Source: a virus (Duplodnaviria; Caudoviricetes). Taken from it: a stretch of DNA of 64,000 bases. Under the pieces are notes generated by a model that was not told where the DNA came from, did not search any database, and saw only the letters and a list, made by a program, of their open reading frames with translations. A program made the translations under genes and the position numbers. Shown here one piece after another: positions 1 to 64,000 of this stretch; within the stretch, counting starts at the first letter, position 1; the number at the start of each line of letters is the position of its first letter. The stretch spans positions 64,001 to 128,000 of the IMG/VR virus record IMGVR_UViG_3300042275_000327, one strand, 5' to 3'.

Positions 1-150
1 ATAAGAAGTTCCTTCTGTTACAATTGATAAAGAAGCTGGTCTCGCTTTCATCAATAGATATAAAGTTGAACCAGGACTAACAACTTTTGATCCATGATCA
101 TTGATTATCAAATTTTTTGTGTAATCATAATTTTCTAGTATTATTGCCAT
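1..150 (-). CDS. Hypothetical protein, N-terminal part (runs off window edge), probably virion module
   Basis: ATG at 150 after a GAGGA RBS; my translation MAIILENYDYTKNLIINDHGSKVVSPG... stays open to position 1. Confidence 0.6.
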   Translation of the reverse strand, partial: MAIILENYDYTKNLIINDHGSKVVSPGSTLYLLMKARPASLSIVTEGTSY

Positions 151-162
151 TTATTCTTTTCC

Positions 163-1452
163 TCACATATAGATCTGACTTATGAAGTCATTAAGATATC
201 TTTCTGGTTCATATCCAATATATATCTCCTTGTTTAAAAAGAGAGTATCTAATAAAATAGTTCTTTCTTGGCATAAAACAGAAATTTCTGTTTCAGAAAT
301 ACTGATACTAAAAGGAATAATGGAAAACTCTGGAATTCCAAAAGACTCTATTGTTGTCTCTGTTCCTACTTTCTGAGTAAGAACTAACTCTTTAAAAGAC
401 TTCATCTTAAACTCTACATAGTTTCCTGTGGCATCCTCAGTATAGAACAGTGGTCTGAATTCTTCTTCATCAAAGTCAGTAACCACAGGAACATATCCTT
501 CTTGATACTCATAATCATCAGTCAGTGCCAATAAGAATCCATATTTATAATTGTCTGTAAACTCTGTATGTAACTCAAAATTAAGAACCCCAGGAGTAAG
601 ATATCTCTGTATATAGTATTCTTCTCTCTTATCAAATACATAAGGATGAAAATAATAAGAGTTATAGATAGAGGGAAATTGACAATCATCAGAAAAATCT
701 ATAGAGATCTCTGTTTCTTTAGATAGAGTGAACCTTACAGGAGTGGTTGGAGTGACAGAATATTCTAAGAATGAGAAAGAGCCAAAAGCACATTGTGCAA
801 CATAAGTCCCAGAATCTAGAGTGACAGAAAAGTCTGTTGGATTCAATGAATTATGAAGCATATTAGTATAAGATTCAGAAATATATTCATCTGATTCTTC
901 TTTTGATACTAGATAATTCAAATCAGAGTTCTCTTCTTTATAAGAATCATAAGCATCATGAATCACATACTCTTCTAGATATTTTATTATCTTATTTGTG
1001 AGTTTACCATGATATGGTGCAAGATATTGTTTCTTCCATACAAGTCCTATCTCAAACTTGCCAAAAGAATCTGTCACTTGAAACAAATAAGGGATCTTAT
1101 TATTTTTCTCATCTTCTAAAAAGAAGAATAGAAAATCATTTTTCTCTATATGGTCTTCTAATTTGGTATAAGCTTCTATTGGTAGAATCTCATAGAAGTA
1201 TGTTCTTGTCTCTGTTACTTCAGACTGAAATCCTAGTCTGTATCTTTCTAATGGCATCTCAGCTGGAAATCTGATGATAGCATCCAGAATAGAATCAGAA
1301 ATAGAATCTTCTATTCTTACATCTTGGTAGATGTCTTCAGTAAAGGAGATTCTTACTGCTTTCATTTCCTGTCCTAAGATAGAGACATTGAAGTCAAATA
1401 GTCTTCTTTTGGCTTTTAGAGAAGCTCTTGAAATGGATTCATATACACTCAT
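163..1452 (-). CDS. Putative virion protein (possible neck/head-completion protein)
   Basis: 429-aa ORF in the head module, preceded by AACTATT motif; no diagnostic motif recognised. Confidence 0.4.
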   Translation of the reverse strand: MSVYESISRASLKAKRRLFDFNVSILGQEMKAVRISFTEDIYQDVRIEDSISDSILDAIIRFPAEMPLERYRLGFQSEVTETRTYFYEILPIEAYTKLEDHIEKNDFLFFFLEDEKNNKIPYLFQVTDSFGKFEIGLVWKKQYLAPYHGKLTNKIIKYLEEYVIHDAYDSYKEENSDLNYLVSKEESDEYISESYTNMLHNSLNPTDFSVTLDSGTYVAQCAFGSFSFLEYSVTPTTPVRFTLSKETEISIDFSDDCQFPSIYNSYYFHPYVFDKREEYYIQRYLTPGVLNFELHTEFTDNYKYGFLLALTDDYEYQEGYVPVVTDFDEEEFRPLFYTEDATGNYVEFKMKSFKELVLTQKVGTETTIESFGIPEFSIIPFSISISETEISVLCQERTILLDTLFLNKEIYIGYEPERYLNDFISQIYM

Positions 1453-1481
1453 AGTATAATAGTTCTCTTTTTGATCATAAA

Positions 1482-1526
1482 GAAAAAGTCCTTGAGAAAA
1501 TCTGTAGTAATCTCAAAGACTTTTTC
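1482..1526. terminator. Hairpin, probable intrinsic terminator
   Basis: Imperfect inverted repeat aaaaagtccttgaga...tctcaaagacttttt with A/T tracts on both sides. Confidence 0.55.
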
Positions 1527-1544
1527 ATTTCATTTTGTTCTAAC

Positions 1545-1778
1545 TCAGAACAGAGAAGACAATAGATATAAGTCCTCTTCTCCAAACCAAGATCCAAACC
1601 AATCATCCTCTTGAGGAGTTCTGAATCTCTCAACAAACTCTTCAGGATCTACAATATCTAAATCGGAAAATAGGAGGATTTCTTCAATTGGTCCTTTATA
1701 GGAAATGACTTCATTCTTCACTTCATAAAAACCAACATCAAATCCAGAAACTATTTTCATAGAATTACAACCATCCAT
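1545..1778 (-). CDS. Small acidic hypothetical protein
   Basis: 77-aa ORF overlapping the end of the protease gene; start uncertain. Confidence 0.5.
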   Translation of the reverse strand: MDGCNSMKIVSGFDVGFYEVKNEVISYKGPIEEILLFSDLDIVDPEEFVERFRTPQEDDWFGSWFGEEDLYLLSSLF

Positions 1779-3480
1779 CTTTTATTGGAAGTGATTTTGT
1801 AGTCTCAACTTCTCTTTTCTTTCTAGGACTAAATTTCCTATCATAAGCAGATTCCGAAATTTCATAAAGAGGCTTGAGTCTCAGATGAGTTCTTTGTGCT
1901 TCCATGAGAGTTCTACATTTCAGAATGTCATTCTTGATTACAATCACAGATGGATTGGAGTACTCAAGATTTTCATAATATCTTAGAACCTCTTTATTAG
2001 CACTTTCCTCTATACTTTCCTCTTCAGTTTCTTCTTCCTCTTCTTGGACATCTTCTTCTACTCTTGAAGTAAGATCTTCAGTTGCCTTTTCAGACAGTTT
2101 AGATTTAAGTTCGATCACCTCTCTTTCTAAAAGTTCTTTTTCATTTTCAACTTTCTCCAGATAAACCTGAGCTTCTCTATATTCAGAAGCAGTTACCATT
2201 CCATTCTTTTCAGCCTGAACAAGATCGTACATCTCTTTCAGCTTCTTAGAATAGACCTTGAGTGAATCTAAAAGTTCTAGTGAGTCATTGAGTTTTTCTT
2301 CAAGTCCCTCCTTTTCTCTCTTGATTGATTCAATTTCTTCTTTTATGGTTTCGAGTTCATTAGGTTTTGATTCTTTTAAAACTTCTTCTTTTGTAATCTC
2401 TTCTTCAATCTCTTTCTTGAGATCTTCTGCAAATCCTTCTTCAAAATAAGAAAGGAGTTCTTTATACTGATCGATTCTTTCTTCCTGGCTTTCAAGAGTC
2501 TTAGCTCTATTGAAAGAAGACACCATGTTCAATCTAAAAGACTTAGACAGGAAAGACTCTTTCTTCTTTTCATCTTTATCTTTCTTATCTTCTTTCTCTG
2601 AAGGATTATTTACTTTCTTTTTACAAGAAGGACAATATCCAGTATTGACTAAGACTTTTCCACCACAATCAGGACACTTGAAGGTATCTGTTCCTTCTTC
2701 CTTTTTGTCCTCATCATCTTCTTCTGGTTCATCTTTCTTATCATCCTCAGATTCTTCTTTCTTGTCTTCGGAGTCATCCTTTTCTTTTTCTTCAGGGTCT
2801 TCTTTCTTATCTTCTGGCTCTTCTTCACAAGCTTTCTTCTTTTCTTCTAAATCTTCTAGATCATTATCTATCTCTTCATTAATTTTCATAGTATCTTCCT
2901 TTATTTCAGACTCCTCTTGATTTATGATATCCTCTTGAGAACCATATACTTCATATGATGGATTAAATACAAAATCAGCAACTCTTTCAAGCTCATAAGA
3001 ATCAGGATTGATAGTCTTTTTGTCTTCAAGAAATTCTCCAAAACCAGAAGTAGAAAGACCTACCTTTCCCCCAGCTTCAAGAATTTCTTTTACCATTTCA
3101 CCATGATCACCAATAAGATAAGCATCTGCAATTACCATGTCTTTTGATTCATTGAATCTAAGATTTCTCCATACACACCAAATGTCTTTTGTTGATCCTT
3201 CTTCTTGAGGATGATCCATCAATCCAAAAGTTGAAGAATCCTTCAATCTAGATACAGAATTCTTCCAAAGCTTTTCATTATACACTCGACCATTGAGGTT
3301 TTCTTTTCCAGGTCTGGATATAGGAAAAGTGTAAATTGCTTTTGCTTTGTATTCTACTTTTGGTTCACCTTTTTTCTCAACAAATACAGTTTGATCTGAT
3401 TCGTTTAAAAAATTAGATTCTTTATATTCGTTAGGTCCAATAATAGCAGTTTCAACTAGTCTTATCTTCATGAGCTTCAA
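1765..3480 (-). CDS. Prohead protease (T4 gp21-like) fused to acidic coiled-coil scaffold region
   Basis: NLNGRVY, GLMDHP, GLSTSGFG, DFVFNPS motifs of gp21-type proteases; long E/K-rich C-terminus with CPDC..CPSC ribbon; next to portal. Confidence 0.85.
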   Translation of the reverse strand: MKLMKIRLVETAIIGPNEYKESNFLNESDQTVFVEKKGEPKVEYKAKAIYTFPISRPGKENLNGRVYNEKLWKNSVSRLKDSSTFGLMDHPQEEGSTKDIWCVWRNLRFNESKDMVIADAYLIGDHGEMVKEILEAGGKVGLSTSGFGEFLEDKKTINPDSYELERVADFVFNPSYEVYGSQEDIINQEESEIKEDTMKINEEIDNDLEDLEEKKKACEEEPEDKKEDPEEKEKDDSEDKKEESEDDKKDEPEEDDEDKKEEGTDTFKCPDCGGKVLVNTGYCPSCKKKVNNPSEKEDKKDKDEKKKESFLSKSFRLNMVSSFNRAKTLESQEERIDQYKELLSYFEEGFAEDLKKEIEEEITKEEVLKESKPNELETIKEEIESIKREKEGLEEKLNDSLELLDSLKVYSKKLKEMYDLVQAEKNGMVTASEYREAQVYLEKVENEKELLEREVIELKSKLSEKATEDLTSRVEEDVQEEEEETEEESIEESANKEVLRYYENLEYSNPSVIVIKNDILKCRTLMEAQRTHLRLKPLYEISESAYDRKFSPRKKREVETTKSLPIKDGWL

Positions 3481-3545
3481 ATACTCCTCATAAATATTCT
3501 TTTATAATATAATAGTTATCACAAATTCTAAAAAGTTTTTTATCA

Positions 3546-5288
3546 TCATCCATTTATGACATTTTCCTTTTCAATGAATCTGAACATCTTATAAATTGGG
3601 ATATACTCATTCTGAATATATCTGCTACTTGATGTAAAATAGTGCCTTCCATTAGAGGTGCATTCTTTAATATCAAACTTTCTCAAAGATTCAAAATATG
3701 CTGAATTAACAATTGACTCATCAATCTTAGTTGTGTTCTCATAGAACTTGTTCTGACTTTCTTCAGGACTTTCCATTTGCTTTGCTAGAGCGTCAACAAT
3801 ATCATTCAGTATTTCTGGCTCTAAGAATGAGAATTTTGAGAAAAGATCTTTCACTACTTTTGGAGGAAGCTCTGCATCTCTCAATCCAAGAGCAGTCTTA
3901 ATATTGTCTATTATGTCATTAGCTAATCTTAGAGAATCTTGTTTCATTCTTTGTCTGTCTGAAGCTTCTTCTACAACAGGAAAATTCAGAGATAACTGGA
4001 ACTCAGTCATTTCTTTTTCAAATTGTCCAGTCATCAAGAAATGCATTCTTACTAGATGTGTCAGTCCTTTGAGGATTGCACTCTGAACTGTATATACAGA
4101 TCTTCCAAAAGGTTTGGACTGCTGAAGAAGAGACTGTCCAGAAGTTCCCCATCCACCTGATCTATCAGCAATTAGATATCCTTTTGGAATCTTAGTTCCC
4201 ATGATGAAGTTTTCTCTCAGAAGTTCTACGTCTGCAATATTTTCTACATTGACATTTGATTCAATTGTATCATGGCTCAATAGATCATCTGGTAACCAAA
4301 GTTGATCTCCAATAGCAAAATCATCTTTTGCCCTATTGAGAATTCCAGAATTCTGATATTCTATCTTAGCTTCATTAACTGCTTGCCATTTTTCTACTGC
4401 AGTCATCTCATCAGAGGTCTTTACAGTGAAAACTTCTGTTGGAAAAGAGAGAGCTCTAGTGATAGCCATAAGGCTCATTGAGGTTTTTAATTGTCTGTAT
4501 GGACCAATAAGATTAATTAGAAGAGGTCTTCCAAAAGGAAAGAATTCAGATTTTCTAGATTCTAATCGATAGTGGTTTATTTGCCAAGGATATACAAAAG
4601 AATCAGATCCTAAAATGAATCCAAAAAGGTAAGAGACATAACTCTTTGAATAGTCATAGTCTTTTTCATCCTTAATCTCTTTTATGAAATTCTCAATAGA
4701 GGATGTCTTTGTGAAAGAGAATCGCTTCTTATTTTCATATGATTTTTTTATTTCAGATAGCTTAAATTCTAGTCTATCTGTAACATCTCTTACATGAATA
4801 GGAGTTACTGAGATGATTCCTTTCTTGTCATCAAGTTCATTGACATCAAAAGAATCTCCATAAGCAACAAGATTGTAAGCAGTTTCTCTAACATATTCCT
4901 GGTCAATCTCCCACTGATCAAACAGAGCTTTGATCTCTTGTTCAACCTTTGGATTTTTTGCCTTTATTCCAATGAGATTAAACTGATCATCAGACTGAGC
5001 CACTTCATCTGCATACAGGTCAACAGAGAATGAAGCTAGAGGCTCATTATAAATCATATATTCTATGTCTTCATATCTTGCTTCTCTGTTCTTCAGAGTC
5101 TCAAGACGATCATTTGTTTCTTTTAGATACCAATCCCAAAGCTTTTTTGCTTTTGGAGGAAGACTGATTCCTTTTCCTGTCTCTTTGTCAACAGGATCTA
5201 TATCAACTTTTCCTATAACCTCTGAACTCTTTTTTGTACTGTAACCAAAGAAAGTTTGTAACCTTTTGGTCAATGATGATTCTGCCAT
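3546..5288 (-). CDS. Portal protein (T4 gp20-like)
   Basis: 580 aa; VDLYADE, HYRL...FFPFGRPLL, IADVELLR...KIPKGYL patterns typical of gp20-like portals. Confidence 0.85.
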   Translation of the reverse strand: MAESSLTKRLQTFFGYSTKKSSEVIGKVDIDPVDKETGKGISLPPKAKKLWDWYLKETNDRLETLKNREARYEDIEYMIYNEPLASFSVDLYADEVAQSDDQFNLIGIKAKNPKVEQEIKALFDQWEIDQEYVRETAYNLVAYGDSFDVNELDDKKGIISVTPIHVRDVTDRLEFKLSEIKKSYENKKRFSFTKTSSIENFIKEIKDEKDYDYSKSYVSYLFGFILGSDSFVYPWQINHYRLESRKSEFFPFGRPLLINLIGPYRQLKTSMSLMAITRALSFPTEVFTVKTSDEMTAVEKWQAVNEAKIEYQNSGILNRAKDDFAIGDQLWLPDDLLSHDTIESNVNVENIADVELLRENFIMGTKIPKGYLIADRSGGWGTSGQSLLQQSKPFGRSVYTVQSAILKGLTHLVRMHFLMTGQFEKEMTEFQLSLNFPVVEEASDRQRMKQDSLRLANDIIDNIKTALGLRDAELPPKVVKDLFSKFSFLEPEILNDIVDALAKQMESPEESQNKFYENTTKIDESIVNSAYFESLRKFDIKECTSNGRHYFTSSSRYIQNEYIPIYKMFRFIEKENVING

Positions 5289-5297
5289 GTCTTTTCC

Positions 5298-5504
5298 TTA
5301 GAAGAAGTGTTTCTTTTTAGATGGTGATTTGTTGAAATTAAGATTAGATTCTTGTCCCCACTGAAATGGAATATGAAAAGCTGTTGTCCATACTCTGAAA
5401 AAAGTCTTTCCATCCTCTTCAATCTTAGATGGAATATCTTCTTTGATAGAAAGTTCTAATTCTTTTTCTTCACCTGTTTCTTCACATTTATATCTATAGA
5501 TCAT
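5298..5504 (-). CDS. Small FmdB-like degenerate zinc-ribbon protein
   Basis: MIYRYKCEETG..E pattern; start revised to ATG at 5504. Confidence 0.45.
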   Translation of the reverse strand: MIYRYKCEETGEEKELELSIKEDIPSKIEEDGKTFFRVWTTAFHIPFQWGQESNLNFNKSPSKKKHFF

Positions 5505-5676
5505 AAAAATATTCCTCGTCATCATCTTCATACATGTCCATAACTTCCATTACTGCTCTAATTACTTGAGAATCAGAAGGAAGTCTCAGTATCTGTCCCT
5601 TTTTCATTATTACAGGAATATCAGGGATAAGAGTATCTTCTTCAAATGTAACTGAATTTAGATCTTTATTGTACAA
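5494..5676 (-). CDS. Small protein with a divergent copy of the LEKGD tag
   Basis: VTFEEDTLIPDIPVIMKKGQILRL; GAGGA RBS and AACTATT motif upstream. Confidence 0.5.
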   Translation of the reverse strand: MYNKDLNSVTFEEDTLIPDIPVIMKKGQILRLPSDSQVIRAVMEVMDMYEDDDEEYFYDL

Positions 5677-5700
5677 TTTAGTTTTCCTCTAATTAAATAG

Positions 5701-5988
5701 TTACAGAAGAGTCTTTAAATCTTTCTCCCAAATCCAAATGGTTCTATCTGATCCATTAGCAATCTCTTGAGCTATCTGAAGATATGTCATACTTCTGAAG
5801 GAGTGAGGATCTTGGAAGTTGTCTTTAGCTTTTAGTTTCTTCAAAATAGCTGCAAATTCTTCTACAGATCCATAGATAGACTTAAAACTTCCTTTTCCCC
5901 AATTAAGAGTCCATCCTCTAGATCCATTATAAAGAACCTCTACTTGAATTAGTTTTCTTGATTCTAAAAAATTTTCAATCTTTCTCAT
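5701..5988 (-). CDS. Hypothetical protein, possible internal head protein
   Basis: 95 aa with MRKIENFLE leader; overlaps upstream gene. Confidence 0.55.
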   Translation of the reverse strand: MRKIENFLESRKLIQVEVLYNGSRGWTLNWGKGSFKSIYGSVEEFAAILKKLKAKDNFQDPHSFRSMTYLQIAQEIANGSDRTIWIWEKDLKTLL

Positions 5989-6233
5989 TTTTTATCCTTT
6001 AAAAATGATTTAAGTCTCTCTAATTCTTCTTCTGAAAAATTGATTGACTCTAAGCTCTCATCAGAAAAATCAATTTTTCCTTCTGAGTTTTCCAAAACAA
6101 TTTCTTTTCTATTTTCATCATCCTCATCAGTTTCTAAGAACCAAGTCTCTCTAGCTGGATCATGAAACACTGAGAATCCTTCATATTCAAATTCTACAAG
6201 TTCTTCATTAAAAATAGAAATATCTTCATTCAT
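5985..6233 (-). CDS. Acidic hypothetical protein
   Basis: 82 aa, 4-nt overlaps with both neighbours. Confidence 0.55.
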   Translation of the reverse strand: MNEDISIFNEELVEFEYEGFSVFHDPARETWFLETDEDDENRKEIVLENSEGKIDFSDESLESINFSEEELERLKSFLKDKK

Positions 6234-7546
6234 TTATATACACCTGTGACTGCGTGAAACAGCTTTCTTGCTACCTCTGGTACATCATATCCCATAAGAA
6301 TATAACTGAATAATTCTGGGAAACCTTCAAATGCACCCTTCATCTTAGCATATCCAGTAACAACTGCCATTCCCAAAACCTGTCCTTCTATTGCCTTGAA
6401 TTTCTCATAGAGAACTTGATAATTCTTATTCTCTAGGATTTCTTTCCCTTCCTCATAAGAAAAATAGAAGTCTATAGTATCCAATGTCTCATTGTAAATA
6501 AGCAATTCATAGATAAACCTTGTTTCATTATCAGAAATAAAAGAGTCCAATAATCCATTGTTAAAAATCTTATCAATATCACTTGCTCTCTTTGGTTTAT
6601 TCCTATCCAAAGCCTGTGTATAAGCATTAAACAAAAGGGAGACATGGTTCTTCTCAACTTTCAACTTACTATCAAAGAAAGTCTTGAAAAAGAAAGATTG
6701 TTTTTCATCCTCCATCAAATCCCAATATTTATGACCAAACTCATGAATAAGTGATCTAGCAGTTTCCTCAACATCCTTAACACTATAAGGTGAAGATAAT
6801 AGAATAGTATTCTGCCTTAACCCTTCCCATCTGCCACCATAATCAAAATTTGATTTCAACTCAACATTGATAATTGTACCATTAAGAATAAATGAAAACT
6901 TTGATTTTCTTAGTATTGATAAAGCTTTCTCTATAGCAAGTCTTGAAAGTTGTACCCTTTTCTTTATTACCTCAGGGTCTTGATGTTCATCAGACCTCCA
7001 AGAAACAGATACTCCCTGAATCTTATCAGTGACAGGCTTATAATAATCAGGAGCAACTCCCTGATAAAAGGTGGAATCAAAGTACAGATAAAGTTCTTTA
7101 AAAGCATTCTTTCTCAATCTATTGTATTTCTGATAAGTGCTACTGAGATTATCTTTCCAGTTATTCAACAATATGTTCTGACCTTCTAGAGGATATTTTG
7201 AGATATCTGTACTTGACCTATAGTCAACATTATATTGCTGAGATAAAGGATAAGCCTGAGATGAACTCATGGGAAGAAACAGATAGTTCTGAATGAATAC
7301 AATAAATTCTTGTACAGCAATCCTTGCCTTATTCTCTGAATCATCATTGCTATTCTTATTCATAAGACTCTTAAAAACAAAAGCGTCAAAGTCGTTAGAC
7401 CAGTCTATATAAGACCTCCTGATCAATAGGAAATCCTTTACTGTTTTTATTCTCCTGAGATTCTTTGATAAGTTAGTTGCATCCTTATCAAATCTTTCAA
7501 TATTTCTTCTCTGTATTACTTCTTTCAATCTAATTATTCGTTTCAT
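6230..7546 (-). CDS. Zincin-like metallopeptidase domain protein
   Basis: LIHEFGHKYW (HExxH) plus downstream GYA...EGFPELF third-ligand-like segment; MKRIIRLKE leader. Confidence 0.65.
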   Translation of the reverse strand: MKRIIRLKEVIQRRNIERFDKDATNLSKNLRRIKTVKDFLLIRRSYIDWSNDFDAFVFKSLMNKNSNDDSENKARIAVQEFIVFIQNYLFLPMSSSQAYPLSQQYNVDYRSSTDISKYPLEGQNILLNNWKDNLSSTYQKYNRLRKNAFKELYLYFDSTFYQGVAPDYYKPVTDKIQGVSVSWRSDEHQDPEVIKKRVQLSRLAIEKALSILRKSKFSFILNGTIINVELKSNFDYGGRWEGLRQNTILLSSPYSVKDVEETARSLIHEFGHKYWDLMEDEKQSFFFKTFFDSKLKVEKNHVSLLFNAYTQALDRNKPKRASDIDKIFNNGLLDSFISDNETRFIYELLIYNETLDTIDFYFSYEEGKEILENKNYQVLYEKFKAIEGQVLGMAVVTGYAKMKGAFEGFPELFSYILMGYDVPEVARKLFHAVTGVYK

Positions 7547-7549
7547 TAC

Positions 7550-7705
7550 TTAATCCCTTACATATCCAACCAATTGATAGTCCCTACTGAAAAAATCCAA
7601 TGAGAATTCCTTTTGTAGCTGAAGCTGTCTCACCATTTGAACATCAATGACTACACCACTAGGAAGAAAAAGTTTTTTAGTGTTTAGAGTTCTAATTTCA
7701 CTCAT
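7550..7705 (-). CDS. Small hypothetical protein (51 aa, not in ORF track)
   Basis: ATGA overlap with upstream stop; MSEIRTLNTKKLFLPSGVV...YVRD fills the gap. Confidence 0.5.
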   Translation of the reverse strand: MSEIRTLNTKKLFLPSGVVIDVQMVRQLQLQKEFSLDFFSRDYQLVGYVRD

Positions 7706-8319
7706 TTCAACACTCCTTTGTCAATCAGAACTTGGAGAGCTCTGATCATATGTTTATCAAGGAAAACAATTCCTTTTGGATTTGTTATCTTAGGAGGTCC
7801 GTTAGCAAAGTTTCTTCCAAAAAGAATTCCGTTTTGTTGGTAAACATAGGAAAGTCTGAAGAAAAAATCACCATTTAATCCTCTTCTTATATTAGACCCT
7901 TCAATGAATTTTCTATTTCTACCTTTTCCTTCCCAATGTCCTTTTCCTTTTTCAGAAAAATCCCACTTTGCATCAGCACCAGTTCTAAGCTTTATTCTGT
8001 CATCATCAATAGACAAAGAGTCCATTTGTATTGTAATATCATATTGGTGCTTATAAGTTCTTTGCTTTGTTATTGGTCGTCCTCTAACGTCTTTTCCTGT
8101 ATAATAAGGAGCATATTGAGGATAAGAAGAAGTTTGAATGATGAATTTAGTTCTATCTTGACCAAGATCTTTTGCATCATAAACTGAAATTTTCTTTATT
8201 GTAATAGATTTAAGAACGTCTCTTTCCTTGTTCTCAAATCGATTTCTCTTATGATGAAAGGTATTTTGAAGTAGTTTTCTGATTGTCCATCCTTCAGTGT
8301 TTCTAATTGATCTTGGCAT
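7702..8319 (-). CDS. Basic hypothetical late protein (degenerate SWIM-like pattern)
   Basis: DFFFR...P..TNP.G...DKH resembles phage SWIM-type proteins without the cysteines. Confidence 0.45.
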   Translation of the reverse strand: MPRSIRNTEGWTIRKLLQNTFHHKRNRFENKERDVLKSITIKKISVYDAKDLGQDRTKFIIQTSSYPQYAPYYTGKDVRGRPITKQRTYKHQYDITIQMDSLSIDDDRIKLRTGADAKWDFSEKGKGHWEGKGRNRKFIEGSNIRRGLNGDFFFRLSYVYQQNGILFGRNFANGPPKITNPKGIVFLDKHMIRALQVLIDKGVLK

Positions 8320-8324
8320 AAAAA

Positions 8325-8357
8325 AGTCCTCTTAATAAAATAGTTATCAAGAGGACT
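8325..8357 (-). promoter_or_regulatory. RBS-sequestering hairpin with late-promoter motif in the loop
   Basis: 9-bp perfect inverted repeat agtcctctt/aagaggact; one arm is the AAGAGGA RBS of 7702..8319; AACTATT at 8339-8345 in the loop. Confidence 0.7.
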
Positions 8358-8363
8358 AAAGGA

Positions 8364-10055
8364 TCAGATCATTAGCTTCGCCATAGAGACTAGAGCTGAA
8401 AGAGCAGGAGCTGGAATCGGAACTTTATCTGGATGTTGTTTAGCATTATCTAATAGTGTTTTGAAGTATATTTTATTTCCTATTAAATATTTTTCCATTT
8501 TTCCAGCAGGAGTATCTACAATAATACCACCATCATTAGTAAATCCAGAAACATGATCTCCAAAAATATGAGCTATGTGAGGAATCAAAATCTTTGAAAA
8601 CATCTTTGGAGGCATTTTAAATTCTTTCTTAGAGAGCTTTTCAAGCATCTTAGCTAGATCTAGAGTCATAACCCCCCAAATAGGAGAATTTCCAATCTCT
8701 CTTCTCATATCATGGAAAGCACCAATTATTTCTCTAGGATTTCCATATGTGGCATTTAGCTTATACATTCCGGATTTTTGCTTTCTAAGAGCTATTCCTC
8801 CAGTTGAGCTTCCAAAAAAGATCCATGAGTTAGCTCTTCCATCAAAATGTCCTCTATTCCATGAAGCTCCTGTTGCTTGTTTATATGAAAGTTCAAAAGT
8901 AGAAAATAAATCATCTTTTTCATTCTGTGTCAGAGAATTATAATAAAATGATTCATACATCTTAGTCAGAATATTCAACTGTATTTTACTCTCCTGTCTA
9001 CTTTGAAAAAAGTCAATAGGATCTTCTTTAGACATAATAGAGGTTCTATCATTAATATAGATTTCTCCTTTGTTCCAAGTTCCACCTCTCCAAGTCCCTC
9101 CCTTCCAAAGTCCATCTATCCAATAGCCAGAAAAAGTGCCTGAAAGAAAATTTCCATATTTCCAATTACCTGAAAGAAATTCACCTTTATGCCAAACACC
9201 AGATTCAAAAGTTCCTTGATTCCAGATATCTCCATACCAATGACCTTTTTTCCATGTTCCATCAATCCATTCAAAGGTTCCATCATCATGAATTTTAAAA
9301 GAAGCCTCTGACATCTTTGCTTGGAACAGCCATCTAAAATCTTTTTCTAATTTAGAAAGATCATAGTTATCAACTTCTATCCTAGTTACATCACCAGAAA
9401 ACTTATCAAGAGCAAATTCAGCAAGATTAGCTCGATTCAATACTTTATCAACTTTCTTTACAGGAAGCCATTCAGATATCAATTCACCTGTGCTAGAGTC
9501 TGTAAGAGCAAATTCATATGGAATAGCTGTTTCATGGCTGTAAAGAACAAGAACATTTCCATCATGATTTCCAGAAAAGACAATTCCTCTAACTCCTCTG
9601 ATCTGGCAGATTCCATTCTTAACATACTTTCTAACAAATTTATTCATTGCTACATCAGCAGAAAAAGTTGGAAGACTAAAAGTTTTTTCTAATTCATCAG
9701 ACCAATCATAGAGATCTCTAGGAATATCTAAAATGTCCCTATAGATTTTATAGTGTTTTATCAACTGTTCTCTTAAAGAGTATTCATTCCCAAAAACATC
9801 TTTTGCAACATTGTAGTCAAGAATCAATAAATTTTTAGGATTAATCTTACATTTAAGTAGACTATCTCCATAATGAGTCATTCTAGATCTTGTTTGAGAT
9901 GATAGATCATAGGTCAGATAAAAACCTTTTCCATAAGCATCTCCCCATCCTGGACGAAAACCTTCATCAATAATAGATTCGATATTTTCTTTTTTTGTTC
10001 TATGATAGGCAATATAAAAATTTTTTATTCTTGTTATGCTTTCTTCAATTCTCAT
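8364..10055 (-). CDS. Multidomain protein: PARP-like ADP-ribosyltransferase, W/G pentapeptide repeats, C-terminal domain
   Basis: YHRT...I..EGF.PG.G.AYGKGFYLT (H-Y ART signature); WxxG[TW] repeats at about 9060-9280. Confidence 0.7.
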   Translation of the reverse strand: MRIEESITRIKNFYIAYHRTKKENIESIIDEGFRPGWGDAYGKGFYLTYDLSSQTRSRMTHYGDSLLKCKINPKNLLILDYNVAKDVFGNEYSLREQLIKHYKIYRDILDIPRDLYDWSDELEKTFSLPTFSADVAMNKFVRKYVKNGICQIRGVRGIVFSGNHDGNVLVLYSHETAIPYEFALTDSSTGELISEWLPVKKVDKVLNRANLAEFALDKFSGDVTRIEVDNYDLSKLEKDFRWLFQAKMSEASFKIHDDGTFEWIDGTWKKGHWYGDIWNQGTFESGVWHKGEFLSGNWKYGNFLSGTFSGYWIDGLWKGGTWRGGTWNKGEIYINDRTSIMSKEDPIDFFQSRQESKIQLNILTKMYESFYYNSLTQNEKDDLFSTFELSYKQATGASWNRGHFDGRANSWIFFGSSTGGIALRKQKSGMYKLNATYGNPREIIGAFHDMRREIGNSPIWGVMTLDLAKMLEKLSKKEFKMPPKMFSKILIPHIAHIFGDHVSGFTNDGGIIVDTPAGKMEKYLIGNKIYFKTLLDNAKQHPDKVPIPAPALSALVSMAKLMI

Positions 10056-11611
10056 TAGAACTTTTTCCTTTTGACTTCTCTACCATAGTCTTTCAAAAGT
10101 CTCATACTTCTTTCTTGCCACACACGATCTGGAGAGCCTGCTTGTCTAGCAGCATGGCAATAGGTAAGACAGAAATTGAAAGCACGATAGTCAATATCAT
10201 TTACTCCAGGCATGATTGCTTCCACAAAGTCATAAACATCTTTTCTCATTTGATCAGTAATTGAAGAGATATCCTTATAGAGATTAAAAAGATTCTCTTT
10301 AATGAGCTCCAGCATTTCTTCTTTAGTGAAGTTAATCTCATGCATTACTCCAGAAAGTCTACTTTTAATAGCTGAATCCATCTGAACCTTATTAGAAATA
10401 AAAATCAATTTAGAATCAAAATCAAAGGATTCGTCTACAACATTTTGAGATCCAAAAATTTTAACAGGCTGGTTGATTTCTACTCTTCTAACAGGCTTCA
10501 TGTCAAGAACTTTCTTTAGCAAATTCACATTATCTTCATTATCAAAAATAGAATCATTGTCATCAATAATTATTACTTCATTTGTTCTATATTCATAAAG
10601 AGCCCAAAGAACTCTTGAATAAGCAGAAAGTTTTTCATCAATAATTACTGGTTTTATTCCTTCTTCTTTTAGTACCTCTCTAATAGTCTGAGTTTTACCA
10701 GTTCCTGGTTTTCCATAAACTAAAAGTCCTGGAAGAAGCTTGTCACCTTGAGCAATTCTTCTTGTGTCATCTTCCAGAGTTTGCATAATCTGCTTTGGTG
10801 AGATATCCTGAACAGAATCCCAAATCTCTTGTAACTCTTTAGTAGGAAGAATAACCTCATTAGAAGATGCAGGAGAGACTGAAATCGAAGGAACAGTGCT
10901 AGGATTTACACCGAACTGCGGATTTTCTGAAACTGCTTGTTGAACATTCCATTGAAGAGCTCCAGCAGTAATTTTTCCTTTTCTTGAATTAAAGGTTACA
11001 CCAATATAATCTAAAAAAGGTCTTGTCATTTTATCATAATCAAATCTTGAACTTTGAATATCTTTCAGATAATTAGGATTATCAGTAAGCCACTGTGTGG
11101 CCATATCCTTTAATGAAAGTCTAGCTTCTTTTAAAGCAGTCTTCTTCACTTTTACAGACTCATCATATCTTTCAAACTCACCTGTGATATAATCAGCTAC
11201 TTGATCAATTACTTGAACAATATTGAACCCATTAAGATCCAGTCTTTCAGTAGGATAATCATCTGTATTTGAGTCATAAAAATCAATTGACTCAAGAAGA
11301 TCACTTTTTCCTTTTAGGAAATTAAGTCTAAATGCTCTGTTTGGAGAAATATAGCCAAAATAAGTATCATAGGTCTTCCCCTCAATTTTCATAGGAATAG
11401 CTATTGATGAAATACCAATTTTAAATCCTGTTCTTTTTGAAAGAATAGAGGCAATCTTATCAATCATCTTTGAAGCCATCCCTGCTCTAAATGCTGCTTC
11501 TTTTAATCTCTTTTTATAATCTTCATCAAATCTTTTTATAGAGATTAGATCAATCTTCTCTTTTACTTTTGGAAGATCTTTTTTAAATTTTGAAATATCA
11601 ACAATTTTCAT
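10055..11611 (-). CDS. AAA+ ATPase with extended N-terminal domain
   Basis: Walker A GKPGTGKT, Walker B IIIDD, LIFISN sensor, AIKSR arginine finger. Confidence 0.8.
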   Translation of the reverse strand: MKIVDISKFKKDLPKVKEKIDLISIKRFDEDYKKRLKEAAFRAGMASKMIDKIASILSKRTGFKIGISSIAIPMKIEGKTYDTYFGYISPNRAFRLNFLKGKSDLLESIDFYDSNTDDYPTERLDLNGFNIVQVIDQVADYITGEFERYDESVKVKKTALKEARLSLKDMATQWLTDNPNYLKDIQSSRFDYDKMTRPFLDYIGVTFNSRKGKITAGALQWNVQQAVSENPQFGVNPSTVPSISVSPASSNEVILPTKELQEIWDSVQDISPKQIMQTLEDDTRRIAQGDKLLPGLLVYGKPGTGKTQTIREVLKEEGIKPVIIDEKLSAYSRVLWALYEYRTNEVIIIDDNDSIFDNEDNVNLLKKVLDMKPVRRVEINQPVKIFGSQNVVDESFDFDSKLIFISNKVQMDSAIKSRLSGVMHEINFTKEEMLELIKENLFNLYKDISSITDQMRKDVYDFVEAIMPGVNDIDYRAFNFCLTYCHAARQAGSPDRVWQERSMRLLKDYGREVKRKKF

Positions 11612-11626
11612 TCTTTTTTATTCCTT

Positions 11627-12346
11627 TTAATTTCTCAATATTGTAACTTTGCTTATAGCTTTCCATTTTTCCATAACTTTATCTTCTAGATCCTGAGATC
11701 TAGATAAGAATTCAGAAGTATTAAATTCTACTCCTACATCAGAGTTTAGCTGACTTCGAAGCATAGCAAAACCTTTTAATACATTTGACTTGGCTAGATT
11801 GATGACATCTGTTTTTCTTATGAAAGGAACATCATCAAAGTTGTTTGAGAATTTAGCCCAAGTAATAATCAATTCTCCATTGATAGTAGTATATCCTGTC
11901 AGTTTCTTATTTACAGTATCTACATCAAGTCTCTTCACTCTGATAGAGTTATTCACTGTCTTATTGAAAGATCTTTCTAGATAGGAAGCATCTCTTACTC
12001 CATAGTCATTTCCAGTTCCATACATATTGTATCCAGAAGTGGTCTGTTTGAAGTAAAGAGAATTGATAAATGGAGAAGAAGTTCTTCCATCACTTGTTAT
12101 AGATGTATTTATTCTAGCATCTATTACACCATAAGTGTTTTCATCTGGAAAGTCAATTGAAAAATCAGAAGCTACAAAAGTAGACTGAATCTCTGTCTTT
12201 GGGAACCAAGTGAAAAATAGTCTAAGTGCTGGAAAAATGAAATAATCTTCTATCTGTTGTTTTGTAAATTCTAAATCGTCTTGCTGTAAAACAGGATATC
12301 CTATCTCAGTCAAAATCTCATAATAGTCCTGGTCTGATATTATCAT
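11627..12346 (-). CDS. Neck/head-tail adaptor protein (gp13-like)
   Basis: EIGYPVL...LEFTKQQI N-terminus and size resemble gp13-type neck proteins; AACTATT upstream. Confidence 0.55.
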   Translation of the reverse strand: MIISDQDYYEILTEIGYPVLQQDDLEFTKQQIEDYFIFPALRLFFTWFPKTEIQSTFVASDFSIDFPDENTYGVIDARINTSITSDGRTSSPFINSLYFKQTTSGYNMYGTGNDYGVRDASYLERSFNKTVNNSIRVKRLDVDTVNKKLTGYTTINGELIITWAKFSNNFDDVPFIRKTDVINLAKSNVLKGFAMLRSQLNSDVGVEFNTSEFLSRSQDLEDKVMEKWKAISKVTILRN

Positions 12347-12375
12347 AGCTATTCCTCTATAGTAAAATAGTTATC

Positions 12376-13440
12376 TTACACAGAAAAATAGTTTTTATTA
12401 TAATCCTGAGACTCTATAAGTTCTGACTCATCTAACAAAAATTCTGTTGATTCTTTTGCTGTCTCTATAGCATTCTTAATTGTATCTAATGAATTTTCTG
12501 GAGATCCTGGATCACCATCTTCTAATCTAGCTATCCAATAAGGCTTTTCCATAAAATCATCAAATTCTTTTATCATCAATCTACCTGCAGAATCAGTGTC
12601 AGAAAAGATGATCACATGTTCAAATTCTTTTAGCTGTTCTTTCTGTCGAGGAGTAAGATTTATTCCAAATGTTGTTGTAATATTCTTAGTAATATTTTGC
12701 CATATCCTAGGCATATCCATGATTCCTTCCACAACAATCAAAGGTTCTTTCTTATTAAGATTATGATAATTGAATAAAGAAGAAACTGATCCACCTTTAG
12801 GATACAATACTTTTGGCTTTGCTCTCTTTGTGAAGTCTCTTCCCTCAATAGAAATCAGATCTGATCCTTCATAGATAGGAATGCAAATTCTATTTCTAAA
12901 TTTTGTAAACTCTAGATATGGATCTCTGAAAGAATCTTTGAAAGCTCTACAAATTTCAACACTAGTACAATAGCCTATCTCAAAAGTTTCTAGAAATTCT
13001 TCTGTTAGAAATCTCTCTTTTATATAGTCATTTGCTAATTGATTCTTTGAAAAATCATAAAGTATTTTTCCACCTCTGATTCTCAGTTCTTTCTCAAGAG
13101 ACTTTAGTTCTCTGACTTTCTCATCTTTAGAAAAATAGGTCTTATCAACGATTCCTTTTTTATCCATCTCAAGATATTTGATAAGAGAAGTTCCTGTGCA
13201 TCTATAAAAGAAATAAGAAAAAGAACCACTAGCATCTCCTCCAAAGTCTTTGCATACTAGAGAATTCTTATAGAGTACTGCTGATGGATTCTTGTCTTCT
13301 CTAAATGGAGAAGAGAATAAGAAATAAGATCCTTTATCTGTAATATTTTTTGCTCCACATTCTAAAAGAAGAGACTGGACTGGGGTAATCTGATTGATGA
13401 TGTCATAGGTCAGTGTTTTTTCTAATTCTCTATAATTCAT
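12376..13440 (-). CDS. DNA primase (DnaG-type, Toprim)
   Basis: SPFREDKNPS, RICIPI, EGR, VVEGIMD, DTDSAG, DPG. Confidence 0.85.
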   Translation of the reverse strand: MNYRELEKTLTYDIINQITPVQSLLLECGAKNITDKGSYFLFSSPFREDKNPSAVLYKNSLVCKDFGGDASGSFSYFFYRCTGTSLIKYLEMDKKGIVDKTYFSKDEKVRELKSLEKELRIRGGKILYDFSKNQLANDYIKERFLTEEFLETFEIGYCTSVEICRAFKDSFRDPYLEFTKFRNRICIPIYEGSDLISIEGRDFTKRAKPKVLYPKGGSVSSLFNYHNLNKKEPLIVVEGIMDMPRIWQNITKNITTTFGINLTPRQKEQLKEFEHVIIFSDTDSAGRLMIKEFDDFMEKPYWIARLEDGDPGSPENSLDTIKNAIETAKESTEFLLDESELIESQDYNKNYFSV

Positions 13441-13445
13441 ATTAT

Positions 13446-13988
13446 CTAGTCTACAAAAACTGTAGTGCTATTTATTCCTATAATCTCATTATCATAAATA
13501 TTCACTTTGAATCCTTCTTTTGTCTCAAATCTTGTATATCTAGCTGAGGATTCTTTTAGAAGCTGATCTGAATAATTTTCTCTTACATATTTCAAAAGCA
13601 AATTCTGTACCTCTACAAAAACTCTGACATCAGAATCATATTTCTTATAATGAGGAACAGGACTATATCCAAGAACAGTAACAACAAAAGCATGATTCTT
13701 TCCATCATCATAGATTCTATCTCTTCTCCAGTCAATCACAAGTCCTAAACCAGAGCCTTTAGAATAGATGACATAGTGACCTTTTTCATCATTATAATTT
13801 TTCATTATCTGATGCATTGTCTGAGCAATCATTAATTTATGTTTGTCTACATAAGCTTTTCTATTAGGAAAAATCCCTTGAATTGCTTTTTCTCTTTCAT
13901 AAGATCTCTCTATAGCATGATCAGTATCAGTCATAAAACGATCTCTATATCTAGCAAATGGCTTGTTTTCTTTCAGTAGAATTCTCAT
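13446..13988 (-). CDS. Hypothetical protein with THA.ER..ER motif (possible RelE/DUF4258-like fold)
   Basis: TDHAIERSYER...FVVTV; probable start MRILLKE at 13988 (TAATG overlap). Confidence 0.45.
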   Translation of the reverse strand: MRILLKENKPFARYRDRFMTDTDHAIERSYEREKAIQGIFPNRKAYVDKHKLMIAQTMHQIMKNYNDEKGHYVIYSKGSGLGLVIDWRRDRIYDDGKNHAFVVTVLGYSPVPHYKKYDSDVRVFVEVQNLLLKYVRENYSDQLLKESSARYTRFETKEGFKVNIYDNEIIGINSTTVFVD

Positions 13989-14173
13989 TATTCTTTTATT
14001 CTCCATATAGACAAAAATTCTTCAGCATTAGTAGAAAGATGATTTTTCCTGTTAACTGAAACTTGTATTCTTTCTACTTCTTCAAATTTTTCTCTTATTA
14101 AGAGTATACTCATATCTTCTAAAAATTTTCTAGATTTTTCTTCAAGTTCAGACCAAAGTATTTTCGTATACAA
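13988..14173 (-). CDS. Small hypothetical protein
   Basis: 61-aa ORF; stop overlaps next start; start codon uncertain. Confidence 0.35.
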   Translation of the reverse strand: MYTKILWSELEEKSRKFLEDMSILLIREKFEEVERIQVSVNRKNHLSTNAEEFLSIWRIKE

Positions 14174-14206
14174 AAAAGTCCCTGAATTTTACTTCAGGGA
14201 CTAAAA
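14172..14206 (-). terminator. Intrinsic terminator downstream of major capsid gene
   Basis: agtccctgaa/ttcagggact inverted repeat followed by a T tract on the minus strand. Confidence 0.8.
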
Positions 14207-14220
14207 CTTTAGAGAAAAAC

Positions 14221-15642
14221 TTAGATGTTAGTAAGCTTGATTCTCTGGAGATAGTTAGGTTGAAGAACCTTAGCATCACCAAAGTAAGCAAGACCAGTTT
14301 CTTTATACATCTCTTTGAACTCAAGTGTCTGAGTCTGATAAAGTGGGATCAAACTGCCAAAACTCACGGATACGTCTTCCGGAACTAATTCGTTCTTATA
14401 GATAGCCATGATCTCATCATTAGGAACAATAGAAGCAGGAACCTTGTAAACATCGATTCCATCCAATGTACCTTCACGATAAGCACCAACTTTTGGCTGT
14501 CTGCTAGAAACATCAAACCGTCTGTGAAGCTTGATCTGAGTGATAGCTCCAGGTCCACCAACCAACTTAGTGACTCCGCCTCTCTGTAGAGAATTATAGA
14601 TCAAGTCAGAAGCTTGGTCAATAGCCTTGTTGAAAGCTGTCATACGATCAATCTCAGGCTCACCAACAGCACCCTGAACATTGAAAGTTACAGGAGCATG
14701 TCCCTTTGCACTCTGGTAAGCTAGACGAATAGCATGGAAGTCAAGAGACTTCTTGAACTCATCAGCAGCACCACGAATAAGAGCATCTTCTGCGTCAATA
14801 TTGAGAGTAGTGTTAACCAACACTTCAGTCATCTTAGACCAGCTGACATACAACGGCCAAGGTTTTACTCTGAACTGATAGTCTCTAAGTTGCAACTCAA
14901 CTGAACCAATATCAGTGTAGTTGTTAGAAACTTCAGAATCATAGTGGTATTCAAGAGAAATAAGTCCACCAGAAGCAGGAGCAGCTGTGAAAGTAACAGT
15001 GTATTCACCAGTGGTGTAGTTGATAGTGTTAGTCCCAGAGGAATTGAGAAGAGCACCAGAAAGATTTCCAGCACCATCATCAGTAGCAATAGGAACATCA
15101 TCAACTAACAGTCTTACAGTATAAGGTCTGATAGGAGCATTGAGCAAGGTGTTGTCAAAAGCAACAGTAGAACCATCACCAGTACCAACAGTGTCAACCT
15201 CAATTTCAGAACCATACCTAAAAGCAGGTGATTCATGCATAACACCACCAGCAGTAGCACCACGTTTTGAAGCCTGATAAACAGGAGACAAGTAGTAAAT
15301 ACTATCTCTTGCAGTTTCCATAGCCCATTCTAAGAACAAGTCACCACGTACACTATTAGGATATCCAAGACGAACAATTCTCATCACATTTTCAGGAGTA
15401 GTTGCAAAGCTGTTAGAGATCTGAGTCTCAGTCAACTTACCAAGGTGATTCTCCTGGTTCTCAAGAATAATAGAAAGAGCACGTGCTTTGTTGACGTCCT
15501 TTTCCATGATCTTATCCATGTTCTCGCCGATCCCAGTTTTCTTTGACCACTTCTCAAAGAGCCGATCAGCATTTTCATTTCTCTGAGAGAGCATTTCATC
15601 TCTTTGCTCTTTCAGGATTGCTTCACGCATTTCTTTACGCAT
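14221..15642 (-). CDS. Major capsid protein (T4 gp23-like, HK97 fold) with beta-rich insertion
   Basis: ILENQE, IVRLGYPN, IYYL, GTLDG.DVYK patterns; start revised to ATG 15642 after AGAAGGA; strong terminator downstream. Confidence 0.9.
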   Translation of the reverse strand: MRKEMREAILKEQRDEMLSQRNENADRLFEKWSKKTGIGENMDKIMEKDVNKARALSIILENQENHLGKLTETQISNSFATTPENVMRIVRLGYPNSVRGDLFLEWAMETARDSIYYLSPVYQASKRGATAGGVMHESPAFRYGSEIEVDTVGTGDGSTVAFDNTLLNAPIRPYTVRLLVDDVPIATDDGAGNLSGALLNSSGTNTINYTTGEYTVTFTAAPASGGLISLEYHYDSEVSNNYTDIGSVELQLRDYQFRVKPWPLYVSWSKMTEVLVNTTLNIDAEDALIRGAADEFKKSLDFHAIRLAYQSAKGHAPVTFNVQGAVGEPEIDRMTAFNKAIDQASDLIYNSLQRGGVTKLVGGPGAITQIKLHRRFDVSSRQPKVGAYREGTLDGIDVYKVPASIVPNDEIMAIYKNELVPEDVSVSFGSLIPLYQTQTLEFKEMYKETGLAYFGDAKVLQPNYLQRIKLTNI

Positions 15643-15828
15643 ATTAAAATTCCTTCTTTTTGTAAACAAGATTTTGAGGGAGGGAACTTTAGAGGTATAT
15701 CTCATAAAATCTGTTTTCATGAGAAGAACTTTCAATATTTCATCTTTCATTTATGAACAGAGAAATAAAAAATATCCCTTACATATATAATAGTAAGGGA
15801 CAATTTAAAAACCTGTTTTTCACAAATT

Positions 15829-16680
15829 CTATACTATTCCGAATCCTGTTTTCTTTTTTAGATATAGAAAAGCCTTCTCTATCAGAGACTTAATATAAAT
15901 TCTATAAGCAAGCTCTGTCAATTCAGAAAAATTCACTCTTCTATTTCTATTAAAAGCTTTTTCTAAAGCTTCATCAAAATATATCTTTGGATTGAACTTT
16001 GATTCAAAAAACCATTTTTCAATATCATTAATCTTGGACACAGAGAAATCTTCTTCATTGTATTCTTCTGGATCAAAAGACATCTCTATGTCAAGAAGAT
16101 CAGGATCGTCAGATACAAGAATGTAGTCCCCACGAAGAATTCTTTCTTCTATTATCTTATATGCATTATACTGACAATCAGTTAGAACATAATTAGGAAG
16201 ACCAGACTCTGGCTTATATGACATCAGAGCTTTCTTTACTGCTTTCAGGTAATCAGTTTCACTTCGAAAAGTTTTTTCTTCTTTGTAGATAGAGATCTTG
16301 TCTCCTTTCTCAATTATGAAAATACCTTCTTTCTGTCTTACTGGAAAATCATCAGAAACAACTAGACTATCTATGGCATCAGAAATAATCTCTTCTGTCT
16401 CTTTTGTTCCTTCTTTTGCAGAGGAATATTCTTCAGGATCTATATCAAAAAGTAATCTTTGAAATTCATGAACATGAACCTTTTCTTCTTGAGAAGTGTG
16501 ACTGAAAAGCTTTCCAATAACAGAAGAATCTTTACCTAACAAATTCGCTATTCTATTATAAAGATTGATAGCACTTTGCTCTGCTGAAATTCCTATTCTA
16601 AGAAAATCTTCAGCAGTAGCGTTATCTAGATCTAACTCAGTTATGGCTTGTAAAACAGACTCATAAAGATTCTTTTTCAT
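15829..16680 (-). CDS. Ferritin/rubrerythrin-like domain plus LEKGD tag plus C-terminal domain
   Basis: EQSAINLY...EEKVHVHE di-iron-type motif; RQKEGIFIIEKGDKISIYKE. Confidence 0.7.
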   Translation of the reverse strand: MKKNLYESVLQAITELDLDNATAEDFLRIGISAEQSAINLYNRIANLLGKDSSVIGKLFSHTSQEEKVHVHEFQRLLFDIDPEEYSSAKEGTKETEEIISDAIDSLVVSDDFPVRQKEGIFIIEKGDKISIYKEEKTFRSETDYLKAVKKALMSYKPESGLPNYVLTDCQYNAYKIIEERILRGDYILVSDDPDLLDIEMSFDPEEYNEEDFSVSKINDIEKWFFESKFNPKIYFDEALEKAFNRNRRVNFSELTELAYRIYIKSLIEKAFLYLKKKTGFGIV

Positions 16681-16777
16681 TTTATTTCCTATACTTCATA
16701 AAGACATTTTTCATTGCTGATTTAGAATCATTCTCTCTTGTATATCTATTTTTCTCATGGTCTTTTTTATAGTCCTT

Positions 16778-17347
16778 TTATAAATAGTGCTTTTTTATAG
16801 AATTTGAAAAGTTAAAAAATAACTTATAAAGATCTATAGGAGATAGATTATTATTTGGTCCATAAACATCTAATAAATATGAAAGAGATTTTTGAACTTG
16901 CAAAGAATCTATAAATCTATATTTGAACTCATCAAAAAATTTATCAAGATCTCTATCTTGAGGACCTTTCATCTGTCCTATATATTCTTTTAGATCTTTT
17001 TCTAAAACTTGAATCTTATCACCCTTCTCCAAAATGATTTTCTTTCCATCTTGTTCAATTACTACTTCTTCTTGAATTTCAATTATAGAATCATGTATAG
17101 AGAAGCTTTCTTCTTTAATTCCAAAATTTTTTTGAATAGAATCCCAGATATCTTTATGCTGCTTTTTCAACTTTGTATAGATAGGTCTATCACCTGTTTT
17201 TCCACTCTTTAAAGTAGAAGCCACCTTTTCAAAATCTTCAGGTGAGACAAAAGAGTAGCTACTCATCCAAGACCCTTCATCTTCTCCGTTATATTTAATT
17301 TTTTTAGAATCTCTAGCAGTATAGATTCCAGGTTTAAATTGATCCAT
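16778..17347 (-). CDS. LEKGD-tag protein
   Basis: IIEIQEEVVIEQDGKKIILEKGDKIQVLE between two unrelated short domains; AACTATT upstream. Confidence 0.7.
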   Translation of the reverse strand: MDQFKPGIYTARDSKKIKYNGEDEGSWMSSYSFVSPEDFEKVASTLKSGKTGDRPIYTKLKKQHKDIWDSIQKNFGIKEESFSIHDSIIEIQEEVVIEQDGKKIILEKGDKIQVLEKDLKEYIGQMKGPQDRDLDKFFDEFKYRFIDSLQVQKSLSYLLDVYGPNNNLSPIDLYKLFFNFSNSIKKHYL

Positions 17348-17385
17348 TATGATCTCCTTTTTAGATTACAGTATGAGTTATATAT

Positions 17386-17859
17386 TTAAATAGTTATAAT
17401 CTTCTCAATAACTTCTCGAACACATCCCTTTCCACTTTCCAAATTTGTTCTCTTGACTCTTTCAAAATCTTTATTTACATACAGATCAATAATAGAGTTT
17501 TTTGGACAATAAGAAATTCCAGCTTCGAGAAGACACTGAAGATCAGAAAAGTCATCCCCAATATAAGCTGCTTCAGACCAAGAGAGATTTTTAGACTTCA
17601 AAAACTCAGAGATAGTGATGAACTTATCCTCTGAGTTTAGGAAATGGTCAATCTTTAATTTTATTGCTCTTTCTAGATGAGTCTGACAATTTTTCTCTTT
17701 AGTAATCCATACAGTTAGAATTCCTTTTTCTTTTAGTCTTGAAAAACCTTCTCCATCTATCTTAGAATACTGGATCATTGAATCACCAGAAGTACTCATG
17801 TAGATGTTTCCATCTGTCAATGTTCCATCAATGTCACAAATAAGAACTTTTATTTTCAA
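17386..17859 (-). CDS. KdsC/YrbI-type HAD phosphatase (KDO-8-P/KDN-9-P/NeuAc-9-P phosphatase-like)
   Basis: DIDGTLTDG, YIGDDFSD, GKGCVRE. Confidence 0.85.
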   Translation of the reverse strand: MKIKVLICDIDGTLTDGNIYMSTSGDSMIQYSKIDGEGFSRLKEKGILTVWITKEKNCQTHLERAIKLKIDHFLNSEDKFITISEFLKSKNLSWSEAAYIGDDFSDLQCLLEAGISYCPKNSIIDLYVNKDFERVKRTNLESGKGCVREVIEKIITI

Positions 17860-18539
17860 AATATACTCCTCATGATAGACTCTATTATTCTGAAGTCTTC
17901 TTCTGTATCAATCTCCAGAATAGTCTCTTTTGACATCTCAAAGATTCCACAAGGAGGAATAATCCTACATTTGCTATTTCTCCAAGACTGAATAGAATTA
18001 TAATAGAACATTCCATTTTCTACTAAATATTCTTTCTTGATCTTTAGATCTTGTCTTCTACTTCTGTTGAGAGGATTATAGTTTTTTGGAAGCCCTGTTC
18101 TATCCCAGATAAATCTATCTGACATACTCACAACAGACAAAGAGGATTCTTCAGGAGTAACTTTAGCATAGTTGATAAACTCATCAACATCTTCAGAAGT
18201 TACAATAGGAGAAGTGAGCTGTGCTAAAAGAATAGATCCTTCTAATTGAGGATTAGATTCTAGAAATTCAATAACAGCAGATTCTGTGGAGGAATCATCA
18301 CTAGAGTTCTCTTTTGACCTGTAAACAATCTCAGCTTTAGGGCAGTATGTTCTGACAAGCTTAGCATATTCATTAGAATCTGTAGAAACAATTACTCTAT
18401 CAATCTCTACTGACTCTAACAAAGCTGAGATCATCCAATAGAACAAAGGCATTGAGTTTATCTCTTTGATATTCTTATCAATAATTCCTTTACTGCCACT
18501 TCTCATAGGAACAAATGCAATCACTTTCTCTTTTGTCAT
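17856..18539 (-). CDS. neuA: CMP-nonulosonate synthetase (acylneuraminate cytidylyltransferase)
   Basis: PMRSGSKGIIDKN, VSTDS, QLTSP, ENGMFY, EIDTEED; start revised to 18539. Confidence 0.9.
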   Translation of the reverse strand: MTKEKVIAFVPMRSGSKGIIDKNIKEINSMPLFYWMISALLESVEIDRVIVSTDSNEYAKLVRTYCPKAEIVYRSKENSSDDSSTESAVIEFLESNPQLEGSILLAQLTSPIVTSEDVDEFINYAKVTPEESSLSVVSMSDRFIWDRTGLPKNYNPLNRSRRQDLKIKKEYLVENGMFYYNSIQSWRNSKCRIIPPCGIFEMSKETILEIDTEEDFRIIESIMRSIF

Positions 18540-19081
18540 CTTTTTACAAATCCCCAACTAGTGTCTTTGCCTAGAATCTCTGGTTCTCCAAGAACTTCTC
18601 TCACTGCTTTCATTGTTCCAGGAAAAGCTTCTTGAAAATCATGTCCTGCAATAATTCCTCCCTTTTTTACTTTTGGGAGCCAATTCAGGATATCTTTTTT
18701 AACATCTTCATATTGATGAACAGCATCTATATATACCATAGTAAGACTTTCATCCTCAAATAATTTACATGCTTCATCTCCAGTCATTTTCATCTTATGA
18801 ATATTGTCATATTTCTCTTTCATAGAATCAAATTGACTCTCAACAATATTCATATCATATTTATAACTAGAAGCATCAGAATCATCATAACCATTCATCC
18901 AAGGGTCAATAGCATAGACAATGAAGAAGTTATTAGAAAAAATCTCTGTAGAGTCTCCTACATAACATCCAATTTCTGCAATCTTATGAGTACAAAATAG
19001 AGAATTCCTCTGACACTCATTAATAAACTCTATCAATCCACTTTTTGCATTCTTTGCCTTTCTAATACTAATTTTTTCCAT
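18536..19081 (-). CDS. Class I SAM methyltransferase (Methyltransf_24-like)
   Basis: EIGCYVGDS, IDPW, YIDAVHQYE, GGIIAGHD. Confidence 0.85.
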   Translation of the reverse strand: MEKISIRKAKNAKSGLIEFINECQRNSLFCTHKIAEIGCYVGDSTEIFSNNFFIVYAIDPWMNGYDDSDASSYKYDMNIVESQFDSMKEKYDNIHKMKMTGDEACKLFEDESLTMVYIDAVHQYEDVKKDILNWLPKVKKGGIIAGHDFQEAFPGTMKAVREVLGEPEILGKDTSWGFVKR

Positions 19082-21206
19082 ATGCTACCTCTTCCATTTT
19101 TTTCTTACTGATAGGATCTATTGTTACTCTTGGATCTTTTGCAAAGTCTAGAATCAGTCTAGTATCTCTATATTTATCATGAAGACTAAGAGGTTTTCCA
19201 ATTCTATTTTTTCTCTGTCTTAGAGTAAATTCAGGAAGATAGCCTTCTATATATTCCTCATTTTTTCCATCAGTAATATCTGGAATATTAGCATAAGCAT
19301 CTACACCTGTAATAAAGAGACTCTTAATATCAAAGAATAAAAGATCATTGATAAGTCTTGTTCCAATAAATAATGTTGGACAAGGAATATCTTTGAGTCT
19401 GTTTGGAATATTTCTCCATCTAAATGGTAACTCTTCTTTTGGAATACTGTTCATGAGCTTACAAATATATTGAAGATCTCTCTTAGCCCATTCATTTGTT
19501 CTCCATTCATTGAAATCATCACGCTCATATGTAACATTGACATAGAGAACATCAGTTCTTGATCCAAAATCTTTCTCAAGAGAAGGATCAGAAATCAGTG
19601 AATTCAACATATTATTTGTTCTTACAACAATATCAAAAGAGTCTATAAACTCTCCTAGTTCTCTACCTTTTAGAATTGGAGATGGACCAACAAAGATAAC
19701 TTTCTTATTATAAAGAAAACTATAGAATTCATCCTCTGAAGAAGAATTTGGATATCTCTTAGAAAATTTAGAATCAATGTTGATGTAAAAAAGCCATGTA
19801 TCATCTCTATCAGATGTTAGTGGTTTTGTCTTTAGAAGTGTAATCAGTTTTCCACAAGTTGAAGACATATGATAAGAAACACCCTTACCATAAATAGATC
19901 CACCTGTTTCTGAGATATCTTGAATAAAAGATTTGAGCTCTTCTAATGAGAAAACCTTATCTTCTAAATTCTTATGTATGAGTCCCTTCTTTCTTTTTGA
20001 CTTAAGATTCCAAAGATCATAAACATCCTTATATATAACATCATTTCTTGACTCTTCCTGCCAAGGTTTTACTCCAACAAAATGTAGAAGAACAGAATCA
20101 TCATAGATATTCTTAAAACTCTTTGACAGGAACATTCTTTTTTCAACATTGAACTTCTTTGGAAGATAAGTCAAATAATTATTTTCTTTTAGAAAAAACA
20201 AGTTGATGATTTCTTGATCTGGGAGGTAGAATCCTTTAGAACAATAGGAAACAAGAGTATCATAGATAGAATAAGACAACATCTTTAAATCTAAAACCAT
20301 CACACCAGAATTTATCTCATTTGAAAGAATATCTTTTTGAGATTTATACTGTCGACAAGCCCCAAGAATCTTACTTTGAAGAGATATATAAGTCAGCTCT
20401 TCCAAAGAACCTCTTACAAGAATATCCATATCTACAAAGATGGCCCTCTCCATATAAGACTTATACAAAGAGGGATTGAAGAATTCTAATTTGTAGTATG
20501 TAGAAAGTAATCTTGATTCAGTTGATTCTATAGAAAAAGAATAAGACTCCTTACTAAAAGTCTTAAAGATGAGATTTGAATAAATATTCTTCATCTCTTC
20601 TTTAGTAGCATCACTGAGCCCATTATCAAGTATGATAAATGTGTAAGAAAAATCTGGATCAGTCTCTTTCAAAGATCGGAAAAACCCTTTAAATCCTAAG
20701 AAAAAATTATCATCCATCAGAGTTACAAAAACAGTCTCTCTTTTCTTTTCAGGATATCTGAGAAATAATTTTTTCTTTGAATCAAAACGAGAATCTTCTA
20801 GTATGCTATCATATTGCTTTTTAAAATTAGATCCTTCAAGAGAGTGATTCTGATAGATATCCTCTCCACCAAAATCAAATCCATACAAATAAATTTCATC
20901 ATAGTCTTCTAATAGAGCATCTAATATAGCCTGATTGCCAGAACTCCATCCTCTGTCTTCCTTAAATTGTGAGATCCCTGGCAAACCTTCTCTTCCTACT
21001 AGTATAATCTTATTACTCTCTATGAAGGATTCATCCTGGAAGCTCTGCAGTACCTCTGAGTGAACACTGTAAACTCTTTTAATAGTAGGAAATTTATTGA
21101 TCTCGTAGATACCTTTATTACAGACCCAAATCTCTTCAAACTCAGAGATCTCTTCTTCTAGATATTTTCTAGATATTCCATTCCCTACTATTGCAAGTTC
21201 TTTCAT
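19068..21206 (-). CDS. Three-domain glycosyltransferase: GT29/GT42-like, GT8, sialyltransferase (GT29-like)
   Basis: N: IVGNG..SSG..YLYGFDF; middle: FVDMD, NSGVMV, DQEIIN, HFVGVKPW; C: VGPS..LKG.ELG.FIDSFDIVVRTN (sialylmotif L-like). Confidence 0.8.
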   Translation of the reverse strand: MKELAIVGNGISRKYLEEEISEFEEIWVCNKGIYEINKFPTIKRVYSVHSEVLQSFQDESFIESNKIILVGREGLPGISQFKEDRGWSSGNQAILDALLEDYDEIYLYGFDFGGEDIYQNHSLEGSNFKKQYDSILEDSRFDSKKKLFLRYPEKKRETVFVTLMDDNFFLGFKGFFRSLKETDPDFSYTFIILDNGLSDATKEEMKNIYSNLIFKTFSKESYSFSIESTESRLLSTYYKLEFFNPSLYKSYMERAIFVDMDILVRGSLEELTYISLQSKILGACRQYKSQKDILSNEINSGVMVLDLKMLSYSIYDTLVSYCSKGFYLPDQEIINLFFLKENNYLTYLPKKFNVEKRMFLSKSFKNIYDDSVLLHFVGVKPWQEESRNDVIYKDVYDLWNLKSKRKKGLIHKNLEDKVFSLEELKSFIQDISETGGSIYGKGVSYHMSSTCGKLITLLKTKPLTSDRDDTWLFYINIDSKFSKRYPNSSSEDEFYSFLYNKKVIFVGPSPILKGRELGEFIDSFDIVVRTNNMLNSLISDPSLEKDFGSRTDVLYVNVTYERDDFNEWRTNEWAKRDLQYICKLMNSIPKEELPFRWRNIPNRLKDIPCPTLFIGTRLINDLLFFDIKSLFITGVDAYANIPDITDGKNEEYIEGYLPEFTLRQRKNRIGKPLSLHDKYRDTRLILDFAKDPRVTIDPISKKKMEEVAYGKN

Positions 21207-21712
21207 TTTGTCAGAACCTTATAAAGAAGATAGTCTTCAAAATCTAAAGTCTGATCTTCAGAAACAGGACTTTCAGAGAACTCATCTATGTAAGAATCAA
21301 ATTCTTTTCCTTTCACTGTTGTCTTCTTTCCTAGTGGATCTGTCACAAAAGCTCTTTTAGAGGTGATATCTAACTCTATTTTAGAACCATTCATCTTCTC
21401 TTTCTTTACAAAAGCCTTTATCTTCTTTGAACTTTCTTCTTCATTCATAGATTTCTTTACAAATTCAGTTGACTCGTAGAAATTCAAAAAAATCTTTTTG
21501 TATTGAGGAGCTATAGCAATCTTTTCCAAAAGCTTCTTTTCTGCTTTTCTGACCAGAAGATCAAAAGTATTATCTGATACAATAACATCTCCTGTATCTC
21601 CAAAAATAAGTTGATACTCAAAAGTCTCTTCTGAAAAAACAATCTGGTATACTCTGCTATCTGATTCTAGATATGGAACGTTGTCATAAGCTCTACTGAT
21701 ATGAAATGTCAT
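21203..21712 (-). CDS. Hypothetical protein heading the glycosylation operon
   Basis: 169 aa, GGAG RBS, AACTATT at 21744-21750. Confidence 0.6.
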   Translation of the reverse strand: MTFHISRAYDNVPYLESDSRVYQIVFSEETFEYQLIFGDTGDVIVSDNTFDLLVRKAEKKLLEKIAIAPQYKKIFLNFYESTEFVKKSMNEEESSKKIKAFVKKEKMNGSKIELDITSKRAFVTDPLGKKTTVKGKEFDSYIDEFSESPVSEDQTLDFEDYLLYKVLTK

Positions 21713-21750
21713 AATTATTCTCCTATTAAAATATTACTAATAAAATAGTT

Positions 21751-23619
21751 CTAGATTGCTGAAAGATTGAAAGCTCTACCTTCCAAGAAGTCCTTTCTAG
21801 AGCCACTCTCTCCACTGGACATCCACTCTTTTATTATCTTTTCACTATCTGATGTTCTCTCAAATTGTACAAGAAAATCTTCCATTGTACCAACTTTCTC
21901 AATAATCTTTTTTAGAACTTCTGGTTCAAAAGATCCTAATCCCTTGTAATAATCTATTCTATGAAATTTTGTTTTTGAACTCTTCATATAATCATCAATA
22001 TTAAAAAACCATTCTATGGGATCATCCTTCTTATTAAAAGCAACAAGAAGAGGTGTGTTCATAAAACATATCCTTCCATCCTCGATCATTTTAGGAGTAA
22101 ATTTATGGAAGAAAGTCAAGAGCAAAGATCTGATGTGGATCCCATCCATATCCTGGTCCGACAAAAAAACAACCTTATCATACTCCATATCTGTATTTTT
22201 ATCAAGAAGATCCAGGTTTAGAATATCTACAATATCCTTGAACTCTTTATTTTTGATCATTTTAGATACTGGAACATTGAAAGTATTCAATGGTTTTCCT
22301 CTAAGAGAATAGTAAGCAATGTCTCTTCTACCAAGAATATTCCACATTGAACTTGTTGCAGAATAACCTTCTGTAAGCATCAAATATTTCTTATCCCCAA
22401 TGGGAGGAAAATATGATTCACTAGAGACTTTCTTCTTAGAATTTGAAAGATTTTTCAGAGCTTGTTTCTTTTTGAATTCTTCTTTTAGCTTGAACATCTC
22501 AACAATAGGCTCTAGAATCAGTTCATTCTTTTGTAGTCTCTTAGTCATAGCAAGAAAATCATCATTAGAAAGATCAAGGTATTTTCTTATTTCAGCAACA
22601 GAATTTGTGAGAGTCTCTTTGGTCTGAGAATCAAATTGCATAGATGGAAAATCATTGAAGAAGACAACAATAGAAAGTTTATTCTTAATATCTCCAGGCT
22701 TGATGGTCTTGAATTTTTTTACTAAAAGATCTCTTAGCTTATAAGAAAACTCATTGGAAATAAGATCTACATGAGTTCCCCCTCTCTTTAAATAAAGACC
22801 ATTCACATAAGAGAAAAAAGAAAAGTCTTCTTCCTCATTAGGATAAATCCCTATGAACCATTTATCTCCTGTGAATAGCTCAAATGTTTCTGAAAACATA
22901 GACATAAATTGTTTTGAATTACCAATCGATACTCTCTTGTCATTAAAGTAAAACTTAATTTTTGGAAAGGAGTATGAAAGAAACAATATTCTCTGGTAGA
23001 TCATATTGATGTGATCTTTATCTATCTCAGACAATCCAAAACGCTCCAGGTCAGGCTGAAAATGTACTTTAGTATAATTACTTGAATTCTTTCTTATCGA
23101 GTGCTCTGTAGTCTCCATATTATCTTTGCAAGTCAGAGATAACTTATTCTTACCATCACTAGTCTCAGCTTCGAACAACTTGGAAAAAATATTAGTTGCT
23201 TTGATTCCAATTCCATGAGTACCAATAGAAGATGTTCCCTCATCTACTTTATCAAAATTACTTCCTGCTCTAGCATTACAAAATGCCATGATAGGCATAT
23301 ATTCTTTTGTCTCTTTAGATCTTGTTACAGGAATTCCTCTACCGTTGTCTTCAATTGTAACATCTTTTTCAGAAATTGAAATTCGTATTTTATTTCCGAA
23401 CTTAAAATTTGTCTTAACTGCTTCATCCAAAGAGTTATCAATTGCTTCATTGATGATCTTCAAAAGTGCAGGAACATACTTGACTTTTTCTTTTTGAAAT
23501 TTTCCATCTTTCAGTATCATCTCATCTGATTCAGAGAGTGACATTGATCCTAGATACATTCCAGGTAATAAAAGAATATGGCTTCTAGCATCTAATTCTT
23601 TAATAAGTGCTTGTTTCAT
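21751..23619 (-). CDS. Type II DNA topoisomerase ATPase/Toprim subunit (T4 gp39+60/GyrB-like)
   Basis: EAIDNSLDE, DNGRGIP, G.HGIG, LRGK.LN, DQDMDG.HI, YYKGLG. Confidence 0.92.
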   Translation of the reverse strand: MKQALIKELDARSHILLLPGMYLGSMSLSESDEMILKDGKFQKEKVKYVPALLKIINEAIDNSLDEAVKTNFKFGNKIRISISEKDVTIEDNGRGIPVTRSKETKEYMPIMAFCNARAGSNFDKVDEGTSSIGTHGIGIKATNIFSKLFEAETSDGKNKLSLTCKDNMETTEHSIRKNSSNYTKVHFQPDLERFGLSEIDKDHINMIYQRILFLSYSFPKIKFYFNDKRVSIGNSKQFMSMFSETFELFTGDKWFIGIYPNEEEDFSFFSYVNGLYLKRGGTHVDLISNEFSYKLRDLLVKKFKTIKPGDIKNKLSIVVFFNDFPSMQFDSQTKETLTNSVAEIRKYLDLSNDDFLAMTKRLQKNELILEPIVEMFKLKEEFKKKQALKNLSNSKKKVSSESYFPPIGDKKYLMLTEGYSATSSMWNILGRRDIAYYSLRGKPLNTFNVPVSKMIKNKEFKDIVDILNLDLLDKNTDMEYDKVVFLSDQDMDGIHIRSLLLTFFHKFTPKMIEDGRICFMNTPLLVAFNKKDDPIEWFFNIDDYMKSSKTKFHRIDYYKGLGSFEPEVLKKIIEKVGTMEDFLVQFERTSDSEKIIKEWMSSGESGSRKDFLEGRAFNLSAI

Positions 23620-23631
23620 CTTTACTCCAAT

Positions 23632-24249
23632 CTATACAATCGCATTTGAATAAATAGTAGTCAACTCATTCTTAGTTGATCTAATGAATTTATACACTTT
23701 CATATAATTCATTTTCATTCTTTCTGAGATATCTTTCACAGACACATCCTCCATATACATCTGAAGAATTTGTCTTTTCTTTTCTGGTTGCTCACTGACA
23801 TATTTTTGTACAATGCTTGATACAACTTTAGTTTTCAATTGATCATCAAAATCAATAGCTGTCTTGGAATTAAATGCTTTTTTCAATCCTGAGGTTGATT
23901 CATCTACTTCATCCTTCGATTCCATAGAGGAAAGATAGATTGGAATTCCCATGTGAGCAAGTTCTCTTTGATTTTTGTTCTTAATCTTCAGAAGAAAAAA
24001 ATAGAAGCTTGTTCCAAAATTGGACTCTGAATTTTCCATCTTTTCAAGATCAATGTATTCGATACAATCTATAAAAGAAAAGAAAGCTTCTTGTTTATAG
24101 TCCTCAAGAGAGAGTCCAATATCATTGAAGAATTTTGCATTCTTGAAAAAAGAAGAAGCTACTTTTGCTTGGTATTTTTCCCAAAGCAAATTTCTGATTT
24201 CAAGATCATTTTCATTTTTGATTCTTTTGAGCATTTCTAAGTCGGTCAT
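23632..24249 (-). CDS. Sigma-70-like RNA polymerase sigma factor
   Basis: Region-2-like EDYKQEAFFSF...F; C-terminal HTH SVKDISERMKMNYMKV. Confidence 0.65.
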   Translation of the reverse strand: MTDLEMLKRIKNENDLEIRNLLWEKYQAKVASSFFKNAKFFNDIGLSLEDYKQEAFFSFIDCIEYIDLEKMENSESNFGTSFYFFLLKIKNKNQRELAHMGIPIYLSSMESKDEVDESTSGLKKAFNSKTAIDFDDQLKTKVVSSIVQKYVSEQPEKKRQILQMYMEDVSVKDISERMKMNYMKVYKFIRSTKNELTTIYSNAIV

Positions 24250-24300
24250 ATTTGTCCTCCACAGCAGATTATATATTTAACTATATACTAGATCTTGAAA

Positions 24301-25605
24301 TTAGTAAACCAAAATTTTACATCTAGTCAAAACAGTTTGCTTTTGTTCTTTAAAGATTTCAAGATTTTTGATTGTCCCTTTAAGAGTAACATCCATTCCT
24401 TCATTCTTCAACTTTTCATTGTAAGCAATCATCTTCTCAACTAATTCCTGATAATCAAATTCTCCCTTTTTCTCTAGATCTTTGGATGCCATCTCTTCAG
24501 AGAGATCCTTTGAGGAGAACCATTTAGCAAGTCCTCTTTCTGTCTCAATCTGATAAAGATAAGTGATTCCATCTTGTCCATATCCATAATTTGTATTGAA
24601 ACTGTTGATAAGCTTTATGTTTCCTGTGATGGTTATCTTATCTTTGATCTCTCCAAGAAACTCTGAATTATTCTTGTCCTCTTTGACTAATGAATCTTTA
24701 ATTGCCATATTCAAAGCTTTCCAGAAAGCCCAGCAGACAATTCCAAGATTCTTTGAAGGAACCTTCATATTGAATTCTGAGTTTGAATAGAGATTAGAGA
24801 AGATATTGAATTCAAAATCATTTGTATAACCTTTTTTGATATCCCAGAACTTCTTGATTGTCTCAATCTGCTTCTCTACATTTTTGGAGTTTCTCTGAAT
24901 GTCTTTCCTAATTTCTTCTCTATTTCCTACACTGAAAATGATATTCTTAACAAGACTAGAAGTACCTTCTTCTCCTTTCTCCCAATTTCTTGAAAAATCA
25001 TTGGTTACACTACTGAGAATTCCTAAGACTTCTTTCACTGAGATGTAGCTATTAGAAGTGAAGAATCTATTTCTAAGGAGTTCTCTCTCTTCTTCATCTA
25101 GATCTGAAAAATCAAGTGTAGTCTCATTGATTCTGAGAGCTTTAGTCTCAGCTTCAAAAGCTCCGAGGATCCCCTCAAGAGGAATACCAAAATACTCAAG
25201 AACACAAGTTGATCCAATCTGCTTGATCTGTCCCTCATCCTCAAAGAAGAACCACTTCTTCCTATCCCTAGAAGTATGACAATGATCACAGACTGAGCCT
25301 TTTTTGTAGAGCTTATGAATATCATATCTGTCAGTATTTGAATAAATCATAGGAACTCCACTATTGTAAGATAGAGTTCCTAAAAATTCTACATTCTCTT
25401 TTCCATTAGTCTCAGGAATTTCAAGAAAGTATTCTACTACTGGAAAATTAACATTAACTGTAGCTGTCTCAAGAAGTTGAAAACCTTTTTTATGAGAGAT
25501 AACTCTAATCTCTGAATCATACTTCTGGAGTTTCTTATTCAGAGAAGTCATCTTCTTCTGAAACTTTTTGAGATCTTCTTCTAGAATTACAAGGTTCATA
25601 ATCAT
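24301..25605 (-). CDS. Conserved phage early protein with Zn-finger and C-terminal OB-like region
   Basis: CDHCH..R.RK...IGSTC; KGTIK....F...QTVLTRCK; early promoter upstream. Confidence 0.55.
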   Translation of the reverse strand: MIMNLVILEEDLKKFQKKMTSLNKKLQKYDSEIRVISHKKGFQLLETATVNVNFPVVEYFLEIPETNGKENVEFLGTLSYNSGVPMIYSNTDRYDIHKLYKKGSVCDHCHTSRDRKKWFFFEDEGQIKQIGSTCVLEYFGIPLEGILGAFEAETKALRINETTLDFSDLDEEERELLRNRFFTSNSYISVKEVLGILSSVTNDFSRNWEKGEEGTSSLVKNIIFSVGNREEIRKDIQRNSKNVEKQIETIKKFWDIKKGYTNDFEFNIFSNLYSNSEFNMKVPSKNLGIVCWAFWKALNMAIKDSLVKEDKNNSEFLGEIKDKITITGNIKLINSFNTNYGYGQDGITYLYQIETERGLAKWFSSKDLSEEMASKDLEKKGEFDYQELVEKMIAYNEKLKNEGMDVTLKGTIKNLEIFKEQKQTVLTRCKILVY

Positions 25606-25615
25606 CTTTGATTCT

Positions 25616-25656
25616 CCTTACATTAATATACTATACTATTTTCTTACTAATGTAAA
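25616..25656 (-). promoter_or_regulatory. Putative early (host sigma-70) promoter
   Basis: TTTACA-N17-TAGTAT followed by ATTAATGTAAGG; near-identical element at 63244-63284. Confidence 0.7.
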
Positions 25657-25666
25657 TAGAAAAAAT

Positions 25667-26107
25667 TTATTTTTTTCCTGTTGATCCAAAACCTCCAGAT
25701 CCTCTCTCAGTTTCTTCAAGGGATTCTACCTCAACAAAAGCAGTTTCCTGTGTGTATGTTCTGCAGATAACTAACTGAGCAACTCTATCACCAACATCAA
25801 CATAAAAAGGTTTGTCAGAGGAATTAAAAAGAATTACTCCTATCTCCCCACGATAATCACAGTCGAGAGTCCCAGGACTGTTCAGAACCATTATTCCTTT
25901 TTTAAGAGCCAATCCAGACCTAGATCTAATCTGCCCTTCATATCCTTCTGGAATCTTCACATGAAGACCAGTCTTCACAAGAACAGCTTTTCCTGGACTG
26001 ATCTTATGGACATTATTACTTCTGAGATCAATTCCAGAGGAACCAGAAGTCTCTGGTTTCAACTCAAATTTCTGACTTGTACTGTCAAAATAATACTTTA
26101 CTTCCAT
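25667..26107 (-). CDS. dut: Trimeric dUTPase
   Basis: GIDL, RSRSGLA, GTLDCDYRGE, RVAQL, RGSGGFGSTG. Confidence 0.95.
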   Translation of the reverse strand: MEVKYYFDSTSQKFELKPETSGSSGIDLRSNNVHKISPGKAVLVKTGLHVKIPEGYEGQIRSRSGLALKKGIMVLNSPGTLDCDYRGEIGVILFNSSDKPFYVDVGDRVAQLVICRTYTQETAFVEVESLEETERGSGGFGSTGKK

Positions 26108-26119
26108 CTCTATCTTCTC

Positions 26120-28624
26120 CTATTCTTTTACTTCTTTTCCAAATCCCCAGACTTCTCCAAGCTCTGGATCTGAAATTTCTAATTCAAATTCCATATGAAC
26201 ACCTTCATACTCTTCATACTGTCTTTGGAATATATCTAATATTGTTTTTACCATAAAGCTTCTTTCATCCTTATGTATATAAAATCCCACAGCATCATGA
26301 ATCATTCCAAAGATTCTAGATTTCCAATTATTCTTCTTTACTAACTCATGAAACTCTCTCATTCCTCTCATGATTGCAACTGACTCAAAATTTTGAACAG
26401 GACTATTTTTACTTATATTCTGATCTTCTGAAATCTCTTTTCTATCAGTATCTTTTCCAATATAAGTGAGTCTAGGAAGAAGTCTCCTAGCACCAAATGG
26501 TGATCTTATCATTCCATATTTCTTAGCTGTCTCATGACATTTATCATGCCATTCTAAGAGCTTTGGATATTTCTTAAAGAAGGTATTTCTAATGTATTCT
26601 GCTGCTTCTAAGAATGGATCATCCGAATTTGTATCTAGATTCATCTCTTTTAAAAAATTTAAACAAAAATCTAAATCCCATTCTGCTCTCAATTTATCAT
26701 TAGCAAATGACCATGCAGATCCACCAAAAAGAAAACCAAAATTTACATTTTTTGCTATTCCTCTCTGAGTCTTGTATGGTTCCTGTTTCTTTACTTCTAG
26801 AAATTGTTCAATAGTCCAATCCTGATGAAAAATAGCAATAGCAGTCATCGAGTGAACATCACCACCATACTTTGTAAAAGCATCTTTCAAATTCTGATCA
26901 CCAGAAAGAACAGCAGCAATCCTAAGCTGAAAACCTGCAAAATCACCTTCTGACAAATAATATTTTCCTTGTTCTGGTGCTACAAATATTTTTCTATATT
27001 CTTTTGAAAATTCTGTTTTCTTTGGAACTTGCTGAAGATTGGGAGATTTACATTTATTCCTATGAGATTGTGCAAGCATTACACTGTAAGTTGGATGAAT
27101 GCTATTGGTACTCTTGTTTCTATATTCCCAATAAGCAGAATTATTTTGTTCCTCTCCAATAAAGGTGTTTATCTGAGTCGTAAGAGATCGATAACCAATT
27201 AACTTATCAACAACTGAATATCCTAATTTCTTCCATTTCAGAAGAACATCTTCATTTGTTAGATAATATCCATCTTTAGACCTTAGACCAAGATCAGGAA
27301 GTTTTAGATCGTTCTCTAGTGCCAATCCCAGATCTTTTGCTGAGGACAAATTAACAGGGACTCCCATTTCATCATGTATCTCTCTTGTTAGATCTTCCAA
27401 CTCCTTATCTTTCTTAATCTTCATTTCTTTCAAAAGATCCCAATTGATCACAACCCCATTCAGTTCTATATCAACATAAAGATTCAGATTTGGAACAACT
27501 TCTTTGAAATAATATGAATATAACTGAGGATCCAAAGAAAGTTTTTCTATTTGTTTTTTATATGCTTGATAACAGATTATAGCATCTTTTGTTGCATATT
27601 CAGACAGGATGCTGATTGGAATCTGGGAATAGTTTACCAATTTTGGATGTTTCACCTTATACTTTTGAAGTTCAATCTCATGACCTCCATAATAAGTATA
27701 CATCCAACCATGAGCACTCAATGCATTAGACGCTGTCTCATTCAGACAATGACCAGCACTGAGAGTATCAAAGTCTACCTTAACATTAGTAACACCAAGA
27801 TTTCTCAGGAACTTACAGTCAAATTTTAAATTTGCTCCAATCTGATATTTTCCCTTCAGGAACTCATTTAAGATTTTCAAATCTATCTTGGAAAAATCAA
27901 AATAATATCCTGTGATACCATCAAAAGACATAGTCATACAAATTATTTTATCTTTAAAATAAAAGAATCCACTAGTCTCTAGATCCCATGCTACCTCAGT
28001 AACTTTATCTTTCATCTCTAAAAGAAATTCATTAGGATCTTCTATGATCTCAACTTTTAAAGAAGGAATTCTTATTTTTTCTATATTAAAATCATAAGCT
28101 TTTCTTATTTGTTTAAAAAAGAAAAAACTATAGAAGTTATCAAGAAATCTCTTTTCTTCAAAAGATGCAAACTTGTAAATATCATCCACAGGAAATACAT
28201 AGCTCTTAGTATCTGGATAATAAAAATATGTATCTACATAATCATATGGATAAAAAGCAGAAGCATTGAATGTAGTCTCTAATGTAAATGTATAAATGGA
28301 TCTTCCCAAACAGATAATCTTTGATCCATTAGGAATATACTTTTTATAATCCAGAGAATAACTGTACATGAACTTTGTAACATTCTTTGTTAAATCTTTC
28401 TCTCTTGGTTTAAACTTAAAAGAATATAATAAAGCAAATTGAGGAGCATCATATTTGAATACCTTCTGAAGAGCATTATGGATAAAGCTTACTTGTCTCT
28501 TATTTGTACTATCTGTAACAAAATATAATTCTGGATTTTCATCTGTATAGATAAAGGGATCTTTTATGATATCATTCTGTCTGTTCAATGGGACAGATGT
28601 ATCTACTTTCTTGAAAAAACTCAC
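26120..28624 (-). CDS. polA: Family A DNA polymerase with 3'-5' exonuclease and N-terminal UDG-like region
   Basis: Exo WDLETSG, NLKFD, YATKDA; PNLQQVP, motif A DFAGFQLR, motif B R..AK..NFG, motif C IHD. Confidence 0.92.
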   Translation of the reverse strand: MSFFKKVDTSVPLNRQNDIIKDPFIYTDENPELYFVTDSTNKRQVSFIHNALQKVFKYDAPQFALLYSFKFKPREKDLTKNVTKFMYSYSLDYKKYIPNGSKIICLGRSIYTFTLETTFNASAFYPYDYVDTYFYYPDTKSYVFPVDDIYKFASFEEKRFLDNFYSFFFFKQIRKAYDFNIEKIRIPSLKVEIIEDPNEFLLEMKDKVTEVAWDLETSGFFYFKDKIICMTMSFDGITGYYFDFSKIDLKILNEFLKGKYQIGANLKFDCKFLRNLGVTNVKVDFDTLSAGHCLNETASNALSAHGWMYTYYGGHEIELQKYKVKHPKLVNYSQIPISILSEYATKDAIICYQAYKKQIEKLSLDPQLYSYYFKEVVPNLNLYVDIELNGVVINWDLLKEMKIKKDKELEDLTREIHDEMGVPVNLSSAKDLGLALENDLKLPDLGLRSKDGYYLTNEDVLLKWKKLGYSVVDKLIGYRSLTTQINTFIGEEQNNSAYWEYRNKSTNSIHPTYSVMLAQSHRNKCKSPNLQQVPKKTEFSKEYRKIFVAPEQGKYYLSEGDFAGFQLRIAAVLSGDQNLKDAFTKYGGDVHSMTAIAIFHQDWTIEQFLEVKKQEPYKTQRGIAKNVNFGFLFGGSAWSFANDKLRAEWDLDFCLNFLKEMNLDTNSDDPFLEAAEYIRNTFFKKYPKLLEWHDKCHETAKKYGMIRSPFGARRLLPRLTYIGKDTDRKEISEDQNISKNSPVQNFESVAIMRGMREFHELVKKNNWKSRIFGMIHDAVGFYIHKDERSFMVKTILDIFQRQYEEYEGVHMEFELEISDPELGEVWGFGKEVKE

Positions 28625-29604
28625 AATTCAACCTCTTCAAATGCAGACTTTGGATCTTCAGGATCATATTTATCATTATATGTAAAAGCAAGGTTTTCTT
28701 TCTCTAAAAACATAAATGAGTCTTCTATACTAATAGATCCACCAGCTGCAGCATCATGTCCATTTGCAACACCTAGATCATTACAATTAAATCCATTCTT
28801 TGATCTGAAAGACAACTTTCCACTCAATCCTCCCCAAGTATTGAATGCAACAACATAATCTAGATTTTCTTCTTCTTTGAGAATTCTAGAACATACAAGA
28901 GAAATCTTGGACTTTATTGGAAAGACTCCAAATAATTTTCCCTTACTGTCAACACGTATTTGCATCTTATCTTTTGCATACAGATACATGTCTTCTTCTC
29001 TCTTATTAGATCGTTCAATGATCTCTAATTCTTGTCGTGTTTCTACCCAATGAGGAAAATTTCTTATTTTTCTTTCAAAGAAATCATAAAACGGAATAGT
29101 AGCATCTAGACTATTCTCTGCTTTCCAATCTTTCATCCCCATAAGAACACTATTCAGGTTTTTTGCTTTTTCCCAAAGATCTGATTCATCCTTCCACAAA
29201 TCATAGGTATCAACAAGTTCAACAAACTCATCAATAATTGGAAGATATCTCTTTACTCTAGGAATTACATAATCTTGCCAGAAAATCTTTGTTCCACATC
29301 GATTAAGATCAAATGAAGAATCTCTGTCCTCCTCTAGCCAATCAGCTTTTGAGTGATGATCATAAATTTCTACATGAATATCAAAAGATCTCAATTCTTC
29401 TGTTTTCTCTTTTGGTATTGAAAGATCAGAAAAAATGATTGTATTGAATGTTTTCATGTAGTTCCATTTTTCTTCATCTTCTTCAAAATTATAATCTTCT
29501 GACATCATTGAAGTAAATTTAAGTTTTTCATTAAAAAATCTAGCAATAGCTATACAGGCGTGACCATCGAGGTCAAGATGAGAGACTAATAATTTTCTTT
29601 CCAT
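28621..29604 (-). CDS. DHH-family phosphoesterase
   Basis: H.DLDG, YDHH, DTYDLW, SFRS, GHDAAAG. Confidence 0.85.
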   Translation of the reverse strand: MERKLLVSHLDLDGHACIAIARFFNEKLKFTSMMSEDYNFEEDEEKWNYMKTFNTIIFSDLSIPKEKTEELRSFDIHVEIYDHHSKADWLEEDRDSSFDLNRCGTKIFWQDYVIPRVKRYLPIIDEFVELVDTYDLWKDESDLWEKAKNLNSVLMGMKDWKAENSLDATIPFYDFFERKIRNFPHWVETRQELEIIERSNKREEDMYLYAKDKMQIRVDSKGKLFGVFPIKSKISLVCSRILKEEENLDYVVAFNTWGGLSGKLSFRSKNGFNCNDLGVANGHDAAAGGSISIEDSFMFLEKENLAFTYNDKYDPEDPKSAFEEVEL

Positions 29605-29625
29605 ATATACAGTATACTCCCTAAT

Positions 29626-31437
29626 TTACAATTCTTTCCCTTCAAAAATACTTTCCCATTGATCCTTAGAAAGGGAATCATACTTAAATAGATCTTTATC
29701 TAATCTTTCTCTATTTTCTAGGACTCTATCTTGTCTCTCTTCAATTGTGTTCTCAAACACAATTGGTCTCATCAGTACTCTTTCTGTGGTTCCAATTCTA
29801 TGATTTCTTTTTGACATCTGATCCCAAATCTCAAAGTCCCAAGGTCTATCAAAACAGATAGCTCTAGGAGCTTCTACAATATTAACTGCTCTAGCAATCA
29901 TTCTGTAAGAAGCAATCAGAAGCTTATGCTTCTTTTGTTTCTTGAATTTCTCTATCAGTCCATCTCTATATTCATCTCTGGTTACACCTTTAGGAATTTC
30001 TATCTCTCCATGAATAAGGATAGGATTATACTTTTTATAATACTCTCCCAATTGCTTGATTGACATAGGATGTCCAGACCACAGAATTGTCTTCTTTCCT
30101 TCTGTATCAATAAATTTTTCTAGAAGAGAAGTTACAACTTCCAACTTTGAATGGTCTTCAAATTTCCATTTCTCCACCATAGAATAAAACTCAGGCTCTT
30201 TCTGTGGATCAATTTTTCCCTTTAGAATACAAGGATTGTCTAGACATAAAGATATTCTAGGAAAATTAAGATACATCTCTCTTGTATTCAATCTTCCATT
30301 CTTGTCCTTGTTGTCTGTCATATACATTTTTATATAATGTCTATAAAGTTTCTTCTGCTTTTCTGAAATTTCGGTATAGACAACTCTCTTATCTAGTTCT
30401 GGAAGATCAATGTTGTCTTCTGTAAATTCTCTTACAAACCAAGGAGAAATTTCCTCCAAGAATTCTTTGATCTTATCATGCTTATAACTTCTTATTGCAT
30501 ATTTAGACCATCTGGTTCCCAAAAAGGCAAGCCTTGAGATCCAGGACTGATAGTCCTTACTTACAATATTCTTATCCAGAAATTTCAGTTGAGAATACAT
30601 ATCCTCAATTCCTCTTGGGTAAGGAGTGCCTGAAAGACCATATCTGAATCTGAAAAAATTCTTATGCATCTGGATGACTTTTGTAGATCTTGATCCTCTG
30701 TTCTTTATGAGATGCATTTCATCTAGAACAATTGCTCGATTTGTTCCCCAAGAATCTAATGGTAAACAAGCTGTCCTATAATCTTTACTTTTCTTCTTAA
30801 AGACCTTCTTGTAGGCATCATCACTCAGCATCAAGAATGTTCTATAAGTCATAATTGCTACTTTAGTTGACTCTACAAAAGGCTCTCTCCTAGCAGCATT
30901 AGCTACATAGATCTCCTCCTCTTTCAATCCAAAAGTATTGAATCTGATTAATTCTCTCTTGAAGTTATATACAGACTCTGTAGGAGCAAGAACAAGAATT
31001 CTATCAATAAGATTATTATTCCATAAATGATTCAGAATTCCAATCATGATGAATGTCTTACCAAGCCCCATCTTATGAGCAAGATAAAGACGACTTTGTC
31101 GTATTCCTGTTTTTATGGCTCTTACTTGATAATCACCAATTGGATTTCCACCTAGAATCTCTGGATTATAGGATATTCTGAATTTTTCAGTTTCTGGTTT
31201 TGGAATTAGAAGAGAATATATCTCTTCAGAGATATCAAATTTCTCAATCTTGAGAAGTTCTTCTAGAGCTTCTTTACTCTCATCCACATTCTTCAACCAG
31301 ACCATGTCATTATACTCAAATTCAGGAAGAAATCTGAATCGATGTTCTTTCAGGACATCTTTGATCTCATTGAAGTTTGAACCAGATATCTTTAATGCAA
31401 TTTTTTGTTTGTCTCTACTTAAATATAATCTTATCAT
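29626..31437 (-). CDS. SNF2-family (SF2) helicase
   Basis: MGLGKT, LDEMH, SGTP, RNHRIG. Confidence 0.88.
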   Translation of the reverse strand: MIRLYLSRDKQKIALKISGSNFNEIKDVLKEHRFRFLPEFEYNDMVWLKNVDESKEALEELLKIEKFDISEEIYSLLIPKPETEKFRISYNPEILGGNPIGDYQVRAIKTGIRQSRLYLAHKMGLGKTFIMIGILNHLWNNNLIDRILVLAPTESVYNFKRELIRFNTFGLKEEEIYVANAARREPFVESTKVAIMTYRTFLMLSDDAYKKVFKKKSKDYRTACLPLDSWGTNRAIVLDEMHLIKNRGSRSTKVIQMHKNFFRFRYGLSGTPYPRGIEDMYSQLKFLDKNIVSKDYQSWISRLAFLGTRWSKYAIRSYKHDKIKEFLEEISPWFVREFTEDNIDLPELDKRVVYTEISEKQKKLYRHYIKMYMTDNKDKNGRLNTREMYLNFPRISLCLDNPCILKGKIDPQKEPEFYSMVEKWKFEDHSKLEVVTSLLEKFIDTEGKKTILWSGHPMSIKQLGEYYKKYNPILIHGEIEIPKGVTRDEYRDGLIEKFKKQKKHKLLIASYRMIARAVNIVEAPRAICFDRPWDFEIWDQMSKRNHRIGTTERVLMRPIVFENTIEERQDRVLENRERLDKDLFKYDSLSKDQWESIFEGKEL

Positions 31438-31445
31438 AGTGTTTT

Positions 31446-32405
31446 TTAAGCTCTTGGAATCTTTTCCCTTTTAAAGAAAGATCCTCCCTTTTTATTTATA
31501 GGATAGAACTGATATACTCTAGTATCCAATCTTGAAACATCAAATTCTAATGTTTGATACAAAGAATTCAAAGTTCTAGGATTGAAAGAACAATCATAGG
31601 TTCCTTCATTAATCTGTTCTTCTGAAATATCTAAATAATCTACAAGTTTGTAATTCATCAGAAGTCTTGGAGTATTTTCCTTTATTCTTTCTTTAAATGT
31701 ATCTGAAACATAGTCAAGTTCATCAACATGTCTAATGATATCTTGTATAGAATCAAATTCAGAAACAAGTTTCACAAGAACCTTGGTTCTTATTCCTTCT
31801 ACTCCAATAGGAACATTATCTCCAGAATCTCCCTTGAAACTTTTGTACATACACATCTTTGTTACTGTTGGTTCAAAACCATATTTCTCAACAAATTCAT
31901 CCTTATCATAAATATGATAATTTCCCTTCTCATATTTAGCAACATGAACATTTTCTCTAATAGCTCTGAACCAATCTAGATCATTTGAGACAAGAAGAAT
32001 AGAATCATCTGGATTCATCTTTACAAGTGTATCAACCAGATCATCAGCTTCTGATCCTTCAACCTTTACAGTCTTATAATTGTTCTTATAATTCAAAAGT
32101 ACTAGATGAAGAAAATCTAGGCTTCTATAGAATGCCTCATCTTTCTTTTCTCTATTTGCCTTGTAATCTGGATCTATCTCTTTTCTCTTATTTATTCCAC
32201 TATGACAATTATCAAAAAGAAAATATACTTCTCCTTCTGGCTGAAGGTAATCTCTTTCAATTCTCTGAATCATTCTTAGAGAATTATAGATTCCTCCTGT
32301 TACCATAGTAGTATTATCTTCCAGGACAGTAGTCATACTCTGTCCTGTATAAAATCCTCTATGATAAAAATTTGATGTGTCTATAAAGATTTTCTGATAT
32401 TTCAT
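31446..32405 (-). CDS. 5'-3' exonuclease/flap endonuclease (T4 RNase H-like)
   Basis: YKANR, EADD, SNDLD, GDSGDNVP.GV.GI. Confidence 0.9.
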   Translation of the reverse strand: MKYQKIFIDTSNFYHRGFYTGQSMTTVLEDNTTMVTGGIYNSLRMIQRIERDYLQPEGEVYFLFDNCHSGINKRKEIDPDYKANREKKDEAFYRSLDFLHLVLLNYKNNYKTVKVEGSEADDLVDTLVKMNPDDSILLVSNDLDWFRAIRENVHVAKYEKGNYHIYDKDEFVEKYGFEPTVTKMCMYKSFKGDSGDNVPIGVEGIRTKVLVKLVSEFDSIQDIIRHVDELDYVSDTFKERIKENTPRLLMNYKLVDYLDISEEQINEGTYDCSFNPRTLNSLYQTLEFDVSRLDTRVYQFYPINKKGGSFFKREKIPRA

Positions 32406-32947
32406 TTCTCTCTTGCTACCTTTTTACAATGTTTCTCAAATTCTTTCCATCTTGAATTTTCTGGAAGAGTCTTCAAATTCTTGACAAAAATAAGAACTGG
32501 CATATCTACTTGATACATGATAGTTTCTTTCTTATCATCAAGAACAATAATTCTATCTTTGGAAATATCTACCTTATCAATGATGAAAGTCTCTTTTCTT
32601 GTCTTTGAGGACAAAGAAGAAAAAGCCTCTTCAAATGTAGCATTTTCCTTTATCATAAGATTATTGATATCAGAAATATCTGGCTCAATCTTCACTCTCT
32701 TGGAATGAACAATCTTAGGATACTTATAATCTCTGAACCATTCTCGTATTGTATGTATAGTGTCTTCTACTGGGAGATTATAATCTATTGTAAACTCCTT
32801 GATATCAATCTCTTCTTCAAATTGAACAAACACCTTCAGAGGTGTTACTTGAAAAGTGAAGTAAATAGGAGCTCTAGATCTGAATCCAGAAAATTTCTTT
32901 TTAAATTTCTTAATATAATCTTCCATCTCATTGATGTCTTTTACCAT
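32402..32947 (-). CDS. Hypothetical protein
   Basis: 181 aa, GGAG RBS, in replication operon. Confidence 0.6.
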   Translation of the reverse strand: MVKDINEMEDYIKKFKKKFSGFRSRAPIYFTFQVTPLKVFVQFEEEIDIKEFTIDYNLPVEDTIHTIREWFRDYKYPKIVHSKRVKIEPDISDINNLMIKENATFEEAFSSLSSKTRKETFIIDKVDISKDRIIVLDDKKETIMYQVDMPVLIFVKNLKTLPENSRWKEFEKHCKKVAREK

Positions 32948-32959
32948 TTTAATTCTCCT

Positions 32960-34060
32960 TTAAAGATTAGGTTCTTCAATCAAAGTCTGCACAATAAAAA
33001 TCTTCTTACTATCAGTTGCATCTAACATCTTGATAGCAGGAGCATCACTTGAATAGTGTATCTGAATTTCATCAACTTTTTTCTTAGAAAAAGAATTTAC
33101 AGCTGAAGACAATCCAAACAATGAGATCCAAAAAGATTTCTCAATAAAGTATTCTGAGTCTGAGTAATCTTCTACAGTGAGTGAATAATCAATTTCTGAA
33201 TCAGAAAGCAGCTTTATCTTAATTGATTTTTCATTCTCAAAATCAATTCTACAATGACTGATATCTGAATTAGAAAAAGATGACAATACTTTAACAGCTT
33301 CCAAGAACTCTTTTGTCTTTACTCTGAAAAATTCTTCATGTTCAAAGCTAGAAGTGAAATCTTCAGCATAAGGATCTGTAGGAAGAGAAATATCAGAAGA
33401 GGAAGAAAACTTATAGAATAAATCTTTGTAGTTGAATTCTATAATCTGTCCCCCATTGAGAGTACTCTTCATTCTGAAATCTATTTCAGTATCCTTAGCA
33501 ATTCCAAGAGAAAGAAGAACTCTAATCACAGCTACAGGAATAGAAAAAGAAGTTGTTGAAGGAAGACCAGATGGAGCTTGTATGTACTTCATTTGACTCA
33601 AAGCAATGAAGTTGTCCTGCTCAAAGAACACAGCTGGAAAGCTCTGGTCCTTATCCAAAAATTCCTTACAAATCTCCAGATCACTCAGGACATCTTCTGT
33701 GAACTTGATAGTCTTAACATCTAAGTCATAATCTTCCTCTAAGGAGAAAGCTAGGTCTTCTTCCAAAAGGGGAAGAGAGAATTTGTCTCCTTTTTCCGAG
33801 TAGAATTTTCCTTTCTTGATTGTAAGACTTGAATAGGTATTTACTAGAAAGAAAAACTTGAGACCATCTACATATAGATAATCTACATCCTTATCTCCCT
33901 CAATCACAAGATCAATTCTGACAGATGTTGTATCTGTATAGAAGCTCATCTTCTTTTTTCTAAAATCTAAGAAGACATGGTCATAATAAGCATTTCCAGA
34001 AATTTTGACTAAATTAAAAATCTTAGAAAATGGCTTCAAATTTGAAGTGAAAAGAATCAT
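32960..34060 (-). CDS. Probable DNA sliding clamp (beta-clamp-like)
   Basis: 366-aa acidic protein with repeated alpha/beta pattern and clamp-like size, heading the replication operon. Confidence 0.5.
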   Translation of the reverse strand: MILFTSNLKPFSKIFNLVKISGNAYYDHVFLDFRKKKMSFYTDTTSVRIDLVIEGDKDVDYLYVDGLKFFFLVNTYSSLTIKKGKFYSEKGDKFSLPLLEEDLAFSLEEDYDLDVKTIKFTEDVLSDLEICKEFLDKDQSFPAVFFEQDNFIALSQMKYIQAPSGLPSTTSFSIPVAVIRVLLSLGIAKDTEIDFRMKSTLNGGQIIEFNYKDLFYKFSSSSDISLPTDPYAEDFTSSFEHEEFFRVKTKEFLEAVKVLSSFSNSDISHCRIDFENEKSIKIKLLSDSEIDYSLTVEDYSDSEYFIEKSFWISLFGLSSAVNSFSKKKVDEIQIHYSSDAPAIKMLDATDSKKIFIVQTLIEEPNL

Positions 34061-34147
34061 CTATAATTCTCCTTTTATAAAGTTCTATATACATATAGTA
34101 TACTCAAAGATAGAAAAGTTTTTCGCAATTAGTATACTATTTATTAT

Positions 34148-34531
34148 ATGAATAATGAACAAGAAACATCTATTGCAGTAGAAACAGTATTTGTCCTCCC
34201 AAGAAATCAGTTCTACTGGTCTTATAGAATAAATGAAGGTGCTACTCATACAATCAAGAAAGAAGAAATCTTTGATTATCTAAAAGAATATGTAACACAA
34301 AAAAATTATGCTAAACTAGCAGATTTCTTATCTAGGTTCAGATCTTTCTTGATTCTTATAAAAGAAGACAGAGTTGTCGAGCTTACAAAAAAACTACATG
34401 ATGAAGAGTATTATAGGAAGACTATTGAAGATGAGATTTTTTCTATTGCTTCTTCAAGTGGAAGAATCAACTTTGAAAAAGGAGATAGCCTTCTAAAGAA
34501 AGTTGAAGAAATACAGAAAAAATATTGGTAG
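34148..34531 (+). CDS. Hypothetical protein
   Basis: 127-aa ORF just after the strand switch. Confidence 0.6.
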   Translation: MNNEQETSIAVETVFVLPRNQFYWSYRINEGATHTIKKEEIFDYLKEYVTQKNYAKLADFLSRFRSFLILIKEDRVVELTKKLHDEEYYRKTIEDEIFSIASSSGRINFEKGDSLLKKVEEIQKKYW

Positions 34532-34549
34532 ATTGAGTATACTCATAGT

Positions 34550-36544
34550 ATGAAGAGATTTACTTCAAATACAGATCGATACTATGAACTCAAAAATAAG
34601 CCTTTAAGAGAGAAATATCTTGAAGGCAATAATGTTTTGTTGCCATATCTGTTTGAAGATCAAAAAAGTCTGATTAATCTCAACATGTTCAAAAAGTCAA
34701 ATGAAAGAGTAGAAAATAAGAGTCAGGTGAAAGAATTTCTAGAAAGTATCTCTGAAAAAAAGTCTAGAAAAAATTCTCCACTTGAAAGAAGAGTGAAAAA
34801 TCTTTCTTCTTTATTAGAGGATCTAAATAAGAATGAAGACATCTATAAAGATGCTCAAAAAATAAAAGAGAGAATATTTGATAATGAAGACACTTTCATT
34901 TTTTATTCTGAAATTCTATTCAACAAAAACTCTCTAGATGTAGAGTCATTCTTAGAATCTCATACACAAAAAGAAGTTATGAATTTTGTAATTGAGAATT
35001 TTGGATATGACTTCAAGAGCAAATTTTTCAGAACAAGACAGTTTGATAGCATATCAGAAAATGAGTGGAAAGAATATAACAGCAAGATAAATTATGGTAG
35101 ACTTCAGAATCATATTGCAAATGCCTATCTTATTCAAGCTAGACAATATGAACACACAAAAATTCTGAAAGTAGAAATTGACAATAGAAAATTTCCAAGG
35201 AATCTAAAAAGTTATCTTACACTTGGTGAATTTTTCAAAATCATAACCAAAGAATTTGGTGTAGAACCTTTTTATGTGGAGCGATCTCTACAAGAAAAAG
35301 GTCTCATGAGAGCTTTCTATACATTTGACAATTATGTATCAGATACTCATAAACGAAAGCTAGAAAATTTCTTCTCTAATAAGTATGGATTCACTTGTAG
35401 AATTCAGACATCAGAAGAATATATGACTCTTCCATTCTCAAAAGAAATTCTGATGAGAGGAAGATATTCTTCAGAAAATCCTTTGAGTATTCAGCATGAG
35501 ACTCTAGAAGAGACTTATCAAAGAGTAAGTAATCATTCTCTGATAGGAAAGACTCGTTCTATAGAGAATATGATTGGAAAACTTGTTCATGGAGAAGTTA
35601 TAGAAAAGGATACAGATATTCTCACTGAGAATGAATCTTCTAATACAGAGTATAAGACCCATGGATCTGACAAATTCTCATATGGTGCTGGAACTAGATT
35701 CAAGAATCAAGTTTCTCTAGCTGTATGGTGTTTTGCAAGAGGATGTACTTTCCAAGAATATTTCAATCTTGCTCTGTCTCTAGATGGTGGATCTAAAGAC
35801 ATGATGAAGTGGAGTCTGGATAGAAAACAAAAAGTCCTTTTAGGATATTGGAATTTTGCTAATGGACATGCTACAAAAATAGAGACTTCTCTCTCAGTGA
35901 AGAAGAATGGAACATTCACTCTCTCTGCAGATGGAAAGAAACAATACAGTATTTGTGACACACAGATTCCAGTTCTTCTAGATACTCGAAGTGAAAAGGA
36001 TAAATTTTTATTCATTGTCAGCCATTTCTACAACACAGAATATACATCTTCTCGACAACAAGGAAGATGGAAAACAATATTTCTGGAGGACTCTCTGAAG
36101 CTTTACAAGTTTCTACAGAGAAAGCAAGAATATGAAGAACTCTCTGGAAAAGAATACACAGAAGAAAAATTCAAAGAATTGAACAAGGGAGTTCTTCTTC
36201 CTCATTCTATGTACAAAGATCTCAAGAAACATCTTGGTATCAGAACAGACATGAGAAGACTCATCAGACTTTTAGAGAAAGCAGAACTATTAAGATGTAT
36301 AGAGATTGATGGATATGAGTTCTCTTACAAGGACAAGACATTTGGAAGACACTATAGACTGATTGAGAAATCTCGCATGGAACATATTTATACATATATA
36401 CAGAATACATATTATAATACTGTAATTATTAATTCTAATATCTATAGAGGTGTTCTTTCTTCAAGCATAAATTATAGTAGCTATGTTTGTTTTGGGAATG
36501 TCTTCAGTGAAGAAGAAAAAGGTAAAAAACCTCCATCTGGGTGA
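34550..36544 (+). CDS. Large hypothetical protein, possible replication initiator/origin-binding protein
   Basis: 664 aa; G.RF....LA segment reminiscent of primase C-terminal domains; possible winged helix near C-terminus. Confidence 0.35.
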   Translation: MKRFTSNTDRYYELKNKPLREKYLEGNNVLLPYLFEDQKSLINLNMFKKSNERVENKSQVKEFLESISEKKSRKNSPLERRVKNLSSLLEDLNKNEDIYKDAQKIKERIFDNEDTFIFYSEILFNKNSLDVESFLESHTQKEVMNFVIENFGYDFKSKFFRTRQFDSISENEWKEYNSKINYGRLQNHIANAYLIQARQYEHTKILKVEIDNRKFPRNLKSYLTLGEFFKIITKEFGVEPFYVERSLQEKGLMRAFYTFDNYVSDTHKRKLENFFSNKYGFTCRIQTSEEYMTLPFSKEILMRGRYSSENPLSIQHETLEETYQRVSNHSLIGKTRSIENMIGKLVHGEVIEKDTDILTENESSNTEYKTHGSDKFSYGAGTRFKNQVSLAVWCFARGCTFQEYFNLALSLDGGSKDMMKWSLDRKQKVLLGYWNFANGHATKIETSLSVKKNGTFTLSADGKKQYSICDTQIPVLLDTRSEKDKFLFIVSHFYNTEYTSSRQQGRWKTIFLEDSLKLYKFLQRKQEYEELSGKEYTEEKFKELNKGVLLPHSMYKDLKKHLGIRTDMRRLIRLLEKAELLRCIEIDGYEFSYKDKTFGRHYRLIEKSRMEHIYTYIQNTYYNTVIINSNIYRGVLSSSINYSSYVCFGNVFSEEEKGKKPPSG

Positions 36545-36643
36545 AAAACTCTTGCTATAATGAGTATACTATATATAAGAAGATGCGTAAGAAAGAAGTT
36601 CAGAAAGAAACTTAGAATAAAAAGCATCAAAGGAGAAAAATGT

Positions 36644-37963
36644 ATGGGTTTGTCAAGAGAAGAACTCTTCAAGAAAGCAAAAGAATTGCGTAAAAAAGAA
36701 AAGGAAGAGAAAAACAGTAGGGATTCTTTTTCAGGTGAGGGATATGAGAATACAGTGTATACATCTCTTCCCACAAATGGAATCAAGATTTTCAGAATTT
36801 ATGGAAATCCTCTAGCAACAAGAATAAAGCCAACTGATCCAAAGTTTTCTTTGATTTCAAATGTTCTTGGTGATAACGGAAAGAAATTTAGATGTGTTTG
36901 GCCTACTAGAGAGGAAAACAAGAACTGGATTCTTTGGAAGATCTATGATTTGGTGATGGACAGTACTTGGGAAAAGAATGAAGGTGATGAAAAAGCTCAT
37001 AGAGTCTACAAGAATGAAAGACTCCATCCTGAATGTTTTAAGAGAGTAGCTAAGAATGATTCAGAAAATCGATTTGAGAAGGGTTGGTACCCAACAAAAT
37101 ATGTAAATCTGAATATCATTGATCGCGCTGATCCAGAATTTCACAAAGAAAAAAAGCATTCAAAATTGCTCTCTAAGAAGGCAGCAGAGATCAGTGAAGG
37201 AAATTTCTGGTATGATCCAGGTATTGCAGAATTTGCTTATAATTGTATTTGGGATGAGGTTGTCGAGTTCTCTGGAATTTGGGATGCTTATGATGTTGGT
37301 CTAAAGAAAGAAACAGACAGTCCTTGGTATCGAGCATTTCACGGAATAGATGATCGTAAGAAGATTGCTCAAATTGATCCTGAAGCTCTAGAACAAGTAG
37401 TTGAAGGTCCAATGACAGAAGAGGAAAAGAACTATGAACTTTATGATCTTGATGCTCTCTTCCCTATTTCTTCTTATACAAAGATCAAGGCAAAGCTTGG
37501 AGATTTCATCAAGAAAATTGATGTTGATTTCAAAAAGAACTTCTATGAAGAATTAGAAGAACTTGCTGAGAAGGAAAAAGAACAATATAAAGAAAGAAAA
37601 GAAAAAGAACAAGCCTCTGAACCTGTTACTAAGAAAGTAGAAAAGGAACGACCAGTAGAAGTAGAAGAGAAGAAGTCAGAAGAACCTCTGAAATCAAGGG
37701 TGGTGTCTGATAGAAAGAAAACTGTTTCTATTGATTGGGATGGTCTTGCTGATGGATCTTTTAATGGAAAGAAATATCTTGGTGTTCCAGAGATGACTGA
37801 TGAAGAAAAGAGTATGGTGCTTTCAGTAAAGGAAGATGGTTCATTTGAATATGTAGAATCTTTCAATGGAGAGAAAATGGATCTTTTGAATAATCCAAAT
37901 TCTGACTTCATCTCACCAGAGCTATTCCATGTGGATCCTCTAAGTGGAGATTTGTTCGAATAA
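36644..37963 (+). CDS. Probable single-stranded DNA-binding protein (gp32-like)
   Basis: Start revised to ATG 36644 after AGGAG; YVNLNIIDR, YDLDAL patterns; charged C-terminal half. Confidence 0.55.
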   Translation: MGLSREELFKKAKELRKKEKEEKNSRDSFSGEGYENTVYTSLPTNGIKIFRIYGNPLATRIKPTDPKFSLISNVLGDNGKKFRCVWPTREENKNWILWKIYDLVMDSTWEKNEGDEKAHRVYKNERLHPECFKRVAKNDSENRFEKGWYPTKYVNLNIIDRADPEFHKEKKHSKLLSKKAAEISEGNFWYDPGIAEFAYNCIWDEVVEFSGIWDAYDVGLKKETDSPWYRAFHGIDDRKKIAQIDPEALEQVVEGPMTEEEKNYELYDLDALFPISSYTKIKAKLGDFIKKIDVDFKKNFYEELEELAEKEKEQYKERKEKEQASEPVTKKVEKERPVEVEEKKSEEPLKSRVVSDRKKTVSIDWDGLADGSFNGKKYLGVPEMTDEEKSMVLSVKEDGSFEYVESFNGEKMDLLNNPNSDFISPELFHVDPLSGDLFE

Positions 37964-37974
37964 AAAGGAGTTCT

Positions 37975-38006
37975 GAAGCTAGAGGAATTTATTTTTCTCT
38001 AGCTTC
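37975..38006 (+). terminator. Hairpin after SSB gene
   Basis: gaagctagag/ctctagcttc 10-bp inverted repeat. Confidence 0.6.
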
Positions 38007-38018
38007 TATATATTGTGT

Positions 38019-38834
38019 ATGGTAGAAGAAAATTCATCTAAGATAGTAAGAGTCTGTACAGCTTGTGGCAAGAAGACATCCTATGGTAGAAAAGAAAAAC
38101 CTAAGGACTGTCCTTTTTGTCATGATCCTTATTGGGATAAACCAAAAGATGAAAGAGAACTTTTCATTCTTCAAGATCAGTTTTTAGAATCAGGAAGAGA
38201 TAAAGAGATCTTAGGAAGAATGTATGAAAGATTTGTAGTTTATGGTGAAAACATCATAAAGAAATATCTCAAGAAGAGTGGAAAACTTCTCCCTGCTCAT
38301 GTACTAACAGAAAAAGCTGAATCAGTTGCTATCAAGTTAGTAGAAAGATATCTAAAACTTCCTGATTCTTTTGTTCAGTATTCTTTTGGAGGAATACTAG
38401 ATAAGATTGTGAAGGGAGTTCTATTTTCTAGTAAGACAAAAAAGGCTGATCAAGAGATCTCTTTAGAAAAAAATATAGAAGAAGATTTTACAATTATGGA
38501 TAATCCAGCCTATTTCATAAAAGATCCTGTTTATAAGAGAGACTTTGAAAGATCTTTTGAACTAGATGCTTATGATGAGTATGCTAAGAAAAGTATCTAT
38601 ACAATCTCTGAGGAGATTTCAGATCTTTTGATGAGTATGAATGATAGAATCAGAATTTCTCAGAAACCAGAGAACTCTATCTATTTTCTATTAGGAATAA
38701 AAAACTTTCTAGATAAAGAAAAGAAAGTGTCAATGGAACAATACTATGATTTATGTTCAATTCAGGACAGACAAAATATTGAGAATGCAAAGATGATATT
38801 TAGAAGATACTTATTGGAGAGGATGAAGATATAA
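38019..38834 (+). CDS. Zn-ribbon protein, possibly a sigma-like late transcription factor
   Basis: CTAC...CPFC; helical region with EISLE reminiscent of sigma regions 2-3. Confidence 0.4.
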   Translation: MVEENSSKIVRVCTACGKKTSYGRKEKPKDCPFCHDPYWDKPKDERELFILQDQFLESGRDKEILGRMYERFVVYGENIIKKYLKKSGKLLPAHVLTEKAESVAIKLVERYLKLPDSFVQYSFGGILDKIVKGVLFSSKTKKADQEISLEKNIEEDFTIMDNPAYFIKDPVYKRDFERSFELDAYDEYAKKSIYTISEEISDLLMSMNDRIRISQKPENSIYFLLGIKNFLDKEKKVSMEQYYDLCSIQDRQNIENAKMIFRRYLLERMKI

Positions 38835-39256
38835 TGTTCAAAAAACCAGCAGAGGTGTGGGAAGATCAGATGAATGAGCTGTTCCTTTCTAAGAGTAAAG
38901 AAGAGAACAATAGAGTGATAGAAGCTCTTTCAATTATTCTAGGAATGAATTATGGAAATAAGAATAAAGATATTATTGATTTATTTAATCTCCTTGGATT
39001 AGATAATTTTGTATCTGTTGTAACTCTTTTTGAAAGAAGAACAGTAACCTTTCCTTCAAAAGAAGAAATAAAAGAATCTATTATCTTTGCTCTTATCTTT
39101 TATTATAGAGAGACAAAAGGTTATTCATGGGAGGAGATAAAAAATATTGTTCCCTTTGAGTTCTCTTCAATCTCATATGCTTTCAAGATAAAGAATCTGA
39201 ATAGCTTCATAATAGACAAACTAAAGGAAACATTGAAGGATACAACTAATGAATGA
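38834..39256 (+). CDS. Mor-like transcription activator
   Basis: LLGLDNFVSVVTLFERRTVTFPS resembles the Mor dimerisation motif, followed by HTH-like GYSWEEI. Confidence 0.5.
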   Translation: MFKKPAEVWEDQMNELFLSKSKEENNRVIEALSIILGMNYGNKNKDIIDLFNLLGLDNFVSVVTLFERRTVTFPSKEEIKESIIFALIFYYRETKGYSWEEIKNIVPFEFSSISYAFKIKNLNSFIIDKLKETLKDTTNE

Positions 39257-39722
39257 CAATAATGATATTACAAGATTCAGCTCAAGTTTGATTAACAAAC
39301 TAGATGAAAAAGAAAAGGACATTAAGGTATTTTCTGAGACAGATCCTATGTACACTCTCAGGAAGGATATTCTTTCCTTCTTTCAGAATATTATGGAATC
39401 TGTTTCTAAGAAAGAGACTCTGAAAGAAAAAATTGAGAGTTCTTTTCTAGAAGATCTTGAATCTGGAGAACTGAGTGTTCAGGATAGAATGAGCCTATAT
39501 AAATTAATATCTACTCAAGCAAATCTTTCAGCAGAATCTGTTCTCTCTATTTTTAAGCCAACTCCTGGTGCTCCTTCTCTTCTTGCAGATAATCTTTCAA
39601 AAGATACAAAAGAAGATCACTTTGATAAGGTCTATGAATCAATGAAGCCAGAAGATTTACAGAAAGTTGATAAGTTAATGAAGCTTCTTCAGATGATGAA
39701 AAAGGACGAAGATGACATTTGA
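39249..39722 (+). CDS. Hypothetical helical protein
   Basis: 157 aa overlapping neighbours. Confidence 0.55.
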   Translation: MNDNNDITRFSSSLINKLDEKEKDIKVFSETDPMYTLRKDILSFFQNIMESVSKKETLKEKIESSFLEDLESGELSVQDRMSLYKLISTQANLSAESVLSIFKPTPGAPSLLADNLSKDTKEDHFDKVYESMKPEDLQKVDKLMKLLQMMKKDEDDI

Positions 39723-40227
39723 TGAGTTCAAAGAATTTTATGAGTCAAAAGGATATCTTCCCAATGATATTGGAAGAAGAAAGAACAGACTGAATGAAAA
39801 ACAGCTAAAGACTAGATTTGAGAAATATCAGAAATCAATAGAGAAAAAAGGATATACTAAAGATATAGAATGGGAAGAATTGAAGAGTCATCTGAATCTG
39901 AATAAGTGCTCTCTTCTAAAGAGACTAGAAGAAGAAGGAATGCTAGAAGAGATTGAAGAGCTCAAGAATAATGCTGATTGGTTGATGAGAACTATTGACC
40001 CTGCTCATATATTTCCAAAAGGAGGATATCCTTATCTTAAATATGATCTAGATAATGTTGTCCCTTTGAATAGATATTCTCATAGTTGTTTAGACACCAT
40101 GAGAGATCCTATTTCTGGAGAGCCAATTGAAAAAGAGAAACATGATTTATTTTGGATGTTTATTGTAGGGATTGAGAAATACAAACAATTAGAAGAAAAA
40201 GTGAGAGAATATGGAAAAACTAGATAA
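39712..40227 (+). CDS. HNH/NinG-like nuclease
   Basis: DPAHIFPK...YDLDNVVPLNRYSH. Confidence 0.6.
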   Translation: MTFDEFKEFYESKGYLPNDIGRRKNRLNEKQLKTRFEKYQKSIEKKGYTKDIEWEELKSHLNLNKCSLLKRLEEEGMLEEIEELKNNADWLMRTIDPAHIFPKGGYPYLKYDLDNVVPLNRYSHSCLDTMRDPISGEPIEKEKHDLFWMFIVGIEKYKQLEEKVREYGKTR

Positions 40228-41347
40228 GACTATCAGAGATTTAAAAAAGAAATACGATTCTGGTGTTATTATGGATCTAAGAAAAAATGAAGCTCCCCCA
40301 AAAGTAGAAAGAGTTCCTGTTGATTCTCCAAAGATAGGAGAACTTCTTGGTTATGGAGGATATGCTAGAGGAAGAGTTATTGTCATATATGGACCCGAAA
40401 GTGGGGGCAAGACTTCTCTTTGTTCTTATATGGCAGGTACTTGTCAGAAAACCACTTTTGAATATATGACTGATGAAGGCGAGTTGAAAGAGCGAAAAGG
40501 TGTTGTTGTATTTATTGATGCTGAGCATTCTTTTGATCCTGAGTTTGCAAAGGTTCATAATTTTGATATCTCACAATGTATTTTAGTACAGCCAGATAAT
40601 GGAGAACAAGCTCTTCATATAGCAATTGAGCTTATTTCTACAGGTGAAGTTGATATGGTAATAATTGATTCTCTTGCAGCTTGTACACCTATTGCAGAAA
40701 TTGAAGCAGATATGGATCAGATGCAGATGGGACTTCAAGCAAGAATGTTTTCTAAATTTTTCAGAAAAGCTATTGCTATTACAGGTCAGACAAAAACAAC
40801 TGTTTTGTGTACTAATCAGATTAGAGATTCTATTGGAATGTATTCTGGTGGACCACAGATGCCAGGAGGAAGAGCAATTAGATTTTATTCTTCAGTTCTA
40901 ATTGAAGTAAAAAGAAAAGATTGGGTGATGGATGGTAATGATCCTTCAGGAATTATTATTGCTGCAAAGTCTATAAAAAACAAAACTGCTCCTCCTATGA
41001 AAAAACATCTTCTAGAGATGTCCTTTACTAAAGGATTTGATTCACATTTGGAATGGATTGATTATGCTATTCAATATGACATTATTCAAAATCCAGGACA
41101 AGGATCTTATATACTCTATAATGGAACCAAAGTAAGAGGAAAAGGAAAAGTGATTGACTTCTACTCTGATCCAGAGAATTCTGAAGAATATGATATAGTT
41201 ATTGCTAAGACAAAAGAAAGAATGTATGCAAAGGCTGGTGTTGCTAGAGTGTCTGTTGATTCAGAAGAGGACGAGAAAGAGGTAAGAGAACTTTTGGATG
41301 GTGAAGATCCTTATGTAGAAGAAAGCCAGGAAGAAGGAGAAAAATAA
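40211..41347 (+). CDS. recA: RecA/UvsX recombinase
   Basis: GPESGGKT, FIDAEH, IIDSLAA, QARMFS, NQIR, PGGRA. Confidence 0.95.
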   Translation: MEKLDKTIRDLKKKYDSGVIMDLRKNEAPPKVERVPVDSPKIGELLGYGGYARGRVIVIYGPESGGKTSLCSYMAGTCQKTTFEYMTDEGELKERKGVVVFIDAEHSFDPEFAKVHNFDISQCILVQPDNGEQALHIAIELISTGEVDMVIIDSLAACTPIAEIEADMDQMQMGLQARMFSKFFRKAIAITGQTKTTVLCTNQIRDSIGMYSGGPQMPGGRAIRFYSSVLIEVKRKDWVMDGNDPSGIIIAAKSIKNKTAPPMKKHLLEMSFTKGFDSHLEWIDYAIQYDIIQNPGQGSYILYNGTKVRGKGKVIDFYSDPENSEEYDIVIAKTKERMYAKAGVARVSVDSEEDEKEVRELLDGEDPYVEESQEEGEK

Positions 41348-41349
41348 AG

Positions 41350-43494
41350 ATGTTTATCAAAAATGTATATATGAAGAATTTTGGAAATGTCCAAGAACAA
41401 AGACTAGACTTCACTGAAGGATTGACTCTCTTCAGTGGAAATAATGGAGAAGGAAAGAGTACTATTCTTCGATGTCTTACTCTTCTTTTATTCAATCAGA
41501 CAACAGGAAAACTCTCTGATTATATAAGATGGGGAACTGATGGATTTGAAATCTCTACTGAATTGACTCATAAGGGACAAGATCTAAAGATCTCTTTTTC
41601 TTATTCAGAAAAGTCTTCTAACAGAGAAGTCAGTGTCCTGAATACATCTGATAAGTATCAGAATTCTGCAGCTTTGGTATATTTGGATGAGCTTTTTGAC
41701 TCTAAGAGAGCTCTCTCTTCTATTGTCTCTTTTGAGAATGAGATTGATCTAATTACAACTTCTCCTTCTGAGAGAAGAGAATACCTAAAAAGAATTTATG
41801 ATCTGAATTTCAAGAACGAATTGAATCAAATCATTTCAGAAAAGAACTCCTCAGAGAAAGAAGTCCAGAAACTTAGTGGGGAGATCTCAGCTTTAGAGTC
41901 AATGACTTTTGAAAGACTTATGCCAGACAGACTTCCATTTTCTAAAGAGGTATATGATCAGAAGCTTTCAAATCTTGAATCAGTTCAGTCTCTAATTTCT
42001 AGTCTCAAACGACAGAAAGAGGATGAAGAATCAAATAAGAAGAAAGTAGAGACTCTTGAATATGATATCTATAAATTAGATAAGAAAATTGAAACACAAA
42101 AAGAAAACATCAGTAACTCTGAAAAGCAAATCATAGATACCAAGAAAAAAGATTCAGAAATTGTTCTTGATATTCCTGCTATAGAAGAAGTCTTTAATGA
42201 AGAAAAAGAAAATCTTCTGAGTGACAAAGAAGTTCTAAAAAGTAAGATAGATTCTTTAAAATCAAAGTTAAGTAATCTTGAAGAACCCAGCTTGGATCTT
42301 GAGTCTCTAGATGTTTCAGGAACTAGAGAAGAAGTTTACAATTTTCAGTATCAGATCAATGATCTTGAGAAACAGATAAAGACATTTGAATCAGGTAAGT
42401 GTCCTACTTGTGGTCATGAAGTAGATAAGTCTTTTTTAGACAACTCTACTAAGAGATTAGAAAATCTAAGGGATTTATGGACAAACAAGAAAAAAGAATT
42501 AGAAGAGAAAGAAGAGCTAAGGTCTTCATATCAAGAATCTCTAAAAGATTATGAAAAAAGGAAGAGAGAGCTAGAATCACAAATAAAAGATTCTATTTCA
42601 ACTCTAGCTTCAATTGAAAAAGATTGTTTACATATTGAAGAAAAGAAGCAGTCAAAGATCAATTTGGAGAAAGCTAACTTTGAACATCTCAAGTCAGTAA
42701 ATCAACAAAAAATTAAAGAAGAAGAGAATAAAATTGTCTCTTATAATGAAGTAATGAATTCCTCTATTGAAGATAGAGACAGACTCTCAGAGGATCTTCA
42801 GAGCTTACAGGAGAAACTCTCATCTTTAAGTAATATAACTACTCAACTAGAAGAACAAAACTCTCTAGAAGTCTCTCTGAGAACTGATATAAAGATGTAT
42901 GATGGTGTTGTATCTTCTAATGAAGAAAAGAAAAAGTTAAATGAGATTCAAAGTAAGAAGGAAGATGAAAGAGATGAGTCTTTAGTAGAAAAGAAAAAAG
43001 AACTTTTACATTCTCAAGAAGATGTCTCTTTAGCTGAATTTTCTTATAAGATTTTATCTAAGGAATTTCCTTCTTTCGTTATTTCTAGGATGATTAGTTC
43101 TCTTACTTTCTATGTGAATGAATTTCTTTCTAAGGTGTATCCTAACTATAATATTGAGATCGTAGAAAGTAAGAATTCATTAAGAGTATTGTATGGACCA
43201 AATAGATCTGATGTGAAGCTAGCTTCTGGGTTTGAACAACAGATCTTCTCTTTTGCTTGGAAATATGCTCTTGGCAAGATTCAAAATTATGGAATTCTAA
43301 TTCTAGATGAGGTCGACTCAGCTGCTTCTGATGAGAATTCAGAAAAGTTCTATTCAACTCTTGCTAAAATGGATAATTGTTTTAAACAAATTTTTGTTGT
43401 TACTCATAAACAAGAAATCAAAGACCTTTTGGCAAATGATTATGATGCTTCAATATATGAGGTTACAAAAGGAAATTATGAAAAGGTAGTGTAG
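41350..43494 (+). CDS. SbcC/Rad50/gp46-like SMC ATPase
   Basis: GNNGEGKST, coiled coil with CPTC zinc hook, ASGFE signature, LDE, VTH. Confidence 0.9.
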   Translation: MFIKNVYMKNFGNVQEQRLDFTEGLTLFSGNNGEGKSTILRCLTLLLFNQTTGKLSDYIRWGTDGFEISTELTHKGQDLKISFSYSEKSSNREVSVLNTSDKYQNSAALVYLDELFDSKRALSSIVSFENEIDLITTSPSERREYLKRIYDLNFKNELNQIISEKNSSEKEVQKLSGEISALESMTFERLMPDRLPFSKEVYDQKLSNLESVQSLISSLKRQKEDEESNKKKVETLEYDIYKLDKKIETQKENISNSEKQIIDTKKKDSEIVLDIPAIEEVFNEEKENLLSDKEVLKSKIDSLKSKLSNLEEPSLDLESLDVSGTREEVYNFQYQINDLEKQIKTFESGKCPTCGHEVDKSFLDNSTKRLENLRDLWTNKKKELEEKEELRSSYQESLKDYEKRKRELESQIKDSISTLASIEKDCLHIEEKKQSKINLEKANFEHLKSVNQQKIKEEENKIVSYNEVMNSSIEDRDRLSEDLQSLQEKLSSLSNITTQLEEQNSLEVSLRTDIKMYDGVVSSNEEKKKLNEIQSKKEDERDESLVEKKKELLHSQEDVSLAEFSYKILSKEFPSFVISRMISSLTFYVNEFLSKVYPNYNIEIVESKNSLRVLYGPNRSDVKLASGFEQQIFSFAWKYALGKIQNYGILILDEVDSAASDENSEKFYSTLAKMDNCFKQIFVVTHKQEIKDLLANDYDASIYEVTKGNYEKVV

Positions 43495-43499
43495 AAGAA

Positions 43500-44003
43500 T
43501 TGAAGAAAATTTGGATTGGGATAGATAATGGAGTCTCAGGCTCTATCGGTTTTGTAGGAGATATTGAAAGTGAATTCTTTCTCACTCCTATAAAGAATGA
43601 GATGTCTTTTCAGAAGTCTAAGAAGAGTAAAATTAATCGAATTGATTTTAAAATACTCTTTGATAAGCTGAAAGAGATAAAAGATTTAGAATGTTCTGTT
43701 CATGCATTCATAGAGAGACCAATGATTAATCCAACCAGATTTCAAGCATCAATCTCTGCTGCAAGATCTCTTGAATCTACTTTGATTATCTTAGAGCTGT
43801 TAGAAATACCTTATGAATATATTGATAGTAAGCAGTGGCAAAAGGTTCTTCTACCTGCAGGAATAAAAGGATCAGAGGAGCAAAAGAAAGCAAGTAAAGA
43901 TATTGGAATAAGATTATTCCCAGAACACAAGACACTAATAGAGAAGCATAAAGATGCTGATGGAATTTTGATAGCTGAATGGGCTCGTAGAGCACAACTA
44001 TAA
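43500..44003 (+). CDS. RuvC-like Holliday junction resolvase
   Basis: IGIDNG..G, IERP, QWQK, DADGILIA. Confidence 0.8.
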   Translation: MKKIWIGIDNGVSGSIGFVGDIESEFFLTPIKNEMSFQKSKKSKINRIDFKILFDKLKEIKDLECSVHAFIERPMINPTRFQASISAARSLESTLIILELLEIPYEYIDSKQWQKVLLPAGIKGSEEQKKASKDIGIRLFPEHKTLIEKHKDADGILIAEWARRAQL

Positions 44004-44027
44004 TAAATTTTTAGATTTGAGGATTGT

Positions 44028-44201
44028 ATGAAAAGACTTGATGATTTGGAATCAGATCGCGAATTAGAAGATTTCTTGTATCTAGAGAGTATCTACAATG
44101 ATGAAGAGGAAGAAGATCTTTTTTCAAGTGACTCTGGATTTCCTGATGAGTTGGATTATGAATTTGATGTTGACGAATATGATGATGGAGAAGACTATTA
44201 A
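44028..44201 (+). CDS. Very acidic 57-aa protein (not in ORF track)
   Basis: GAGGA RBS, ATG 44028, TAA abutting the RNR start; 26 of 57 residues D/E. Confidence 0.65.
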   Translation: MKRLDDLESDRELEDFLYLESIYNDEEEEDLFSSDSGFPDELDYEFDVDEYDDGEDY

Positions 44202-46472
44202 ATGGATTTTAAACAACCAGTTTCTAAAGAGATCTTTTTTAGAAAATATGCTTTGCATGGTGAGAAAACAGTAGAAGAAGTTCTTGAAGGAGTAGCAGAA
44301 GAAATTGCTTCTGTGGAAAAGAATAAAAATTTATGGAAAGAAGTATTCTACGAAGCAATGATTTCAGGAGAATTCATTCCTGCTGGAAGAATTCTAGCAA
44401 ATGCTAGACCTAATTCAAGAATGAAAAATTATAATAATTGTTTTACAATTGATATAGAAGACTCAATGGAAAGCATCTATGATTCTTTAAAAGAAGATGC
44501 TCTTATTGGAAAAGTTGGAGGTGGAGTAGGATTCAATATTTCTAAGCTTCGTCCAAAAGGAGCAGTGATCAGTAAAGGTGGAGAATCTTCTGGTGTAATG
44601 AGTTTTCTTGAAATTTTTGATACCTCTGCAATGTCTATTCATACAGGTGGAGGAAGAAGAGGAGCTCATATTTGTATTCTTAATGTAGACCATCCAGATA
44701 TTGAAGAGTTTATCGAATATAAAAAAGGTAAAGAGAACAATAGGCTGACTCAGTTCAATATTTCTGTTGGAATAACAGATAAGTTCATGCAAGCTGTTGA
44801 GAAAGATGAAGATTGGGATCTTGTTTTTGAAGGAAGAGTATATAAGACAATTAAAGCAAAAGATCTTTATGACAGAATGACCAAACAAGCATGGTGGTAT
44901 AATGAGCCAGGAGCTCTTTTTCTTGATACTGTCGAGAATGAAAACAATGCTCCTCATAGATTTAAACTAGACAGGGTTAACCCTTGCGGGGAAATTGTAA
45001 TGCCAGCTTACAGCCTATGTTGTCTATCTTCTATCAATCTATCTAAATTAGTTGTCAATTCTTTTGAAGACTCATCATCTTTTGATTGGAACAAATTTAA
45101 GAAATTGACTTCTTTAGGAGTAAGATTCCTTGACAATGTTTTGGATGCTACAGAGTACCCTTTAGAAAAGATCGAAAATCTTTCAAAACAATGGAGAAGA
45201 ATTGGACTTGGTATTACAGGTCTTGGTGATGCTCTCATAAAGATGAGAATTAGATATGGAAGTCCTGAAAGTATCTCCTTCATTGACAAGTTAGGAAAAG
45301 TAATGGCAAATGAAGCTTATAAAGCTTCTGTTGAGCTTGCTAAAGAAAAAGGAAGATTTCCTGCATTTGATGAAAAAATTGGAGAATTTGGATTCATTAG
45401 AAAACTTGATGAAGAAATTCAAGAAGACATTCAGAAATATGGACTAAGAAATATTTCCATCCTCACTACTGCCCCCACAGGGACCACAAGTTTCACTCTT
45501 GGTAACAATTGTTCTTCTGGTATAGAGCCAATATTTTCTCTTCAGTATGATAGAACAATCAGACAGGAGGATGACTCTTTAAAGATTGAAACTGTATATG
45601 ATGATGGATGGTTAGAATATCTTGGGTACTGTAAAGATCTCAACTATGAAATTGATCCTGAATCTTTGCCTGATTATATTACTATTTCTCATCAAGTCTC
45701 CATTAAAGAAGGAATTGATGTTCAGTCAGCTTTTCAATATTGGATAGATCATAGCATATCTAAAACAATCAATATGCCTTTTGAGACAACCCTAGAAGAC
45801 TATAAAGATATTTTTATGTATGCTTGGAAAAAAGGATTAAAGGGAGTCACATCCTTCCATGAAGGAGCATCTATGGATGGAATTCTCTCTACTAAGAAAG
45901 AAGAAAAGGATTCTGATCTATGGAGAAAGATTGAGGTTTTAGCCAATTCAAAGAAAAGACCTGAAGTTCTTCCTTGTGATATCTATGAAATGCAAGTGAA
46001 TAAAGAACGTGTTGTTGTTCTAGTTGGAAAAGACAATGAGAACAATGAACCTTATGAGGTATTCCTTACTATTGATAGTGATTCTTTAATTAAGCTAGGA
46101 TCTGCAAAAGAAGGAGAAATTAGGAAGACTAAAAAAGGAAAGTATGATCTTATCATTAAAGGAAAGAAAAGTACTTTTGTGTTGGAGGATATCACTTCTG
46201 TTTTTGATGATGATTATGCTGTAATGTGTAGATTGATGTCACTAGCTATGAGACACCATATCCCTCTTCAATTCATTGTAGACCAACTGAATAAGACTAA
46301 GAGATTTGATACATTCTCAAAGACTATGGCAAGAGTTTTGAAAAAGTATATTGCTGATGGAGAAAAAGTAATTTCTCATTCTGACTCTAAGTGCCCAGAA
46401 TGTGGTGGAGAGTTAGTCTATAAAGAAGGCTGTAAACAGTGTACCAAGTGTTTTTGGTCAAAATGTGGTTAG
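44202..46472 (+). CDS. nrdJ: Ribonucleotide reductase, probably class II (adenosylcobalamin-dependent)
   Basis: PAGRIL, NNCF, NPCGE, APTGT, SISKTIN; C-terminal CPEC..C..C; no beta subunit in window. Confidence 0.85.
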   Translation: MDFKQPVSKEIFFRKYALHGEKTVEEVLEGVAEEIASVEKNKNLWKEVFYEAMISGEFIPAGRILANARPNSRMKNYNNCFTIDIEDSMESIYDSLKEDALIGKVGGGVGFNISKLRPKGAVISKGGESSGVMSFLEIFDTSAMSIHTGGGRRGAHICILNVDHPDIEEFIEYKKGKENNRLTQFNISVGITDKFMQAVEKDEDWDLVFEGRVYKTIKAKDLYDRMTKQAWWYNEPGALFLDTVENENNAPHRFKLDRVNPCGEIVMPAYSLCCLSSINLSKLVVNSFEDSSSFDWNKFKKLTSLGVRFLDNVLDATEYPLEKIENLSKQWRRIGLGITGLGDALIKMRIRYGSPESISFIDKLGKVMANEAYKASVELAKEKGRFPAFDEKIGEFGFIRKLDEEIQEDIQKYGLRNISILTTAPTGTTSFTLGNNCSSGIEPIFSLQYDRTIRQEDDSLKIETVYDDGWLEYLGYCKDLNYEIDPESLPDYITISHQVSIKEGIDVQSAFQYWIDHSISKTINMPFETTLEDYKDIFMYAWKKGLKGVTSFHEGASMDGILSTKKEEKDSDLWRKIEVLANSKKRPEVLPCDIYEMQVNKERVVVLVGKDNENNEPYEVFLTIDSDSLIKLGSAKEGEIRKTKKGKYDLIIKGKKSTFVLEDITSVFDDDYAVMCRLMSLAMRHHIPLQFIVDQLNKTKRFDTFSKTMARVLKKYIADGEKVISHSDSKCPECGGELVYKEGCKQCTKCFWSKCG

Positions 46473-46484
46473 GCTAATGAAAAT

Positions 46485-46535
46485 AAAGAGAATTCTTGTA
46501 TATACTATAAATATGAAAAGACAAGAATTCTCTTT
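46485..46535 (+). promoter_or_regulatory. 15-bp perfect inverted repeat with TATACT in the loop
   Basis: aaagagaattcttgt/acaagaattctcttt flanking TATACT (46501-46506), upstream of the DNA-modification cluster. Confidence 0.65.
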
Positions 46536-46564
46536 TAGTTTTGTTTGTGGTAGGAGAAAATAAA

Positions 46565-47596
46565 GTGTATAGTTTTAATGGAATAAATGAAGCTTTGGTA
46601 GTGATGTCTAAAGAGGTTTTAGAAAAAGGAGTGTTCAGAAAGACTCCAGGATTTCAGGCAGAAAACTCTAATAGATGTTTGGAGCTTCCTTTTCCTATAA
46701 TCATTGAAATGAATCATCCTGAGGCAAGGAAAGTAAAAATTCCAGAAAGAAAATGGAATTCTACTTTACCATATGCTGAATCTTTGTGGTTAGCATTAGG
46801 ATGGAATAGTTTGGATGATCTTCCTGGAAAATATGTAAAGAGTCTTTATAACTTTTCTGATGATGGACATTACTGGAGGGCAGGTTATGGTCCCAGGATT
46901 CGTCACTATAATGGTCTCACTGAGCAGTATTCAATTGGAGTATTTGGAAATTTCTATGATTGGGTACCAGAAGTAGATCAATTGAAGTATGTGTATGAAA
47001 CATTAAAGAAAGATCCAAATTCTAGACAAGCTCTTATTACTATTCATGATCCCATGAAAGATTCCAAAATAGATCTTGTTACTAAAGATCAGCCTTGTAC
47101 TAGATCTCTTCATTTTATGGTTGTAGAAGATAAGCTAAATCTTTATACCACAATGAGATCAAACGATCTCCTTTGGGGATTTTCCGCTGTGAACAATTTC
47201 AATTTTACTTTTATGCTAGAATATATGAGTAAACTTTTGAATATTCCTATGGGAAAGTATTATCATATTGCTCATAATTTTCATATCTATGAGGATTTCA
47301 TAGAAAAGGTTAGAAAAATTTCAGAGTTTTCAATTGAAGAAGCAATAGAAATGGATTCAAGACAATTTAAAGAAGTTGTTCCATTCAAAGAAGGTTATAC
47401 ATTAAAAGATTTTGATAAAGATATTATCAAAGTGTTTACAACACAAGATATGTTCTTTATAAGACCAGAGAGCATAGAAAAGAGATATCAGAGTTTTCTT
47501 GATGAAGGAAGAGATAAATTCTTCAATGATTGGCTAACTGTATTTTATAAATATCACATAAGAAAGAGGAACAAAAATGAACAAAAATCTAACTAG
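46565..47596 (+). CDS. Thymidylate-synthase-fold enzyme, probably dUMP hydroxymethylase
   Basis: YGPR, SRQA, PCT, MRSND..WG....N (Asn implies dUMP specificity), FHIY; start revised to GTG 46565 after AGGAG. Confidence 0.75.
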   Translation: MYSFNGINEALVVMSKEVLEKGVFRKTPGFQAENSNRCLELPFPIIIEMNHPEARKVKIPERKWNSTLPYAESLWLALGWNSLDDLPGKYVKSLYNFSDDGHYWRAGYGPRIRHYNGLTEQYSIGVFGNFYDWVPEVDQLKYVYETLKKDPNSRQALITIHDPMKDSKIDLVTKDQPCTRSLHFMVVEDKLNLYTTMRSNDLLWGFSAVNNFNFTFMLEYMSKLLNIPMGKYYHIAHNFHIYEDFIEKVRKISEFSIEEAIEMDSRQFKEVVPFKEGYTLKDFDKDIIKVFTTQDMFFIRPESIEKRYQSFLDEGRDKFFNDWLTVFYKYHIRKRNKNEQKSN

Positions 47597-48137
47597 ACAA
47601 ATTCTTCATCATCGTAAGATGTTGAACGTTCAAAGAATGTCAGGATCTCCAAAGATCAGAAGTTATAATTTAGCTGAGCATAGCTATTTTGTAGCTACAA
47701 TGTTTGAAGAATTTGCAAGAGAAGAACAACTAGAATATACTACAGATACATTGTATGTAATTCTCAGGCATGATATTATGGAGGTATTCACAGCAGATCT
47801 TCCTTATCCTGTTAAGAATTTTAATGAGAAAACAAAAGAGGCTTGGGAACTTATTGAAAGAGAAGTCTATGAAGGTGGTAAAGAAAGGTTTATCACTATG
47901 ATGACTGATGAAGAGATAAAATCTAGACTTACTGAAAAACAATTCATCTTGATGAAATCTTGTGATATTCTGGATTTGTATCTTTTCTGCTTAGAAGAAA
48001 GGCAGCTAGGGAATCATTCTCAACCTATCCTTAAGATTATCAATAATTGTGAAGATATTTTAAATTATTGGAATGTTCCAAGTATACTGTATGTAATAGA
48101 AGATTTGAAAAAAGGAATACAAGGAGAAGATGAGTGA
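47577..48137 (+). CDS. HD-domain 5'-deoxynucleotidase (YfbR-like)
   Basis: R...NLAEHS, HD..E..T.D.P.PVK, K.CD. Confidence 0.8.
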   Translation: MNKNLTRQILHHRKMLNVQRMSGSPKIRSYNLAEHSYFVATMFEEFAREEQLEYTTDTLYVILRHDIMEVFTADLPYPVKNFNEKTKEAWELIEREVYEGGKERFITMMTDEEIKSRLTEKQFILMKSCDILDLYLFCLEERQLGNHSQPILKIINNCEDILNYWNVPSILYVIEDLKKGIQGEDE

Positions 48138-48532
48138 GAGCAATTACAACAGAAGAATTTGAAAAATATATTGATGAAATCTTCAGTGAAATGAAGAAGA
48201 TACTTATAGAGAAAAATAGGTCTTACGGTTCTGCTTCATTTGAAGGAGACAATCTTGCTATACTAGGAAATTATTTCAGACTCACAGACAAGATCAATAG
48301 ATACAAAAAGTTGATGCAAAACTATATTTCTTCAGGTGCTCTGGGATCAGAAATTGGAGAGACTGTTCAAGATACAGTGAGAGACATCTTTGGCTATGCA
48401 ACTATTGGATTGACAATTCTTGAATTGATGAATGAGCAAGAGGAATCTTTTCCTGGAGAAAATCTTAGGAAAGAAGGATTTGATCTAGAATATTATCCTT
48501 TTGGGTATGATAGTAAAAAGGATTGTGAATGA
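48134..48532 (+). CDS. DUF1599/nucleotide-modification-associated domain protein
   Basis: KNRSYG, RLTDKINR, E...DT..D..GY. Confidence 0.75.
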   Translation: MRAITTEEFEKYIDEIFSEMKKILIEKNRSYGSASFEGDNLAILGNYFRLTDKINRYKKLMQNYISSGALGSEIGETVQDTVRDIFGYATIGLTILELMNEQEESFPGENLRKEGFDLEYYPFGYDSKKDCE

Positions 48533-49092
48533 GTCATGTAGCAGTTTCAGGTGTTCATGGAATTGGAAAAACTACTCTAGTCAAGGAATTGACTAGAGTA
48601 GACAATAGTTTATTCTTAGAAGAACAAGCAAGAAAACTTCTTGACACAAAATATTATTTCAAGGATGTAAATTCTAATTTATCTGTATTCATGGATTTTC
48701 AGAATGAAGTCCTAGATAATCAGATTGAGCTTTTGTTGAGATTCAAGAATGATAGATTTGTTACTGATAGAACACCAATAGATTCTCTTGCTTATGTAAC
48801 AGAAAGACTAGGAGCAGAGAGATATCTGTACTCTTATTTCTATGAGTCCTATATAAAAAGAATAAAAGATATTCTATCGGAAATTGATTTTGATACTATC
48901 TATTTTTTGAATTTTGATGTGGAGTATGAATGCTTCTGGAAGAACAAAGAAGATAGCCAAAGAAATTTGTCTCCTATGTATATGTTTTCATTGAATGAGA
49001 TCATGATGAACTCCTATGTTAATACCTTCAATATTCCAATTAAGATTATTGAATCAAATCTCTCATTAGAAGAAAGGAAGAAATATCTATGA
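48529..49092 (+). CDS. P-loop nucleotide kinase (AAA_28/dNMP-kinase-like)
   Basis: GVHGIGKTT, E.AR, DRTPID..AY. Confidence 0.75.
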   Translation: MSHVAVSGVHGIGKTTLVKELTRVDNSLFLEEQARKLLDTKYYFKDVNSNLSVFMDFQNEVLDNQIELLLRFKNDRFVTDRTPIDSLAYVTERLGAERYLYSYFYESYIKRIKDILSEIDFDTIYFLNFDVEYECFWKNKEDSQRNLSPMYMFSLNEIMMNSYVNTFNIPIKIIESNLSLEERKKYL

Positions 49093-50504
49093 AAAAAATT
49101 GCATATGTAGTTCATGCTGGTGACACTAATGGTGGATTCCCACAGCATTCTGAAATAATAATTAAGACTTTAAAAGAGCTAGGAAATATTGTAGATTTTT
49201 ATTATCTCCAGTATAGATCTAGTCCTTCAAAGAGAATAGAAGAAAAGATAGAGATTCTTAATTCCACAAATGGAGTTGGAAATAAGGATGGAAAGACTAT
49301 TCTTTTTGATAAAGGTGAAGGAACCGGATTATGGTTTGAACCAGAGTCAGGATGGGTTCATAATGGATTTTGCTATAAAGAAAAAGAACAAAAAATTCAA
49401 TTCAGAAATAAAATGGAAGAATATGATGGAGTTTTTTGGCATACACCATTTTGGTTTAAACAAAATTCAACATTAAAAGATACAGATTGGCCAATCATGC
49501 TTGATGCAAAAAATCCAGTTCAAGTGGGTATGGTTCATGATGCTAACCTTAGATCAAATTGTGCTTGGATTCATTTTATTGAAGAGAAATTTGATTATAT
49601 TCTTACAGTTCATCCAGCATCATATAATTCTGCTTCTGTTCTTAGAACTCCGAGAGTTATGATTTTTAATCCACAGGATCTATCTATGATAGATAGAAAT
49701 AGATCTGGATATGATTCTTTCAATGATCCAACTCTATTTATTCTTCAAAACTGGAAATCCTCAAAGAGAGGTGCAGATTTTATACGTGCTATTCCTTATT
49801 TGAATGACTCAATAAAGTCATATATTGGAGGAGGTGGTATAGAATGGCGTTATATGAATTCTGAAGAAAAATGTAAAAGTATCTACTATTCTTCTGAATT
49901 ATCAGATCCAAATCGTTCTGATTTATGGAATAAGAGAATAATTGATAACGCTAAAACTCATCCTGGATTTGAATACCTTGGTTGGATTACAGAGAAAACA
50001 AGAGATGAGATCCTTTCTAGGACTTCTTTCTTTATTGATCCTGCATGGTATAAAATAAATTATACTCTTGGAGCTCATTTTTCGAGAACTCTTATAGAAG
50101 CAATGAAATTTGGTGTTGTCCCAATTGCAAGAGGACTTGGGCTTTCTAATAATGATGAAGGAAAAGGAGATGTTTTTAATTCAGGAATTAATTATATTAA
50201 TGTACCTTCTAATTCTTCTCCCGAAGAATTTGCCAATATAATAGAAGATTCATTAAAAATGTCAGAGAATGAGTACAATAAAATTGTAAATAACAACTAT
50301 GAAATTCTCAAGAATTTTGATAGATTTAATGTTGCAAAAGAATATCTAAAATTACTAGATGGAGAACCCTGTGGATGGTACAACAAATTTGAAGTAGGAA
50401 ATCCTACCTATGATTTTATTCAGAAGGCAAATAGTCAATGGTATGGAACTGGGGATAAGAGAACTTTTTTCTTTAAGGAAAAGAGAAAGAAAGTTTTATT
50501 TTAG
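49089..50504 (+). CDS. GT-B (GT4-like) glycosyltransferase
   Basis: N-terminal GG, K..KR, FSRTLIEAMKFGVVPI. Confidence 0.7.
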   Translation: MKKIAYVVHAGDTNGGFPQHSEIIIKTLKELGNIVDFYYLQYRSSPSKRIEEKIEILNSTNGVGNKDGKTILFDKGEGTGLWFEPESGWVHNGFCYKEKEQKIQFRNKMEEYDGVFWHTPFWFKQNSTLKDTDWPIMLDAKNPVQVGMVHDANLRSNCAWIHFIEEKFDYILTVHPASYNSASVLRTPRVMIFNPQDLSMIDRNRSGYDSFNDPTLFILQNWKSSKRGADFIRAIPYLNDSIKSYIGGGGIEWRYMNSEEKCKSIYYSSELSDPNRSDLWNKRIIDNAKTHPGFEYLGWITEKTRDEILSRTSFFIDPAWYKINYTLGAHFSRTLIEAMKFGVVPIARGLGLSNNDEGKGDVFNSGINYINVPSNSSPEEFANIIEDSLKMSENEYNKIVNNNYEILKNFDRFNVAKEYLKLLDGEPCGWYNKFEVGNPTYDFIQKANSQWYGTGDKRTFFFKEKRKKVLF

Positions 50505-50512
50505 AGGAATAG

Positions 50513-51574
50513 ATGAACAAAAGAATAGTCTGTGATATTGATGATACAATATGTTTTACAACTAATAGAGATTGGGAAAATGCAACACCAATACCTGCTG
50601 TAATAGAAAAAATTAATTTTCTCTATGAAAATGGTTGGGAGATAATTCTTCAAACTGCTCGTGGTCAGGTTTCTTGTAATGGAGATTCAAAGAAGGCTGA
50701 AGAAAAATATGGTGATATTATCAGAACTTGGTTAAAAGAGCATAATGTAAAATATCATATTCTTTCTTTTCAAAAATATCTTGCTTCTTATTACATAGAT
50801 GATAAATCATTAAGACCAGATGAATTTTCAAAACTAAAGATAGAGCTACTAAAAGAGGGAAGATCTGGAGCTCGAGTTGAAAGACATGGAGATAGAGTAT
50901 ATAAAACCTTTATAGAAAGAGATAAAGCTCTTCTGGAAGCTTCTTGGTATAACCAGGCAGAGGGATTAGTTCCTATCCCAAAATTATTTAGTGTGATTGA
51001 TAAAACAATATGTATTGAATATATTGAAAATGTAGAATTATCATATCCTAGTATTAGTTTTATTAAGGAGTGCTTAGATACATTTTCTATGACTGACTCT
51101 TCTGATACAGAAAAATTTTCTTCCTATATAGACAGAATCAATAGGGATCATTCTAATTCTTTACAATCTATTTTTAATAAAAATAAATTGGAAGATCTAT
51201 TTCAGATATCCAAAGAAGATATTCTGATACTAGATAAAAATTTAAGTTTTTGTCATGGTGATTTTTCTATTGAAAATATTCTTATTACTCCTGCTAGAGA
51301 CTATGTTCTCATAGATCCAATTTATAAGAAAAATATTTATTCAAGTTGGCTTCTTGATGCATCTAAGATGCTTTTATCATTAAGAAAATATGGAAGGAAT
51401 ACATTGTATTCAAATCTATTTAATTTTATATCTTTAAAGTCAGGATTAAGTAGAAAAACTATTCTATTTTTGGAATTTTGTCACTGGATAAGAATTTATA
51501 AATATGCAACTCTTGAAGAAAAAGATATGATAACTAAAAATATTTTGGAGGTTTTTAATGCTTTCAAAGATTAA
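50513..51574 (+). CDS. HAD phosphatase fused to APH/choline-kinase-like phosphotransferase
   Basis: DIDDT, TARG, YIDDK; G.SGA, HGDFSIENI, LIDP. Confidence 0.8.
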   Translation: MNKRIVCDIDDTICFTTNRDWENATPIPAVIEKINFLYENGWEIILQTARGQVSCNGDSKKAEEKYGDIIRTWLKEHNVKYHILSFQKYLASYYIDDKSLRPDEFSKLKIELLKEGRSGARVERHGDRVYKTFIERDKALLEASWYNQAEGLVPIPKLFSVIDKTICIEYIENVELSYPSISFIKECLDTFSMTDSSDTEKFSSYIDRINRDHSNSLQSIFNKNKLEDLFQISKEDILILDKNLSFCHGDFSIENILITPARDYVLIDPIYKKNIYSSWLLDASKMLLSLRKYGRNTLYSNLFNFISLKSGLSRKTILFLEFCHWIRIYKYATLEEKDMITKNILEVFNAFKD

Positions 51575-52061
51575 AGAACTTAAAAAAGAAGGAAAGAAGA
51601 TAGGGTTCACCTGCTCTTCTTTTGATCTATTACATGCAGGTCATGTCTTAATGCTGGCAGAATCTAAAGCTAATTGTGATTTTCTAGTTGTTGGATTATT
51701 GTCTGACCCAACAAATGATAGACCATTAACAAAAAATAAACCAATCCAATCCTTGATGGAAAGATGGATTCAACTACAATCTGTAAGTTATGTAGATCTT
51801 ATAATCCCATTTGATTCTGAGAAAGATCTTTATGATTTACTCCTTCTTCTTCAACCAGATATACGATTTGTTGGAGAGGAGTATAAAGGAAAAAACTTTA
51901 CAGGAAGTGATTTACAGAAAATTGAAATCTTTTTTAATTGTAGAAAGCATTCTTTTAGTTCTTCAGACTTAAAGAAAAGAATAAAAGAAACAGATATCAA
52001 AGAAGTTTCAGAAGAAGAAAAAGTAGAGGAATTAGAAAAATGCAATATAAAGTTGCAATAA
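51558..52061 (+). CDS. Cytidylyltransferase (TagD/RfaE-like)
   Basis: FDLLHAGH, NKPIQ..ER, R.H.FSSS. Confidence 0.88.
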   Translation: MLSKIKELKKEGKKIGFTCSSFDLLHAGHVLMLAESKANCDFLVVGLLSDPTNDRPLTKNKPIQSLMERWIQLQSVSYVDLIIPFDSEKDLYDLLLLLQPDIRFVGEEYKGKNFTGSDLQKIEIFFNCRKHSFSSSDLKKRIKETDIKEVSEEEKVEELEKCNIKLQ

Positions 52062-52930
52062 GATCCTACAATAGATCAAATATTCTAAAAGAATGTACAT
52101 TATCATTATTAAAAAAATATAATTTTGAAGAATCCAAAATTTTCATTTTTGTAGGTGATATGAATCAACTGGAGGAATATCAAAAAGTAATAAAAGGATC
52201 ATATAATTTTGTTGTTGGAAAAGTTGGAATAGCAAATATTGATAACTTCATAACAGATTATTTTGATGAAGGTGAAAGAGTTATATGCTTAGATGATGAT
52301 ATCACAGGATTATTTGAAGTAGAAAAATATAAAGATCCAAAATCAAAAAGAGAAATTGTATCCATAGAAGAATATTTTGAGTATGGCTTTAATTCTTTAG
52401 ATAAATTAGGATTATACTGCTTTTCAATTAATGTTATAAGTAACTATCTTTTTCTTTCTAATTATCCTTTTGTTACTATTGGACCTCAAATGGTTCCTGG
52501 TTGTTGCTATGGAATAATAAATAGAAAGGATATAAGAATTACTTATAACCATTTGGATGATTCACAGAGAACTGCTCTTATACTTGAAAAAGACCAAAGT
52601 ATTTTGAAATTTACAAGAGCTACTTTAAAAGTGGATTATGGAAAGCTATCTGGTGGATTACAAAGCTCAGATATGAGAGGATCTAATTCTTTAGATAGAA
52701 AAAATAAGACATTAAGAATATGTGAAGAATTTAAGAAAGAAGAATTTGGAAAATTCTTTAAAGAACCAAAATTTGATGATAAATATAATCTATATCATAT
52801 AAGTCTTAATTCAATGTCATTTTTTAAGAAAAATTATGGTTGGAAAAGTCAGAAGTATTTTGAGTATTTTGAAAATATAGAAGAGGAAAGAGGGATTGAA
52901 AAACAAACAAAAAGATGTTCTCTATTCTAA
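52040..52930 (+). CDS. GT-A glycosyltransferase of the TET/JBP-associated (GREB1/J-glucosyltransferase-like) type
   Basis: VAIRSYNR, LDDDI, DD.QR, GGLQ. Confidence 0.65.
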   Translation: MQYKVAIRSYNRSNILKECTLSLLKKYNFEESKIFIFVGDMNQLEEYQKVIKGSYNFVVGKVGIANIDNFITDYFDEGERVICLDDDITGLFEVEKYKDPKSKREIVSIEEYFEYGFNSLDKLGLYCFSINVISNYLFLSNYPFVTIGPQMVPGCCYGIINRKDIRITYNHLDDSQRTALILEKDQSILKFTRATLKVDYGKLSGGLQSSDMRGSNSLDRKNKTLRICEEFKKEEFGKFFKEPKFDDKYNLYHISLNSMSFFKKNYGWKSQKYFEYFENIEEERGIEKQTKRCSLF

Positions 52931-53948
52931 TGTATCTGAAGAAAATATAAAATCAAGAGCTCCTATTTTTGATGAAAAGAATCTTTCTCTCCTATTTCAT
53001 TGGATAGAAGAAAGATATAAAATTCATAAAAAGAAAGATGTTCTAAAATTGGATTCTCCTTGGACAGATGATAAAATTCTTCAAGATTATAGATTTACAA
53101 ATGTTAGAAGAGAACACGACAGAGAAACAAAATGGTACATAGAACATATTGCTAAAAATAGCTCTTTGTCTATTGAAGACAAGATTTACAATACTTTTTT
53201 ATTCAGAGCATGGAATAAATCAAAAACTATGGAGATCCTTGGAGGACCTTGGAACTATCCTGATTTTATGGATAAGGAAAGGTATAGATCTGTAGTAGAA
53301 AGATACTCTACAGATCATCCTGAGTATGTCTGGTATACTGCAGCATTCAATTGTGGTGGATTGAAATCATCACAAAAGTTTCCAGATGGTGAAGGATATG
53401 CAAGAGCTCATAAAGAAGAAAAAGCAAAAATGGAAAAGGATTGGGAACAGTGTATTCCAATTCGTATGTTTCATATTCCTCCCCAGATGGAAAAGAAAGA
53501 TATTGTAAATAGAATTCTTAATTCTAAAGACCAACCTGAGTGTTTCAACATCATTCAGGAAGTCAGAGGATTCTCAACATTTCTTGCATATCAGGTTTTT
53601 GTAGATCTTACATATATAGAAGATTTTCCTTTTAGTGAGAATGAATTTACAGTATGTGGTCCAGGATGTAGAAGAGGAATTGATGAAGTAGTAAAAGACA
53701 GAAATGGATTATCTTATGAAGAGATTATCTTTTGGATTAGAGATAATCAAAAAAGTCTTTTTGAAAGATTTAATATAGATCCTATAGAATTATTTGATGA
53801 TCTTACTATATATGATAGATGTCTGAATGTAATGAGTCTAGAATCCTCATTTTGTGAAATATCAAAATATCTAAAAGCATATTATGAAACAGGAAGACCA
53901 AGGGTTAGATATAGAAGCTCTGAAGATTCTACTAAAAAATTGTTCTAA
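52896..53948 (+). CDS. 5-hmdU DNA kinase-like (aGPT-Pplase family) protein
   Basis: PWTDDKIL..YRFTNVRREHDR, F.AYQV..DL.Y, GPG..RGI, E..FCE..KY. Confidence 0.8.
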   Translation: MKNKQKDVLYSNVSEENIKSRAPIFDEKNLSLLFHWIEERYKIHKKKDVLKLDSPWTDDKILQDYRFTNVRREHDRETKWYIEHIAKNSSLSIEDKIYNTFLFRAWNKSKTMEILGGPWNYPDFMDKERYRSVVERYSTDHPEYVWYTAAFNCGGLKSSQKFPDGEGYARAHKEEKAKMEKDWEQCIPIRMFHIPPQMEKKDIVNRILNSKDQPECFNIIQEVRGFSTFLAYQVFVDLTYIEDFPFSENEFTVCGPGCRRGIDEVVKDRNGLSYEEIIFWIRDNQKSLFERFNIDPIELFDDLTIYDRCLNVMSLESSFCEISKYLKAYYETGRPRVRYRSSEDSTKKLF

Positions 53949-53967
53949 AAAGGAGTATACTCAATAT

Positions 53968-54492
53968 ATGAATATATTTTATTTACATGAAAATCCAACT
54001 CTATCAGCTAAAGCAATGACGAATAAACATATTGTCAAGATGATTATTGAGGCAGCTCAATTGCTGTCTACAGCTCATAGAGTTCTTGATGGTTATCCAG
54101 TCAAAAAAGGAAGATGGACAACCTATCTTCTTGAAGACAAACAAAGAAATGATACTCTCTATAAGTCTACTCATTATAATCATCCATGTGCAGTCTGGGT
54201 AAGAGAGTCCTTTGAGAATTATTACTGGCTATACAAGCATTTTCTTGCTCTATGTCAGGAATATAGAAATCGATATGGAAAGATTCATGAATCAGAAAAC
54301 AAGTTAGGACACATACTTAGAAGATATCCTGAGTCTATGAAAAAGAAAAAGTTTACTCCTCCAGCTCTTGCTATGCCAGAAGAATACAAGGTTGAGGGAG
54401 ATCCTGTTCAGTCATATAGAAATTATTATGAAGCAGAGAAGCTTAAGAATCCAGAAGACATTCAAAGATATAAAGAGGTATTAGGATTATGA
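53968..54492 (+). CDS. Pyrimidine-dimer DNA glycosylase/DenV-related family protein
   Basis: MNIFYL, KHIVKM..E.AQLLS, H.NHPC..W, EY..RYGK.H, AMP..YK; start revised to 53968. Confidence 0.7.
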   Translation: MNIFYLHENPTLSAKAMTNKHIVKMIIEAAQLLSTAHRVLDGYPVKKGRWTTYLLEDKQRNDTLYKSTHYNHPCAVWVRESFENYYWLYKHFLALCQEYRNRYGKIHESENKLGHILRRYPESMKKKKFTPPALAMPEEYKVEGDPVQSYRNYYEAEKLKNPEDIQRYKEVLGL

Positions 54493-55475
54493 TCTATATT
54501 CTAGGAGATACACATATACGAAAAGAAGAGCCTTATTATTCTGCTGTGAATAATGTGTTTAAAGAGATCTATGAAGAGTGTAACGAAGGAGATACTATTA
54601 TTCAATTAGGAGATTTCTTTCACACATACAAGCCATTTCCAAAAGAATATTCTCTTGCCTTCTATTGGATAGAAAAGCTTTCTTCTAAAAATGTAAAATT
54701 GTATATAATGGCAGGAAATAATGCTCATGAATATCATCATCTTCAGAAAACATATGCTATTGATCCTTTAGATAGTTTTGACAATGTGATTCTTATCAAA
54801 GATATTGAGAAGCTTACTGTAGAGAATATCTCATTCTTAGTACTTCCTTGGATTCCTGAAAGTAGAGTGAAATCTTTGAAGCTTGAAGATGTTTGTGTGA
54901 TGTTAAAGAATTATATCAACAATCTTGAGTCTTCTGATATTGACTATTTTCTATATCATTATGAGGATGAGACTGTCTTTATGGGAGGAGAAAATAGAGG
55001 TATCGATTTTTCTTTTGTAGAGTCCATGATTCCTGGAATCAAGAGAATTGGAGGACATATCCATCTTCAAAGTGACAATTATCTAGGAACTCCTTTTCAG
55101 ACAAGATTCGATGAATTAGGACAAGTAGGAAGATATTATACTGTTGAAGATAATTATTTGAAATCTCACGAACTCAAAAACTATGTGAAACATCTTAAGA
55201 TAGACTTTGACTCTGATTGTCCAAAGCTAGAATTTAAAGAGCAGAAGATTGTTGTAAATATTTCTGATGCTCCATCAGTAGATTCTGTCTATGAAAAATT
55301 TAAGGACAGGCATATCTTCATCAATGATATAAAACTGAGGTTTTCAGAAAATAGAACTGAAACTCTTGCTGAAGGAATGGACTCAGAATCCTCCATAAAA
55401 GAGCTGTTGAATGAATATATAACAATCAACAATGTAGACAGAAAGACATCTTCTTATCTTTTAAACCTTTTTTAG
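54489..55475 (+). CDS. SbcD/Mre11/gp47-like nuclease
   Basis: GDTH, LGDFFH, GN..HE, GHIH, GTP. Confidence 0.85.
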   Translation: MIYILGDTHIRKEEPYYSAVNNVFKEIYEECNEGDTIIQLGDFFHTYKPFPKEYSLAFYWIEKLSSKNVKLYIMAGNNAHEYHHLQKTYAIDPLDSFDNVILIKDIEKLTVENISFLVLPWIPESRVKSLKLEDVCVMLKNYINNLESSDIDYFLYHYEDETVFMGGENRGIDFSFVESMIPGIKRIGGHIHLQSDNYLGTPFQTRFDELGQVGRYYTVEDNYLKSHELKNYVKHLKIDFDSDCPKLEFKEQKIVVNISDAPSVDSVYEKFKDRHIFINDIKLRFSENRTETLAEGMDSESSIKELLNEYITINNVDRKTSSYLLNLF

Positions 55476-55517
55476 ATGTCAGGAACTATTTAATTATAGA
55501 ATGGAGAATAAAATTAT

Positions 55518-55934
55518 ATGCCATCACCTTATGTAAAATCACTTTCGAAGGAAACAGGAAAGCCAGAATCTGAAATTGAGAAACTTTGGTCTAAAGCAAA
55601 AGATATCACTTCTGACACTTTCAATAAGAAAGAAAAAGATTTTGAAGATAAAGAATATTCTTATACAGTTGGAATAGTGAAAAATATGCTTGGTATCAAA
55701 GAGGAACTTTTAGATCCTTCAAAATTTCTAAATTCTGATCTTTCAGCTAGAGAATTTATAGAGACTGTTACAAGTTCATCATTTCCTTCTTTAGACAAGA
55801 ATCTTATTCCTCCTGAAGAAGATGAAGAAGAACCAGAGGAAGAACTAAAAATCACAAAAGAGAAAAAGATAGAAGTTGAATCCATTTCAGATGATGAATG
55901 GGGAACAGCTCTAGACAAAATTTTAGGAGTATAG
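55518..55934 (+). CDS. Probable virion/prohead protein
   Basis: MP...KS..KETGK...E.EKLW.KAK pattern seen in phage virion proteins; AACTATT at 55484-55490. Confidence 0.5.
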   Translation: MPSPYVKSLSKETGKPESEIEKLWSKAKDITSDTFNKKEKDFEDKEYSYTVGIVKNMLGIKEELLDPSKFLNSDLSAREFIETVTSSSFPSLDKNLIPPEEDEEEPEEELKITKEKKIEVESISDDEWGTALDKILGV

Positions 55935-55940
55935 ATTAAT

Positions 55941-56573
55941 ATGAGAATTATAGAAGATTTTATTGATGATGAGTCTGATCTTTTGGTAAATAATTACGAA
56001 GATGAGTATCTTGAAGAGCCTAGTTATTCCATGGAAGATGAATACTTTGAAGAGCCTGCGGGACTAGAATATCCTATGGAAGACGAAGATGAATTTGAAC
56101 TTGAAAATTCAATGATCATCCCACAAGACGATTATGATGTTGTTCTTGAAAAAGGAGACAGAATCAAGATAGTTTCTAAAGATTTAAAAGAAGCTGTTGA
56201 TCTTAGTGAAGTTGACTTCAACGATTTTGTAAGTCAAAAATTTCACTATGAACCCTTGATTAGATATTTTAATGATCTGAATATTCCTGTTAAAGATATT
56301 GTATTTGATGAGGATTTAAGAAATAACACGATAACTGCTTCAGCTGGAAAATGGATCAGACGTGACTTAGGAATATTTTCTTATGTTCTAAACTCAGTTG
56401 AGTTAAAAACATTTGGCTCTAGAATTATAGAAAATAAGTATGGACACCCTGTTTGGGTAACAACTTGGGCTATGGAGTATGAGACTAGAGATAAAGGAGA
56501 AAATGGTATTTCATTTACAACTTCTTGGTGTGATCTTCTAGACTATACTTGGCAATTTCAAGGCAAAGGATAA
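55941..56573 (+). CDS. LEKGD-tag protein
   Basis: MRIIE leader, acidic region, IPQDDYDVVLEKGDRIKI, LKE, unique C-terminal domain. Confidence 0.7.
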   Translation: MRIIEDFIDDESDLLVNNYEDEYLEEPSYSMEDEYFEEPAGLEYPMEDEDEFELENSMIIPQDDYDVVLEKGDRIKIVSKDLKEAVDLSEVDFNDFVSQKFHYEPLIRYFNDLNIPVKDIVFDEDLRNNTITASAGKWIRRDLGIFSYVLNSVELKTFGSRIIENKYGHPVWVTTWAMEYETRDKGENGISFTTSWCDLLDYTWQFQGKG

Positions 56574-56575
56574 TT

Positions 56576-56911
56576 ATGAGAATTATACATTTAGAAAAAG
56601 ATGAAAAAACTAGAGTAACCTTCAAAAATTTAAAAGAAGCAATAATAACCAAAAGTGGTTGGGTCTATGATCCTAGAAATCAAGCAATGAGTGGATATCC
56701 TACTATTGAAAAAGAAGTAGAAAATGTTCTTATTACAATTTCTTATGGTGCAGATGATATTGATCTTCCATTTGAAGTGAATATAGAGGATGAATTTAAT
56801 CAAGAAATTAAAAAGTTTGCTTCAATAGAAGGAGTAAAGAGATATATTTATAAATATTACAGACTAGTTCTTAGTAATAAAGATTTCTTTACTCTTATTG
56901 GTGATAAATAG
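56576..56911 (+). CDS. Array protein with truncated tag
   Basis: MRIIHLEKDEKTRVTFKNLKE; start revised to 56576. Confidence 0.6.
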   Translation: MRIIHLEKDEKTRVTFKNLKEAIITKSGWVYDPRNQAMSGYPTIEKEVENVLITISYGADDIDLPFEVNIEDEFNQEIKKFASIEGVKRYIYKYYRLVLSNKDFFTLIGDK

Positions 56912-56936
56912 AAATGTCAAAACAAGGAAAGATGGT

Positions 56937-57362
56937 ATGAGAATTATAAATCTAGATGAGGAAGAAGAAAAGAAAAAAGAGATTGTTGAGATACAGGAAG
57001 AAGTTCGAATTCTTCAAGATGATCAAGAAATCATTCTTGAGAAAGGTGATAAAATACAAATTCTAAAAGAAAATAATTTTGATTTAGAAAATTTGATAGA
57101 TCAAACAATTTCTAGTATGGAAGGTTATTATGTTGGTTCTCCACGAGGAGAAACAACAGAATTTATTCTTGATAAACCTTTTATTCAAATTAAGAGGGAT
57201 ACATATGAATTTTGTGGATTAGATAAAATAAGTCATAGAAACATAGCTTTTCCTATAACAAAAAAGTCTATAGAAATTAAATCTGTAGATCATGGATTTT
57301 ATAAAATAAAAGGAAATCATCCTCGTGGTAATTTTATATTTATCCAATTAAAATTAAGATAA
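56937..57362 (+). CDS. LEKGD-tag protein
   Basis: IVEIQEEVRILQDDQEIILEKGDKIQILKE; start revised to 56937. Confidence 0.7.
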   Translation: MRIINLDEEEEKKKEIVEIQEEVRILQDDQEIILEKGDKIQILKENNFDLENLIDQTISSMEGYYVGSPRGETTEFILDKPFIQIKRDTYEFCGLDKISHRNIAFPITKKSIEIKSVDHGFYKIKGNHPRGNFIFIQLKLR

Positions 57363-57399
57363 GACAGTAGACATCCTATAAAATGAAAGAGAGCAAGAA

Positions 57400-57813
57400 A
57401 TGAGAATAGAAGAAAACATAGTCAAATTGGAAGACGATATTGTTATTAGACAGGATGATAGAAAGATCATCCTAGAAAAGGGTGATAGAATAAAAATTCT
57501 ATTAGAGAATATAGATACTGATTTATCTTCAATAAATTTTCTTTATTCAAAAGGATATAAAAAAACAAGTTCAGCTCTTCCAAATAATTATACACTTTTA
57601 CCAACAAGAAAAAAGTGTTCCTTCAAAGAATTACTTAAAACTCTTTCAAGAGACAACTTTTCTATGACTAAGAGCTATGTTGATATCCTTGAGAATAAAG
57701 TTTTTGTCTTTAGAGGATCTAGAGAACTATCAGATTCTTATATTAGTATAACAACCCTTGATGGGATACTCATAGATTCTGTCAGCATTTCACATCAAAA
57801 AATTGGAGATTAA
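57400..57813 (+). CDS. LEKGD-tag protein
   Basis: IVKLEDDIVIRQDDRKIILEKGDRIKILLE. Confidence 0.7.
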   Translation: MRIEENIVKLEDDIVIRQDDRKIILEKGDRIKILLENIDTDLSSINFLYSKGYKKTSSALPNNYTLLPTRKKCSFKELLKTLSRDNFSMTKSYVDILENKVFVFRGSRELSDSYISITTLDGILIDSVSISHQKIGD

Positions 57814-57853
57814 AGAAAAGCTATATTGGAGCTGATTCATAGAGGAAAATAAT

Positions 57854-58717
57854 ATGAGAATAGAAGAAAAGAAAAAAGTCAGAGTTGGAAAAGTTAAGAA
57901 AGATAAGTCTGGAGAAGACTGGATTGTTCCTGTCTATGTAGATGGAAAATTTAATGATGATATGACTTATTATGCAGGTAATGGTAAAGAAGCTAAAAAA
58001 GACGCTGAAGGTACTAGAGACCAGATGATAAAAGATATGAAGAACTCTAAAGAGTATGAACTAGAAGAAGATTTTGAACTTGAAACAGAAGAGACTATTA
58101 TTGATTTGAAAGATGATATTGTTATCAGACAAGATGATAGAAAGATTATCTTAGAAAAAGGTGATAAGATCATGGTTATCAAAGAACGATTCGAGCCAAA
58201 CGATATTCTTACGCTGAGTTCTGGATTCTTGGCAAGATATGCTGGAAGCAACAAGTACAATGACATCGAGAGATTTCAGAACAAGCTCTTTATTTGGGTT
58301 CGTGATGAAGTTGCTGAGGGTAGAAGATTCAATTCTCATGTTGATGCTATTGAGGCATTCATTGCTGAGAGGGATGAATATCGAAGAACTCACAATACCT
58401 ATGAAATTGAAGTTTTCGAATCAGTGAAGATTTCTCAAGAAGATCATGACATCATCTTGGAGAAGGGAGATAAGATCAGAATTCTTGAGGATGAGAAATT
58501 CAACTACATGATGCTTGATAGACTCAGACAGGATTGTGTTTATGCAATTAATCAATCTAAAAGTACTAGACAACTTTGGGGAAAGACTGTTGATGCACAT
58601 ATAGCAGAAATGAGAAGACTGTATAGCTTAGTAAAAGAAAAACCAGAGTGGCTGTCTCTTGAAGATATTGATATGTACGAGAAAGAGCTGAAGAAGTTAG
58701 AAAAGTCTGGCAAGTAA
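57854..58717 (+). CDS. Double-tag polyvalent protein with C-terminal LPD11-like domain
   Basis: Two tags; C-terminus FNYMMLDRLRQDC...LW......I.EM..LY....EKPEWLS.EDI..YE. Confidence 0.7.
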   Translation: MRIEEKKKVRVGKVKKDKSGEDWIVPVYVDGKFNDDMTYYAGNGKEAKKDAEGTRDQMIKDMKNSKEYELEEDFELETEETIIDLKDDIVIRQDDRKIILEKGDKIMVIKERFEPNDILTLSSGFLARYAGSNKYNDIERFQNKLFIWVRDEVAEGRRFNSHVDAIEAFIAERDEYRRTHNTYEIEVFESVKISQEDHDIILEKGDKIRILEDEKFNYMMLDRLRQDCVYAINQSKSTRQLWGKTVDAHIAEMRRLYSLVKEKPEWLSLEDIDMYEKELKKLEKSGK

Positions 58718-58745
58718 AATATATTTTAGAACGAGGCAAGAAAAA

Positions 58746-59414
58746 ATGAAAGAAAATGTAATTGAAATTCAGGAAGAAATCAGAATCCCTCAGGGTGATC
58801 AGGAACTCGTTCTAGAAAAAGGTGACAGGCTCAGAGTTTTGGAGAGAGATGTTTCTACTTATAAAGCTCCTAAAGGTAAATCTTGGGATGCTGTTGTAAA
58901 GGAACTTGAAAGACAAGGTGCTGAGTCTGGAAAAGACTATGATCTTATAGGATCTGAAAACTTTTGGGTTAGCTATAAGTTTGATAGTCCTGAGTTACAG
59001 AATATTTTAAAGAAAACTTCAAAAAAGGAAGTAAAAATGAAAAAAATTATTGAAATCAAAGAAGACATTAGTCTTAAACAAGACGACAAGAAGATTATAC
59101 TCGAAAAAGGCGATAAAATTCAGATTTTGAAAGAGGATGAAACTCTGACATGGAAAGAATTTAAGAATAGAAAACTTCTTCACAATTCTTTGTCAGAATT
59201 TGTTCTTGAAGTTTTTTATCAAAAAATTAAATTTAATGGCGTTAACGCTAAAGCTGAGCTTGTTGCAGGAATATTGAGGATCGTTCCAGCAAGAGGAAAC
59301 ATTCTTCTTATAACTCCGGAGAATTCTGATATTGTAACTATCTATGAAGAATTCAACTATGGGTTTAAAATTCAGTTAGATGCTTTAGGCGCTGTTTTTT
59401 ATGGATATTACTAA
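58746..59414 (+). CDS. Double-tag protein (apparent in-frame fusion of two units)
   Basis: Two tags; internal AAGGA plus in-frame ATG at 59037. Confidence 0.7.
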   Translation: MKENVIEIQEEIRIPQGDQELVLEKGDRLRVLERDVSTYKAPKGKSWDAVVKELERQGAESGKDYDLIGSENFWVSYKFDSPELQNILKKTSKKEVKMKKIIEIKEDISLKQDDKKIILEKGDKIQILKEDETLTWKEFKNRKLLHNSLSEFVLEVFYQKIKFNGVNAKAELVAGILRIVPARGNILLITPENSDIVTIYEEFNYGFKIQLDALGAVFYGYY

Positions 59415-59444
59415 GATTAAATTCTGCTAAAAAGGAAAAGAAAA

Positions 59445-59732
59445 ATGAAAGAAAATGTGATTAACATACAAGAAGACGTTATTATTAAGCAAAAAGACAA
59501 GAAGATTATCCTTGAAAAAGGAGATAGAATCAAGGTTTTGAAAGAAGCTAGGGCTCCTAAGATGAAAGTAAATCCTGCAAAAGATTCATTAGAGAAAGAT
59601 ATTTCTAGTATTTCAAATACATTGTCTAACATGATTGATACTGCAGGCAATAATTACCAAACAGCAAGCTTTGCTAAAATTTTGAAGTCAATAAAGAAAA
59701 AAGTTGATGATCTTATTGTTCCATATTTTTGA
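59445..59732 (+). CDS. LEKGD-tag protein
   Basis: VINIQEDVIIKQKDKKIILEKGDRIKVLKE. Confidence 0.7.
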   Translation: MKENVINIQEDVIIKQKDKKIILEKGDRIKVLKEARAPKMKVNPAKDSLEKDISSISNTLSNMIDTAGNNYQTASFAKILKSIKKKVDDLIVPYF

Positions 59733-59819
59733 GAATAAGAATGAAAAAGAGTCTAATATAATTTATATGATAGTATAGACATTTTAAAAAGATTCATCTA
59801 CCATGATGTAGAAGGAGTT

Positions 59820-59850
59820 CAGGAGTCATTAAGGTGACTCCTGCTTTTTT
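59820..59850 (+). terminator. Intrinsic terminator closing the tag-protein array
   Basis: caggagtca/tgactcctg stem followed by a T run. Confidence 0.85.
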
Positions 59851-59903
59851 ATGGAAAATAATATGAAATTTTTAGTACACTCTTTATATAAGAGGAATTA
59901 GGA

Positions 59904-60479
59904 ATGACAGAAATAAAAGATTTTGTAGAGAGATATGTAAAGTTTGTTGATAAGATGATTTCTTCTTATAAAAATATAGGAGATCTTATCAATGAAGATT
60001 CAGGAGAGATCACTCCTGAAAAGATAAATTCTGCTCTTGCTCTTTACTATAATACTTCTCTTGCTCTGACTGCTGAATATCAAAGACAAAAAATCAACTA
60101 TGAAGCAGAATCAATTGAATTCAAAGCTTGGGAGGATAGAAGATTTGAAGAAGCAAAGAAAGCAGTATTTCAGGAATATTCTGACACAAAGATCAAACCT
60201 TCTGTAAAAGAATTTGATACAAGAATGAGAATCATGTTTGCTGACGAATGGAAAGAGAAGACTATGTCTCTTACAGAATCAGAAGCAAGAATGAGATTTC
60301 TATTGAGACTCTCTGACAATCTTCAGAAATATGATAATATTCTCACAACAATATCTTACAATATGAGAGCAGAAATGAAGTCTCTGTCTTTGGATTCTAG
60401 AATGAATTCTAATCCTGAAGGCGTGACAAGAAATAAGATAAGAAGCAGATTTCCAGCACCTAGAGTAAAAGAGGAATAG
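59904..60479 (+). CDS. Coiled-coil protein, possibly a UvsY-like recombination mediator
   Basis: Helical 191-aa protein with UvsY-like layout ending ...S..MR.E. Confidence 0.4.
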   Translation: MTEIKDFVERYVKFVDKMISSYKNIGDLINEDSGEITPEKINSALALYYNTSLALTAEYQRQKINYEAESIEFKAWEDRRFEEAKKAVFQEYSDTKIKPSVKEFDTRMRIMFADEWKEKTMSLTESEARMRFLLRLSDNLQKYDNILTTISYNMRAEMKSLSLDSRMNSNPEGVTRNKIRSRFPAPRVKEE

Positions 60480-60483
60480 AAAA

Positions 60484-62406
60484 ATGAATAGAAAAATTTT
60501 GTTAGAAAACCAGATTAAGAGATACAATTATGAATATTATGTTCTTGGAGAATCATCAATATCAGATGTTCAATTTGACAAGCTATATGATGAATTGAAA
60601 GAAGAATTTCCAGAAAGTGAAGTATTGAATTCTGTTGGAAATGATATGAAAAATGGATTTCCAAAAGCAGAGCATCTAATGGTCATGGGAAGTCAAGAAA
60701 AGATAAAGTCCGAGAAACAGCTTTCTGACTGGGTAGAAAGAAAGAATATACAATTTCCTGTGATCCTTGAATGGAAGTATGATGGAATATCAATTGAGCT
60801 TCAATATGAAAACGGAGCTTTTGTCAGTGCTGTCACTAGAGGAGATTCAAGAATAGGAGATGAAATTTCTCATAATGTAAAGAAGATGCATGGAGTTCCA
60901 ATGACTTTGGAAGATCTTTGTTTTACTGGATCTGTTAGAGGAGAAATTGTACTATCTAGACATGTTTTCAAAGAAAAGTATGCAGATGATTTTGCTAATC
61001 CTAGAAATCTTGCTTCTGGAATGGCAAAAAGTAAAGAGGGAAAAGGATGTGAAGATCTAACTGTAATTTCTTATGATGTAAATTCTCTTTCTAGAACTTT
61101 TGATACAGAAGAAGAAAAATTCTTTTTCTTAAAGGATAATGGATTCTATCTTTTCAACTATATTGAAGCATCATCAGTTCAAGAAATTCTCAAAATTGCG
61201 GATTTTTATAGAGGACAAAGAGAGTCTTTCAATTTCTCAATTGATGGAGTTGTAATAAAGCAGAATAAGATTGATCATGAGGATATGAAGAATATTCGAC
61301 CTGATACTCAGAGAGCTTTCAAGTGGGAAGATGAAGGAGAAGATACTGTTCTAAGACATGTTGAATGGTCTAGATCAGGAATAACCTATACTCCTATTGC
61401 TATCTTTGATCCTATTGAAATTGAAGGATCTACAGTTTCCAGAGCTTCTCTTGCAAATGAGAGTCTGATAAAAGATCTTAATCTTGCTATTGGAGATACT
61501 ATTCTTGTCACAAAGAGAAATATGATTATTCCTAAGATAGAAAAAGTAATTTCTAGACCTTTCAATAGAGTCCAGATTGATCCACCAACTATCTGTAGTT
61601 GCTGTGGAGACTATTTGGTTAGAGATAATAAGAAGTTATATTGTCCTAATGAAAGTTGTCCAGGAAGGTCAGAGCATCGTATTGGAAAATGGTTGTCTCT
61701 AATGGGAATAAAAGGTTTTGGCTCTGCTCTTCAAGAACATCTATTTGATAATGGATTCCACGACATAAAAGATTTATATGATGAAGAATTGATTAAGAAA
61801 GCTTATGATGCAACAAATCTGAAAGTGAATTTCGAAAAAGCTTTCAATCAGCTTCACTCTATAAAAAAGATTTCTCTTTCTAAATTTATGGCTGGATTTG
61901 ATATTGATGGTATTGGAGAAAGAATATTTGAAAATATCATAAATTCTGGATATGACTCTCTGTCTAAGATTCTTTCTATTGCAGATACTAACGAAGAAGA
62001 TCTTCTGAAGATTGAAGGGATTGGAATAGAGCGAATCAAAGTTCTAAAAGAAAATCTCAAAAAACTTTCTTTAGCTATCATCAATACTAAAGAAGCTGTT
62101 GAGTCTGTAGGTACAAAGATAAAAGAGAAAGAAGAGAAAGAGATTTCTACATATTCTCTTGATGGAAGAAAGATTTGTGTTACAGGGAAGCTTGAGAATT
62201 TCAAACGAAAAGAAATTGAGGAATTTATAAAGACTAATGGAGGAGTCCCAGTTTCTGGAGTCAATAAAGAAACTGATATTCTTGTGACTAATGATTCTAC
62301 TTCTGGAAGTTCTAAATTGAAGAATGCAGAAAAGTTTGGCACTCAGATTATCTCAGAAAATGATCTTATTGATCTTGTGAAAGGAGAAAAGGAGAATAGG
62401 TTATGA
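60484..62406 (+). CDS. ligA: NAD-dependent DNA ligase
   Basis: YY...S.ISD..FD, KYDG, TRGD, RGE, NPRN, DGVVIK, Zn finger, C-terminal BRCT. Confidence 0.95.
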   Translation: MNRKILLENQIKRYNYEYYVLGESSISDVQFDKLYDELKEEFPESEVLNSVGNDMKNGFPKAEHLMVMGSQEKIKSEKQLSDWVERKNIQFPVILEWKYDGISIELQYENGAFVSAVTRGDSRIGDEISHNVKKMHGVPMTLEDLCFTGSVRGEIVLSRHVFKEKYADDFANPRNLASGMAKSKEGKGCEDLTVISYDVNSLSRTFDTEEEKFFFLKDNGFYLFNYIEASSVQEILKIADFYRGQRESFNFSIDGVVIKQNKIDHEDMKNIRPDTQRAFKWEDEGEDTVLRHVEWSRSGITYTPIAIFDPIEIEGSTVSRASLANESLIKDLNLAIGDTILVTKRNMIIPKIEKVISRPFNRVQIDPPTICSCCGDYLVRDNKKLYCPNESCPGRSEHRIGKWLSLMGIKGFGSALQEHLFDNGFHDIKDLYDEELIKKAYDATNLKVNFEKAFNQLHSIKKISLSKFMAGFDIDGIGERIFENIINSGYDSLSKILSIADTNEEDLLKIEGIGIERIKVLKENLKKLSLAIINTKEAVESVGTKIKEKEEKEISTYSLDGRKICVTGKLENFKRKEIEEFIKTNGGVPVSGVNKETDILVTNDSTSGSSKLKNAEKFGTQIISENDLIDLVKGEKENRL

Positions 62407-63251
62407 ATGAACCTGTCAAAATTATTGCTGAAGCGGGACTGAATCATAATGGAGATATTGACAAAGCAAAGAGATTAATTGATATTGCTTCTGTTGCAGG
62501 TTGTAACTATGTTAAGTTCCAAAAAAGAAATCCTGATCTATGTGTTCCAGAAGAGCAAAAGAATATTTCAAAAAAAGTCCCATGGCGAGAAGAGGAAACT
62601 ACTTATCTTCAGTACAAGAAAGATATTGAATTTTCAATTGATGAATATCAGTATCTTTACAATTATGCATTATCTAGAGGAATGATTCTTTTTGCTTCTA
62701 TTTGGGATATTGAATCTGCAGAAGAAATGAGTAAACTTACAGACATTGTAAAGATTCCTTCTGCTCTTGTGACTGATCTAGAACTTTTAGAATTCTGTAG
62801 TACAAAATTTGACTATAAGATATTAAGTACAGGAATGAGTTGGGAATCTGAAATAAGAGAAGCTGTCAAAATTTTTGGTCCTGATGTAATTATGCATACT
62901 GATTCTGAATATCCTTCAAAAGTAGAAAATCTGAGGTTAGAATATATAAAGCATCTAAACAAATTATATTACTCTACAGAAATTGGATATAGCAATCATT
63001 TTTATGGTCTTACACCATGTTTTGCTGCTGTGGCTCTTGGAGCAACTTGGATAGAAGTTCATATTTGTGAAGATCATAGAGATTGGGGAACTGATCAGTC
63101 TTCTAGTGTAGAGCCTGCAGGACTGATCAAACTTGTTAGAGGAATAAGAGATCTAGAACTTGCTTTGAAAGGAGATAGATTTAGAGAACCAACAGAGGCA
63201 GAACTTAAAAAAAGAAAAATTCTTAAAAATAATAAAAAAGGGGTTTACTAA
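62403..63251 (+). CDS. neuB: N-acetylneuraminate(-9-P)/nonulosonate synthase, no C-terminal SAF domain
   Basis: IIAEAGLNHNGD, VKFQKR, KIPSA, LSTGMS, H..S.YP, GYSNH, E.H, DQ.SS. Confidence 0.9.
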   Translation: MNEPVKIIAEAGLNHNGDIDKAKRLIDIASVAGCNYVKFQKRNPDLCVPEEQKNISKKVPWREEETTYLQYKKDIEFSIDEYQYLYNYALSRGMILFASIWDIESAEEMSKLTDIVKIPSALVTDLELLEFCSTKFDYKILSTGMSWESEIREAVKIFGPDVIMHTDSEYPSKVENLRLEYIKHLNKLYYSTEIGYSNHFYGLTPCFAAVALGATWIEVHICEDHRDWGTDQSSSVEPAGLIKLVRGIRDLELALKGDRFREPTEAELKKRKILKNNKKGVY

Positions 63252-63284
63252 ATGTTCTATATAGTATAATATATTAATGTAAGG
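63244..63284 (+). promoter_or_regulatory. Putative early (host sigma-70) promoter
   Basis: TTTACT-N17-TAATAT followed by ATTAATGTAAGG; matches 25616-25656. Confidence 0.7.
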
Positions 63285-63305
63285 TAATTCAAAGGAGATC
63301 CAAAA

Positions 63306-63602
63306 ATGGAAAACAAAAATCAGAAGTTAGCAAAAATGTGGGCAAACGAAGCTCTTCAGGAGATGATCTGGGCATATGAGAATTCTCTAGAAGACTATGG
63401 TCCTGAGGAAGAAGACTATCAGATTGCAGTAGAAGTTCTTAGTCTTCCTCTTGATCAGATGGTAAAAATGGTTGCTGACGAAGCTCTTTCTTCAATGACA
63501 AGAGTCTGGACAGCTAACAATGGAAAGTTTGCTGGAAGAGAGTTCATTGAGAACTATATCAAAAAAGAATTGGTCAAAAACGGATATCCCAGAAAATTTT
63601 AA
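63306..63602 (+). CDS. Small early hypothetical protein
   Basis: AAGGAG RBS; downstream of early promoter. Confidence 0.7.
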   Translation: MENKNQKLAKMWANEALQEMIWAYENSLEDYGPEEEDYQIAVEVLSLPLDQMVKMVADEALSSMTRVWTANNGKFAGREFIENYIKKELVKNGYPRKF

Positions 63603-63615
63603 GGAGAAAACAAAA

Positions 63616-63777
63616 ATGTGTGTAATCAAAAGAACAGATTCTGGAAAGTATTGGAGTGAATGGGAATGGATGGAAAATCCTTGGGATGCAAGAAAATACA
63701 GCCAAGAAGAGGCAGAAGCTGGAGTTGCTTTCTTTCGAACTCTAGATATTCCTTGCGAGATTGAAGTTCTGTATTAG
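63616..63777 (+). CDS. Small early hypothetical protein (53 aa)
   Basis: AAGGAGAAAACAAAAATG; start revised to 63616. Confidence 0.65.
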   Translation: MCVIKRTDSGKYWSEWEWMENPWDARKYSQEEAEAGVAFFRTLDIPCEIEVLY

Positions 63778-63846
63778 AAGTTTGACTGGAAGCTCTTCAA
63801 AAGAGAGCTTCTGGGTGAAGCTTTTTAAAAAAGGAGAAAAACAAAA

Positions 63847-64000
63847 ATGTTGAAAAATGTTATCTTTAATTTGAAAATGGTAGATCCTGAAACAAATCAG
63901 CCTTGGGCTGTAGTTTGTGGCTACACAGATGATACTTTTCTAGAAGAGAACAAACCACTTGTGGTATTTTATGATGAGAGATATCCAAGTCAGCTGAAGA
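63847..64000 (+). CDS. Hypothetical protein, partial (runs off window edge)
   Basis: Nearly identical RBS-spacer AAGGAGAAAAACAAAAATG; open to the end. Confidence 0.6.
   Translation, partial: MLKNVIFNLKMVDPETNQPWAVVCGYTDDTFLEENKPLVVFYDERYPSQLK

Follow-up and report, generated by a model that had tools for sequence, protein, structure and literature searches.

The CMP-Kdn pathway of Bacteroides thetaiotaomicron (BT1713-1715; Wang et al. 2008), the equivalent route in Prymnesium parvum (PMC6200933), and the animal NANS/NANP/CMAS route combine a NeuB-family synthase with a KdsC-type or HAD phosphatase and a CMP-synthetase. The module described here, from an uncultured 148-kb wastewater phage (contig of 147,626 bp), contains the same three parts and is likewise devoid of a UDP-GlcNAc 2-epimerase; in one relative (L004), synthetase and phosphatase are fused into a single 418-aa protein reminiscent of vertebrate CMAS. 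It differs from these routes in being phage-encoded, in that its three enzymes score well under the equivalog cut-offs, and in its NeuB, which lacks the SAF/AFP domain and, in this genome, lies apart from the other module genes.

Among sialyltransferases, the closest parallels are the bacterial GT29-like homologues (Petit et al. 2018, PMC5811610) and the Campylobacter jejuni GT42 enzymes Cst-I and Cst-II. As in these proteins, the C-terminal (C) domain of the phage transferase is soluble, with neither a transmembrane anchor nor conserved disulfide cysteines, and combines a sialylmotif-L-like GxxG...ID..D.V.R.N pattern with a conserved His near the C-terminus and a predicted GT-A variant fold. 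In contrast to them, its core of ~225 aa is preceded in the same polypeptide by a GT8 domain and a second, minimal Cst/Maf-like domain of 155 aa; the Pfam GT29 match is confined to the motif-L region, and this N-terminal (N) domain has no conserved catalytic His. By fold, the N domain comes closest to a Maf flagellin nonulosonate transferase (Magnetospirillum Maf, PDB 5mu5; Z 10.8, 150 residues aligned). Cytoplasmic CMP-nonulosonate transfer straight onto protein, as by Maf, is also the mechanism that we favour for the phage. The likeness consists of the fold and weak Pfam matches only, Maf proteins exceeding 600 aa with flanking domains, and no flagellin-like acceptor is evident in the phage.

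Virus-borne sugar-nucleotide synthesis, transferases, or both also occur in mycobacteriophage virion glycosylation, the glycan clusters of giant viruses (PMC9614988), the predicted Kdo pathway of CroV, and the myxoma virus alpha-2,3-sialyltransferase. The presence of methyl- and pyruvyltransferases alongside, in relatives of the phage module, is a further resemblance to virus-encoded glycosylation. In mycobacteriophages, the glycosyltransferase genes sit by structural genes. None of these named systems joins nonulosonate synthesis with sialyltransferase-fold enzymes in a phage, the 2022 review on the glycans of giant viruses (PMC9614988) refers to nothing of the kind beyond Kdo and the myxoma enzyme, and a literature search returned no published description of this phage module. 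We propose, with a probability of about 0.7, that the soluble phage-encoded module produces a nonulosonic (sialic-acid-like) sugar, activates it with CMP, and incorporates it into a short decorated glycan.

Organization of the Locus

Within the window, the 64,000-nucleotide stretch that was analysed, five minus-strand genes lie 3' of a promoter-like motif, each overlapping the next; NeuB is encoded separately. The components, in operon order, are as follows.

21203-21712, minus strand: 169-aa protein, first operon gene; acidic, soluble
19068-21206, minus strand: 712-aa three-domain glycosyltransferase (N / GT8 / C); 4-nt overlap with the preceding 169-aa gene
18536-19081, minus strand: SAM methyltransferase, class I, 181 aa (Methyltransf_24); 14-nt overlap with the transferase gene
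17856-18557, minus strand: CMP-nonulosonate synthetase (NeuA/PseF-type cytidylyltransferase; CTP_transf_3, PF02348)
17386-17859, minus strand: KdsC-type HAD-IIIA sugar-acid phosphate phosphatase; 4-nt overlap with the cytidylyltransferase gene
62403-63251, plus strand: NeuB-family nonulosonate synthase, short, 282 aa (PF03102)

Gene calls and family matches thus bear out the five overlapping genes, and the NeuB gene at 62403, of the original prediction. The cytidylyltransferase gene overlaps the methyltransferase gene by 22 nt from its listed TTG and by 4 nt from an in-frame ATG at 18539, which is the likely start. The 169-aa protein has no match in Pfam, PHROG, or NCBIfam and no usable match in an Atlas search; its C-terminus weakly resembles an 86-aa ORF at the same position in a relative, L081 (pairwise E 2e-4). 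All module proteins are soluble, with no membrane-anchoring segment in any of them (for the 712-aa transferase, as judged by hydropathy), and no membrane glycan-export machinery is encoded on the contig.

Conservation in Related Viruses

Many uncultured viruses carry this set of enzymes as well. NeuB, NeuA, or a KdsC-type phosphatase is found at most 10 kb away in 37 of the 74 viral loci with a C domain, and related phages with major capsid proteins 55-58% identical retain the module. In two contigs the complete set is contiguous, NeuB included, in the order GT8/C, methyltransferase, NeuA, N, phosphatase, NeuB (L080) or topoisomerase II, small ORF, N/GT8/C, methyltransferase, MurB-like, pyruvyl transferase, NeuA, phosphatase, NeuB, ligase (L081). 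Pyruvyl- and sulfotransferase genes join the module in relatives, and in a Bacteroidetes capsule locus (L082) a short NeuB is paired with the same type of phosphatase. The methyltransferase gene lies directly 3' of the GT8-bearing gene in L002, L003, L006, L080, and L081 and at most 650 nt from it in L004, L005, and L007, and L003 encodes a GT8-methyltransferase fusion of 430 aa. In line with the earlier suggestion of a possibly methylated glycan, the methyltransferase always accompanies the GT8 part in the loci compared.

Domains of the 712-aa Transferase

The transferase consists of three separable domains, which were assessed by profile searches (Pfam, PDB), AF2 models, and fold comparison.

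20742-21206, minus strand, residues 1-155: N domain, minimal Cst/Maf/MptE-like sialyltransferase fold, a family of its own
20055-20720, minus strand, residues 163-384: GT8 domain, retaining hexosyltransferase type (PF01501, E 7.3e-20)
19071-19769, minus strand, residues 480-712: C domain, GT29/GT42-like sialyltransferase domain (Pfam GT29, profile, fold)

Members of the transferase family (n = 15) occur as N+GT8+C, N+C, GT8+C, and C+C. The GT8 domain, with intact DMD and HxxGxKPW motifs, matches 3tzt, WbbM, LgtC, and glycogenin in PDB profile searches. For the C domain, the Pfam GT29 match spans residues 504-582, the sialylmotif-L region only, at about 28.6-29.7 bits (cut-off 23). All 16 PDB matches of its family profile at E < 0.001 are GT29/GT42 sialyltransferases (E 1.5e-9), H676 and Y656 are nearly invariant, and every Foldseek match of the AF2 model (pLDDT 87) at E < 0.0025 is a sialyltransferase, with ST8SiaIII on top (3e-7). 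Sequence profile and modelled fold therefore support a sialyltransferase-like C domain. The protein had been read beforehand as GT29-like/GT8/GT29-like; the GT8 middle and the sialyltransferase-like C domain were confirmed, and the N domain proved not to be a GT29 domain.

A second GT29 assignment was rejected for the N domain, which has no Pfam GT29 match. Its family (104 representatives at E < 1e-3, many of them stand-alone proteins of 150-200 aa) yields a profile whose PDB matches are limited to Cst-I/II and the P. multocida sialyltransferase (1.6e-7 to 9e-5), the GT42 Cst-I/II match having the E value of 1.6e-7. The AF2 model (pLDDT 95) places it within a Maf/MptE/sialyltransferase fold core: VIA fold comparison gave scores of Z 10.8 for Maf, 10.5 for the MptE HPPK, and 9.6 for Cst-I, with 15 matches at Z of at least 8 and the next at 5.5. 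N domains of this kind form a minimal Cst/Maf-like family in their own right, GT42-like and lacking a conserved catalytic His.

This fold is common to pyrophosphokinases (MptE, TPK), and the family has no conserved His, not even where Cst-II has its catalytic base, so that the N domain may not be a transferase. It could instead be an accessory that binds nucleotides or resembles pyrophosphokinases (MptE/TPK-like), or a module that binds donor or acceptor without catalysis, leaving two transfer activities and not three, a possibility to which we assign appreciable but minority weight. The fold matches to the MptE HPPK, SteA, and thiamin pyrophosphokinases equal those to sialyltransferases, and eight family members match MptE-like in Pfam as against four that match CST-I. 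However, the significant PDB matches at the sequence-profile level are solely sialyltransferases, the top fold match is a nonulosonate transferase, and the domain co-occurs with NeuA, NeuB, and phosphatase genes. Asn30 and an S/T-G motif, which we take to be the counterparts of Cst-II donor-binding residues, are conserved as well.

Proposed Mechanism

The proposed model would have the SAF-less NeuB combine PEP with a 6-phospho-hexose of the host, most likely mannose-6-P, into Kdn-9-P, from which the KdsC-type phosphatase would remove the 9-phosphate before the cytidylyltransferase forms the CMP-sugar. The three-domain enzyme would then act as an assembly line for stepwise cytoplasmic glycosylation, in which the GT8 domain may add an alpha-hexose from a UDP-sugar, the GT29/GT42-like C domain the nonulosonate from the CMP donor, and the Cst/Maf-like N domain may add or position a further residue or bind the donor. 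The product would be methylated by the SAM methyltransferase. Expression of the operon may be driven by a phage-specific promoter-like motif, with possible read-through to the capsid gene.

Promoter-Like Motif and Timing

Three sites bear on expression of the operon.

21738-21750, minus strand: promoter-like 13-mer AACTATTTTATTA; follows the topoisomerase stop codon immediately, with the ATG of the 169-aa gene 25 nt further downstream
17383-17395, minus strand: second promoter-like 13-mer AACTATTTAAATA, overlapping the phosphatase stop and upstream of a 189-aa EKGDKI-module gene
14177-14202, minus strand: best intrinsic-terminator-like hairpin, 10-bp stem and T run, downstream of the operon just after the capsid gene

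The motif had been given as AACTATT. The bare 7-mer occurs at chance level (18 copies, 20 expected), whereas the extended form AACTATTWWAHWA, which precedes the operon, is enriched (14 genome copies against 1.7 in shuffles), nearly every copy being followed 12-58 nt downstream by the start of an ORF on the same strand. The 13-mer may function as a promoter; because the head protease gene and further head-region genes have the motif in front of them too, it may point to late expression. In relatives it was not seen at the module. Terminator-like sites between 13800 and 24400 number four, which equals the chance expectation, and the remaining minus-strand sites fall within the glycosyltransferase and topoisomerase genes, so that transcription may read through into the capsid gene. 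Proximity to the capsid gene is not conserved everywhere, as the module lies far from it in one relative (G003).

The Acceptor

The acceptor is proposed to be cytoplasmic. A virion protein is our tentative preference, held at somewhat less than even odds.

A host lipid-linked surface glycan, exported by the host itself, ranks second and seems rather unlikely. The same enzymes would remodel the host surface, the transferases modifying host lipid-linked intermediates of LOS, LPS, or capsule at the inner face of the membrane in the manner of Cst-II and LgtC; host flippases and ligases would display the nonulosonate-capped glycan, with superinfection blocked or progeny kept off debris. Among proteins of solved structure, those nearest to the domains (Cst-I/II, LgtC, WbbM) have LOS or O-antigen as substrate, the nearest NeuB-phosphatase pair of cellular origin belongs to a capsule locus, and the pyruvyl- and sulfotransferases of relatives are typical of polysaccharide decoration; the phage, having no export genes of its own, would need those of the host. 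Against this, the operon lies among head-region genes and shares its motif with the head protease gene, unlike an early or lysogeny module; the genome has the look of a large lytic phage equipped for its own replication, and surface remodelling begun late in a lytic cycle would have little time to take effect; and none of the module proteins could be anchored in the membrane through a segment of its own.

Sugar Synthesis and the Identity of the Sugar

The methyltransferase matches Methyltransf_24 (E 3.8e-14) and the cytidylyltransferase CTP_transf_3 (E 5.6e-24, 85.6 bits, cut-off 22.6), the latter gene being the only one of its type on the contig. Its best NCBIfam model is PseF (86 bits, far under the 205.7 cut-off), with KdsB models much weaker. 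The phosphatase carries the DxDGT and GDD motifs; it matches NF058599, the KDN-9-P phosphatase model, at 92 bits (cut-off 180) and TIGR01670 at 85.5 bits, both short of the equivalog and subfamily cut-offs, and its best PDB match is the C-terminal domain of mouse CMAS (3ewi), ahead of KdsC structures and B. thetaiotaomicron KDN9PP (3e81). NeuB matches PF03102 (E 1.3e-52) and, best among NCBIfam models, the Neu5Ac synthase model TIGR03569 (192 bits, cut-off 399.65); its viral homologues are nearly all 267-305 aa long, with two longer ORFs of 377 and 487 aa. Because no enzyme reaches an equivalog cut-off, family matches do not fix substrate specificity.

The predicted route of synthase, phosphatase, and CMP-synthetase is supported by family matches, intact catalytic motifs, conserved synteny, and the NeuA-phosphatase fusion. 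The absence of NeuC, noted for the window, extends to the whole 147,626-bp contig (PF02350 search), as does that of NanE; these absences are not final, because the contig is only about 86% complete. Together with the phosphatase and the pairing of a short NeuB with the same phosphatase type in the Bacteroidetes capsule locus, they make a 9-phosphate (Kdn-type) CMP-nonulosonate pathway most likely. Kdn itself, given an even chance, is favoured on two grounds only: the lack of a ManNAc-supplying enzyme, and a Glu in the phosphatase that aligns with Glu56 of B. thetaiotaomicron KDN9PP, where KdsC proteins have Arg. The role of Glu56 in that enzyme was reportedly addressed by Lu and colleagues in 2009.

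That the sugar is instead a sialic acid proper (Neu5Ac or a derivative) or some other nonulosonate is improbable. In that case the substrate of NeuB would be an unphosphorylated sugar or ManNAc-6-P supplied by NanK/NanE-type metabolism of the host, and the HAD enzyme would act on Neu5Ac-9-P as in animals. The best models for NeuB and the cytidylyltransferase, and the mouse CMP-Neu5Ac synthetase match of the phosphatase, point this way, and human NANS takes both ManNAc-6-P and Man-6-P according to a table in PMC6200933. However, all scores are far under the equivalog cut-offs, neither the contig nor the related loci examined encode NeuC, NanE, or other amino-sugar enzymes, and Man-6-P is present in any host without extra genes.

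The Position of NeuB

In this genome the plus-strand NeuB gene shares 4 nt with the end of the NAD-dependent DNA ligase gene and lies downstream of a thymidine-hypermodification cluster (46.5-54.5 kb). It is nevertheless very improbable that the module, all of whose enzymes are cytoplasmic, modifies DNA or another non-protein cytoplasmic molecule by extending a sugar that this cluster would place on hydroxymethyluracil, even though the phage has a 5-hmdU DNA kinase-like gene (PF18723, E 4.8e-67): in the 37 viral loci where transferase and nonulosonate genes occur together, no match to the kinase-like protein turned up within 10 kb, and we know of no GT8 or sialyltransferase-fold enzyme that acts on DNA. 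The position of NeuB looks instead like a rearrangement, because relatives have it contiguous with the transferase operon, the ligase gene merely flanking the module.

A Gene Cluster for a Probable Phosphorylated Nonulosonate Route

Five minus-strand genes, arranged as the original prediction had described, overlap successively by 4, 14, 22, and 4 nucleotides, with the third overlap shrinking to 4 nucleotides should the ATG at 18539 be the cytidylyltransferase start codon. A synthase gene lies apart on the plus strand.

21203–21712, minus: 169-residue protein (hyp169)
19068–21206, minus: 712-residue transferase (N domain, residues 1–155; GT8 domain, 163–384; C domain, 480–712)
18536–19081, minus: methyltransferase
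17856–18557, minus: cytidylyltransferase (NeuA, CMP-synthetase)
17386–17859, minus: KdsC-type phosphatase
62403–63251, plus: NeuB-family synthase

A NeuB-family synthase, a KdsC-type phosphatase, and a CMP-synthetase together constitute the phosphorylated route to nonulosonic (sialic-acid-like) sugars, as had been proposed from the gene content, and all three families were matched in the phage. NeuB contains the PF03102 TIM-barrel synthase domain (179 bits versus a cut-off of 22.1), and its candidate metal and phosphoenolpyruvate ligands, E10, K38, Q40, K41, H199, and H220, show no or almost no variation in 13 viral homologues. With 282 residues, the protein is devoid of the C-terminal antifreeze-like (SAF) part, as are nearly all of its viral homologues (267–305 residues). 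It scores below the N-acetylneuraminate synthase equivalog TIGR03569 (192 versus 399.65 bits), the match stopping at model position 277 of 329. A search with the single NeuB protein returned 3 loci, and GenBank phages yielded matches in just 3 records, with no cultured phage among them. The phosphatase belongs to the HAD-IIIA C0 (KdsC-like) class, with DIDGT as motif I (DxDGT) and GDDFSD as motif IV (GDDxxD); residues 2–156 align to 3ewi, 3mn1, 4um5, and 3e81, and no variation occurs at D9, D11, G101, D102, or D103 among 9 homologues. It falls below both the KDN-9-P phosphatase equivalog NF058599 (92.3 versus 180 bits) and the KdsC subfamily TIGR01670 (85.5 versus 106.95). The cytidylyltransferase matches PF02348 (CTP_transf_3; 85.6 versus 22.6 bits, profile positions 1–197 of 217) and lies below the PseF equivalog (86 versus 205.7), with KdsB models weaker still. 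Because every equivalog-level score is far under its cut-off, the enzyme families are secure and their specificities are not. For hyp169, no family was matched in Pfam, PHROG, or NCBIfam, and the Atlas gave no usable match.

The phosphorylated route yields Kdn in Bacteroides thetaiotaomicron and P. parvum and Neu5Ac in animals (PMC6200933). No enzyme supplying ManNAc or ManNAc-6-P was found in the contig or in the relatives examined; NeuC, noted earlier as missing from the window, is also absent from the whole parent record (single, linear, 147,626 bp; CheckV completeness ~86%), as is NanE. In a Bacteroidetes capsule locus, a short NeuB and this type of phosphatase likewise occur as a pair. 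At the position of Glu56 in the B. thetaiotaomicron Kdn-9-P phosphatase, Glu is found in the phage enzyme and in its closest homologues from viruses and Bacteroidetes, whereas KdsC enzymes carry Arg; Glu56 was reportedly linked to the specificity of the B. thetaiotaomicron phosphatase by Lu et al. in 2009. The predicted product is Kdn, with a probability of roughly 0.5. Neu5Ac or a derivative, the sugar made by this route in animals, would be about half as probable, and something else takes the rest of the weight.

A Three-Domain Transferase Built from Independent Modules

Among 5.8 billion proteins searched, the 712-residue transferase has only 15 relatives, which occur in the forms N+GT8+C, N+C, GT8+C, and C+C. 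These varied combinations indicate that the three parts are independent modules. GenBank phages contained no relatives by megablast of the region or by tblastn of the whole transferase or its C domain; in IMG/VR, the single transferase sequence retrieved no match, whereas a family alignment did recover loci.

Both flanking domains had been described as GT29-like, a designation that is upheld for the C domain. This domain contains sialylmotif L, the donor-binding motif (Pfam GT29, 29.7 versus 23 bits, profile positions 58–131; 28.6 bits in the scan of the 712-residue protein), and its HMM alignment to motif L of ST6Gal1 has an E-value of 1.5e-9. The Pfam match ends at motif L, short of sialylmotifs S, III, and VS. 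In a comparison of the family profile (37 sequences from viral loci) with the PDB, all 16 matches at E <0.001 were GT29 or GT42 sialyltransferases, and the profile runs end to end with Cst-II (19–212 versus 2–205) and also with ST8SiaIII (23–204). An AF2 model (pLDDT 87) retrieved sialyltransferases only among Foldseek matches at E <0.0025, with ~230 columns matched at a TM score of ~0.5. H676 and Y656 are nearly invariant. Unlike the animal enzymes, the C domain has no hydrophobic segment that could act as a type II anchor, and its family alignment has no conserved cysteine; bacterial GT29-like proteins are likewise soluble and devoid of the anchor and the disulfide cysteines (PMC5811610).

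The N domain, in contrast to the earlier assignment, should read as a minimal Cst/Maf-like domain with putative catalysis, based on its family profile and its model. The N domain of the window transferase has no Pfam match. An exhaustive HMMER search delineated a family of 104 representatives, many of which stand alone (150–200 residues) or form tandem pairs. Against the PDB, the family profile gave significant matches only to Cst-I/II (E 1.6e-7 to 8e-5) and the P. multocida sialyltransferase, and PF06002 was matched by 4 of 41 family members. Across these 41 members there is no invariant or nearly invariant His; the catalytic general base of Cst-II is His188. The domain comprises 155 residues, compared to ~260 in a full-size catalytic domain, and the alignment omits Cst residues ~40–75 and the C-terminal part. 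Its AF2 model (pLDDT 95) falls into the Maf/MptE/TPK/sialyltransferase fold group, with 15 matches at Z 8–10.8 before scores fall to 5.5, and Maf is the best match.

The central GT8 domain is readily recognized (Pfam, 72 versus 24.3 bits; E 7e-20) and contains DMD as its DxD motif and HFVGVKPW as the C-terminal HxxGxxKPW motif; PDB profile matches include 3tzt, WbbM, LgtC, and glycogenin. The adjacent methyltransferase is a class I SAM enzyme (Methyltransf_24, 53.9 versus 26.3 bits) with EIGCYVGDS as the glycine-rich SAM motif, and had no match in the PDB by sequence. Its PHROG label, "DNA methyltransferase," is unsupported by the gene context.

Related Modules and Gene Fusions

The search with the family alignment identified a C-like domain in 74 IMG/VR loci, some of them in giant-virus MAGs, and NeuB, NeuA, or a KdsC-type phosphatase lies within 10 kb in half of them (37/74). 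Two contigs among these loci are true relatives of the phage, with capsid proteins 55–58% identical. Two further loci, L080 (CAYZJM010000011.1) and L081 (CAYZJM010000005.1), are filed under a "Candidatus Woesearchaeota archaeon" MAG. They carry phage topoisomerase II and NAD-ligase and the whole glycan module, at 44–67% identity to the window phage, and are most likely phage contigs mis-binned into the archaeal MAG; an archaeal host is rejected in view of the bacterial-type ligase and a sigma-like gene, mis-binning being more likely. The gene order in L081 is topoisomerase II, small ORF, N/GT8/C, methyltransferase, MurB-like, pyruvyl transferase, NeuA, phosphatase, NeuB, ligase; that in L080 is GT8/C, methyltransferase, NeuA, N, phosphatase, NeuB. 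Since the module including NeuB is contiguous in both, the distant NeuB at the ligase gene end in the window probably reflects rearrangement rather than a separate role.

Gene fusions tie module parts together:

L004 17592–18848: NeuA–phosphatase fusion, 418 residues, domain order same as in vertebrate CMAS
L003 9989–11281: GT8–Methyltransf_24 fusion, 430 residues

Related modules encode extra enzymes (L003 11918–13015, L004 13119–17567, L081 3198–4780), namely polysaccharide pyruvyl transferases, two Sulfotransfer_2 proteins, several further SAM methyltransferases, and a MurB-like reductase. This repertoire suggests glycans that may be pyruvylated or lactylated, sulfated, and methylated, and the added pyruvyl transferases, sulfotransferases, and methyltransferases point to a variably decorated structure.

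Genomic Position and Control Signals

The neighborhood of the operon includes the following features:

12376–13440, minus: primase
14221–15750, minus: HK97-type capsid protein, best GenBank-phage match ~27% identical
15829–16680, minus: 283-residue protein with an N-terminal rubrerythrin/EncB-like ferritin domain
16778–17347: 189-residue protein
23632–24249, minus: weakly sigma-70-like protein

The original prediction placed the operon downstream of an AACTATT motif. The bare 7-mer occurs at chance level, whereas its 13-nucleotide extension, AACTATTWWAHWA, is enriched (14 copies versus 1.7 expected) and nearly always lies 12–58 nucleotides upstream of a same-strand start. Genes so preceded include the head protease gene, the first operon gene, and the gene that immediately follows the operon. 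A looser motif, ACTATTWWAHW, which would add sites before the capsid and ferritin-like genes, was dropped as unenriched (19 copies versus 17 in shuffles). Relatives show no evident motif of this type at their modules. In the operon region, sigma-70-type promoters and generic terminators occur at chance level only; downstream of the operon, the best terminator-like hairpin is located just past the capsid gene.

The sigma-like protein, encoded two genes upstream of the operon, matches region 4 at E 7.8e-4 and a PHROG sigma factor at 7e-4, and may read the AACTATTWWAHWA motif. In the related phage contig G001, a sigma-70 region-2-like ORF (L003 8421–9068) lies directly upstream of NeuB.

Candidate Acceptors of the Glycan

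All module proteins are soluble; no ORF in the contig contains three or more strongly hydrophobic segments, nor does the contig encode a Bac_transf or Wzy_C domain. The soluble module and the lack of export genes in the contig argue for an acceptor in the cytoplasm, or for a lipid-linked intermediate of the host that is exported by host machinery.

A virion protein is the favored target. The promoter-like motif is common to the operon and the head protease gene, the operon is located between the sigma-like gene and the capsid gene, and transcription is predicted to be able to read through into the latter. In G001 the module is also preceded by a sigma-like ORF, and by its reported coordinates the capsid gene follows ~7 kb further on the same strand. 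Moreover, Maf, the nearest fold to the N domain, is a protein nonulosonyl transferase. However, module and capsid gene are widely separated in a second related contig (G003), and no obvious acceptor emerges. Remodeling of the host surface also fits, considering that the solved relatives Cst-II, LgtC, and WbbM suit such a role and that related modules contain polysaccharide-type decorating enzymes. DNA is an unlikely target.

Returning to the virion, a specific model, tentative and somewhat improbable in its full detail, would have a virion protein bear a methylated, Kdn-capped oligosaccharide. A three-domain assembly-line enzyme would build this glycan wholly in the cytoplasm, and its minimal N domain would serve as a Maf-like protein O-nonulosonyl transferase. 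If the model is true, no sialylated-type phage particle would have been known before this one, and soluble relatives of animal sialyltransferases would be widely used by viruses of microbes for particle decoration.

Comparison with Known Systems

Animal cell surfaces, and the bacterial pathogens that mimic them, are the best-known settings for sialic-acid-like sugars. The module enzymes all come from known families. Virus-encoded glycosylation is known as well, and a review cites only a predicted Kdo pathway and the myxoma sialyltransferase (PMC9614988); a full-text literature search turned up no publication describing a nonulosonate module in a phage. New here are the three-domain fusion, the N domain as a widespread family of its own, and the position in the head-gene region; fusion architecture and position are what the window instance adds. 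More generally, phages and some giant-virus MAGs would encode a self-contained, soluble pathway that makes such sugars and attaches them, and viruses of microbes may exploit acidic nine-carbon sugars for particle masking, for avoiding adsorption to debris, or for altering the host surface. The fusion and its split forms represent a natural dissection of cooperating activities, the debated origin of GT29 gains a viral branch, and sialyltransferase-fold enzymes that are small, soluble, and anchor-free, together with SAF-less synthases, offer tools for glyco-engineering.

Genome Context and Occurrence

The window, bases 64001–128000 of the parent IMG/VR virus record, has a G+C content of ~32%. 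The record also carries genes for the portal, the head protease, and a complete set of replication proteins. Replication genes lie on both sides of the capsid gene: primase is encoded downstream of it, whereas topoisomerase, dUTPase, and polymerase are encoded upstream. The genome interleaves its head and replication genes instead of grouping them in separate modules. The ferritin-like protein, encoded directly upstream of the capsid gene, scores 2.2e-6 in Pfam and 2.7e-10 for NCBIfam EncB_fam, the latter below the cut-off, and shares an EKGDKI stretch with the 189-residue protein. Elsewhere in the window, an ORF at 52896–53948 (plus) contains the 5-hmdU DNA kinase helical domain PF18723 (E 4.8e-67, profile positions 4–275 of 281).

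Besides the probable source run, two more wastewater runs from different studies contain at least half of the sampled words of the stretch, and subsurface and oil-field runs contain smaller shares; no RNA run is among the sequencing runs containing it. Contig pieces identical to the stretch came from three wastewater runs; they are fragmentary, and two joints with 22-nucleotide sides were left out. Contigs from three independent wastewater runs share breaks at window positions 16030, 16459, and 17865, and at each of these the runs show the same unlike continuation. These shared break points hint at co-occurring strains that have the capsid gene in common but diverge at the edges of the ferritin-like gene and the glycan module.

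Follow-up and report, generated by a model that had tools for sequence, protein, structure and literature searches.

Which modified thymine, and from which donor, could be built by a run of ten phage genes in which a thymidylate synthase (TS)-fold enzyme lies beside two glycosyltransferases and enzymes of sugar activation? As is argued below, the products of the operon most likely put hydroxymethyluracil in the place of thymine and attach sugars to it, probably heptose, for which the phage supplies the donor itself. Hydroxymethyl-dU (hmdU) would be made before replication and then glycosylated on the DNA, a reading to which we assign a probability of about 0.6.

The gene run and its surroundings

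The analyzed window comprises 64,000 nucleotides from the record of an uncultured wastewater phage, which is 86% complete; wastewater runs from several studies contain phage with identical sequence. The region from 46541 or 46565 (depending on the start of ORF1) to 54492 is filled by ten co-oriented ORFs, each of which overlaps or abuts the next (Table 1). The run was present where the original prediction had placed it, and the named folds were recovered with the exception of the label '5-hmdU DNA kinase' on ORF9; a dUTPase, expected elsewhere, was also found. For ORF1 the longest reading frame begins with TTG at 46541, while an alternative GTG at 46565 lies 7 nt after AGGAGA. With this ribosome-binding site, the GTG is probably the likelier start, as had been proposed. 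The surroundings form a replication and nucleotide-metabolism module of overlapping genes including RecA, an SbcC-like protein and RNR.

Table 1. Predicted genes of the cluster and the separate dUTPase (window positions).
ORF	Predicted product	Coordinates	Strand	Profile or sequence matches
1	TS-fold enzyme, predicted dUMP hydroxymethylase	46565..47596	+	PF00303 1.9e-18
2	HD-domain YfbR-like 5'-deoxynucleotidase	47577..48137	+	PF12917 9.4e-19; NF003009 7.5e-13
3	Small DUF1599/'nucleotide modification associated domain 1'-like protein	48134..48532	+	PF07659 E 0.054 (weak); phrog_1485 3e-13
4	P-loop nucleotide kinase, dNK/AAA_28 type	48529..49092	+	AAA_28 2e-11; dNK 2.6e-8
5	GT-B fold glycosyltransferase, candidate DNA glycosyltransferase	49089..50504	+	Glycos_transf_1 7e-6
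6	Bifunctional HAD phosphatase + APH/choline-kinase-like sugar kinase	50513..51574	+	TIGR01689 1.7e-19; PDB 1xpj 5.8e-13, 9iqw 1.7e-11
7	Cytidylyltransferase-fold nucleotidyltransferase (NTase), predicted NDP-sugar synthesis	51558..52061	+	PF01467 2.2e-9; phrog_7878 5e-32
8	GT-A, TET-associated glycosyltransferase (TAGT/GREB1/JGT-like) family, candidate hmdU DNA glycosyltransferase	52040..52930	+	
9	PF18723 ('HMUDK_hel') protein, ViI gp160 ortholog	52896..53948	+	PF18723 4.8e-67; maps to Vi01_130c = gp160
10	DenV-like pyrimidine-dimer glycosylase homolog	53968..54492	+	Pyr_excise 2e-10; phrog_624 8e-59 from residue 29
	dUTPase, outside the cluster	25667..26107	-	PF00692 4e-31 at G000:C1:89676-90059 (window 25676-26059)

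The grouping is more than chance, since the metagenome contig L030 has the same gene order and the sub-block GT/HAD-APH/NTase/PF18723 recurs in L034 and L035. Among relatives a cassette swap was observed: the conserved frame TS-HD-DUF1599-kinase...gp160-like encloses a slot that holds either this sugar cassette or, as in L032, a classical kinase/amino-acid-transferase cassette.

The proposed hydroxymethyluracil core

The top PDB sequence match of ORF1 was the CMP hydroxymethylase MilA (7e-20, compared to 1e-8 for true thymidylate synthases). In the alignment Cys146 was present, L143 was exchanged for Asp, Asp169 and Asn177 were kept, and one residue was inserted in a loop; these residues and the insertion are common to ViI thyA, SPO1 gp29, M6 and phiW-14 gp230. 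The Asn noted earlier at the specificity position was thereby confirmed, and ORF1 does not have the D169N exchange by which 5-hydroxy-dCMP synthases are marked (PMC13326640). Phylogenetically, ORF1 formed one clade with its L030 and L032 orthologs (98/98), nearest to known dUMP hydroxymethylases and apart from T4 gp42 and RB69 td. In L032 the ortholog (41% identity) is found together with an HMUD2 kinase of the true type and with an ADDT transferase, which ties this clade to hmdU chemistry. Judged from its sequence, ORF1 looks like a dUMP hydroxymethylase, and the residue signature and the tree grouping support the original assignment. It is the only TS-fold gene of the record, in which no TET/JBP was found.

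Three small genes follow. Orthologs of the HD-domain protein lie directly 3' of the TS gene in L030 (48% identity) and L032 (43%), and the enzyme may remove dTMP or other unwanted dNMPs. The weak DUF1599 match of ORF3 is shared by its L030 ortholog, which is likewise weakly flagged; its orthologs occupy the equivalent position in L030 (37%) and L032 (38%). For the P-loop kinase ORF4 a function as hmdUMP kinase is suggested. It was rejected as a DNA base kinase, because the PF18748 and PF18747 profiles gave no match and its L032 ortholog (34%) adjoins the true HMUD2 base kinase.

ORF9 is 35-40% identical to gp160 of Salmonella phage ViI, and its gene forms the end of the cluster in L030, L032, L034 and L035. 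The AF2 model (pLDDT 92) has a helix-hairpin-helix (HhH) DNA-glycosylase-like fold without kinase domain. In VIA-align its nearest structural neighbor was gp46, the 5-PmdU glycinyltransferase (Z 9.7), and HhH glycosylases gave Z scores of 7-8. GPGC258, E248 and E250 are invariant. ORF9 was rejected as a 5-hmdU DNA kinase, as it is an ortholog of gp160 and has no Walker A/P-loop. A pathway starting with such a kinase, as in ViI, M6 and phiW-14, had originally been proposed and was not supported: in the 147.6 kb, the profiles of 5-hmdU DNA kinases (PF18748, PF18747) and of the amino-acid:DNA transferase (PF18724) were without a match at a threshold as lenient as E <= 1, and therefore a phospho-hmdU intermediate has no enzyme in the record. 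The gp160-like HhH protein is a conserved member of the hmdU core and may flip out hmdU or a derivative of it.

Predicted sugar donor and glycosyltransferases

ORF6, for which more than 200 full-length homologs were found, consists of a HAD domain (residues ~1-115) and a kinase domain (residues ~120-353). The HAD part shares 40% identity with the sugar-bisphosphate phosphatase of RB69 (PMC13326640), whose HAD gene lies at 27759-28064. The kinase part carries the motif HGDxxxxN...D (as CHGDFSIENIL...LIDP) and weakly matches the APH (0.014) and Choline_kinase (0.084) profiles. In every case examined, ORF7 was 59-74% identical to the gene directly 3' of the HAD-APH homolog. Its best curated profile was rfaE_dom_II, the heptose-1-P adenylyltransferase domain (2e-23), followed by TagD (8e-15), and its PDB sequence matches were ECT (1e-11), TagD (5e-10) and 5x9q (1e-8). 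The HAD-APH and NTase pair also accompanies cytosine-type TS genes in L012 and L029.

In E. coli, the contig 53 trio of HAD-APH, cytidylyltransferase and GT-B yields heptosyl- and di-heptosyl-5hmC (bioRxiv 10.1101/2023.12.21.572611), and each of the three enzymes is required for heptose/di-heptose (Pyle et al., bioRxiv 10.1101/2023.12.21.572611; Cell Rep 2024). Because a trio of the same architecture has been published, the enzyme combination is less unprecedented than was initially assumed. The proposal of a nucleotide-activated donor made by the kinase and the cytidylyltransferase-fold enzyme is supported; of its two versions, an NDP-sugar is favored and an NDP-polyol less likely, and by analogy with this trio the sugar is probably heptose. 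As no phosphoheptose isomerase, arabinose-5-P isomerase or epimerase is encoded in the record, the availability of heptose-7-phosphate is an assumption.

In the ESM Atlas, the neighbors of the GT-B enzyme by feature and structure were viral GT4-like clusters and clusters of the T4 DNA alpha-glucosyltransferase (AGT, PF11440); no BLAST-level similarity was detected to the GT-B genes adjoining the same cassette in L029 and L012. For the GT-A enzyme ORF8, 1231 homolog clusters were obtained. The TAGT model PF20691 was matched by 49 of the 60 nearest homologs, while ORF8 itself gave no match to it at E < 0.01. Among the homologs DDD at 85-87 is invariant and R12 and D174 are nearly so. The AF2 model of ORF8 (pLDDT 92) has a GT-A fold and its Atlas neighbors are labeled TAGT and GREB1-related, in agreement with the JGT/TAGT-like enzyme seen originally; phage TAGT-type enzymes have been related to JGT (bioRxiv 10.1101/2023.12.21.572611).

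Proposed pathway and related systems

The original view of the cluster as an operon for hmdU-based hypermodification of thymine in DNA is supported. The operon can be read as two linked halves, a core for hmdU supply and a decoration half for sugar. ORF1 would convert dUMP to 5-hydroxymethyl-dUMP, the HD 5'-deoxynucleotidase, the P-loop nucleotide kinase and the dUTPase would adjust the nucleotide pools, and the phage DNA would be polymerized with hmdUTP instead of dTTP. The HAD-kinase fusion and the cytidylyltransferase-fold enzyme would convert a host sugar phosphate, most likely of heptose, to an NDP-sugar, with sugar-phosphate, sugar-1,x-bisphosphate, sugar-1-phosphate and NDP-sugar as the likely sequence. 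GT-B and TAGT-family GT-A may then act on the polymerized DNA and link one or more sugars to hmdU through the oxygen of its 5-hydroxymethyl group. The predicted product is hmdU in mono- or oligo-glycosylated form. It would resemble base J, as a bulkier analogue from a bacterial virus, and would be expected to protect against host nucleases; the classical phospho-hmdU/amino-acid transferase route would not be used.

Could the core make something other than hmdU? 'Thymidylate synthase' is the Pfam and NCBIfam name for the ORF1 family, and telling TS-type enzymes apart generally requires enzymatic assays (PMC5977210). However, all NCBIfam TS equivalog scores lay far under the cut-off, Asp143 is as in hydroxymethylases, Asn177 and Asp169 stand against Asp in dCMP enzymes and Asn in hydroxylases, respectively, and the tree position is away from the T4 and RB69 enzymes, so that an ordinary thymidylate synthase or dCMP enzyme, with hmdU absent and another acceptor for the glycosyltransferases, is very improbable. 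A classical phospho-hmdU route might in addition be used, if the kinase and the amino-acid:DNA transferase were encoded in the missing ~14% of the record or if ORF4 or the APH domain phosphorylated hmdU, with the gp160-like protein then adding a group. The incomplete record, the dispersal of the corresponding genes across the ViI genome, the similarity of ORF9 to gp46 and its invariant Cys with nearby Glu residues would fit this route. It is nevertheless quite unlikely: beside the unmatched profiles, the sugar cassette abuts the gp160-like gene in L030, L034 and L035, where the kinase/AADT genes are also absent, L032 has a real HMUD2 kinase in addition to its ORF4 ortholog, and TS genes of the cytosine type are also accompanied by the APH-HAD and NTase pair.

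The donor and the acceptor were weighed likewise. A CDP-phospho-alcohol or -polyol (CDP-glycerol, -ribitol or -ethanolamine type) would give a teichoic-acid-like polyol-phosphate thymidine, with the phosphodiester on hmdU or on a first sugar, as the original prediction had put forward as an alternative. This donor was kept in consideration because the top PDB matches of ORF7 are ethanolamine-phosphate and glycerol-3-phosphate cytidylyltransferases (1e-11 to 2e-9); the weak resemblance of the ORF6 kinase to choline/ethanolamine kinases and the phosphate-containing thymine glycans of SP-15, YerA41 and Carin-5 (PMC12686479) point the same way. It appears unlikely given that the ORF7 profiles (together with phrog_7878) favor the heptose-1-P adenylyltransferase domain over TagD, the HAD domain of ORF6 resembles phosphatases that act on sugar bisphosphates, the profile search detected no phosphotransferase family of the LicD or TagF type, and the published trio yielded heptose. 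The sugars might also be destined for acceptors other than DNA, such as proteins of the virion or polymers of the host surface, and the phage DNA would then contain bare hmdU as in SPO1. The HAD-APH and NTase pair indeed occurs in L014 without a TS gene, in a glycan-type neighborhood that includes fucosyl- and methyltransferases, and in a published survey the majority of metagenomic GT-A and GT-B matches had no adjoining base-modification genes. Against this, the cassette is flanked by the hydroxymethylase core and the gp160-like gene and fills exactly the slot that the kinase/AADT cassette has in L032, TAGT is a DNA glycosyltransferase family, and the genes overlap within the replication module; DNA thus seems the better acceptor and the non-DNA acceptor improbable.

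Glycosylation of hmdU in DNA, the favored reading, was compared to known systems. Contig 53 has the same three-part donor/transfer module, to which ORF5-7 correspond in domain architecture, but its acceptor 5hmC is made after replication by a methyltransferase and TET, whereas here TET is absent and a TS homolog specific for uracil would supply the base prior to replication. The TAGT GT-A, HD nucleotidase, DUF1599-like protein, nucleotide kinase and gp160-like protein are additional here. ViI, M6, phiW-14, SP10 and PaMx11 (Lee et al. 2018, 2021; PMC5889632, PMC8989533) share the dUMP hydroxymethylase signature and the gp160-type PF18723 protein, and post-replicative decoration of hmdU is presumably common to both. 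In contrast to these pathways, the cluster lacks both the 5-hmdU DNA kinase (PF18748/PF18747) and the amino-acid:DNA transferase (PF18724), and tailoring enzymes of the PLP, radical-SAM or FAD type are missing as well; their place is taken by glycosyltransferases and the NDP-sugar module. L032 shares the gene frame yet carries the classical ViI-type cassette.

The Afh genes for arabinosyl-5-hydroxycytosine of RB69, DLP3 and HY126 (PMC13326640) likewise cluster a TS homolog, a nucleotide kinase and GT-B transferases with the HAD phosphatase described above, an APH-like anomeric kinase and a nucleotidyltransferase, and follow the same bisphosphate logic to an NDP-sugar as proposed here. The differences are that the TS homolog of the Afh systems is a dCMP 5-hydroxylase, which depends on flavin and has the signature E/N/D (here D/D/N), that their kinase is fused to a MurU-like nucleotidyltransferase with HAD alone (here a HAD-kinase fusion and a cytidylyltransferase-fold transferase), and that an arabinose-5-P isomerase is encoded there but not here. 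In base J (beta-D-glucosyl-hydroxymethyluracil) of kinetoplastids, hmU in DNA is glycosylated by a GT-A, as proposed here, but hmU is formed on the DNA by JBP dioxygenases and the sugar is glucose from UDP-glucose, whereas a nucleotide-level hydroxymethylase, a phage-made donor and two transferases are predicted for the cluster. SP-15, YerA41 and Carin-5 (PMC5977210, PMC12686479) have sugar-bearing thymine derivatives with adjoining glycosyltransferases and nucleotidyltransferase, but a dihydroxypentyl-type linker with phosphate, other gene sets and, in SP-15, ThyX-type enzymes; no homolog relationship to the cluster was seen. The use of hmdU as the acceptor base and the combination with a gp160-like protein appear to be new; if true, the cluster would encode the thymine version of a DNA-sugar pathway until now shown for cytosine only.

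The longest reading frame of the DenV-like gene ORF10 begins at 53884, with family matches from Met29 on. No counterpart was found at the same position in L030, L034 or L035, and the gene probably adjoins the cluster but lies outside the pathway.

Gene content and genomic setting of the cluster

The viral record is 147,626 bp long, with a G+C content of ~32% and an estimated completeness of 86%; the window covers its bases 64001-128000. The cluster is located in a plus-strand replication and nucleotide-metabolism module. Genes for RecA, an SbcC-like ATPase and a class II-type ribonucleotide reductase lie on its 5' side, and on its 3' side follows an SbcD-like gene, which has no Pfam match of its own and whose ortholog in the related metagenome contig L030 matches Metallophos. 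The major capsid protein shows only ~27% identity to that of any cultured phage, and a megablast search of the whole cluster against 50,697 phage records gave no match. Pieces of the cluster with identical sequence were found in Logan contigs from three further wastewater runs of other studies. The phage is therefore real and recurrent, and uncultured; the four sequencing runs were compared as contigs and show phage presence only.

Ten overlapping or abutting ORFs fill positions 46541/46565-54492. Scans of the cluster proteins with Pfam, PHROG and NCBIfam gave the series of genes listed in the table below. The start of the first gene in the original prediction was supported, as the GTG at 46565 is preceded by AGGAGA and is the likely start codon. 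PADLOC analysis of ORF2, ORF3, ORF9 and ORF10 gave no match.

Genes of the cluster and the separate dUTPase gene (window coordinates)
Feature	Place in run	Position	Strand	Remark
TS-fold protein (ORF1)	first	46541/46565 (start)	+	
YfbR-like HD 5'-deoxynucleotidase (ORF2)	second		+	
Small protein (ORF3)	third		+	DUF1599 weak, E 0.054
dNK/AAA_28 P-loop kinase (ORF4)	fourth		+	
GT-B (ORF5)	fifth		+	Glycos_transf_1, weak
353-aa protein (ORF6)	sixth		+	N-terminus is a HAD phosphatase
Cytidylyltransferase-fold protein (ORF7)	seventh		+	
296-aa protein (ORF8)	eighth		+	no Pfam match
PF18723 protein, 350 aa (ORF9)	ninth	52896-53948	+	strong match
Pyr_excise, DenV-like (ORF10)	tenth	to 54492	+	
dUTPase	outside cluster	25667-26107	-	

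With the first ATG as start (53884-54492), the DenV-like ORF would also take in the last 65 nt of the PF18723 gene. Family matches set in only at Met29 (53968), 20 nt past the upstream stop, and this is the likelier start. Between the stop of the ribonucleotide reductase gene (46472) and the start of ORF1, the putative hydroxymethylase gene, lie 92 nt that contain a perfect 15-bp inverted repeat (AAAGAGAATTCTTGT ... ACAAGAATTCTCTTT, 46485-46535). Its loop is AT-rich and 21 nt long, and a T-rich run follows, so the repeat could act as a terminator or as a regulatory hairpin. It escaped the promoter/terminator consensus scan because its loop exceeds 8 nt; the scan itself returned 73 promoter-like sites versus 61 expected and is uninformative in such AT-rich DNA. 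The SbcC-like ATPase gene (41350-43494) and the SbcD-like gene (54489-55475) are 11 kb apart, with the ribonucleotide reductase and the entire modification cluster between them, whereas in L030 both are found near each other on the downstream side of the cluster. The reductase/modification block thus seems to have a different position relative to the nuclease genes in the present lineage.

Assignment of the TS-fold enzyme, the nucleotide kinase and the PF18723 protein

Among solved structures, the CMP hydroxymethylase MilA is closest to ORF1 in sequence (7e-20), while true thymidylate synthases reach only 1e-8, and the top phage relatives of ORF1 belong to SPO1-like, ViI-like and M6-like phages with hydroxymethyl-dU (hmdU). 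Three positions have been described as diagnostic in this fold (E. coli ThyA numbering): uracil enzymes have Asn and cytosine enzymes Asp at N177; an acidic residue at L143, tied to water access in hydroxymethyl formation, is found in the enzymes that form no methyl group; and D169N marks flavin-dependent 5-hydroxy-dCMP synthases (PMC13326640). ORF1 was aligned with RB69 td, RB69 gp48, T4 gp42, SPO1 gp29, ViI thyA, the M6 TS homolog and phiW-14 gp230, all extracted from phage records. Its catalytic Cys, in a DQPCT motif, aligned to C146 of all references. At L143/D169/N177 it carries Asp/Asp/Asn with a one-residue insertion before N177, exactly as in the four dUMP hydroxymethylases (SPO1, ViI, M6, phiW-14), whereas T4 gp42 (D/D/D), RB69 gp48 (E/N/D) and RB69 td (L/D/N) have other signatures. 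Among the metagenome relatives, L030 and L032 share the Asn at 177 with ORF1, ViI, SPO1, M6 and phiW-14, while L012 and L029 have Asp, as do T4 gp42 and RB69 gp48.

In a maximum-likelihood tree of 12 sequences, ORF1, L030 and L032 formed a clade (support 98/98) with SPO1, ViI and M6 as nearest rows and the T4 gp42 clade apart; branches are long and the deeper forks are not settled. ORF1 is the sole TS-fold gene in the record, and no TET/JBP gene was found in it. On these sequence features ORF1 is read as a dUMP hydroxymethylase. A role as 5-hydroxylase was considered and ruled out, since Asp169 is retained.

ORF4 gave no match to the PF18748/PF18747 models, none to phages in tblastn, and only P-loop noise in a PDB sequence search. 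It was also considered as a 5-hmdU DNA kinase and rejected. Because L032 encodes both an ortholog of this dNK-type protein and an HMUD2 kinase, ORF4 is predicted to be a nucleotide kinase and not a base kinase.

The original prediction had placed a '5-hmdU DNA kinase' in the cluster, an assignment that did not hold. The gene in question, ORF9, matches PF18723 (4.8e-67, Pfam), has no Walker A motif and is the homolog of ViI gp160 (Vi01_130c, orf00160), which was given as a second 'aG/PT-PPlase'-type DNA-glycosylase-like protein and not as a kinase (Lee et al., 2018, PMC5889632). A scan of the ViI proteins assigned gp67 to PF18748, gp243 to PF18747, gp247 to PF18724 (amino-acid:DNA transferase) and gp160 to PF18723. 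In the 147.6-kb record (86% complete), neither the P-loop 5-hmdU DNA kinases PF18748/PF18747 nor the amino-acid:DNA transferase PF18724 (aGPT-Pplase clade 2) gave a match at E <= 1. In the 2021 reconstitutions the kinase and the clade-2 transferase were enough, and gp55, the counterpart in M6, was dispensable (PMC8989533).

An AF2 model of ORF9, based on 28 homologs, is all-helical (pLDDT 92). Its top VIA-align matches were gp46 of PaMx11, a 5-PmdU glycinyltransferase, over 216 residues, and the queuine-salvage glycosylase QNG1, both with Z 9.7, followed by helix-hairpin-helix DNA glycosylases at 7-8.3. Unrelated chains scored <= 2.5, and Foldseek E-values were weak (0.17). The family has an invariant FPFSENEF...GPGC motif with E248, E250 and C258; the catalytic residue of gp46 is Cys247. 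PDB sequence searches with ORF9, as single sequence and as profile, returned nothing. Since no significant match emerged when the ORF9 alignment was compared by hhalign with ViI gp247 as a single sequence, the putative kinship of ORF9 to amino-acid:DNA transferases is one of modeled fold only.

Candidate glycosyltransferases and a predicted donor-sugar module

An exhaustive protein search returned 1231 homolog clusters for ORF8, while a word-indexed search found only the protein itself and one 86% relative. ORF8 has no Pfam match at E <= 5. Of the 60 homologs most similar to it (E 1e-48 to 1e-20), 49 match PF20691, the TET-associated glycosyltransferases (TAGT). In the family alignment D86 and D87 are invariant and R12, D85 and D174 nearly so, and R12, DDD85-87 and D174 fit the R...DDD...(E/D)D active-site motifs of phage GT-A DNA glycosyltransferases and JGT (bioRxiv 10.1101/2023.12.21.572611). 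The AF2 model (pLDDT 92) folds as a GT-A enzyme and matches, among others, POMGnT1, GnT-I, TarP and TarS, and the ESM Atlas neighbours are TAGT and 'GREB1-related' proteins. A related-locus search yielded two weak loci, and BLAST showed no match to the TAGT or the 330-aa GT8-like protein of L030. ORF8 is thus a candidate DNA glycosyltransferase of the TAGT family. Its best match (E 5e-67) is P0004, a 988-aa metagenomic protein with three tandem TAGT-like domains that may be a fused multi-glycosyltransferase.

In the ESM Atlas, ORF5 has as its neighbours clusters of viral GT4-like proteins and of T4 alpha-glucosyltransferase. No BLASTP similarity was detected to the GT-B genes adjoining the cassette in L029 and L012, and neither the related-locus search nor the PDB sequence search returned anything.

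In the PDB, the ORF6 N-terminal domain has matches to 1xpj (5.8e-13) and 9iqw (1.7e-11, titled 'capsule biosynthesis protein'), and it is 40% identical to an RB69 ORF (27759-28064) that adjoins the RB69 arabinosylation genes, with no match in T4, ViI or SPO1. The HAD enzyme of RB69, DLP3 and HY126 takes the distal phosphate off arabinose-1,5-bisphosphate (PMC13326640). The C-terminal domain contains HGDxxxxN...D, the motif for catalysis in APH/choline-kinase-like kinases; it has weak APH, choline-kinase and RIO matches, and certain homologs have precomputed APH or RIO1 matches. The top curated profile for ORF7 is the HldE heptose-1-phosphate adenylyltransferase domain (2e-23, far under the model cut-off), followed by TagD (8e-15), and its PDB sequence matches are ECT, TagD and 5x9q. 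More than 200 full-length HAD-APH homologs were found, and in every context examined the next gene encodes the same nucleotidyltransferase (59-74% identity). The pair also occurs beside TS homologs with Asp at 177 in L012:3008-10811 and L029:4531-9186, which further carry DNA methylase, epimerase, dCMP deaminase and unrelated GT-B genes and look like cytosine-type variants of this cassette, and in a pure glycan neighbourhood in L014. As it travels with both cytosine-type TS genes and glycan genes, the pair is a portable NDP-sugar module.

HAD-APH, cytidylyltransferase-fold and GT-B proteins in one cluster, here ORF6, ORF7 and ORF5, form a donor trio that has already been published (bioRxiv 10.1101/2023.12.21.572611). 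In that work all three genes of contig 53 were essential in E. coli for heptosyl- and di-heptosyl-5hmC, which have published masses of 449 u and 641 u (bioRxiv 10.1101/2023.12.21.572611). By analogy, the donor made by ORF6 and ORF7 would be an NDP-heptose formed by a bisphosphate route. The likeness to contig 53 is one of architecture, and the acceptor there is 5hmC made by a methyltransferase and TET, whereas here TET/JBP is lacking and the TS homolog is uracil-type by signature. An Afh-type arabinosyl-5-hydroxycytosine pathway has only the HAD phosphatase in common with the cluster. Its TS homolog carries D169N and N177D, whereas ORF1 keeps D169 and N177; it includes an arabinose-5-phosphate isomerase, whereas no SIS isomerase is present here; and its MurU-like NTase is fused to a kinase, whereas the NTase here is separate and has a cytidylyltransferase fold. 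The 5-HMUDK/AADT system of thymidine hypermodification, with kinase, amino-acid:DNA transferase and gp160-type protein (Lee et al., PMC5889632), shares the PF18723 protein with the cluster but uses the PF18748/PF18747 kinase and PF18724 transferase, neither of which was found in this record. The oligosaccharide thymidines of SP-15, YerA41 and Carin-5 involve other chemistry and other genes. A heptose donor is inferred from gene architecture, and the identity of the sugar is the weakest step, because no sugar isomerase (including the SIS type) or epimerase is encoded in the record and the match to contig 53 is architectural.

Exchange of the decoration cassette and a proposed pathway

L030, from a stromatolite metagenome, has the gene order TS, HD, DUF1599 (weak), dNK, TAGT, HAD-APH, NTase, 330-aa GT8-like, PF18723, Metallophos, and its proteins are 28-64% identical to those of the window. 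L034 and L035 encode the GT8-like, HAD-APH, NTase and PF18723 proteins. The closest PF18723 homolog (59%) is found in L032 (L032:5146-8991, Logan contig of SRR30965922), where the frame is again present (TS 41%, HD 43%, small protein 38%, dNK 34% identity), and the slot between dNK and PF18723 holds a classical cassette of HMUD2 kinase, GATase_6, a 292-aa protein, an acetyltransferase and ADDT. L032 thus looks like an amino-acid-type thymidine hypermodification cluster, itself uncharacterised. With different slot contents in L030 and L032, the frame is thus constant while the decoration cassette is swapped. The classical cassette within this frame argues that the TS clade of ORF1 feeds hmdU chemistry, and the retention of PF18723 with either cassette points to its membership in the hmdU core, whatever the decoration. 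The swap between this cluster and L032 shows that phages keep the hmdU core and trade the module that decorates it.

Phage cytosine sugars have already been worked out (glucosyl-hmC, arabinosyl-5hoC, heptosyl-, Kdo- and HexNAc-hmC), while for thymine modified by the hydroxymethylase route defined pathways exist for amino-acid and polyamine decorations only. Surveys have reported GT-A, GT-B, 'APH phosphotransferase' and secondary GT genes near TS homologs and suggested hmU-type pathways (PMC13229309). Our literature search found no phage with a characterised glycosylated hmdU made by the hydroxymethylase route, nor a pairing of glycosylated hmdU with PF18723. The cluster and its relatives L030, L034 and L035 make compact and concrete candidates for bacterial viruses with glycosylated hmdU.

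From the parts list and the gene linkage we infer the following pathway. ORF1 would turn dUMP into hmdUMP, which ORF4 and a host NDP kinase would phosphorylate while the HD nucleotidase and dUTPase bias the pools, and hmdU would enter DNA by polymerisation. ORF6 and ORF7 would produce an NDP-sugar, with which ORF5 and ORF8 would glycosylate hmdU on DNA; the presence of two transferases suggests either that a disaccharide is built or that each enzyme serves its own linkage or sequence context. ORF9 may flip hmdU or its derivative. A further-reaching reading is that the virion DNA contains a chemically new thymine derivative, a heptosyl- (or heptosyl plus second-sugar) oxymethyl-deoxyuridine, and that the gp160-type PF18723 protein serves generally to flip hmdU bases, a function that all post-replicative hmdU decorations, sugar or amino acid, would require in vivo. 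We consider this tentative, with a probability of roughly 0.3.

The cluster may help to explain why such phages resist restriction and CRISPR nucleases. For enzymatic hmU labelling, it could supply new DNA glycosyltransferases along with an NDP-sugar module that is self-contained. It also offers a handle on the PF18723/gp160 family, which is dispensable in vitro in ViI and M6 and is kept here beside a sugar cassette without a base kinase. If true, base flipping would be the first role for this family, and since more than 1000 stand-alone homologs exist, its role may extend past the known hypermodification clusters. At L033:9001-10101, in ~50-kb siphovirus-like contigs, a PF18723 protein stands alone beside dCMP deaminase and PolA, with no TS gene within 9 kb; its protein cluster comprises 103 member sequences.

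What the first reader, a model, noticed from the sequence alone, without database searches (positions are those of the whole stretch)
55941..59732. Tandem array of proteins built from a shared ~30-aa tag plus interchangeable cargo: candidate modular capsid-loading effector system
Seen: the motif [IV].[IL].E[DE]..I.Q[DG]D..[IV][IV]LEKGD[KR]I.[IV]L.E occurs 8 times in 6 ORFs of this array (about 56100, 56982, 57418, 58098, 58405, 58758, 59046, 59457) and twice more in the two genes just upstream of the major capsid gene (about 16280-16350, 17000-17090); divergent copies lie in 5494..5676 and 56576..56911. Each tag ends in or near L/I-x-E and is followed by an unrelated ~60-130-aa domain. The array follows the AACTATT motif that marks virion genes and ends at a terminator. 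Established: T4 gp21 protease cleaves after (I/L)-x-E, and T4 internal proteins (IPI is an anti-restriction factor) are packaged through a short capsid-targeting sequence. Inference: the tag is a reusable prohead-docking module, the protease frees each cargo, and a variable effector set is injected with the DNA. I do not recognise the tag as a named domain.
Basis: partly seen in the sequence, partly recalled or inferred. Interest (0 to 1): 0.9.

Follow-up and report, generated by a model that had tools for sequence, protein, structure and literature searches.

The report
Portable half-SH3 tag on phage late proteins
An uncultured 148-kb phage and its relatives attach the same small folded 32-34-residue module to more than a hundred unrelated small proteins whose genes sit among the head and tail genes. 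The module is most likely an address domain that brings changeable cargo to the assembling phage head, but neither loading nor cutting has been tested.

Summary
The repeat is real. A profile of the tag finds 8 copies in 6 genes of the 55941-59732 array, 2 in the genes upstream of the capsid gene and 1 outside the window (E 1e-6 to 1e-16). The two "divergent copies" fail. Invariant residues use different codons, so selection acts on the protein.

The tag folds confidently on its own and resembles the first half of an SH3 barrel. No Pfam, PHROG, NCBIfam or PDB entry covers it.

Across 1.84 billion protein representatives, 218 clusters carry it. All are 44-352 aa, soluble and metagenomic. The flanking domains fall into about 127 unrelated groups and are swapped at the tag.

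Evidence for a head association:
- The array lies between a 13-nt promoter-like motif, otherwise seen before sheath, tube, protease and capsid operons, and a terminator.
- In eight related contigs, tag genes sit between the protease/scaffold and capsid genes.
- Cargos include an encapsulin-type ferritin domain, and a zinc ribbon that this phage carries inside its protease/scaffold protein.

So the modular-tag idea and its head linkage are supported. The T4 gp21 analogy is not: no S77 protease was found, and a third of tags are not N-terminal. Packaging, cleavage and injection are untested.

The parts
55484..55496 (+). Promoter-like motif AACTATTTAATTA ahead of the array operon. It is the only copy in the + strand block of the window.
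   Evidence: 9 copies in the window against 0.40 expected. The others precede the sheath, tube, tail, protease/scaffold and capsid operons.
55518..55934 (+). First gene of the operon: a 138-aa acidic protein without a tag. Its homologues lie in the structural region of relatives.
55941..56573 (+). Array gene 1 (210 aa): acidic N-terminus, tag at 56085-56186, and a 128-aa cargo whose family has 7 representatives.
56576..56911 (+). Array gene 2 (111 aa): no intact tag. The cargo is homologous to that of tagged proteins P0012 and P0044, with a degenerate remnant of the tag at its N-terminus.
   Evidence: E 1e-11; no profile match.
56937..57362 (+). Array gene 3 (141 aa): tag at 56976-57077 plus a 94-aa cargo.
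57400..57813 (+). Array gene 4 (137 aa): N-terminal tag at 57412-57513 plus a 100-aa alpha/beta cargo. This protein was modelled.
   Evidence: The cargo is 54% identical to the C-terminus of P0046.
57854..58717 (+). Array gene 5 (287 aa): N-domain, tag (58091-58192), middle domain, tag (58397-58498), then an LPD11 domain (about 58496-58687).
   Evidence: PF18824, 2.8e-21; residues 109-215 are about 90% identical to P0010, P0012 and P0015, which carry other cargos.
58746..59414 (+). Array gene 6 (222 aa): two tag-plus-cargo units, with tags at 58752-58853 and 59040-59141.
   Evidence: the two halves match the separate proteins P0045 (75%) and P0107 (74%).
59445..59732 (+). Array gene 7 (95 aa): tag at 59451-59552 plus a 59-aa basic cargo.
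59820..59853 (+). Terminator-like hairpin (10-bp stem) followed by a T run, closing the operon.
16778..17347 (-). Tagged protein (189 aa, tag at 16991-17092). It is the first gene after the promoter-like motif at 17383-17395 and lies two genes upstream of the capsid gene.
15829..16680 (-). Tagged protein (283 aa) directly upstream of the capsid gene: an EncB/EncFtn-like ferritin domain (about 16378-16608), tag at 16273-16374, then a C-terminal domain.
   Evidence: (Rubrerythrin, 2.2e-6; EncB_fam, 2.7e-10).
14221..15750 (-). Major capsid protein gene, in the same operon as the two tagged genes above.
   Evidence: (phrog_138, phrog_1014).
1765..3480 (-). Prohead protease fused to an acidic linker, a zinc ribbon (about 2557-2700) and a coiled-coil scaffold region. 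The zinc ribbon also occurs fused to the tag in other phages.
   Evidence: (phrog_207, 1.9e-11), (P0091: 62% identity over 48 aa, E 4.5e-17).

Best explanation
The tag is an autonomous beta-module of about 32-34 residues (consensus ..IIEIQEEVxIxQDDKKIILEKGDKIxVLKE) whose predicted fold matches the first half of an SH3-like barrel. It most likely acts as a shared docking (address) domain. Made late, together with the structural proteins, it would bind a phage-encoded partner in the assembling head: the protease/scaffold core or the inner face of the capsid. Binding might work by completing a beta-sheet with that partner. This would recruit a changeable set of small soluble proteins into the prohead. 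Cargo genes are exchanged between related phages by recombination at the tag. Shown here: the module, its fold prediction, its spread and cargo diversity, cargo swapping, the late-type promoter and terminator, and the position next to head genes. Inferred: binding to the head, residence inside the capsid, any release by the prohead protease at the (V/I)-L-x-E end of the tag, and delivery into the host with the DNA. I put about 0.5 on recruitment to the head, about 0.3 on delivery into the host, and about 0.2 on cutting at L-x-E.
For: (1) The module is real and under protein-level selection.

(2) It folds on its own. pLDDT is 89-97 within ORF4 and averages 86.6 when modelled alone. SH3 domains dominate the structural neighbours and align only to their N-terminal ~31-38 residues. 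Pfam SH3_1 and ESM Atlas give weak signals in the same direction.

(3) 218 representative clusters carry it. All are 44-352 aa and none has a membrane segment. Their 180 non-tag segments fall into 127 groups.

(4) Cargo is swapped at the tag. An N-part plus tag that is about 90% identical is joined to four different cargos, and two-unit proteins correspond to separate genes in other phages.

(5) Expression looks late. The motif AACTATTWHAHTW occurs 13 times in the genome, before the tube, sheath, tail, protease/scaffold and capsid operons and before a gene with a weak terminase-large-subunit match. One copy precedes this array, which ends at a terminator.

(6) Synteny. The order protease/scaffold, then tag genes, then capsid gene, on one strand, recurs in L012, L046, L055, L051, L054, L057, L042 and L036. 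Other tag genes follow the sheath gene. Homologues of the two genes that flank this array lie in the structural region of relatives.

(7) Every informative contig belongs to this one phage lineage. No cultured phage has the tag, and among 185,579 species genomes only three short MAG contigs carry it. This fits a phage-encoded partner.

(8) Cargo identity. The ferritin-like domain of P0001, P0104 and P0118 matches the encapsulin cargo family EncB_fam best (2.7e-10, 3.6e-7, 7e-11). P0104 is only that domain plus a C-terminal tag, which mirrors encapsulin cargo with its targeting peptide (PMC11202242).

(9) A zinc ribbon built into this phage's protease/scaffold protein occurs in four other representative proteins fused directly to the tag. 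The same passenger is therefore carried either covalently in the head core or on the tag.

(10) One cargo is LPD11, a domain of polyvalent proteins that are predicted to travel with the DNA (PMC5512222).
Against: There is no direct evidence of virion association. No relative is cultured and no proteome exists. No fusion of the tag to portal, MuF, capsid or protease domains was found, and no tagged protein of 332 aa or more exists (weak evidence, as the tool itself notes). The slot between scaffold and capsid genes is also where decoration-protein genes sit in lambda-like and SPP1-like phages (my own knowledge), so synteny does not tell inside from outside. In this phage, and in L058 and L060, the main array lies next to an SbcD-like gene rather than the capsid gene. 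The tag is acidic (mean charge -3.4) and the binding partner is unknown. The EncB_fam hits are below the curated cut-off (40 bits against 90). The SH3 resemblance rests on non-significant scores (Foldseek E of 1.4 or more, VIA Z about 2). Only a few cargos have any recognisable function.
Confidence: 0.5

Rival explanations
1. Outer-capsid decoration anchor. The tag binds a site on the outside of the mature capsid, as the anchoring parts of lambda gpD, T4 Hoc or T5 pb10 do, and displays varying small domains on the virion surface.
For: Tag genes occupy the slot between scaffold and capsid genes, where decoration genes commonly lie (the gene orders of lambda and SPP1 are from my own knowledge). 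Expression looks late. A half-barrel beta-module could anchor by strand addition. Two-tag proteins could bridge two capsid sites.
Against: The recognisable cargos are intracellular types: EncFtn-like and full ferritin domains, a zeta-toxin/P-loop kinase, LPD11, and a zinc ribbon shared with the scaffold protein. No Ig-like, lectin or collagen-like domain was detected. Eleven different proteins would compete for one site.
Confidence: 0.15
2. Not a virion component. The tag is a generic self-association or partner-binding domain of small late intracellular proteins, such as anti-defence or host-takeover factors. It might form intertwined dimers, and it ties them to each other or to a non-structural phage or host factor.
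For: Half-SH3 modules resemble the halves of domain-swapped SH3 dimers among the top structural hits. Arrays also lie next to an SbcD-like gene and a NAD-ligase gene in this phage, L050, L058 and L060. Cargos are small orphan proteins that turn over fast, like many anti-defence genes. No fusion to structural domains was found.
Against: The promoter motif is otherwise tied to structural operons. The placement between protease/scaffold and capsid genes recurs in eight contigs. A zinc ribbon is shared with the scaffold protein. The ferritin cargo is of the encapsulin type. The tag is restricted to one head-gene lineage.
Confidence: 0.2
3. The conserved stretch is mainly a recombination or gene-start cassette that lets genes shuffle, with no function of its own in the protein.
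For: Cargo swapping occurs exactly at the tag, and many genes also share an MRIE/MKIE start.
Against: Copies are only 49-75% identical in DNA. Invariant residues use different synonymous codons. The peptide is predicted to fold with pLDDT up to 97. Tags also occur inside and at the end of proteins.
Confidence: 0.03

Closest known systems
Capsid targeting sequence (CTS) of phage T4 internal proteins IPI-III and Alt (Mullaney and Black 1996, as described in PMC3012670 and PMC5694885)
   Same: One conserved targeting element is joined to a highly diverse, fast-changing set of small proteins. The genes are expressed with the head genes. The tag usually ends in hydrophobic-L-x-E, which resembles a gp21-type site.
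   Different: The T4 CTS is a 10-20-residue N-terminal leader removed by gp21. Here the element is a folded 32-34-residue beta-module that can be N-terminal, internal or C-terminal. No gp21 (S77) homologue was found. Packaging and cleavage are unproven.
[quoted passage not shown]
   Same: The shell has the HK97 fold and the cargo gene lies directly upstream of it. The ferritin-like domain is closest to EncB_fam. In P0104 the ferritin-like domain is followed only by the tag, as EncFtn is followed by its targeting peptide.
   Different: The encapsulin peptide (for example LTVGSL or SLGIGSLK) is short, unstructured and unrelated in sequence. This shell belongs to a tailed phage with portal, protease, sheath and DNA packaging. 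The family scores are below the curated cut-offs.
Phage polyvalent proteins and solo LPD domains near virion genes (Iyer et al. 2017, PMC5512222)
   Same: An LPD11 domain is one of the cargos. Unrelated modules are combined and encoded among late genes. Both are predicted to act at or just after entry.
   Different: Polyvalent proteins are very large single polypeptides, often fused to MuF or portal domains and with processing peptidases. Here the units are separate genes of 44-352 aa, each with its own tag, and no long form was found.
SH3 and SH3-like small beta-barrels
   Same: The predicted strand order and the L-x-x-G-D-x-I-x-V-L signature match the first half of SH3 domains (ALYDY through the hhxxGDxIxVL strand). 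SH3 domains are the main structural neighbours.
   Different: Only about 31-38 of 57-62 SH3 residues are covered, and the second half of the barrel is missing. All scores are below significance. SH3 function (proline-peptide binding) cannot be inferred.

Membership tests
T4-type CTS / internal protein system | Short (10-20 aa), strictly N-terminal targeting leader | tested here: not met
   The element is a module of 32-34 aa predicted to fold. It is N-terminal in 102, internal in 37 and C-terminal in 12 of 151 proteins.
T4-type CTS / internal protein system | Prohead protease of the gp21 family (Peptidase_S77) that cuts after (L/I)-x-E | tested here: not met
   PF03420 has no match in the 147.6-kb genome at E<=1, and neither does PF04586. 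The protease is recognised only by phrog_207, E 1.9e-11. Its specificity is unknown.
T4-type CTS / internal protein system | One conserved targeting element on many unrelated, polymorphic small proteins | tested here: met
   218 clusters carry the tag and 180 non-tag segments fall into 127 groups. Cargo is swapped at about 90% identity of the tag-bearing part.
T4-type CTS / internal protein system | Proteins are packaged in the head, processed, and injected with the DNA | not testable with these tools
   No cultured relative or proteome exists. Only context supports it.
SH3 domain (Pfam SH3_1 / SH3-like barrel) | Match to the family model above its gathering score | tested here: not met
   The best SH3_1 score is 20.1 bits against 22.9, and it covers model positions 9-28 of 48 only.
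SH3 domain (Pfam SH3_1 / SH3-like barrel) | Complete five-stranded barrel of about 55-60 residues | tested here: inconclusive
   The model has 4-5 short strands in 33 residues. SH3 chains are the top hits but align over about 31-38 residues, with Foldseek E of 1.4 or more and VIA Z 2.0-2.2.
Encapsulin cargo (EncFtn/EncB with targeting peptide) | Ferritin-like domain of the encapsulated type | tested here: inconclusive
   EncB_fam is the best NCBIfam hit for P0001, P0104 and P0118 (2.7e-10, 3.6e-7, 7e-11), but at 30-42 bits against a cut-off of 90.
Encapsulin cargo (EncFtn/EncB with targeting peptide) | C-terminal targeting peptide of the LTVGSL / SLGIGSLK type, and a shell gene without phage genes around it | tested here: not met
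   No such peptide is present in P0001 or P0104. The shell gene lies in a phage with portal, protease, sheath and tube genes.
Phage polyvalent proteins | Very large multi-domain polypeptide, often fused to MuF or portal | tested here: not met
   The longest tagged representative is 352 aa. The search among proteins of 332-2000 aa found none.
Phage polyvalent proteins | Carries LPD or effector domains of that repertoire | tested here: met
   LPD11 (PF18824) scores 2.8e-21 in ORF 57854-58717. Among 150 representatives it occurs in one only.

The most novel reading that the evidence does not exclude
The tag is a previously undescribed, folded capsid-loading domain. It would dock by beta-strand complementation onto the scaffold/protease core or the capsid lumen of one phage lineage. 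It would load an exchangeable arsenal of more than 100 small effector families, including an encapsulin-type ferritin, and these would then be released and delivered with the DNA. That would make it a phage counterpart of encapsulin cargo loading and a domain-sized analogue of the T4 CTS.
Probability: 0.3. Interest if true: 0.85.

Novelty: new variant of a known kind. Interest (0 to 1): 0.6.

Why it matters
If the tag does load proteins into the head, it defines a new, easily recognised marker for virion-delivered phage proteins in metagenomes. It would also give a list of more than 100 orphan cargo families, which are candidate anti-defence or takeover factors. It would link phage internal proteins to encapsulin cargo loading through a shared ferritin-type cargo. 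And it would offer a compact folded tag for packing foreign proteins into HK97-fold shells. If the tag turns out to be a decoration anchor or a self-association domain, it is still an undescribed portable domain with unusually rapid cargo exchange.

Tried and rejected
- DNA and protein searches of 50,697 cultured-phage records with the array and with ORF 58746-59414 found nothing, so no virion proteome can be consulted.
- The tag profile matched no PDB sequence at E<=10.
- The tag has no Pfam, PHROG or NCBIfam family.
- BFVD gave no match at E<=0.001.
- The search for long or fused forms of 332-2000 aa found none.
- The protease/scaffold protein has no PDB or cultured-phage match and no S77 or S78 match, so its cleavage specificity could not be inferred.
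- The fold of the ORF4 cargo is a generic alpha/beta sandwich (best Z 5.9) and gives no function.
- The 'divergent copies' at 5494-5676 and 56576-56911 are rejected as tags.
- A DNA-repeat or recombination-cassette origin is rejected on codon usage.
- Membrane or secreted cargo is rejected: 0 of 151 proteins have a hydrophobic segment.
- A degenerate DNA pattern scan of viral contigs gave mostly chance hits and added only one further tag-bearing contig, L017.


Full report
WHAT IS THERE. The window is bases 64001-128000 of a 147,626-bp IMG/VR virus record, estimated 86% complete. The capsid protein has only distant relatives among cultured phages (27% identity at best), and the array has none.

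On the + strand, 55518-59732 holds eight closely spaced genes. Six of them carry eight copies of a module with the core (I/V)(I/V)LEKGD(K/R)I. Two more copies lie in the two genes upstream of the capsid gene, at 16991-17092 and 16273-16374 on the - strand. An eleventh lies outside the window, in a 74-aa protein made of the tag plus a poly-acidic tail, encoded between the sheath gene and a tube-like gene.

A profile of the ten window copies scores all eleven at E 2e-17 to 4e-7 in the genome. ORF 56576-56911 is nevertheless a cargo homologue that retains a decayed end of the tag.

The copies are 49-75% identical in DNA. Invariant Leu, Glu, Lys, Gly and Asp are encoded by several synonymous codons. 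The conservation is therefore at the protein level.

THE MODULE. Conservation runs over about 30 positions, (I/V)-I-E-I-Q-E-E-V-x-I-x-Q-D-D-x-x-I-I-L-E-K-G-D-K-I-x-V-L-K-E, and falls off sharply after the last Glu.

AlphaFold2 predicts four to five short strands. pLDDT is 89-97 inside ORF 57400-57813 and averages 86.6 for the 39-residue piece alone, so the module should fold independently of its cargo.

Foldseek's best PDB hits are SH3 domains (Lck, Src, Nck, Abl, Eps8), several of them intertwined dimers. They align over about 31-38 of 57-62 residues. The exhaustive VIA search returned only seven chains with Z of 2 or more, and six are SH3 domains aligned through their N-terminal ~35 residues. 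Pfam SH3_1 gives sub-threshold hits to model positions 9-29, and the ESM Atlas structure neighbours include SH3 and SH3b proteins.

None of these scores is significant alone. Together they suggest the first half of an SH3-like barrel. No Pfam, PHROG or NCBIfam model and no PDB sequence covers the tag.

SPREAD AND MODULARITY. Against 1.84 billion representative proteins, the profile finds 218 clusters at E<=1e-3. All are 44-352 aa. In the 151 proteins examined the tag is N-terminal in 102, internal in 37 and C-terminal in 12. No protein of 332 aa or more carries it, and none has a membrane segment.

The 180 non-tag segments fall into 127 BLAST groups, and the same domain can sit before or after the tag. 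Only a few cargos are recognisable: rubrerythrin/ferritin-like (4), LPD11 (1) and a zeta-toxin/P-loop kinase (1).

Swapping is recent. Residues 109-215 of ORF 57854-58717 (a domain plus tag) are 88-93% identical to P0010, P0012 and P0015, which continue with three other cargos, while this phage continues with LPD11. LPD11 in turn exists as a stand-alone tag-plus-LPD11 protein, P0073. The two halves of ORF 58746-59414 match the separate proteins P0045 and P0107. The cargo of ORF 57400-57813 is joined in P0046 to the N-domain of the protein encoded at 16778-17347.

EXPRESSION CONTEXT. Bare AACTATT is not enriched. The extended motif AACTATTWHAHTW occurs 9 times in the window against 0.40 expected and 13 times in the genome. 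Most copies are intergenic, 12-51 nt before a start codon.

The genes that follow include the tail tube, the tail sheath, a tail protein, the protease/scaffold gene, the operon of two tag genes plus the capsid gene, and a gene with a weak terminase-large-subunit match. The only copy in the + strand replication and nucleotide-metabolism block is at 55484, just before gene 55518 and the array. A terminator-like hairpin follows at 59820-59843. The array is therefore one transcription unit of the virion-gene type.

SYNTENY IN RELATIVES. Six IMG/VR contigs, about 23 metagenome contigs and three MAG contigs carry tags. Every contig with informative flanks has homologues of this phage's genes.

In L012, L046, L055, L051, L054, L057, L042 and L036, one to four tag genes lie on the same strand directly after the protease/scaffold gene and/or directly before the capsid gene. 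Other tag genes follow the sheath gene (L001, L059) or lie between head-associated genes and the tail operon (L010, L013, L017, L053).

Homologues of genes 55518 and 59904, which flank the array here, lie close together in the structural region of L017 and of the complete 147-kb genome G003. The array here thus looks like an expansion at a displaced piece of the late module. Some relatives have arrays next to the SbcD-like gene (L058 with about ten tag genes, and L060). In G002 and G003 that SbcD-like gene itself sits beside the portal gene.

TWO CARGO CLUES. First, the N-terminal domain of the protein encoded directly upstream of the capsid gene, and of P0104 and P0118, matches the encapsulin ferritin-like cargo family EncB_fam best (E 2.7e-10, 3.6e-7, 7e-11). 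These scores are below the curated cut-off. P0104 consists only of that domain, an acidic linker and a C-terminal tag. This is the architecture of EncFtn with its targeting peptide inside HK97-fold encapsulin shells (PMC11202242). A full ferritin domain is tagged in L012.

Second, the protease/scaffold protein of this phage contains a zinc ribbon (KCPxCGGK...TGYCxxCKKKV) between its protease domain and its coiled coil. The G002 homologue lacks it there. The same ribbon occurs next to the tag in P0091 (62% identity, E 4.5e-17), P0081, P0049 and P0137, and in L045 and L053. One passenger module is thus either built into the head-core protein or carried on the tag. That pattern is expected if the tag replaces covalent linkage to the core.

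MECHANISM AND ITS LIMITS. The most economical reading is a docking domain that recruits small late proteins to the assembling head. [quoted passage not shown]

- No S77 or S78 protease model matches the genome.
- The candidate protease has no characterised relative.
- A third of the tags are not N-terminal.

The (V/I)-L-x-E ending is frequent, in 123 of 156 tags. The capsid protein has a (I/V/F)-L-K-E near its start in three of four relatives, with LTE-TQIS conserved further on. Glu-rich amphipathic strands produce such triplets easily, so this is only a hint.

Inside and outside the capsid cannot be told apart by gene position. The intracellular nature of the recognisable cargos favours inside. 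A non-virion role remains possible.

COMPARISON AND NOVELTY. The principle of one address with many cargos is known from T4 and from encapsulins. This address is different: it is a folded, position-independent, half-SH3-like module, restricted to one uncultured phage lineage, with unusually visible cargo exchange.

Other notes describe different tags in other phages. I treat those as leads only. The tests reported here were run independently.

Noticed in passing
window 15829-16680 (-), about 16378-16608: The protein encoded directly upstream of the HK97-type capsid gene has a two-helix ferritin-like domain. Its best NCBIfam match is the encapsulin cargo family EncB_fam (E 2.7e-10, below cut-off), followed by the tag. 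A relative (P0104) is only that domain plus a C-terminal tag.
   Followed up: partly
window 2557-2700 (-), inside gene 1765-3480: A zinc ribbon (KCPDCGGK...GYCPSCKKKV) with an acidic stretch is inserted between the protease domain and the scaffold coiled coil. It is absent from the G002 and G003 homologues, and it is found fused to the tag in P0091, P0081, P0049, P0137, L045 and L053.
   Followed up: partly
window 250-262, 1452-1464, 3505-3517, 5690-5702, 8333-8345, 12360-12372, 17383-17395, 21738-21750 (-) and 55484-55496 (+): A 13-nt promoter-like motif AACTATTWHAHTW occurs 9 times against 0.40 expected, mostly 12-51 nt upstream of virion-gene operons. It is probably this phage's late promoter.
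   Followed up: yes
window genes starting at 5988, 7546 and 10055 (-) and the array genes: A short N-terminal leader M-(R/K)-I-(E/I) occurs in 9 of 199 predicted genes of the genome. Six are in the tag family (five tagged genes plus tagless array gene 56576-56911) and three are other genes of the head region. It also occurs in about a quarter of tagged representatives, including those that start with the zinc ribbon. Its meaning is unknown.
   Followed up: partly
window 14221-15750 (-), N-terminal ~110 residues: The capsid proteins of G000, G003 and L046 share MRK.M.E..(I/V/F)LKEQ at the start, and the motif (K/R/S)LTE-TQIS about 70 residues in (NLTE in G002). These are possible maturation cleavage sites that resemble the end of the tag.
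   Followed up: partly
L006:6451-6675 (-) = G000:C1:50451-50675: A 74-aa protein made of the tag plus a tail rich in Asp and Glu is encoded between the tail sheath gene and a tube-like gene.
   Followed up: partly
L058 (7.8 kb), L059, L060: Contigs of this phage lineage are binned in a Spirochaetia MAG and a Woesearchaeota MAG. One of them carries about ten tag genes in a row. These are probably mis-binned phage DNA, so they give no reliable host.
   Followed up: no
window 54489-55475 (+): The SbcD/Mre11-like metallophosphoesterase gene that precedes the array lies directly beside the portal gene in relatives G002 and G003. It may therefore belong to the late module rather than to replication.
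   Followed up: no
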